DNA of 64,000 nt from positions 20,384,001 through 20,448,000 of the forward strand of contig CP086569.2 in NCBI GenBank assembly GCA_009914755.4, in the 5' to 3' direction. Positions 1 to 64,000 of this stretch are shown piece after piece (the first letter of the stretch is position 1; each line of letters starts with the position of its first letter). Source of the stretch: the human T2T-CHM13v2.0 reference genome, Homo sapiens. The position numbers and the translations under genes were made by a program. The notes beneath the pieces are model-generated. The model was not told the DNA's origin. It searched no databases and saw only the letters and a program-made list of their open reading frames with translations.

Positions 1-84
1 GAGTTAAGATTGTGGAGCTATTGGGACAGAATGAATACATTCTGCATATGAGAAGGACAGGAATTTTCAAGACTACAGATGGAA

Positions 85-452
85 TATTATGGTTTGAATG
101 TTTCCCAATATTCAAGTGTTCGAAACCTAGTCCCCAATCCAACAGTGTTGAGAACTGGGACCTGCAAGAGGTAATTAAGTCATGACCATGGGACATTAAT
201 TAATGTCATTACTGTGAGAGTGAGTTAGTTATTGTGGAACTGAGTTCATAATTAAATTAAATGAGTTTAGTCCCCTTCTTCTCTTTCCCTTGGGCTCTCT
301 TTCCCATCTGCCTTCCATCATGGGATGCAACTGGAAGATGGAGCTTGCCAGAGCAGTCCCTCATAATTCTTGGCCTCCAGAACTATGAGCAAATACATTT
401 CTGTTAACTATAAATTACCCTGTTTGTACCAGTAGAAAACATACTAAGACAT
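85..452 (+). mobile_element. MaLR-type solo LTR (MST/MLT1-like)
   Basis: It begins 'tatggtttgaatgtttcccaa' and ends with the typical MaLR terminus 'tctgttaactataaattaccc...'. It resembles the THE1/MST LTR consensus, and no internal sequence follows it. Confidence 0.45.
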
Positions 453-3400
453 GAATTCTTCTAGTTAGATCATTCAACTTCTTTGATCCAATTAGCCTCC
501 CCTGAATGTACCATGGGAGGGAGTGGGGATGTAGAGTGAAAACCTAAGTATTATCTTAGGAAATGCCATGTGCAAGTGGAAAAGTATACTTTTAAACTTT
601 TAAAGTGTACTGTCTTCTCTCCTTAACTCCTTTAAGGTAGAAAACATGGTTTGAAAAAAGTGATTGCATGGTGTCACAATGCCTTTGAGAGTCACAATCA
701 GGAAGCAGCTTAGCTAGTGTGGGACCCAACCCAGAATGAACTTCCCTTCCCACATCAAATATCAGATTAAGAAGCTCTTAACCTGAGTGTTTTAGATTCT
801 ACTTTTGTCCTTTATATCTGAACTACAGATCTCATATGGTCACCTATATCTCTAACACTCTCAACTTCGTATAAGGCATTTTTCTTGAGGAGATAGTTTT
901 CCAATTAAGTTTTACCCCTACTGCAAAATTATCTCTCATCCACCTGACCTTTTGCCCAAACTGAGAGCATCTTTTACTGGAAGAGTTGTGATGAGTTATT
1001 TCACAGGATGAAGTCAGTGGGCAATGATTGGCTAGTAACCTCATCTCTCTGCTCAGTGAATGACACTACCTCTATAAGAGCCCTGGCTGACTCTTGTCTA
1101 CTCCAAAATTTCCCATCTGGCAAAAGCTGCCCAGTGAGGGTAGGGAGGTTTCCCCTTCACATACCACCTTTTGCTCCCCTCTTCATGAGGAGACCAGCCA
1201 GAAAAGGATGGCCAGCCTGCTACACAACTGTGCCTTGGAAGGTTGTAACTCATCTCATGGGCATTCTCCCGACACCCCATGTAGTACCAGGAAACCCAGG
1301 GGACCATGACCTCATCCTGAACTATTATCAAGAACCCTCCATTGCTAAACGTGGGGTTCACTGCAATCACATTTACTCACATAGAGTTCCCCTACCTCTC
1401 AAAAGGATTTTTCCCCAAAACTGGTTCCATTCACCATTTCCCAAATCCTCCAAGTCATTAAAAAAAGGGACAATAATTTCAAAGAATTGAGGTATCTTCA
1501 CTATTACCTCTTCGGTCAAAGATTCTCATTCCTCTGAATGAACCCCTGCCACTCCCCTCACAAGATATTACATGGCCTTACAAAAGCCAGTAATAATTCT
1601 GCCCACAGTGATGGCCCAAGATACACAGACTACCAGCTATACAGGTGAGAAGTTCTATGTTCCATTGCTGCACATCTTAACCTGGATGTTCTCAAATTAG
1701 ACTATTTCAGTCATCACACACAGCATTAATCACATGGCAAAGGATATAAATTAAGAGATGTAGGGGTCCTAACCATTAGACTCTACCATAGCTGTTATTT
1801 TAAGCCCTTCTAAAAAGCAGAAAACCATGTGCCCTTGATAGATAAGAATGTAAGTCTGTTATCTGAGGTCTACCACCTGCTCCCTGCAACATGGTCTTAT
1901 GAGACACAGCACATACATTCCATAATTTATCACAGCTGTGCCATAGTAGTACCTCATAGAAGTATCTCCATGGCAACATTTACAAGTCTCCACAGCAAAA
2001 ATAAATTCTGCCACTGTTGGTGCCACAGATGCTGGGCCCTAACAAGATGGGAGGAGACTGAGACTTTTGAGGGTTTCCCATGATCCATTTCCTCTGCAGG
2101 CAACTGTATCAGCTCCAGCTGAGACTAACCTTGTTATAACTTATGCCCTCTCCATCACGGGCATCAACTTTCTCTGTATCTAATTCAAGATAATCTACAA
2201 AGCATTCAGGCATATTCTCCTGGAAGAGAAGTTCCTGAGCCAATAATTTCTGCCCAGGCATTGCGACCAAACACACCCCAGGTCTGCTTCAGTGAAGTGG
2301 CTGGCAGAAGAGAAGGAAACCCACATTATCGAAGGAAGGGCTAATATGTACATCTACTATGTATCAACAAAAATAAATCAATAATTAAAAACCTAAAAAT
2401 TGTATTATACTGTTTCTAACTATAGGGCCAAGCCTCCTTTATAAAACGAGATGTGTCCTTGTCTAAAGGAAAATAATACTTCATAGATTATTAAAAGGAA
2501 ATTATCTTTCACAGATAATTCATTCCTGATTGCCACAATGATTAAAAAGACAATCAGTCCTTCACTCCACAGATGGCAAAAACAGCCCATTTTTCTGAGA
2601 AGACACCAAACAGAAGTCAGAATCTTGTATGTGATTGCTTTATCTCACCTCCCTGGGCCCTGGGAACAGGATCACCCTGTTGCCACCAATGTGGTAATTG
2701 AGCCACAAAGCAAGTGGCTCAGCTGTACCTACATCTCTCACAGTTATTCTGGCTGGCAATATCCTCCTCCAGAAGACATTTTGGCTTTTTGTCCTGATTT
2801 CCTTTCCACCTCTCTGAGTCAGCTGTGCTGAATTTGTATGGCTTGGCGTCCTTGGTTTCTGAATGGAAAAAAAAAGAGGGATGAACATCAACACCTTATT
2901 ATAAATGCTATTTCATTTGTCTTACACTAAAGAAAAATATGTCCAAACAAATGTTTGCCCAAAATTAACCATGGACATAAACTCTTTAACCATACTGTTT
3001 TCAAGGAGTTTATGTATCTAGACACACAAGCTATAAGCATGTATATCAGTGAACACATTTTTGTGCACATTCTCTTTTGGAAATAAAAACACAGCATACA
3101 CACAAAACAGAAATAGCAGGAAAAAAATCTCACAAGGAATATAGGCTATAAACTACCTTTTGAATATTTGGAAATAAAATTTAACTTTAAAGGCTTATAT
3201 AATATTATAATGACAATAATATGAAAAACATAAATTTGAAGAACTGAACCCATAATAAACACTAGGCAGACATAAAATACTGTCCTTTTTTAATTCTTCT
3301 AGTCATGTAATTAAAATGGGCACTCAGGGGGTCATTTAAATAACTTCATTTATTTTTATAAAGATAAAACAAATTCTTTTTAACATTCCAAAAAAAGTGG

Positions 3401-3530
3401 CCTATTCATCTTTGAAATAAAAGTAAAAATCTTAGAAAATTCCTATACAACATGTATCATAATTAACTATCAAGTTAAATATATGCTATATCCCATTCTG
3501 CCAAGAGGTACAGGAGTAAGCGAGAGAGAG

Positions 3531-3533
3531 CGA

Positions 3534-3568
<35 letters not shown>
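3531..3568. repeat. (GT)n microsatellite, about 19 units
   Basis: A perfect 'gtgtgt...' run is visible directly in the sequence. Confidence 0.95.
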
Positions 3569-3569
<1 letters not shown>

Positions 3570-3914
3570 GTTGCACGATCCTGCAGAACCACAGCTGCTA
3601 CACATCTTCTCAAGCAAGTATCAAGTAAGGTATTCTGAGCAGCTAGATATATTGGTTATTTTATCAACAGAAAAATAAAATCAATTGATAGGTAAATGCC
3701 ATGCATTTTTTAGAAATTATTCACAATAATTAAAACTTCTGTTACAGGCTGAGCATCTCTTATTGTAAATGCTTGGGACAATTATTTTAATTTTTTATCA
3801 GATTTTGGAATATGTACATATACATAATAAGGTATCTTGAATATGAGAACCAAGTCTATACAAAAAAATCATTTATGTTTCACATACACTTTACACACAT
3901 AGCCTAAAAGTAAT

Positions 3915-3920
3915 TTTATT
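3915..3920 (-). terminator. Candidate poly(A) signal (AATAAA on the minus strand) downstream of the large exon
   Basis: The plus strand reads 'tttatt' at 3915-3920, about 260 nt 3' (in the minus-strand sense) of the frame-b stop at 4180. Several other AATAAA-like hexamers exist, so this is only the nearest candidate. Confidence 0.2.
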
Positions 3921-4179
3921 CAGTATTTTTAACAATTTTGCATATGTAACAAAGTTTACGTTAAGTATTTGTTTGTGGGCTTTTCCACTTGGGGCATGAT
4001 GGTGGCATTCAAAAGTTTCAGATTCTGTAGCAAAGTATCCAGAAACATGTATATCCTAAGTACTACTATTCACATTCCCTTACTGGACATAATATATACA
4101 TTCAAATTACAATAAGCTTCATTAGTCAAATCTGCATAGTGCCATGTCCTACCATACTCCCCCAGTACTCTTTACATAT

Positions 4180-4985
4180 TTAAACTGTAACTACAGGTAA
4201 AGTTGCTAAAAGGTGGGTAGAGGGGGTGACCTGCAATGCCCGTTGCTCCCAACTGAGCTGACTAGAATCTGCATACAGTTCAGTAGTAACACACTTGAGT
4301 CGGTCAGCCATGCAACCTGCTGAGGTGGTGACTCTCTTTACCAGGTTAGATGGCTTTGGTTTCAGAAGTTTGCCATCACTTGATTTGGCCTCATTGGCTC
4401 CATCTTTGGTGTAAGTAGAGATTATGTCCATACTTAGTGGGGCACTGCCAAGGCAATATGGTTTGGGATACTCTTGGATTTTACCAAAAGTTACAGCATG
4501 ACCATCACTCACTAGAGTTGGCTCCAGGAATGATGTTGAAACTGGCATCCCTATGTTCTCTTTGTTGGCTGGAGTCCGTTTGAGAGCATAAGCTTCATGC
4601 AAGTCACCAATGTGCCCCAACTCCTCTCTTAGCATGATAAAATCACCATGCTGCTGCAGGGATGCCTTGACAATTGGGGGCTTGGCAGGCTTGGCATTCT
4701 GACCAATATTTTTCACTGTAAAGCATGGTTTGGACATGTTTGCCTCAGTTTTGGCATCTGGTTCTTCTTGGAGAAGGTCTATGTAAACAATCTTTTTATT
4801 TCTGCTAACAGTCTTCCCTTGGTTCCAGCTGAGGTTTAGTTTTAGATTGTCAGTGTGGACTTCTGGATGAAACTCTGTACTGCCAGCTTCCAACATCTCA
4901 GAAAATTGATTCTGGACAGTTGGGTCTTTGTGGCAGGCTCTTTCATGGGAATGGGATCTTTCTCTGGTTTCTCCTCTTTTTTCTC
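4180..4985 (-). other. Out-of-frame but still open 238-codon continuation, made of tandem copy B plus a unique C-terminal tail
   Basis: The ORF track gives 4180..4896 on the minus strand. Its N-terminal half is clearly homologous to copy A in the main frame ([21 protein letters not shown]... against [21 protein letters not shown]...). The frame differs by +2 because the repeat unit is 425 bp. It carries a unique ~95-aa tail ending ...[10 protein letters not shown]. Its status is uncertain: it may be the ancestral C-terminus, an alternative isoform, or a remnant. Confidence 0.35.
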
Positions 4986-5412
4986 TTTGTTGGTTGGAGT
5001 CTGTTTGATAGTATAAGGTTCATGAAAGTCATCAATGTGCCCCAACTTCTCTCTTAGGGTGATGAAATCACCATGCTGCTGCAGGTATGGCTTGACAATT
5101 GGGGGACTGGCAGGGTCAGCATTCTGGCCAACACTTTTCATTATGAAGCTGGGTTTGGACACATTTGCATCAGTTTTAGCATCTGTTTTTTCTTGGAGAT
5201 GGTCTACATAAACAACCTTATCACTTCTGATAATAATCTTACCTTGATTCCAGCTGGGGTTCAGTTTTAGACTGTCATTGGGGACTTCTGGATGAAACGC
5301 TGTACTGCTAGCTTCCAGCATCTCAGAAAACTGATTCTGGAGAGTTGGGTCTTTGCGGCAGGCTCTTTCTTGGGAATGTGACCTCCTCTCTGGTTTCTCC
5401 TTTTTGGTGATC
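4563..5412 (-). repeat. Intragenic tandem duplication, 2 x ~425 bp (copy B 4563..4987, copy A 4988..~5412)
   Basis: The copies can be aligned by eye, for example 'ttgttggctggagtccgtttgagagcataagcttcatgcaagtcaccaatgtgccccaa' against 'ttgttggttggagtctgtttgatagtataaggttcatgaaagtcatcaatgtgccccaa'. Nucleotide identity is about 80-85%. The antisense shadow ORFs 4648..4839 and 5073..5270 are offset by 425 bp. Confidence 0.8.
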
Positions 5413-6863
5413 TCTATGGGCCTGTGTGTTATCAACATGGGTTGCACCATGCCAAATCCCAGGGCATCTTGGTAGATCAGAAACTCTGGATGGCCCATGG
5501 GCACCACATAAGGCAGTCTAGGCTTTGAGGCAAGACACCCCAGAAAGAGACTGTTGTTGGGCAACAAAACTGGATGAGGGTAGACAGGCCCTTTGTCATG
5601 TAAGGAGAAGGGTCTTATAGCAGTGGCCTTAGGTACTGGGTAAGGAAAGTAACTTCTGGGGTGGGAAATTGATGGGGGCCTGAAAGCCTCATTTGGAGGT
5701 AGAAATAGGGGGCTTGGTTGAAGGCCATTCTTATTTGCTTTGAAACTCAGTTCTGGGCTGCTGGCTTTGGCAACCTTGCTGCTAGTGCTGCTGCTTTGCT
5801 TGACAGGCACGGTTGGAGGTTGGCCCACTTGCTGAATGATGGATGATGTGGTATCCACAGAGCTCCTGTTGGTCCTAGTGCCATCTGCCCTATGTGGGGT
5901 TGGGGACTGGTAATATAGAGTTAATATAGAGGTGGGGTGGCCTGCACAGGACACTGACCCCAAAACATTAGGGATCATAGTTCCTTTGCCATTCATGCAA
6001 AGGTAAAAAGAACTTTGCTGTTGTATTATCATCCAGTCCATCACCTTGTTTTTCAACATGCTTTCACCATTGTTCTCTTCATTAGTTCTTGGCCTGGGTA
6101 CTACCCAGGATGATGGATCAGTGCTAATAAATTCAGATCTATAGATAGCACAGCCATTTCTTAGAGAAGATATCTCTTTCAGAATCTCACTTCTGGAGAG
6201 CACTAAGCCACTTCCAGCCATGCTGTGAACCAGGCCCATGGAAGCCATCTTTTTCATGTGATCAGCTTTGGAAGCATCTACCTCCACCACTTTAGAAGAC
6301 AACTCTACTGGCTTATTTGAGATGCTTTTGGTAATACTCTGCTTCTCTAACAGAGGAGGTGAGACACCATCTTTCCTGTCTTGAGCCACTGTCTTCCAGG
6401 TGTACATGGGGACTGGCTGAGCACTCTCACCCACTTCCAGGGTCTCAGGATATTTGCTATTGGAGAGCCTCGCTGTGGGGAACTCACTGCCCATCATGTT
6501 TGCCTTTGACAGTGTCACTGAAGGAGCGGTAGAGATCCTGGCATAATGCTCATGGAACTCAGAGAATATGTCTGCAACAGCCTGGGTGGGAAGGTGGACC
6601 TGGGGTGAGGGCTGAGGGGAGGCACAGAACACGAGAGTTGTATCGCCTGGAAAGCCACTAGCAACTGCCTTGGCAAATGGCACCCTGGTTGTTTCCTGTT
6701 CTGAATATGAGGATAGGTGTGGGAATTGATGGCGTTCCGGGGACTGATGGCCATCCTCCGTGGTACGCTTTTGTCTGCACAGCGGAAGAGAGGTGGAATG
6801 GCTGAGATGGCCAAAGCTGTTGAAAGCCTCATGGGTGATGCCAAGGACAATGGGATGTGGGGA
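4842..6863 (-). CDS. Large coding exon (673 codons plus stop) of an unrecognised Ser/Pro/Thr-rich, probably disordered protein. It is most likely the terminal exon
   Basis: It is a 2022-nt open frame (ORF track 4842..6875, 677 aa), far longer than chance allows. A strong 3' splice site 'ttttcctacctgccatcaccttgctatttcag|TCCCCACAT' lies at 6864/6863 on the minus strand. The frame ends with TAA at 4842, 45 codons into duplicated copy B. There are no recognisable domains such as zinc fingers or RT/gag motifs, and I do not recognise the product. Confidence 0.6.
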
Positions 6864-7174
6864 CTGAAATAGCAAGGTGATGGCAGGTAGGAAAATTGCT
6901 TCCTATTTCTGTTTCCTGGAAAACATAGCAGCTGGGCCAAGTTGGAGGACTGCTGAGGTAGCCAGAACATGTTCTGTGAATACATATTTGGAAAATCAAG
7001 GGAAGGATGGATGGCTGGTGTGGCACTCTCCATGTAAGGATTGACCCAGGGTAGCTGCAGGTAATGAGCATCATAGATGTTGCAAGGCCTATGATTGTGG
7101 CTGGTAGGCCTGTCCAAGCCAAGTGTTTCTGCTGTGCTGAAAGCATTTTGTATTCCAGGCGGTGTTTTACATAC

Positions 7175-7266
7175 AGCAGTGAAGCAATCTGGGGGTTTTT
7201 CAGAGACAGCAAAATCTTCCACTATCTCAGGTATATTTAGTTTGAACTGCATCTATGGATTTATTT
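7175..7266 (-). CDS. Putative upstream coding exon containing the start ATG (coding 7175..7252, 26 codons: [26 protein letters not shown])
   Basis: On the minus strand it has an acceptor 'gggttttcttcag|aaataaatccatagATG' and a strong donor 'cactgct|GTATGTaaaac'. The exon ends in phase 0 and joins in frame to the 6863 acceptor, giving an intron of about 311 nt. Against this, the same frame also stays open through the donor (ORF 6515..7252, 245 aa), so the alternative is an unspliced, frameshifted pseudogene-like exon. Confidence 0.3.
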
Positions 7267-7956
7267 CTGAAGAAAACCCAAGGCCACCTACAGTGTTCAT
7301 GGTAACCTCATGATCTTGCTTGGAGTTCATTCTGCTCAAACTAGAAAGACAGTGTTTCTGGGGAACAGGAGCCCTTCCTGTTTCAGGCCTGTGTGGTCCA
7401 TGATCAGTGCTTCCAGGCCGTCAATCTGATAAGCCAATTTGCATCCACCTTGGCAGAGCAACAACATAGATGTTACTTGGGACACTCCTTCAAAACAGCA
7501 GTAGCAGTACATAAGAGAAACTGCCAAGTAGTTCAATATGACATCAGCCTAACATCTGAGCAGAAGGGGTTAAAGATAAAGTAAGAAATATAGTATCTGC
7601 GTGAACTGCTTTTTTCCCTTATGCAGACTCCTTCTTAGGGCATTGTGCTGCCTGTTTTCTTCACACCTCTGTTAAACTATAATTCTAAAAGCATAAAACA
7701 ATGATCCTTTCAGATTTAAAGGATATTAAGTTGTCTATTCACTCTGGAAATTTTGCCTCCTCAGCAAAAATTGTTTGCTGCAACTTAGAAGCTACCAACT
7801 CCAAAACTGTCAGCACCACCCTTACTGGGTAAAGAACTCACACTAACCCTCCCAAGGCCTGTTAAGGTTTAGATAAGATGAGTATTCACTTAGTTTTTCT
7901 TGAGTGTAGGAAGACATTTTTAACAGAATAAGCAACCTTCAGTGGACGACAAAAAC

Positions 7957-8010
7957 TCTAGCCTGGGCAACACAGTGAGACCCTGTCTCAAAAAAATAAA
8001 AATAAAAATA
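7957..8010 (+). mobile_element. Alu 3'-end fragment with A-rich tail
   Basis: 'ctagcctgggcaacacagtgagaccctgtctcaaaaaaataaaaataaaaa'. Confidence 0.6.
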
Positions 8011-8259
8011 TTTAAAAATTATAGGTGACACACAGTTTTATAACATAACCATCAGCTGCTATAGTCTGAACAGGAAGCTGCATATATGTGCCAGGCTGCT
8101 ATGTTTGTCTTGGGGCTTGTTTTCAAAAGTATGTAAAATATTTGGTGCCATCTTTCAAATCCCAATATGCAGCAGAAAAAATTGCAGCATTTCCCTGAAG
8201 AGCACCTTTAATTATTTACTGCTTAGACAGAGAAGATGCTACAAGAAAAGAAAGTCACA

Positions 8260-10000
8260 GGCTAGTATTCCTGATGGACACATACATAAATTCTCAAAAA
8301 CTACTAGCAAACTTAATATAATAACACATTAAAAGATAGTTAACCATGATCAAATGGTATTCATCTCTGAGAAACAGTTTAACATACACAAAACCAATTA
8401 ATGTAACACATCACATTGAAAAAAAAAGAAGAAATGAAAAGTACATGATCATTGTAATATCAACTGCAAAAGCATTTGACAAAATTTGACACCCTTTCAT
8501 GGTAACTCTCAACAAGTTAAGAAGAGAGGAAATTTATAGGCTACATATGACAGATGCATAGCTACCATCAGATTCCATGGTGAAAGGTCAAAATTTTATC
8601 CTAAGAACAGAGACAAGACAAGGATGGCTACTCTTCACCACTTATTTTCATCATAGTACTGGAAGTCTTTGCCAGAATAATTAGACAGCAGATAGTAATA
8701 AACGGTATCCTAACAAGAAAGAAAGAAGTGAATTTATCTCTACTTGGAGATAACATGATCTTATATTTAGAAAACCCCAAAGACTGCACCAAAAGAAAAC
8801 CGCTGGAACAGATAAATAAATTCTATAAAGTTACAGGACCAAGAAAATATGTAAAAATCAATATCATTTCTGCATACCAACAAACTACTAAGAAGGAAAA
8901 ATAACACAATCTCATTTATAAAAGCAACAACAAAGAAATTTAAAACTTGGGTATAAATTTAATCAAGGATATAAAAGACATTTATAATGAAAACTACAAA
9001 AAAAGATCAAATAAACTTAAACACAAATAGATTTGTCCATAAAATAGAAGAATTAATACTGTGAAAATATCCATTCTACCCAAAGTATTTTAGAAACTCG
9101 ATGTTATCACCGTCAAAATTCCAAGGTCTCTTGTCACAGAAATAGAAAACACAAACATTAAATTTGAATGGAACTACAAAAGACGCTGAAAGACTAAAAC
9201 AACCTAAAACAAAAAGAACAAAGCTAGAGGCAGCATATTCCCTGATTACCAGACATATTACAAAGAAAATCTAACAGGAGCACATAGTACTAGCATAAAA
9301 ACTGACACATTCAACCAGTTAAGAATGATAGAAAACCCAAAAATTACTCAAACATTTATGTTCAATTTTTTTTTTCCAAAGGTGCAAGGAGTGCAGAATG
9401 GAAAAAGGACAGGTTCTTCAAACAATGGTGCTGGGAAAACTCAATATCCACATGCAGATGAATGAAATTAGACTGTTATCTTACACAATATACAAAAATC
9501 AACTCGAAATGAATGAAAGAAGCAAATATATAATCAAAAGCTGAAAAACTACCAGAAATCTCAACAATATCAAACTAGGTAACAACTTTTTTGATATCAC
9601 CCCAAAAGCACAGGCAACAAAAGTAAAAATAATCAAATTAAATGGCATTAGACTGCAAAGCTTCTGTGTAGCAAAGGAAAAAAGAAAGGGAAGAAACACC
9701 CCATTGAGTAAGAGAACATATTTGCAAACTGTATATCTTACAAGCCATTAATTTCAAATTTACAAGTAACTCAACTGGATAACAATAAAACAATGTGAAA
9801 GTGGGCAAAGAATATGAACAGTCAGTTATTAAAAGAAGACATTCAATTAGTTGATAGGTCTATAGTCTTTCATACTGCCATGGAGACACCAAGATAACAA
9901 TGATATATGCACCAAACTTTACTCTGCAGACTCATTAAGAAGCTGCAGCACCCAGTCAAATGTATTGTCGAGAAATACTGCAACCAAAAACAGTAGCCAA
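8260..10000 (+). mobile_element. Old L1 (L1M-type) fragment covering the ORF2 RT domain to the C-terminal region
   Basis: Its translation and nucleotide sequence parallel L1 ORF2, for example the stretch '...attcctgatggacacatacataaattctcaaaaactactagcaaac...' matching the ORF2 segment [24 protein letters not shown]. It has diverged heavily. Confidence 0.65.
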
Positions 10001-11151
10001 GTCCATGATATTTTGCTCATCTTTATCCCTTCCTCTATCTGGTATAGTGAGGAATAATCAGAGTAAACCTTCTAATTCTCAGCTCGTCCCTCAGCATACA
10101 GCAACCCCTCCTTGCTGCCAACATTGTTCTGTCTTATTTTCAGGATGCCTGAGAAACTGGTTTCTATCTCACTTGAATCCGAAGTGCTGAAAGAAACTGT
10201 AGCATCATTTGTATACCAGGATGCACTATGCTGAAAACATGAGCACATCAGAGCAACAATGAGTCTGCAATGTCAGAGGCAGGAACCAGAGGAAGTAAGA
10301 AATGGTGGGCAGATGAATACCAAGACCAGATTGAAACCAAAACCAAATCACCTGAGAAATAGCATGGATGATCCTCTAATGGAAATTAAGACAGTTAAAT
10401 CAACTATACGTGTTAAAATAAAAGCACATACAGACAAGAGGCATCCCAAGAAAGGTACTGAGAAGTCCCAGAACCTCTATCTGGGGTGACTAGAAAAGAT
10501 CTTCCCCTCAATGAAGCCAGTACATAAAATGGAGGGGTGGCTGTTTCTCAAATGCCAAAATCCCAAGAAAGATTGAGAGACATGCAAGTAACATGGAAAC
10601 ATGGCCTAATGGCCAAATCCAAAAACAAAGTACATCACTGGAAACTGAACCTAAAGAAACTGAGATCACACAATTTCCACACAAAGGTTTAAAATAACTG
10701 TCTTAATTGTTCATTGAGAAAACAAAACAAAGACAGGCAACTAAATGAAATAAGAAAAATAGTACATGAACAAAAATGAGACTATCAAGAGAAATAGAAA
10801 CGATTTTCAAAAAAAAATTTTTTTTACAGCTGAAAAACAAAGTACTGAAATTAAAAACTCACCAGAAGACTTTGATGAGGTATGGGAAAGAATCAGTAAA
10901 CTTTAAGATAGTTTATTTGAAATTATTGAGTTACAAGAGAAAACAAAAGAATAAATATACATATCAATATACATATTATGAGAGTCACATAAAAGGAAGA
11001 GTAAGAGAGAGGCAGAAAACATTATTGGAAGAATACGACTAAAATCTTTCCAAATTCCGAGAAAAAAAGACATACAAATTTGAAAACAACAAATTCCACT
11101 AAGAATTTAAAAACACCCATACCAAGATATACTATGATAAATTGTTTTTCT

Positions 11152-11432
11152 ATGGGGGTTTTTTGTTCTCCAGTTTGGAGGGCAGTGGTGCAATCTAAGC
11201 TCACCGCAACCTCTACCTTCAAAGTTCATGCAATTATCCCATCTTAGCTTCCTGAATAGCTGGGATTACAGGCAACTGCCAACACACCCAGCTAATTTTT
11301 TGTGTTTTCAGTAGATATGGGAATTTGCCATGTGGTCCAGGCTGGTCTTGAACTCCTGGGCTAAAGTGATCCATCTGCCTCGGCCTCCCAAAGTGCTGGG
11401 ATTACAGGTGTGAGCCACAGTGCAGACCCAAT
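11152..11432 (-). mobile_element. Alu (minus orientation) inserted in L1 ORF1
   Basis: It is the reverse complement of the Alu consensus: 'ggagggcagtggtgcaatctaagctcaccgcaacctc...cctcccaaagtgctgggattacaggtgtgagccac'. Confidence 0.9.
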
Positions 11433-11915
11433 CAAGCTGTTGATTTCTAAAGAAAAAGAGAAAATCTTGCCACATACCAGGAAGCTTCTATAAAATTACC
11501 AGTGAATTTCTAAGCAGAAACCTTGAAGGCCAGAAGGCAGTGAGAAATTTAGTGAAAAGAAAACCTGTCAATTAAGATTACATATATACACATACATATA
11601 TATGGCAAACATTCCTTAAAAATGAAGTAGAAATGAAGACTTTCCCAGATAAACAAAACTTGAAGGCATTTATTCCCACCAGACCTCCGTCACAAGAAAT
11701 GCTAAAGAAAGTATTTCAAAGAAAGAATGCTAAACAGCAATAGGAAGCCTTATAAGACATAAAATTATCTGATAAGGTAAATATATGGTCAAATATAGAG
11801 TCCTGTATTTTGAAAGATTGATGACAAATAATACTTTTAAAAGCATTAAAAGACAAAAGCCTTAAAAAATTATACATCCATACATCTGTGTACATGCCAT
11901 ATAAAGATTTAAGTG

Positions 11916-12012
11916 GGGTGCAGTGGCATGTGCCTGTAGTCCTAGCTACTTGAGAGGCTGAAACAGAAAGACTGCTGAGGTTAGGAGTTCAAATATAGCC
12001 AAGGCAATATAC
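11916..12012 (+). mobile_element. Alu-monomer-like fragment (FLAM/FRAM-like)
   Basis: 'ggcatgtgcctgtagtcctagctacttgagaggctgaaacagaaag...ggagttcaa'. Confidence 0.4.
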
Positions 12013-12212
12013 AAGATCCCACAATTTTTTTAATAAAAGATGTTATTTGCAATATCAGTAACAGAAAGTTGGAGGGAAACAAAGCTGTAAACATGCAGTT
12101 TTCATTTGTAGTTGAATTCAATATCAATTTAAAATAGATTATTGCAAGTGTAAGATGTTCTATGTAATCCCCATGTTAACTGTAAAGAAATCTCTACAAA
12201 ATACAGGCAAAA

Positions 12213-12509
<297 letters not shown>

Positions 12510-12531
12510 ATATATATATATATATATATAT
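12510..12531. repeat. (TA)n microsatellite at the Alu tail
   Basis: 'tatatatatatatatatatatg'. Confidence 0.9.
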
Positions 12532-26446: not shown

Positions 26447-27277
26447 CTCTGAATCTCTTGGTGATCTCACATGCCCTGCTCCTGGCACCCCAATCTGGAG
26501 CCCTGATCTGAAACTCTTTACCTAGCAGTTCCTCTAGTTGCACATAAACAATGAAAATATAGTTTAGCTTCAGGTTTTCAACATTAGCAAAACTCTGTAT
26601 CCATGCAAATCAATATGACAAGTACGACCTAAAAGCTCTATCTGCCCTGTGTCGATGTACATTAATCATTCCCCCCCATCATCTTTGAGATCACTAGTTA
26701 TGTTTTCTGCTAGGTTAAAGATCTTCGGACAGACTTGCCGCCGAATCTAATCGCCAGGAGTGAGCAGGCGATGCTGGTTGGGGTGACAGGGTGCTAAAAA
26801 ATAACCAAGGGAGAACAGCTCGATTATTAAAACCCACAACGACTCTCACTCGACAAAAATTCATACAATCCCTTGGCAGAATGTACTGGGGACAACTGCC
26901 AAAAGCAGTCTAGATAGCTGTAGACCAGGGCAATTTGTCCACCTCAGGGACTGACAAAAGAGGCCAGTCACTCTGACCAGAACGTCTTCTCATGGCTCAG
27001 CTACCTGTGCCTCAGCAAAGAACAGACTTTCCAGAGGGAATCGGGAATTCTGGCCAAAAACACTGAAGAAAAAAGTCAGTATGAGTGGTAGCCAAACTTG
27101 GCCTCCTGCCATTCTGACTAGATCCCTAGCAGGGCTGAGACATAACAGCAGGCACAAGAAGCCCTGATGCAGGAGGGTCCCCTCTTGCAGAGAAAAGAGC
27201 TCACCTGCCCCATGTGTGGTCCTCAACGCACTCATGCACACATGAGAATTGCACTGAGGCCTAATAAAGGACCTTTT

Positions 27278-27576
27278 GGGCAGGCACGGTGGCTTAAGCC
27301 TATAATCCCAGCACTTTGGGAGGCTGAAGTGGGGGGAATCACCTGAGGTGAGGAGTTCAAGACTAGCCTAGCCAACATGGCAAAACCCCCTCTCTACTAA
27401 AAATACAAGTATCAGCTGGGCATCATGGCAGGTGCCTGCAATCCCAGCTACTTCGGAGGCTGAGGCAGGAGAATCGCTTGAACACAGGTTGTGGAGGATG
27501 CAGTGAGCCAAGATTGGGCCACTGCACTCCAGCCTGGGCAACAGAGTGAGACTCCATTGCAAACAACAACAACAAA
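27278..27576 (+). mobile_element. AluS
   Basis: 'gggcaggcacggtggcttaagcctataatcccagcactttgggaggctgaagtgggggg...gcactccagcctgggcaacagagtgagactccattgcaaacaacaacaacaaaa'. Confidence 0.9.
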
Positions 27577-29196
27577 AGGGACTTCTGAGCTCCTTCAGGC
27601 CTGGGGCTGGTGGGAGGTGGGGAACAGGGGTGAAGAAGGGGCTATTGTATGAGATACCACACCTCAGGCGTAAACGCACAAAAGCCCTTGCCCCTCCCAT
27701 GTTTTTCAAAACCTCCAGGATGGCATTCCCAGGGCTACCTGGACCTTCTGAGGAAAGTCCTGGTGATCCTGGGGTTCTGGTGGCATTGAGGCCCAGCCAG
27801 CAGCCAACATGGGCTCCACCCAACAGCAGTCTTGCCAGCTTAAATCCTGCTATGCTGGGGTAGTGAAAAATCCTTGAAGCAGGGCAGAATTTACATGCAT
27901 GTCTGGGTTGGTGGGGGCTTATGCTAATCCACCCTACACAGGCCTTCCTGATGGTTCTCCAGAGGGGTTGGGGGGGAAGTATACAAAAATGAAAGCATTT
28001 TTTTTTTGGCTTTGTCTTTCCCAGGCCACCAGACCCTGCATCACTTGAGACAACAGAACCACAAAATATGCAACATCCACTACTCAGGTTCAGAAAGTGG
28101 AAAGATATTCCTCCCTTTTTCCATCATCATCCATCCATTCAAAGTCAATAACTCAAAATCTCTTAGAAATCTTGCTTCATGCTCAACACATACCCTCTTT
28201 TCTGCTCCATAATGAAAGAAACAATAACCAGAATAAATTTGAAGAATTGAGGGCCATCCACATTCAGGTACGTCACTTTGCCCTCTGTTTCCTGTTTCTG
28301 TTTCTGAAAAAGATGCACTATTTCACTGTGAACAAAAATGTTATGTGCATGAATGTGGTTGTGTAACCCATGCTTCCTTCACAGTGTTGTTCTCTCTCAT
28401 CAGAAAAGCCTTCATTATGCATTGAAGAGGTTTTCCCATTCAGCTTGTGTCCTTAAGCATGGATAGACAGATATTCATGGAACCACCTTCACACCTTTAA
28501 ATGGGCTTTGGTCCCTAGCAACATCTCACAAAATTTCTGCCCAGTATTAAATTAAACAAAATCCCATATTTTTTCTCAAATACAGTTACACTTTCTGTCT
28601 TTGTATTTGCCTATCAATGTTTACATTTCTAGTTCTTAATGGACAACTGAGCACCAAGTGTCTTAATTTGTCTTAGTGCATGTTAGCCTGACACACATCT
28701 TAAACTGAACATTCTTGATACATACAGCTCCCTAAATTGAAATTCAAATTGTCTTGTTCTACCTACTACCAATAACATGATAACATCCACAATCCAGAGC
28801 AACATGGTTTTGAAAAAAAAAAGGAAAACAATTTTGCGAATTAGTAACATTTATAGGGCACCAAATGTTTGATCTGTAATCCATCCATGAATGAGCAGCT
28901 CTGCAAAGAACTGCACTAATGTCTTCATGGTCATTAAGTTTTTAGACCAATCTAATATCGGCACCCCAAATCATCCACACATCAGTCTCCTGCTGCTGAA
29001 TGAAGGCTGTTTCCCTCCACTTTTCTGATTCTATCTCCTCAAAAGTTCAAAAGATGTCTATTTAGGTCCCGTTTGCTCTCTCCAATGCCTAACCGTAGAC
29101 ATTGGCATGGCACTTTAGGCTCATGTTCTCAGTGTGCATCTGTCTTGCTCAGGACTCGTACCCATGTTACAAGGCTGAGCAGACCCTCCTGTACTT

Positions 29197-32100
29197 GGAA
29201 TAGTTTCAGAAGGAATAGTACCATCTCCTGCTTGTACCTCTGGTAGAATTTGGCTGTGAATCCATCTGGTCCTGGACTTTTTTTGGTTGGTAAGCTATTA
29301 ATTGTTGCCTCAATTTCAGAGCCTGTTATTGGTCTATTCAGAGATTCAACTTCTTCCTTGTTTAGTCTTGGGAGGGTGTATGTAGTATTTTCTGAAGGTA
29401 GTTTGTATTCCTGTGGGATCGGTGGTGATATCCCCTTTATCATTTTTTATTGCATCTATTTGATTTTTCTCTCTTTTCTTACTTATTAGTCTTGTTAGCA
29501 GTCTATCAATTTTGTTGATCTTTTCAAAAAACCAGCTCCTGGATTCATGGATTTTTTGAAGCATTTTTTGTGTCTCTATTTCCTTCAGTTCTGCTTTGAT
29601 CTTAGTTATTTATTGCCTTCTGCTAGCTTTTGAATGTGTTTGCTCTTGCTTCTCTGGTTCTTTTAATTGTGATGTTAGGGTGTCAATTTTAGATCTTTCC
29701 TGCTTTCTCTTGAGGGCATTTAGTGCTATAAATTTGCCTCTACACACTGTTTTGAATGTGTCCCAGAGATTCTGGTATTTTGTGTCATTGTTCTCAATGG
29801 TTTCAAACAACATCTTTATTTCTGCCTTCATTTTGTTTTGTACTCAGTAGTCATTCAGGAGCAGGTTGTTCAGTTTCCATGTAGTTGAGTGGTTTTGAGT
29901 GAGTTTCTTAATCCTGAGTTCTAGTTTGTTTGCACTGTGGTCTGAGAGACAGTTTGTTATAATTTCTGTTCTTTTACATTTGCTGAAGAGTGCTTTACTT
30001 CCAACTATGTGGTCAATTTTGTAATAGGTGTGGTGTGGCGCTGAAAATAATGTATATTTTGTTGATTTGGGGTGGAGAGTTCTGTAGATGTCTATTAGGT
30101 CAGTTAGGTGCAGGGATGAGTTTAATTCCTGGATATCCTTGGTAACTTTCTGTCTCGTTGATCTCATTGTCTAATGCTGACAGTGGGGTGTAAAGTCTCC
30201 CATTATTATTGTGTGGGAGTCTAAGTCTCTTTCTAGGTCTCTAAGGACTTGCTTTATGAGTCTGGGTGCTCCTGTGTTGGGTGCTTATATATTTAGGATA
30301 GTTAGCTCTTCTTGTTGAATTGATCACTTTAGCATTATGTAATGGCCTTCTTTGTCTCCTTTGATCTTTGTTGGTTTAAAGTCTGTTTTATCAGAGACCA
30401 GGATTGCAACCCCTGCCTTTTTTTGTTTTCCATTTGCTTGGTAGATCTTCCTCCGTCCCTTTATTTTGAGCCTATTTGTGTCTCTGCACATGATATGGGT
30501 TTCCTGAATACAGCACACTGATGGGTCTTGACTCTTTATCCAATTTGCCGTCTGTGTCTTTTAATTGGATCATTTAGTCCATTTACATTTAAGGTTAATA
30601 TTGTTATGTGTGAATTTGATCTGGCCATTATGATGTTAGCTGGTTATTTTGCTCATTAGTTGATGCAGTTTCTTCCTAGCATTGACGGTCTTTACAATTT
30701 GGCATGTTTTTGTAGTGGCTGGTACCGGTTGTTCCTTTCGATGTTTAGTGCTTCCTTCAGGAGCTCTTTTAGGGCAGGCCTAGTGGTGACAAAATCTCTC
30801 AGCATTTGCTTGTCTGTAAAGGATTTTATTTCTCCTTCACTTATGAAGCTTAGTTTGGCTGGATATGAAATTCTGGATTGAAAATTCTTTTGTTTGAGAA
30901 TGTTGTTCCCCACTCTCTTCTGGCTTGTAGAGTTTCTGCCAAGCAATCAGCTGTTAGTCTGATGGGCTTCCCTTTGTGGGTAACCCGACCTTTCTTTCTG
31001 GCTGCCCTTAACAATTTTTCCTTCATTTCAACTTTGGTGAATCTGACAATTATGTGTCTTGCAGTTGCTCTTCTCGAGGAGTATCTTTGTGGTGTTCTCT
31101 GTATTTCCTGAATTTGACTATTGGCCTGCCTTGCTAGATTGGGGAAGTTCTCCTGGATAATATCCTGCAGAGTGTTTTCCAACTTGGTTCCATTCTCCCC
31201 ATCACTTTCAGGTACACCAATCAGACGTAGATTTGGTCTTTTCATATAGTGCCATATTTCTTGGAGGCTTTGTTCATTTCTTTTTATTCTTTTTTCTCTA
31301 AACTTCTCTTCTTGCTTCATTTCATTCATTTCATCTTCCATCACTGATACCCTTTCTTCCAGTTGATCGAATCAGCTACTGAGGTTGTACATTCATCACA
31401 TAGTTCTCATGCCATGGTTTTCAGCTCCATCAAGTCCTTTAAGGACTTCTCTGCATTGGTTATTCTAGTTAGCCATTTGTCTAATTTTTTTCAAGGTTTT
31501 TAGCTTCTTGGTCATGGGTTCTAACTTCCTCCTTTAGCTCAGAGTAGTTTGATCGTCTGAAGCCTCCTTCTCTCAACTTGTCCGAGTCATTCTCCATAGC
31601 TCAGAGTAGTTAGATCATCTGAAGCCTCCTTCTCTCAACTTGTCCGAGTCATTCTCCATCCAGCTTTGTTCCATTTCTGGTGACTAACTTCATTCCTTTG
31701 GACAAGGACAGGCGCTCTGATTTTTAGAGTTTCCAGTTTTTCTGCTCTGTTTTTTCCCCATCTTTGTTGTTTTATCTACCTTTGGTCTTTGATGATGGTG
31801 ACGTACAGATGGGGGTTTGGTGTGAATATCCTTTCTGTTTGTTAGTTTTCCTTCTAACAGTCAGGACCCTCAGCTGCAAGTCTGTTGGAGTTTGCTGGAG
31901 GTCCATTCCAGACCCTGTTTGCCTGGGTATCAGCAGCAGAGGCTGCAGAACAGCGGATATTGGTGAACAGCAAATGTTGCTGCCTGATCATTCCTCTGGA
32001 AGTTTTGTCTCAGAGGAGTATCCGGCTGTGTGAGGTGTCAGTCTGCCCCTACTTGGGGGTGCCTCCCAGTTAGGCAACTGGGGGGTCAGAGACCCACTTT

Positions 32101-32787
32101 AGGAGGCAGTCTGTCTGTTCTCAGATCTCTAGCATCGTGCTGGGAGAACCACTACTCTCTTCCAAGCTGTCAGATGGACATTTAAGTCTGAAGAGACTTC
32201 TGCTGTCTTTTGTTTGGCTATGCCCTGCCCCCAGAGTTGGAGTCTGCAGAGGCATGCAGGCATCTTTGAATGGCAGTGGGCTCCACACAGTTCGAGCTTC
32301 CTGGCAGCTTTGTTTACCTACTCAAGCCTCAGCAATGGTGGGCACCCCTCCCCCAGCCTTGCTGCCACTTTATAGTTTGATCTCATACTACTGTTCTTGC
32401 AGTGAGTGAGGCTCTGTGGGCATAGGATCCTCCGAGTCATGCACGGGATATAATCTCCTGGTGTGCCTTTTGCTAAGACCATTGGAAAAGTGCAGTATTA
32501 GGGCAGGAGTGACCCGACTTTCCAGGTGTCATCTGTCACCCCTTTCTTTGGCTAGGAAAGGGAATTCCCTGACCTCTTGTGCTTCCTGGGTGAGGTGATG
32601 CCTCTCCCTGCTTCGTCTCACACTCGGTGCGCTGCACACACTGTCCTGCACCCACTGTCCAACACTCCCCAGTGAGATGAACACAGTACCTCAGTTGGAA
32701 ATGCAAAAATCACCCATCTTCTGTGTCACTCACGCTGGGAGCTGTAGACTGGAGCTGTTCCTATTTGGTCATCTTGGCTCCACCCTG
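29197..32787 (-). mobile_element. L1PA-type LINE-1 (minus orientation): complete 5' UTR and ORF1, then ORF2 only to about codon 560, so it is 3'-truncated
   Basis: The minus-strand ORFs in the track are unmistakably L1 ORF1p (30850..31344, '...RIKRNEQSLQEIWHYMKRPNLRLIGVPESDGENGTKLENTLQDIIQENFPNLARQA...') and the ORF2 EN/RT N-terminus ('IYRTLHPKSTKYTLFSAPHHTYYKIDHIVGSKALFSKCKRTEIITNCLSDHSANKLELRIKKLTQNHSTTWKLNNLLLNDY'). The 5' end reads 'ggagctgttcctatttggtcatcttggctccaccc', the reverse complement of the L1 5' terminus. L1 homology stops abruptly at about 29197 with no 3' UTR or poly(A). Confidence 0.85.
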
Positions 32788-32811
32788 ATTAACTTATTCC
32801 TGTGCAAAAAG

Positions 32812-34618
32812 CTGAAATATCTCTACAATGAAAACTGTAAAATATTGGTGCAAGGAATTGAAGAGGACACAAAAAAATGGAAAGATAGTCTATGCTTAGA
32901 ATTCTCAAGAATCATTATTGTGAAATGTCCATACTATCCAAAGTAATCTACAGATTCAATGCAATCTCTGTTGAAATATCAATTCTATTCTTTGCAGAAA
33001 TAGGAAAAACCATCTTAAAGTTTATGTGGAACTACAAAAGACTCAGAATCCTGAACAAACAGAACAAAAAAGGAAGAATTATATTTACGTGTCTTCAAAT
33101 TATACTTCAGAGGTATAGTAATCAAAGCACGATGTAGTGGCACAAAACCACACACATAGACTGGTGGAACAGAACACAGATCCCAGGAACAAATCCACAG
33201 ACCTATATGTAGTTAACTCATTTTTTTACAAAGGTGCCAAGAACATAAGTTGGTGAAAAGGACAGTCTCTTCAATAACTGGTGTTGCAAAAATTGGATAT
33301 TCATATGCAGAAAAATAAAACTAGACCCTATCTACCACCATATGCAAAAATCAAATCAAAATGGCTCAACCACTTAATTTTAAGCCTTCAAACCATGAAA
33401 CTACTACAAGAAAATATTGGGGAAACTCTCCAGGACAGTGAACTGGGCAAAAATTTCTTGAGTGCTACCCCACGAGCTCAGGCAACCAAAGCAAAATTAG
33501 ACAAATAAGGTCACAGGAAGCTAAAAAGCTTTTGCACAATAAAGGAAAGCAATTAACAGAGTGAAGAAACAACCTGCAGAGTGGGAGAAAACTTTGCCAA
33601 ATATCTGTCTGACATGGGATTAATCACCATAATATATAGGGAAGCTAAACAACTGTATTTTTAAAAATCTAATAATTCAATTTAAAAATTAGCCAAAAAA
33701 ATCTGAATAGACATTTTTGAAAAGAAGACCTATAGGCTTATGAAAAGGTGATCAACATCATTGAACATTAGAGAAATGAAAATCAAAACTACAATGAGAT
33801 ATCATCTCACCCCCATTAAAATAACTTTTGTCCAAATAAGCAGTTACAAAAGGGAACTCTCAAACAATGTTGGTGGAAATGTAAAATAGGATGATCATTA
33901 TAGAGGCCATTTTGGAGGTTTCTACAAAAAACTGAAAATAGATCCAGCAATCCTGCTGCTGGATATATACCCAACAAAAACCAAAACAGTATATGGAAGA
34001 GATATCTGCATTCCCATGTTTGTTGCAACACTGTTCACAATAGGGAATATTTGGAAGCAATCTAAGTGTCAATCAATAGAGGACTGCATAAAGAAAATAT
34101 AAGTATACTCAATGGAGTATAATGCAGCCATGCAAAAGATTGACATCCTATTATTTGCAATAACAGAGTAAACTGTAGTCAAATATGATAATCCCAGAAC
34201 AGAAAGACAAACTTAGCATGTTCTCACTTACTTGAGGGAGCTAAAAATAAAAACAATTAAGCCTACACAGATAGAGAGTAGAAGGATGGGTATGAGAACC
34301 TAGGAAGTGTAGTAGTGCATTGGAGGAGGAAGTGGAGATAGTTAATGGAACAAAAAAATAGTGAAGATCTATTATTTTATAGCATAATGGGATGACTGTA
34401 ATTAATAATAATTTAATTATACATTTAAAAATAGCTATAAGTGTACAAATGGTTTGTTGTAACATAATGTATAAATGCTTGAGGCAATTGATACCTCATT
34501 TACCCAGGTATGATTATTACACTTTGTATGCCTGTATCAAAATAGCCTACATATTCTATAAACATATACCTCTACTATGCACCATGTAAAATTAAAAAAT
34601 TAAAAATTGAAAAAAGAA
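32812..34618 (+). mobile_element. Older L1 (L1MA/L1PB-type) covering the ORF2 C-terminal half plus the 3' UTR and A-rich tail; 5'-truncated
   Basis: ORF2-like ORFs lie at 32892..33137 and 33281..33508 ('...KVIYRFNAISVEISILFFAEIGKTILKFMWNYKRLRILNKQNKKG...'). The 3' UTR reads '...gtaacataatgtataaatgcttgaggcaattgatacctcatttacccaggtatgattattacactttgtatgcctgtatcaaaata...aaaattaaaaattgaaaaaag'. Confidence 0.75.
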
Positions 34619-36329
34619 CTCTAATTGCCATATGAGAGTCATCATAGGTGCCCCTGTAGACAGCTCACCTAATCCTCCAGCCAACAGCTGCCATCAACTG
34701 GCCATGTGAGTGTGCCATTTTTGACATCCTTTGGATAACTACGACCCGAGGTGATATCTGACAGCAACCCATCCAAGTCTTTACTATGGTGAAAGAGAAT
34801 TACTACCCTTGGCCCTTCTAACAATTCCTGACCCAGTGAATTGTGAGCAAAATAAGCTGTGTTTTAATATGTGATGTTTGGGGTAATATGTTAGTCAGCA
34901 AATAGTAAGTAAAACAGATCCCTGGTGTAAAGTAAGTAAAACAGTTGCCCCAGGGTGCAAAGGGGTTGATAATTTGCCCATGGTTTCATACCTAAGGGTT
35001 AGTGCTAAGACTTAAACTTCAATGCTAAATCCAAATTATTTTATCACAGTATCTTCTCAACATCTCTTGATAGTTTCTTTCTATTGAGAACCTTATTTTC
35101 AGACTCAGTTGATTTCCAAACCTCTCTGCACATCAGAGTTAACTGTATACAGGTTATGATAGAGATTGCCATTCCAATTCTATAAAGTCAGATTTTAAAG
35201 GCATGAGACCAGGAATCTGCATCCTAAAGTGGCACCCCAGGTGACACTGAGGCAGTCTGTGAAGCTATCAGTAGATCCTACTGCTCAGCCAGGATATTCT
35301 AGACTAATTAGAAGTGACCAGCAAGATTTCCTTTGAAATATTTTCAGCATTGGACAATTACTCAGTTGTGTGCTTATCTGGTTATATTTAGACTTTATGA
35401 GCCCTAACTTCTGCACTATTTTCTTGACCCCTAAAACTAGAAGACAAAAGCTAATGGTATTGTATCTGGCAAAAAAGTGTTTTTTGAGCAACTCAAGTGT
35501 GGCAACACCTTCCTAGATTTTGGGGTCATTGCCTTCTAAGAATGAAGCATTAGGATGAGGACCTAAATGTAAAATCACTTCAGAACATCAAATGACAAGT
35601 GTTTGTGACCATAAGCACAATGGAATGGAAAGAATTATACCCAAATATGCTAAGAAGTATCAGTTTAAATGAGGCCCAGTGGAGGAAATTTTACCTGGGG
35701 CTGGATGTCTAATGAGATCTGAAAAGCAAAAAGATTACTCCAGGTAGAGCCTAGGAGCTTAAGCTCCAAGGGCAGAGAGGAGAAGAAATGTATTCAGTGG
35801 GAAGGGAACAGTTTACACGGTGTAATTTAAGACAGCTTTAGAAGTAGAAGAGAGAGATAAAGCAGACTTGGGAAATGGGGAAAGGCTTGAAGCTGAATTC
35901 AGATTTTTATTTTTTCCATTTCCAAATTCCAGTGTTATTAAAGATCAAGTACTGAACTCTATATTTTATTGAAAATAAAAATAAATTAATAGAATTTTCT
36001 TAGCAGATTATTTAACATTTTCCCCTGCGATATTTTTACAGGAGATACTGTGAAGAATTTTTAAAGGAAAAATAATTTGTTTCTGCCATTTTGGAACTTT
36101 AAGAATCCCACCATTTTTAGCTACTAAAATGGCTAAAACATAAAAGTGAGAAAATTCTGAGGGCTGGCAAGGGGAACTCTCATATATGCCTAGTGGAAGT
36201 GAAAAAAAATTGATAAAATTTGTCACACCTGTGGTCCCAGCCACTCACGAGGCTATATTTTTGCACACGTATTTTACATGTCTACATAAATAATATGTGT
36301 AGCCTCCAAATATATGCACATGTGCATAA

Positions 36330-36845
36330 ATATAGATGAAAACATTATTCTTAATGACAAAACCAAAAGTAGCCAAATGTTCTTCAACTGTAGAACAGAT
36401 TATTTAATTTTGGTATAGTCACACAAGGGAATATTCAGCAATGAGCATTAATGAACTACAATCATATACAACAGTAAATAAATTCCATAAACATAATGTT
36501 AGGCAAGAGAAGCCAACCAAAAACAACCTTTATTTTTATAAAATACACAATATATAAAGCCAATCAATGTTGTTAAAAGTTAAGAGTTACAGACATATAA
36601 GTTTACACATAATTAATGCATAGCTTGCTGAGAAACAACATCCATGTAACCAGAACCCAGTTTAGAGATAGAATATCATCACTCTGATAGTGACAGCAAG
36701 GCAATCAGGAATTTCTAGGGAAGTGGTGATTTTCTATTCCTTAAACTGAGTTCTGGTTACATGGATGTTGTTTCTCAGCAAGCTGTGAACTAACTATGTG
36801 TATACTTGTGTGTCTGTATGTTTCACTTCAATAAAAGTGTTAAAA
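36330..36845 (+). mobile_element. Old L1 3'-end fragment (ORF2 C-terminus plus 3' UTR, L1M-type)
   Basis: '...gtagccaaatgttcttcaactgtagaacagattatttaattttggtatagtcacacaagggaatattcagcaatg...' is L1 ORF2 C-terminus-like. The 3'-UTR motif 'ttctggttacatggatgttgtttctcagcaagctgtgaactaactatgtgtatacttgtgtgtctgtatgtttcacttcaataaaagtgtt' matches what I remember of the L1M 3' UTR. Confidence 0.6.
36624..36783. repeat. Near-perfect inverted repeat (about 44-bp arms with 1-2 mismatches and a 76-nt loop) inside the L1 3' UTR
   Basis: The left arm 36624..36665 is 'cttgctgagaaacaacatccatgtaaccagaacccagtttag'. The right arm 36742..36783 is 'taaactgagttctggttacatggatgttgtttctcagcaagc', its reverse complement with one g/a mismatch. 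Confidence 0.8.
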
Positions 36846-36867
36846 GTTAATGTAGTTGGGGATAAAA

Positions 36868-36915
36868 CACAATACAATACAATACAGTGCAGTACAGTAC
36901 AGTACAATACAATAC
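36868..36915 (+). repeat. (TACAA)n/(TACAG)n pentanucleotide repeat
   Basis: 'caatacaatacaatacagtgcagtacagtacagtacaatacaatacaag'. Confidence 0.8.
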
Positions 36916-37067
36916 AAGAGAAGGGCCCAAGAAGGGTCTGTTAGACCAGAGTAGGAATCATTGGAATTTTGGCAAAGTTGCCAATAAAATCTGAGGCTAT
37001 GCTGCAGTTTCCAGAATGCTCCACACTCTCCATATTGTATTGTTCTAAAGAACAACTATTAGAAGAG

Positions 37068-40000
37068 CCTACCAGGAGGGACCAAGATGATCAAATAAGA
37101 ACAGGTCTGGTCTGCAGCTCCAAGTGAGGTCAACGCAGAAGGTGGGTGATTTTTGCAATTCAAACTGAGGTAATCAGTTCTTCTAATTGGGACTGTTTAA
37201 GCAGGGAGGCACAGCCCATGGAGGGCAAGCAGAAGCAAGGTGGGGCTTCACTTCATCTAGGAAGTGGAAGCAGCTGAGTACCTCCCTCTCCCAACCAAGG
37301 GAATTCATGAGGGACTGTGCTACCCATATGAGTTACTATGCTCTTCCCACAATTTTTGAAATCTGCAGATCAGGAGATTCCCTTGTATGCCTACATCACC
37401 AGAGCCCTGGGTTTCAAGGACAAAACTGGGTATGGTTTGGGCAGACACTGAGCTAGCTGCAGGAGTTTTTTTAATGCCGCAGTGGTGCCTTGAACCCCAG
37501 TGAGACAAAGCCATTCACTCCCCTGGAAAGGGGGCTGAAGCCATGGAGCCAAGCCGTCTCACTCAATGGATCCCATTCCCACAGGACCCAGTAAGCTATG
37601 AACCACTGGCGTGAAATGCTCACTGCCAGCGCAGCAGTCTGAAGTCTACCTGGGACAATCCAGCTTGGTTCAGGGAGGGGCATCCACCATTACTGAGTAG
37701 GTGGTTTTCCCCTGACAGTGCTAAGGAGGCTGGGAGGTCTAGGCTGGGCCCAGCAAAGCAGCTGTGGCCAGACTGCTTTTCTAGATTCCTCCTCACTGGG
37801 CAGGGCATCTCTGAAGGAAAGGAAATAGCCTCAGTCATGGGATTACAGACAAAACCCACAACTCCTTGGGACAGAGCACCTGGGGGAAGGGCAGCTATGG
37901 GAGCAGCTTCAGCGGATTTAATCATTATTGCCTGCCTGCTCTGAAGAGAGCAGCTGATCCTGACAGAGGGATTTCTCCCAGCACAGTACACCAGCTCTGC
38001 AAAGGGACAGACTGCCTCCTCAAGTGGGTCCCTGACCCCCGTGCCTCCTGACTGGGAGAAACCTCCCAACAGTAGTCGACAGACACCTAATACAGGAGAG
38101 CTCTGACTGGCATCAGGCTGGTGCCCATCTGGGGCACAGCTTCCAGAGGAAGGAATGGGTAGCAATCTTTGCTGTTCTGCAGCCTCTGCTGGTAATACAC
38201 AGGTGAAAAGTGTCTGAAGTGGACCTCCAGCAAACTGCAGTAGACCTGCATAAGAGGGACCTAACTGTTAGAAGAAAAGCTACAAAACAGAAAGCTATAA
38301 TATAAACATCAGCATAAAGGACCCCCACAAGAAAACCCCATCCAAAGGTCATCAGCCTTAAAGATCAAAGATAGATAAGCCATGCAGATGAGGAAAACCC
38401 CACACAAAAACTCTGAAAATTCTGGAAACCAGAATGCCTCTTCTCCTCCAAATGCTTACAACTTCTCTCCAGCAAAGGCACAAAACAGGATGGGGAATGA
38501 GATTGACAAATTGACAAAAGTGGGCTTCAAAAGGTGGGTAATAACAAACACCTCTGAGCTAAGGGAATATGTTTTAACCCAATGCAAGCAAGCTAAGAAC
38601 CTTTATAAATGGTTAGAGGAACTGCTTGCTAGAATGATCAGTTTAGAGAGGAACAAAAATGACCTGATGGACCTGAAAAACACAAGAACTTTGTGAAGCA
38701 TATGCAAGTATCAATAGCCAAATTGATCAAGCAGAAGAAAGGATATTAAAGGCTGAAGACCAACTTACTGAAATAAGGTGTGAGGACAAGATTAGAGAAA
38801 AAAAATGAAAAGTAATGAACAGTCTCCCATTAATATGGGACAATGTGCAAAGACCAAACCTATGAATGATTGGTGTAACTGAAGGTGACAGGGAGGGATA
38901 ATGAAATCAAGTTGGAAAACACACTTCAGGATATTACCCAGAAGAAATTCCCCAACTAGCAAGACAGGCCAGCATGCAAATTCAGGAAATACAGAGAATG
39001 CAACTAGGATACTCTTCAAGACAAGCAACCTCAAGAAACATAATCATCAGATTCTCCAAGGTTAAAAAGAAGAAAAAAGTGTTAAGGGCATCTGAGAGAA
39101 AGGTCAGGTTACCTACAAAAGAAAGCCAGTCAGAATAACAGTGGATCTCTCTGCAGAAACCTACAAGCCAGAATAGATTGGGGGCCAATACGCAACATTC
39201 TTTAAGAGAAGAATTTTCAACCCAGAATTTCATATCCAGCCAAACTAAGCTTCATAAGCAAAAGATAAATAAAATCCTTTCCAGACAAGCAAATGCTGAG
39301 TGATTTTGTCACCACCAGGCCAGGTTTATAAGAGCTCTTGAAGGAAGCACTAAATATGGAAAGGAAAACCTGGTACCAGCCACTGAAAAAATGCAGCAAA
39401 ATATAAAGACCAATGACACCGAAGAAACTGCATCAACTAATGTGCAAAATTACCACCTAGCATTAAGATGACAGGATCAAATTCACACATAACAATACTA
39501 ACAATAAAAGTAAATGGGTTAAATGCCCCAGTTAAAAGACACAGACTGGAAAATTGGATAAAGAGTCAAGACCCATCAGTGTGCTGTATTCAGGAGACCC
39601 ATCAAAAAACCAAGAGTTGCAACCCTAGTCTCTGATAAAACAGACTTTAATCAAACAAAGATAAAAAAAGACAAAGAAGGGCATTACATAATGTTAAAGA
39701 TGTCAGTGCAACAAGAAGAGCTAACTATCCTAAATATATATGCACCCAATACAGGAGCACCTAGATTCATAAACAAGTTTTTAATGAACTACAGAGACTT
39801 AGACTCCCACACAATAATAGTGGGAGACTTTAACATCCCACTGTCAATATTAGATCAACGAGACAGAAAATTAACAAGGATATTCAGGACTTGAACACAG
39901 CTCTAGACCAAGAAGACCTAATCAACATCCACAGAACTCACCAACAGACATCACCAACCAAAAACATCCAGGACCAGATAGATTTACAGACAAATTATTC

Positions 40001-54239: not shown

Positions 54240-54240
<1 letters not shown>
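52545..54240 (+). mobile_element. MaLR endogenous retrovirus-like element: LTR of MST/THE1 type (52545..52950) plus internal sequence (52950..54240)
   Basis: The LTR begins 'tgatatagtttgaatctgtgtgcctgcccaaatttcatgttgaattgtaatccccaatgttacaggtggtgcccc' and ends '...aattaaacctcttttctttataaattatacagtctctggtagttatttctagcaatgaaagaac'. The internal part matches remembered THE1-int: 'gggcattgctgtaaagatacttgaaaatgtggaagtgattttggaactgggtaatgggcag...gacttagggtgtctggcagaagaaatt'. Confidence 0.65.
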
Positions 54241-57460
<3,220 letters not shown>

Positions 57461-57746
57461 GAAAGTACAAACTTGTGGTGAAAGAAATTAAATAAGAGTC
57501 AAATAGATGGATATTCTATATTCAGGGAGAAGACCCAATAATGTTAAGATGTGAGTTTTTCTCAAGTTGATCTACAGATTAAATGCAATCCTGGTAAAAA
57601 TCTCAACAGTTATTTGCTGAATTGACAAAGTGATTCTCAAGTTTATATGGCAGGGCAAATGATACAGAATATCCTGTACAACAATAAAAAAGAATGAAGT
57701 CAGAAGGCTGACAATATCAGACTTCAAGGTTTACTATAAAGCTACC

Positions 57747-59007
57747 CTCCCCCTTCCCCTCCCCCTCCCCCTCTCCCTCTCCCTCTCCACGGTCTCCCCC
57801 TGATGCCGAGCGGAGGCTGGACTGTACTGCCGCCATCTCGGCTCACTGCAACCTCCCTGCCTGATTCTCCTGCCTCAGCCTGCCGAGTGCCTGGGATTGC
57901 AGGCATGCGCCGCCACGCCTGACTCGTTTTTGTATTTTTTGGTGGAGACGGGGTTTCGCCGTGTTGGCCGGGCTGGTCTGCAGCTCCTCACCGCGAGTGA
58001 TCTGCCTGCCTCCGCCTCCGGAGGTGCCGGGATTGCAGACGGAATCTCGCTCAGTCAGTGCTCAATGTTGCCCAGGCTGGAGTGCAGTGGCGTGATCTCG
58101 GCTCGCTACAACCCCCACCTCCCAGCCGCCTGCCTTGGCCTCCCAAAGTGCTGAGATTGTAGCCTCTGCCTGGCTGCCACCCCGTCTGGGAACTGAGGAG
58201 TGTCTCTGCCTGACCGCCACCCCGTCTGGGAGGTGAGGAGCATCTGCACGGCCGCCCCGTCTGAGAAGTGAGGAGTCCCTCTGCCCAGCAGCCGCCCCGT
58301 CTGGGAAGTGAGGAGCCCCTCCGCCCAGCAGCTGCCCCATCCGGGAGGGAGGTGGGGGGCAGCCCCCGCCCTGCCAGCTGCCCCCTCTGGGAGGGAGGTG
58401 GGGGGCAGCCCCCGCCAGGCCACTGCCCCGTCCGGGAAGTGAGGGGCCCGTGTGCCTGGTGGCCACCCCATCTGGGAGGTGTACCCAACAGCTCATCGAG
58501 AACGGGCCATGATGACGATGGCGATTTTGTCAAATAGAAAAGGGGGAAATGTGGAGAAAAGAAAGAGAGATCAGATTGTTACTGTGTCTGTGTAGCAAGA
58601 AGTAGACATGGGAGACTCCATTTTGTTCTGTACTAAGAAAAATTCTTCTGCCTTGGGATGCCATTAATCTATAACCTTACCCCCAACCCCCTGTTCTCTG
58701 AAACATGTGCTGTGTCCACTCAGGGTTAAATGGATTAAGGGCGGTGCAAGATGTGCTTTGTTAAACAGATGCTTGAAGGCAGCATGCTCTTTAAGAGTCA
58801 TCACCACTCCCTAATCTCAAGTACCCAGGGACACAAACCCTGCGAAGGCCACAGGGTCCTCTGCCTAGGAAAACCGGAGACCCTTGTTCACATATTTATC
58901 TGCTGACCTTCCCTCCACTATTGTCCTATGACCCTGCCAAATCCCCCTCTCTGAGAAACACCCAAGAATGATCAATGAATACTAAAAAAAAAAAAAAAAA
59001 AAAAAAA
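57747..59007 (+). mobile_element. SVA retrotransposon (complete: CCCTCT hexamer repeat, antisense Alu-like region, short VNTR, SINE-R, poly(A))
   Basis: The hexamer run is 'ccctcccccttcccctccccctccccctctccctctccctctcc'. The Alu-like region is CpG-rich. The VNTR units read 'ccaccccgtctgggaggtgaggagc...'. The SINE-R part reads 'ctcatcgagaacgggccatgatgacgatggcgattttgtcaaatagaaaagggggaaatgtggagaaaagaaagagagatcagattgttactgtgtctgtgtag...cccaagaatgatcaatgaatact' and is followed by A(24). Confidence 0.85.
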
Positions 59008-59147
59008 GAGAGTGACGAACTGGGATATCTGGTGGAAGAAATATCTAAGCAGCAAAGCATTCAGACTGCTGTGTGGCTGTTTTTAACTGCATGCAATCAG
59101 ATGTGAGAGGAAAGAAATAAAGATGGAATTTATAATTAAAAAAAAAT
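59008..59147 (+). other. SVA 3'-transduced flank (~140 bp, with its own AATAAA and a second poly(A)), bounded by the matching TSD
   Basis: After the first poly(A) comes 'gagagtgacgaactgggatatctggtggaagaaatatctaagcagcaaagcattcag...gaaagaaataaagatggaatttataattaaaaaaaaat'. The 10-bp TSD 'ataaagctac' is present at 57736..57745 and again at 59146..59155. The transduced piece contains a MaLR-int-like segment from the source locus. Confidence 0.55.
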
Positions 59148-59611
59148 AAAGCTACACTATTCAAGACCGTGTGACATTAGTAAAAGAATAAACAGATCAA
59201 AGAAACAAAATAGAATGTCAGACACGGACACATATAAATAAAGTCAACTTGTCTTTAAGAAACAAGCAAAGGCAATAGAAGTAATATAGAAAGAATAGTC
59301 TTTTTAACAAATGATCCTAGAACTCTACATCTACAGTAAAAAATAAATTTTTTTCACAAAAATTAACTCAGAATGAATTATATACCTAAATATAAAACAG
59401 AACCATAAAATTCTAGGATTTTTGAATCCTAGACTTTTAATGTAAGTTATGTATATAACAAAATTTTTATATATAAAAATACATGTAATATATATTTTTA
59501 CTTTATATATAAACATATAAGTTTTATAAATCAACTTGTACAGTACATAAAAGTTTAAGAAGATAACACAGGAGTAAATGTAAATTACCTTGGGTATGAC
59601 AATTGACTTTT

Positions 59612-59932
59612 TTTTTCTTTTTGGAGATGGAGTCTCATTCTGTCGCCAGGCTGGAGTGCAGTGGTGTGATCTCAGCTCACTGAAACGTCTGCCTCCTGGG
59701 TTCAAGCAATTCTCCTGGCTCAGTTCTCCAGTAGCTGGGACTTCCTATCTCAGCCTCCCGAGTAGCTGGGACTATAGGTGCGGACAACCACACGCAGCTA
59801 AGTTTTGTATTTTTAGTAGAGATAGGGTTTCACCATGTTGGCTATGAGGTCTCCATCTCTTGACATCGTGATCCACCCACTTTGGCCTCCCAAAGTGCTG
59901 GGATTACAGGAGTGAGCTACCATGCCTAGCCA
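59612..59932 (-). mobile_element. Alu (minus orientation, with a small internal duplication)
   Basis: 'tttttggagatggagtctcattctgtcgccaggctggagtgcagtggtgtgatctcagctcactgaaacgtctgcctcctgggttcaagcaattctcctggctcag...ggattacaggagtgagctaccatgcctagcc'. Confidence 0.85.
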
Positions 59933-60991
59933 ACAATTGACTTTTTAGATACAACACCTAAGACATGCTCCATTTAAAAATAATAATAAGTTGGACTTAG
60001 TTATGATTTAAAAACTTCCATTATGCACTGTTAACAGAATTTAAAGATAAAGTACATTCTGCAAAAAATATTTGCAAACACATGAGTGATAAAGGATTAG
60101 TATTTAAAACATACAAAGAACCCTTAAAACTTAACATAAGGAAACAAACAACCTTATTAAAAATAGCTAAAATCCTCACATGGAGCACCAAAAAAACAAC
60201 AACAGCAAAGTAAAAGAACTGAAGAACTGAAGAGACACCTCACCAAAAAAGATATACAGATTACAAATAAGCATATAAAATTACTTTATGTCATATGTCA
60301 TTAAGAAATTACAAATTTAAAAAATGAGATATAGCTACATATCTGTTGGAATGTAGATAAACAATGAAAATACCAAATGCCATTGAGGATGCTCCAAATG
60401 GAGCAACAGAAACATTCATTCATTTCTGGTGGGAATGCAAAATTATAAAGCCACTTGGGGAGAAAGCTGGGCAGTTTTTTATAAAACTAAATAGAATATC
60501 ACCATCTAATTCAACAAGTACATTTTTTGGTATATACCTAAAGAAGCTGAAAACTCATGTTTATATAAAATCCTGCATTCGAATACCTACTGCAGCTATA
60601 TTCATAATTGCCAAAACTTGGAAGCAACCAAGATGTTTTTCAATAGGTGAATTATTAATAAACTGTGGTCCACCCACACAATTGAATATTTTTTAGCAAT
60701 AAAAATAAATGAGCTACCAAGCCACGAAAAACATATTGCTAAGTGAACGAACCCAATCTTAAAAGGCTACATACTGTATGATTACAACTATATAACATTT
60801 TGGAAAAGACAAAACTATAGAGAAAGTAAAAGGATCAGAAGTTGCCATGTGAGGGAGGAAGGAATGAATAGTCAAGAGCACAGAGTATTTTTAGGCCAGC
60901 GAAAGTATTCTGTATAATATACTAATAATGAATACGTTTCGTTACACATGTGTGAACAAATGTAGAATGTATAATGCAAAGAGTGAATACT

Positions 60992-61286
60992 GGCTGGGTG
61001 CGGTGGCTTACGCGTCTAATCCCAGCAGTTTGGGAAGCCGAGGCAGGCAGATCACGAGGTCAGGAGATGGAAACCATCCTGGCTAACACAGTGAAACCCC
61101 GTCTCTACTAAATATACAAAAAATTAGCTGGGCATGGTGGTGGGCGCCAGTAGTCTACTTGGGAGGCTGAGACAGGAGAATGGCGTGAACCCAGGAGGCG
61201 GAGCTTCTGGGGAGCCAAGATCAGGCCACTGCACTCCAGCCTGGGTGACAGAGTGAGACTCCATCTCAGAAAAAAAAAAAAAAAAA
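60992..61286 (+). mobile_element. AluY with ~13-bp TSD (AAGAGTGAATNCT) and A(17) tail
   Basis: 'ggctgggtgcggtggcttacgcgtctaatcccagcagtttgggaagccgaggcaggcagatcacgaggtcaggagatggaaaccatcctggctaacacagtgaaaccccgtctc...gagaatggcgtgaacccaggaggcggagcttc...' carries the Y-type diagnostic positions. The flanks are 'gagtgaatact' and 'gagtgaatcct'. Confidence 0.9.
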
Positions 61287-62592
61287 GAGTGAATCCTTAT
61301 GTACATTATGGACTTGGGTTTATAGTAATGTATCAATATTGGTTCATCAGTTGGAAAAAATGTACTATACTAATTAATGCAAGATGACAAATATAAAAAC
61401 ATAGGGAGGGAAGATATGTGAGAACTTTCTATAATTTCAGGCTAATTTTTCTTTAAATGTGAAATTTCAAAAAATCTATTAACTTAAAAATAAATATTTT
61501 CATTTCTTATTCTTAATCTCCTTCCAGTTATAAAGTATCCAGAAATGTCCTGTTTGTATGATATCTGTTATCAAAAACTGGAGAAGAAAAGTGCTACAAA
61601 GAATCAGCAGAACTCCACTGGAGTTTCACCAGTTTGATATATTCAGGCTAATGCACATTACTATTGCACAACACAAGAGCCTTCCCTTGACCTGACTTCC
61701 AGTAAACAGTTTCCTTCCTCACACTTTGGAGAAAACGATATAGGGTGTTAATATATTCAGTAATATCATAAGGTGATGACAAACAAAAACCCAGAGGAGA
61801 TGGTCAATTTTTAGAAATTGTATCTGCTTCACTGGGCAGCAGCTGGAATCAAGGAGCTGTAAAGAACATCCCCTTCTTTGATTTGTGAAGTTGCCTAAAA
61901 TTGGCAAACTACACTGCCTGTACACATGGGGTCTTTACAAAGGGAGAAGGTGCTTAAGAAAGGCCTATATTAGGGAATCACTGCAGGCACCTGAGCAATT
62001 TTTAAGCCAACATCCAACATCCTTTACTTTTCAGCTCAAGTCATAAAGATATGAAAAAAAATAATAATAATTTATTTTTGACTTGGCTATTTTAAGTTGA
62101 AATTTTTATCTTTCTTATTTTATCATGTATTTAGAGAATTAAATTTTAATAGACCTTCTACTTTGTTCTTCATAGTTGCCTTGTAGAACTTGAGCCTCTT
62201 TTGACCTTATGACCAGTCCTCATCTTCTAATCCATCAGGTACAGGGCTCAGTTTCTGTGACTACTTTGCCTGGTGCTGTCTTTTCTCTCTGCAGCTCACC
62301 TCCTTTTGATCATAGCCAAGTATTCAGGTTGAAGATTAGACATTTTGACCATTCTGGCTGGCTCTCTCCCTGAATCTGAAACTATCAACAAAGAAGAAAC
62401 ACCGTTGGGGCTAATTAGGGTCCATCGTTAAAATATGCTGAACTTAAGCCCATAACTCCTCCCATCTTATGTTGTTATTCACAAATTAAGCATTTATTTG
62501 GGGTAATAAATCAATAGGTTTATGAGAAGTTTCACAGACAGCCAAAAAGGGAGAAAACCCCTCTCCAGAAATCTTCATTAAAAAGTTGAGTG

Positions 62593-62885
62593 AGGCCGGG
62601 TGTGGTGGCTCAGGCCTTTAATCCCAGCACTTTGGGAGGCCAACGTGGGCGGATCATGAGGTCAGGAGTTTGAGACCAGCCTGGCCAAAACAGTGAAACC
62701 CCATCTTTACTAAAAATACAAAAAAAAAATTAGCCAGACATGGTGGCACCGGTATTTTGGAGGCTGAGGCAGAAGAATCACTTGAATCCAGGAGATGGAG
62801 GTTGCAGTGAGTCAAAGTCGCACCACTGCACTCTAGTCTGAGCGACAGAACCAGACTCCATCTGAAAAAACAAACAAAAACAAAA
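62593..62885 (+). mobile_element. AluS
   Basis: 'ggccgggtgtggtggctcaggcctttaatcccagcactttgggaggccaacgtgggcggatcatgaggtcaggagtttgagaccagcctggccaaaacagtgaaacccc...'. Confidence 0.85.
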
Positions 62886-62949
62886 ACCTGAGTGAACAGA
62901 ACTGGGGTGTCTCTGGTGCACCCCTAATCTGGTGTCTTCACCTTTCCTA

Positions 62950-63725
62950 CCTTCTTGCTAGCTCTCAACTGCCTGACCCAGCCCATCTCACATCTTTTTG
63001 CCCACATCTGTGCTCCTGGGAGAGATCTTGACGAAGACAGCAAGTTCATCCCGCCCACACCCAGTGCTGGCCCGCAATTGGCTGAGCTTGCAGTAAGGAC
63101 GCTAGCCAGAGAAGCAAAGTTTATTTCAACTTAATGTATGATCTTCCCTGGATTTGTGAGCTACCCTAACTCAACATCCTCCCCTCAGTTTGTACTCGTC
63201 TACAGTAGGCTTTCATATTCAACTAAGGGTTAGAAAGCACTTTCTTTCCAGGTACATTAAAGCTGGGACCGGGAGTCTGGGCCAGTCCTATACGACGACT
63301 TTGGAAGACCTCGAAGGAAAGGATAGCCTAGGAATCATCTCGTTTGGACCTCCCTCGCCCTACCACGTGCATAGTCTCTATGGACTAATGCTCTCTATGT
63401 ATAGTAGGTTCCAGCGGAGTATAGGAGAGCTAAAAATAGAAAAATCCTTACTCGCTGGGACACAGGGAAGACATAGGAACGACTACGCTTTTTCTTTAAT
63501 ACCGAACCCAAGTCACTCTTGCACTTTATTGTCAGCACACATTCTGACTGTAAAAGCCTTTACTGCCGCCACGCGAGAGAGTTCGAAATATTGTTCAAAT
63601 ATTTCTGCACTTTAGACAAACCCATCTTATCAGTACAGAAGCTGGACTCTATACTCCATTCGGCCGAGGCTTGCAACCTGAATCAACGGCATCTCCACCT
63701 CTTTTGGAGATCCCATCCTTTTGTG
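62950..63725. promoter_or_regulatory. CpG-retaining, island-like unique region at the window edge (candidate promoter or 5' gene end extending beyond the window)
   Basis: About 24 CpGs in about 680 bp at GC around 47%, giving observed/expected of about 0.6 against about 0.2 in the surrounding bulk. It contains a CCAAT-box-like 'gcaattggctgag', an E-box 'ccacgtgc' and 'gccgccacgcgagag'. The adjacent Alu (63725..64000) also keeps unusually many CpGs, consistent with a germline-unmethylated domain. Confidence 0.4.
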
Positions 63726-64000
63726 GGGGAAGGGGTCTCGCTCTGTCGCCCAGGCTGGAGTGCAGTGGCGTGATCCGGGCTCGCTGAAACTTCTTCCTCC
63801 CGGGTTCAAGTAATTCTCCTGCCTCAGCCTCCCGAGTAAGTTGGACTTACAGGCACCCTCCACAACACACGACTAATTTTTCTATTTTTAGTAGAGAAGG
63901 AGTTTCACCGTATTGGCGAGGCTGGAACTCCTGACCTTGTGATCCACCCGCCCCCGCCTTCCAAAGTGCTGAGATTACAGCTGTGAGCCACCGACCCTGG
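63725..64000 (-). mobile_element. Alu (minus orientation), cut by the window end and unusually CpG-rich
   Basis: 'ggggtctcgctctgtcgcccaggctggagtgcagtggcgtgatccgggctcgctgaaacttcttcctcccgggttcaagtaattctcctgcctcagcctcccgagtaag...ccgcccccgccttccaaagtgctgagattacagctgtgagccaccgaccctgg'. Confidence 0.85.

What the first reader, a model, noticed from the sequence alone, without database searches (positions are those of the whole stretch)
4180..6863. Large coding exon of an unrecognised disordered protein, with a 425-bp frameshifting tandem duplication whose shifted frame remains open
The minus-strand exon is open for 2022 nt. It contains two tandem ~425-bp copies (4563..4987 and 4988..5412) at about 80-85% nucleotide identity. 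Because 425 = 3x141+2, copy B is homologous to copy A in the +2 frame. The main frame therefore stops 45 codons into copy B, at 4842. Copy B together with a unique 95-aa tail stays open for 238 codons (4180..4896) in the shifted frame. That divergence implies a duplication tens of millions of years old. A genuinely out-of-frame segment should have collected stop codons in that time, so its openness suggests it is still translated in some way. Possibilities are an alternative splice or isoform that restores the frame, an exon-internal intron, or an ancestral C-terminus. Alternatively, the gene has only recently been truncated. I cannot name the protein.
Basis: seen in the sequence. Interest (0 to 1): 0.6.

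Follow-up and report, generated by a model that had tools for sequence, protein, structure and literature searches.

The report
Decaying Y-linked BCOR pseudogene exon (BCORP1)
The long open frames belong to the big exon of a dead Y-chromosome copy of the BCOR gene. The "shifted but open" frame arose because an old, originally in-frame internal duplication was put out of frame only recently by a one-base deletion, so the finding is ordinary.

Summary
The sequence facts hold. Two tandem copies at 4555..5405 are 85.6% identical. There is a 677-codon ORF (4842..6875, minus strand) and a 238-codon ORF (4180..4896, minus strand).

The protein is recognisable. The whole stretch 7448..4231 (minus strand) is the homologue of the large exon 4 of BCOR (BCL-6 corepressor), at about 60% amino-acid and 70-72% nucleotide identity. 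The orthologues lie on ape and monkey chromosome-scale records whose sizes fit Y chromosomes. This matches BCORP1, the known unprocessed Y pseudogene of BCOR.

The duplication is old. Chimpanzee, orangutan and Rhinopithecus all have it, and I estimate it at roughly 50 My. In orangutan it is 426 bp, which is 142 codons and in frame. Human and chimpanzee share a later 1-bp deletion at 4961/4960, 19 nt into copy B, and that deletion causes the frameshift. Putting one base back fuses the two ORFs into a single 898-codon frame.

Every lineage carries its own stops and frameshifts. In-frame dN/dS among the Y copies (0.6-1.0) matches out-of-frame controls. Under neutral permutation, copy B plus the tail stays open with P=0.31-0.57.

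Nothing here suggests translation. This is an ordinary, already known pseudogene.

The parts
4231..7448 (-). Homologue of BCOR exon 4 (3218 nt). It is an unprocessed pseudogene exon. It is bounded by acceptor AG at 7450-7449 and donor GT at 4230-4229.
   Evidence: tblastn of mammalian BCOR exon-4 proteins P0003 and P0005 matches 7434..4219 collinearly in four successive frames. Nucleotide identity to BCOR DNA is 70-72%. Boundaries were read from the sequence and from the alignment to BCOR.
4980..5405 (-). Copy A of the tandem duplication (426 nt, 142 codons). It is read in the BCOR frame by the main ORF.
   Evidence: TRF. Global alignment. Copy A sequences of four catarrhines cluster together.
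4555..4979 (-). Copy B of the tandem duplication. It is 425 nt in human and chimpanzee and 426 nt in orangutan.
   Evidence: The junction shows AAAGAG microhomology.
4960..4961 (-). Site of the 1-bp deletion shared by human and chimpanzee (GAGAGGAGGTCC became GAGA-AAGATCC). This deletion is the actual frameshift.
   Evidence: Five-species alignment. Re-inserting one base here gives a single 898-codon ORF.
4842..6875 (-). 677-codon ORF. The part ~6690..4962 is in the BCOR frame. The 5' ~60 codons and the last ~39 codons are out of the ancestral frame.
4180..4896 (-). 238-codon 'frame-b' ORF (stop-free from about 5019). It consists of copy B in the BCOR frame, then the end of exon 4, then 17 codons of intron read-through.
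   Evidence: 87% identity to the orangutan Y model and about 60% to BCOR.
6515..7252 (-). 245-codon ORF. Down to ~6690 it is the 5' part of the exon in the BCOR frame, starting at the conserved Met (BCOR ...PEMQFKP...).
6686..6687 (-). 1-bp deletion shared by human, chimpanzee and orangutan (P0003/ORF codon 272). It separates the 245-codon ORF from the 677-codon ORF. Rhinopithecus lacks it.
7253..7255 (-). Human-specific nonsense codon (GAG to TAG) at P0003/ORF codon 80, immediately before the conserved ATG.
   Evidence: Chimpanzee, orangutan and Rhinopithecus all have GAG.
7346..7437 (-). Two 1-bp deletions (at 7437/7436 and 7347/7346) shared by all four catarrhine Y copies. They break the canonical reading frame soon after the exon start.
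2722..2865 (-). Homologue of the next BCOR exon (exon 5), about 1.4 kb downstream. Its presence shows that intron-exon structure is retained, so this is not a processed copy.
   Evidence: tblastn with the Rhinopithecus Y model (84%) and with bird BCOR (48%). Translation.

Best explanation
The region is the exon-4 homologue of an unprocessed, X-degenerate Y-chromosome pseudogene of BCOR. It is most likely human BCORP1. Proposed history:
1. A Y-linked BCOR copy (BCORY) diverged from X-linked BCOR under relaxed but real constraint.
2. Roughly 50 My ago, and certainly before the ape/Old World monkey split, a microhomology-mediated tandem duplication of 426 bp added 142 codons IN FRAME to the disordered middle of exon 4.
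3. By the catarrhine ancestor the canonical frame had been broken by two 1-bp deletions near the exon start. Since then the sequence has drifted neutrally.
4. Each lineage then collected its own lesions. In the human-chimpanzee ancestor one of these was a 1-bp deletion 19 nt into copy B. That deletion split a single long frame into the present 677-codon and 238-codon ORFs.

The shifted frame is open because it has been 'shifted' only since after the orangutan split. A frame of ~250 codons easily escapes stops by chance over that time. Steps 2 and 4 are shown directly by the alignments. The neutral drift in step 3 is shown by dN/dS and stop counts. The date in step 2 and the identification as human BCORP1 are inferred.
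For: Identity of the sequence:
- The 677-aa ORF hits BCL-6 corepressor: 93% to a chimpanzee model on a 36-Mb record and about 60% to mammalian BCOR.
- BCOR proteins align collinearly over 7434..4219 in four frames.
- Orthologous loci on chromosome-scale chimpanzee, orangutan and Rhinopithecus records are 98.5%, 94.5% and 90.2% identical.

The duplication:
- It is present in all of these species. Copy A sequences cluster with copy A and copy B with copy B.
- The orangutan junction reads ...[26 protein letters not shown]... in frame, with a 426-nt unit.
- Human and chimpanzee alone lack one base at 4961/4960. Repairing it yields an 898-codon ORF.

Lineage-specific lesions:
- Human: stop at codon 80.
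- Chimpanzee: stop at 184 and a 1-bp deletion.
- Orangutan: stops at 508 and 953, a 2-bp insertion and a 1-bp deletion.
- Rhinopithecus: five stops plus 8-bp, 1-bp, 14-bp and 2-bp indels.
- The splice acceptor AG is lost in orangutan and Rhinopithecus.

Selection tests:
- NG86 omega within apes is 0.73 against shifted-frame controls of 0.63 and 0.65. The human lineage gives 0.98.
- Y versus X gives 0.19-0.29 and X versus X gives 0.09.
- In the permutation null, observed stops fit neutrality (P=0.25-0.32). P(copy B plus tail open) is 0.31-0.57, and P(BCOR-homologous part of the main ORF open) is 0.10-0.27.

Literature:
- BCORP1 is annotated as a Y pseudogene with no direct protein evidence (PMC13321555).
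Against: - I could not read a genome annotation, so the label 'human BCORP1' rests on orthology to records I take to be ape Y chromosomes, on record sizes, and on memory of the gene's name and location.
- The branch leading to Rhinopithecus plus the ape stem has a somewhat lower in-frame omega (0.61) than its controls (0.93, 0.79).
- The inferred ancestral copy A versus copy B comparison gives 0.45 against 1.54 and 0.68. Some coding constraint after the duplication, on the early branches, is therefore not excluded.
- Observed stops are below expectation in every lineage (9 observed versus about 15 expected if summed; the human and chimpanzee rows share a branch, so the sum is approximate). This is not significant.
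- BCORP1 RNA is reported in several tissues.
- A UniProt entry (Q8N888) appears in low-confidence proteomics lists.
Confidence: 0.9

Rival explanations
1. The human 677-codon ORF (or an ATG- or GTG-initiated part of it) is still translated from BCORP1 transcripts. The product would be a truncated BCOR-like protein that keeps the BCL6-binding motif. Its openness in human would then reflect selection.
For: - It is the longest ORF among the four lineages, and it is intact only in human.
- The chance of the BCOR-homologous part staying open is modest, at 0.10-0.27.
- The BCL6-binding stretch is recognisable: [17 protein letters not shown] against BCOR RSEIISTAPSSWVVPGP.
- BCORP1 RNA is reported as expressed.
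- A gene caller produced a 613-aa product from an independent Logan contig.
Against: - Human-lineage omega is 0.98.
- The orthologous frame is broken in chimpanzee (1-bp deletion at 6356), orangutan and Rhinopithecus.
- The ORF has no in-frame link to the upstream exon part, because of the 1-bp deletion at ~6687 and the TAG at 7255-7253. It also opens with about 60 out-of-frame codons.
- The C-terminal BCOR, ankyrin and PUFD parts are cut off.
- The literature states there is no direct evidence of a protein.
Confidence: 0.04
2. The duplication itself was a 425-bp frameshifting event tens of millions of years ago, and the shifted frame has been kept open by translation through an alternative isoform, an exon-internal intron or recoding.
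For: In human, the offset between the copies is 425 over 95% of their length. The shifted frame is open for 279 codons.
Against: - The orangutan unit is 426 nt and reads through in frame.
- Rhinopithecus copy B has the same length at the deletion site, with a different 1-bp deletion of its own.
- Copy A in every species, and BCOR itself, carry the extra base. The 425 state is therefore derived in human and chimpanzee.
- Copy B and the tail carry lineage-specific lesions elsewhere.
- Omega of the tail is 1.3-1.6.
Confidence: 0.02
3. The locus is a functional Y gene in some catarrhines. The 'BCL-6 corepressor' proteins annotated in chimpanzee, orangutan and Rhinopithecus would then be real, and human would have lost it only lately.
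For: NCBI gene models exist for these species. The Rhinopithecus downstream model still hits the BCOR, ankyrin and PUFD Pfam families.
Against: - The models are stitched around lesions. The chimpanzee model skips a 1-bp deletion and most of copy B. The orangutan model is a 375-aa piece that goes straight from the sequence upstream of the duplication into copy B, skipping copy A. The Rhinopithecus model is flagged LOW QUALITY and is a hybrid of the first half of copy A and the second half of copy B.
- All four species share two early 1-bp deletions.
- Omega among the species equals the controls.
Confidence: 0.03

Closest known systems
BCORP1 (BCL6 corepressor pseudogene 1, human Yq; UniProt Q8N888 'Putative BCoR-like protein 2')
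   Same: It is a BCOR-derived, Y-linked, unprocessed pseudogene, with orthologues on records I take to be ape Y chromosomes. The literature calls it a Y pseudogene with RNA but no verified protein. Most probably it is this very locus.
   Different: I could not check coordinates against an annotation. As far as my paper searches showed, the in-frame 426-bp duplication and the human-chimpanzee 1-bp deletion are details not described in the papers found.
BCOR (X-linked BCL-6 corepressor), exon 4
   Same: Homology is collinear over the whole exon at about 60% amino-acid and 70-72% nucleotide identity. The exon boundaries are the same, the next exon follows downstream, and a BCL6-binding motif is recognisable.
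   Different: BCOR has a single copy of the 142-codon unit, an intact frame and strong constraint (omega 0.09). The Y copy has the duplication, at least four frame breaks and a stop, and it evolves neutrally.
BCORY1/BCORY2 of dog, and BCORY of horse and pig (functional X-degenerate Y genes)
   Same: They share the same evolutionary origin, as the ancestral X-Y gene pair of BCOR (PMC3759724; PMC6063916).
   Different: Those are reported as functional genes. The primate copy is a relic.
Other X-degenerate Y pseudogenes (general class)
   Same: Retained intron-exon structure, shared early lesions followed by lineage-specific decay, and omega near the neutral control.
   Different: This one has unusually long surviving ORFs in human. 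The permutation test shows that this is within chance.

Membership tests
BCOR family (homologue of BCOR exon 4) | Significant, collinear sequence similarity to BCOR across the exon | tested here: met
   E=0 hits named BCL-6 corepressor. tblastn covers P0003 residues 20-1014, of which about 962 lie within exon 4, over window 7434..4078. The frame-b ORF also hits BCOR.
BCOR family (homologue of BCOR exon 4) | BCL6-binding motif (…APSSWVVPGP…; location in BCOR recalled from memory) | tested here: met
   Direct comparison: window [20 protein letters not shown] against P0003 RSEIISTAPSSWVVPGP. Binding itself was not tested. There is no PDB sequence hit, because the peptide chains are too short.
BCOR family (homologue of BCOR exon 4) | C-terminal BCOR domain, ankyrin repeats and PUFD | not testable with these tools
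   These exons lie beyond the start of the window. In the Rhinopithecus Y locus the downstream model hits PF15808, Ank and PF16553.
Functional protein-coding gene | Uninterrupted reading frame through the exon in the ancestral frame | tested here: not met
   Human carries 1-bp deletions at about 7437, 7347, 6687 and 4961, plus a TAG at 7255-7253.
Functional protein-coding gene | Purifying selection (omega below the neutral control) among orthologues | tested here: not met
   In-frame omega is 0.64-1.08, against shifted-frame controls of 0.55-0.93.
Unprocessed (X-degenerate) pseudogene | Intron-exon structure of the parent gene is retained, with no poly(A) or retroposition signature | tested here: met
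   AG acceptor and GT donor sit at the BCOR exon boundaries. The exon-5 homologue lies 1.4 kb downstream. A 96-nt intronic block matches the sequence flanking BCOR exon 4 in L005 at 77% identity.
Unprocessed (X-degenerate) pseudogene | Disabling lesions, some shared and some lineage-specific, at neutral frequency | tested here: met
   The permutation test gives observed versus expected stops with P=0.25-0.32.
Unprocessed (X-degenerate) pseudogene | Location on the Y chromosome | tested here: inconclusive
   The orthologues lie on chromosome-scale records of 36.4, 49.4, 67.8 and 15.6 Mb in T2T ape and Rhinopithecus assemblies. From memory these sizes fit Y chromosomes. The tools do not print the chromosome name.
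Processed pseudogene | Intronless cDNA copy | tested here: not met
   Exons 4 and 5 are separated by about 1.4 kb of intron-like sequence.

The most novel reading that the evidence does not exclude
In the human lineage alone, the 677-codon frame of BCORP1 exon 4 would be kept and translated in testis. The product would be a truncated Y-encoded BCOR fragment that still carries a BCL6-binding motif but lacks the PCGF1-binding C-terminus, so it could act as a male-specific decoy for BCL6.
Probability: 0.03. Interest if true: 0.45.

Novelty: already known. Interest (0 to 1): 0.08.

Why it matters
It matters little beyond bookkeeping. The locus is a known Y pseudogene, and the apparent paradox of an old frameshift with an open frame disappears once orthologues are compared.

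Three small points of value remain:
1. It is a clean worked example of how an 'open shifted frame' can mislead. The offset between repeat copies in one species need not be the offset at which the duplication arose.
2. It shows that the 'BCL-6 corepressor' protein models in chimpanzee, orangutan and Rhinopithecus are stitched pseudogene models.
3. It suggests that BCORY carried an in-frame 142-residue duplication, and may have stayed functional until not long before the catarrhine radiation. That is a minor datum for the history of Y-gene loss in primates.

Tried and rejected
- Pfam on the three ORFs gave no family. This is expected for the disordered part of BCOR.
- A PDB sequence search gave no hit.
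- An Rfam scan of the whole window gave nothing at gathering score.
I rejected it because one base accounts for the whole frame change.
- I considered gene conversion between the copies. I rejected it because copy A and copy B form separate clades across species.
- I considered a processed pseudogene. I rejected it because exon boundaries and the next exon are retained.
- I tried a lemur protein (P0040, Prolemur) as a possible pre-duplication Y copy. It has a single unit. However, it is about equally far from X BCOR (62%) and from the catarrhine Y copy (54%), so its linkage is unclear and I did not use it for dating.
- The Logan contig carrying P0001 (L007; its alignment to the window was not run) gave no splicing information.
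- One script call printed nothing and produced no result.
Full report
**1. The observation**

TRF reports one strong array at 4556..5405: period 425, 2.0 copies, 85% matches, score 1271. The repeat finder independently gives a spacing of 425. The ORF list shows three minus-strand ORFs:
- 4842..6875, 677 codons
- 4180..4896, 238 codons
- 6515..7252, 245 codons

A gapped global alignment refines the picture. Copy A (5405..4980) is 426 nt and copy B (4979..4555) is 425 nt. There is a single 1-nt gap after nt 19, and identity is 364/425 = 85.6%. The stop-free stretch of 'frame b' reaches up to about 5019, giving 279 codons.

**2. What the sequence is**

The 677-aa translation finds 'BCL-6 corepressor':
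- 93% identity to a chimpanzee model on a 36-Mb record
- 78-81% to Rhinopithecus and orangutan models
- about 60% to mammalian BCOR exon-4 products

The frame-b translation also hits BCOR. Pfam finds nothing, as expected for the disordered middle of BCOR.

tblastn of BCOR proteins maps homology collinearly over 7434..4219, but in four successive frames.

Reading the sequence against BCOR DNA gives the exon limits:
- acceptor AG at 7450-7449
- first exon base at 7448
- last exon base at 4231 (…REQRALQ)
- donor GT at 4230-4229

The 'unique 95-aa tail' is therefore the end of BCOR exon 4 plus 17 codons of intron read-through.

A homologue of the next BCOR exon lies at 2865..2722. A 96-nt intronic block (3643..3738) still matches sequence downstream of the exon in the BCOR contig L005. 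The copy is therefore unprocessed.

The orthologous loci I fetched lie on chromosome-scale records:

| Species | Record size | Identity to window |
|---|---|---|
| Chimpanzee | 36.4 Mb | 98.5% |
| Bornean / Sumatran orangutan | 49.4 / 67.8 Mb | 94.5% |
| Rhinopithecus | 15.6 Mb | 90.2% |

From memory, these sizes fit the published Y chromosomes, and 1.5% divergence from chimpanzee fits human.

The literature agrees. [quoted passage not shown] BCORY is a gene in dog, horse and pig. Human BCORP1 is 'annotated as a Y-chromosome pseudogene' without direct protein evidence (PMC13321555). Its UniProt entry is Q8N888, 'Putative BCoR-like protein 2'.

**3. The duplication and the frameshift are two separate events**

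All four other catarrhine sequences contain both copies. In a distance matrix the copy A sequences group together and the copy B sequences group together. A-to-B distances are 0.16-0.24, against human-Rhinopithecus distances of 0.10-0.14. The duplication therefore predates the ape/Old World monkey split.

Parsimony-inferred ancestral A and B copies differ at 34 of 412 sites. That is about as much per lineage as the human lineage has accumulated since that split. It puts the event very roughly at 50 My, with a plausible range of 40-65 My (inference).

At the junction, orangutan reads …ACT CCA GCC AAC AAA GAG AAA AAA GAG GAG AAA CCA GAG AGG AGG TCC CAT…, which translates to …[17 protein letters not shown]…. 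Its unit is 426 nt, or 142 codons, in frame. Orangutan has a single 573-codon frame running through copy A, copy B and the tail.

Human and chimpanzee alone have GAGA-AAGATCC where the other sequences have a longer form:
- orangutan copy B: GAGAGGAGGTCC
- Rhinopithecus copy B: GATAGGAGGTCC
- copy A in every species: GAGAGGAGGTCA

The 1-bp deletion at 4961/4960 is therefore derived. It arose after the orangutan split and before the human-chimpanzee split. Re-inserting one base there fuses the 677- and 238-codon ORFs into one 898-codon ORF.

The junction has AAAGAG microhomology, as expected for a slippage or end-joining duplication.

**4. Is anything still constrained?**

I projected each Y sequence onto the BCOR codon frame. 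Codon numbers follow the ORF of the BCOR contig L005 (protein P0003), whose first ~14 codons read through the upstream intron. Each lineage has its own lesions:

| Lineage | Lesions |
|---|---|
| Human | GAG to TAG at codon 80 (7255-7253) |
| Chimpanzee | stop at 184; 1-bp deletion at 6356 |
| Orangutan | stops at 508 and 953; 2-bp insertion; 1-bp deletion; acceptor AG changed to TG |
| Rhinopithecus | five stops; 8-bp, 1-bp, 14-bp, 1-bp and 2-bp indels (the 2-bp one inside copy B); acceptor lost |
| Apes (shared) | 1-bp deletion at ~6687 |
| All four (shared) | 1-bp deletions at ~7437 and ~7347 |

The deletions shared by all four species make a canonically spliced message terminate about 14 codons into the exon.

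dN/dS (Nei-Gojobori method, NG86) gives the following:

| Comparison | In-frame omega | Shifted-frame controls |
|---|---|---|
| X vs X | 0.09 | n/a |
| Y vs X | 0.19-0.29 | n/a |
| Y vs Y | 0.64-1.08 | 0.55-0.93 |
| Within apes | 0.73 | 0.63 / 0.65 |
| Human lineage | 0.98 | 0.55 / 0.68 |
| Tail | 1.3-1.6 | 0.23-1.27 |

The controls are the same alignments shifted by 1 or 2 nt.

Only the deepest branches hint at lower values. Rhinopithecus plus the ape stem gives 0.61 against 0.93 and 0.79. Ancestral A versus ancestral B gives 0.45 [0.20-0.93] against 1.54 and 0.68. The intervals overlap.

I also ran a permutation null that re-places the observed substitutions on matching bases. Expected versus observed stops were:

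| Lineage | Expected | Observed |
|---|---|---|
| Human | 2.5 | 1 |
| Chimpanzee | 2.6 | 1 |
| Orangutan | 3.4 | 2 |
| Rhinopithecus | 6.8 | 5 |

P is 0.25-0.32 for each lineage. Copy B plus the tail remains open in 31-57% of replicates. The BCOR-homologous part of the main ORF remains open in 10-27%. The open frames are unremarkable.

**5. Mechanism and history (best account)**

BCORY diverged from BCOR under relaxed constraint. It then gained an in-frame 142-codon duplication in a disordered region. It lost its canonical frame before the catarrhine ancestor and has decayed independently since.

The absence of any stop shared by all catarrhines, together with the low-ish omega on the deep branches, suggests that inactivation did not long precede that ancestor and that the duplication may have arisen in a living gene. 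This is inference and is weakly supported.

The human arrangement of 677 plus 238 codons is the by-product of one late 1-bp deletion.

**6. Rivals**

Translation of the human ORF cannot be excluded by sequence alone, but several points argue against it:
- human-branch omega is 0.98;
- the chimpanzee frame is broken;
- the ORF is disconnected from the upstream part of the exon;
- the functional C-terminus is missing.

I give this rival about 4%.

The NCBI 'BCL-6 corepressor' models in chimpanzee, orangutan and Rhinopithecus are stitched around the lesions.

**7. Verdict**

This is a known, ordinary pseudogene exon. Interest is low.

Noticed in passing
window 2722-2865 (-): Homologue of BCOR exon 5 (…[41 protein letters not shown]…). 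It is 84% identical to the Rhinopithecus Y model. The first ~15 codons of the exon (AMMRFSELE…) are not recovered in this frame in human.
   Followed up: partly
window 3643-3738: A 96-nt block in the intron after exon 4 matches, at 77% identity, sequence downstream of the exon in the mammalian BCOR contig L005 (3439-3534). This is higher than the exon's own 70-72%. It may be a conserved intronic element or a small alternative exon of BCOR.
   Followed up: no
L001, L002/L003, L004 (proteins P0002, P0007, P0006): The public 'BCL-6 corepressor' protein models for chimpanzee, orangutan and Rhinopithecus are gene-prediction artefacts built on this pseudogene. The chimpanzee model skips a frameshift and most of copy B. 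The orangutan model skips copy A. The Rhinopithecus model joins the first half of copy A to the second half of copy B.
   Followed up: yes
literature (PMC13321555) versus window 4231-7448: That paper states that BCORP1 and BCOR share more than 99% nucleotide identity. Here exon 4 is only 70-72% identical to mammalian BCOR DNA. The orangutan Y product is 61-65% identical to gibbon X BCOR. This could matter for the paper's cross-reactivity control.
   Followed up: partly
window 7449-7450 and orthologues: The exon-4 splice acceptor AG is intact in human and chimpanzee. It is mutated to TG in both orangutans and to AT in Rhinopithecus.
   Followed up: yes
window 30850-31344 (-) and 31535-31659: L1 ORF1 fragment, with Pfam Transposase_22 and the trimerisation domain (E=3.5e-61). 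It is followed by a 62-bp unit repeated twice at 96% identity. The strong A/T skew over 8-18 kb and 28-32 kb fits L1 bodies.
   Followed up: partly
window 58163-58437: GC-rich tandem repeats of 40-75 bp (…GCCCCGTCTGGGAAGTGAGGAG…). From memory they look like the VNTR region of an SVA-type retroelement. They overlap a 160-codon ORF that has no Pfam hit.
   Followed up: no
protein P0040 (Prolemur simus, UniProt A0A8C9DKU9): A diverged BCOR-like lemur protein with a single copy of the 142-residue unit. It is 62% identical to X BCOR and 54% to the orangutan Y copy. It could be a strepsirrhine BCORY and would help date the duplication.
   Followed up: partly
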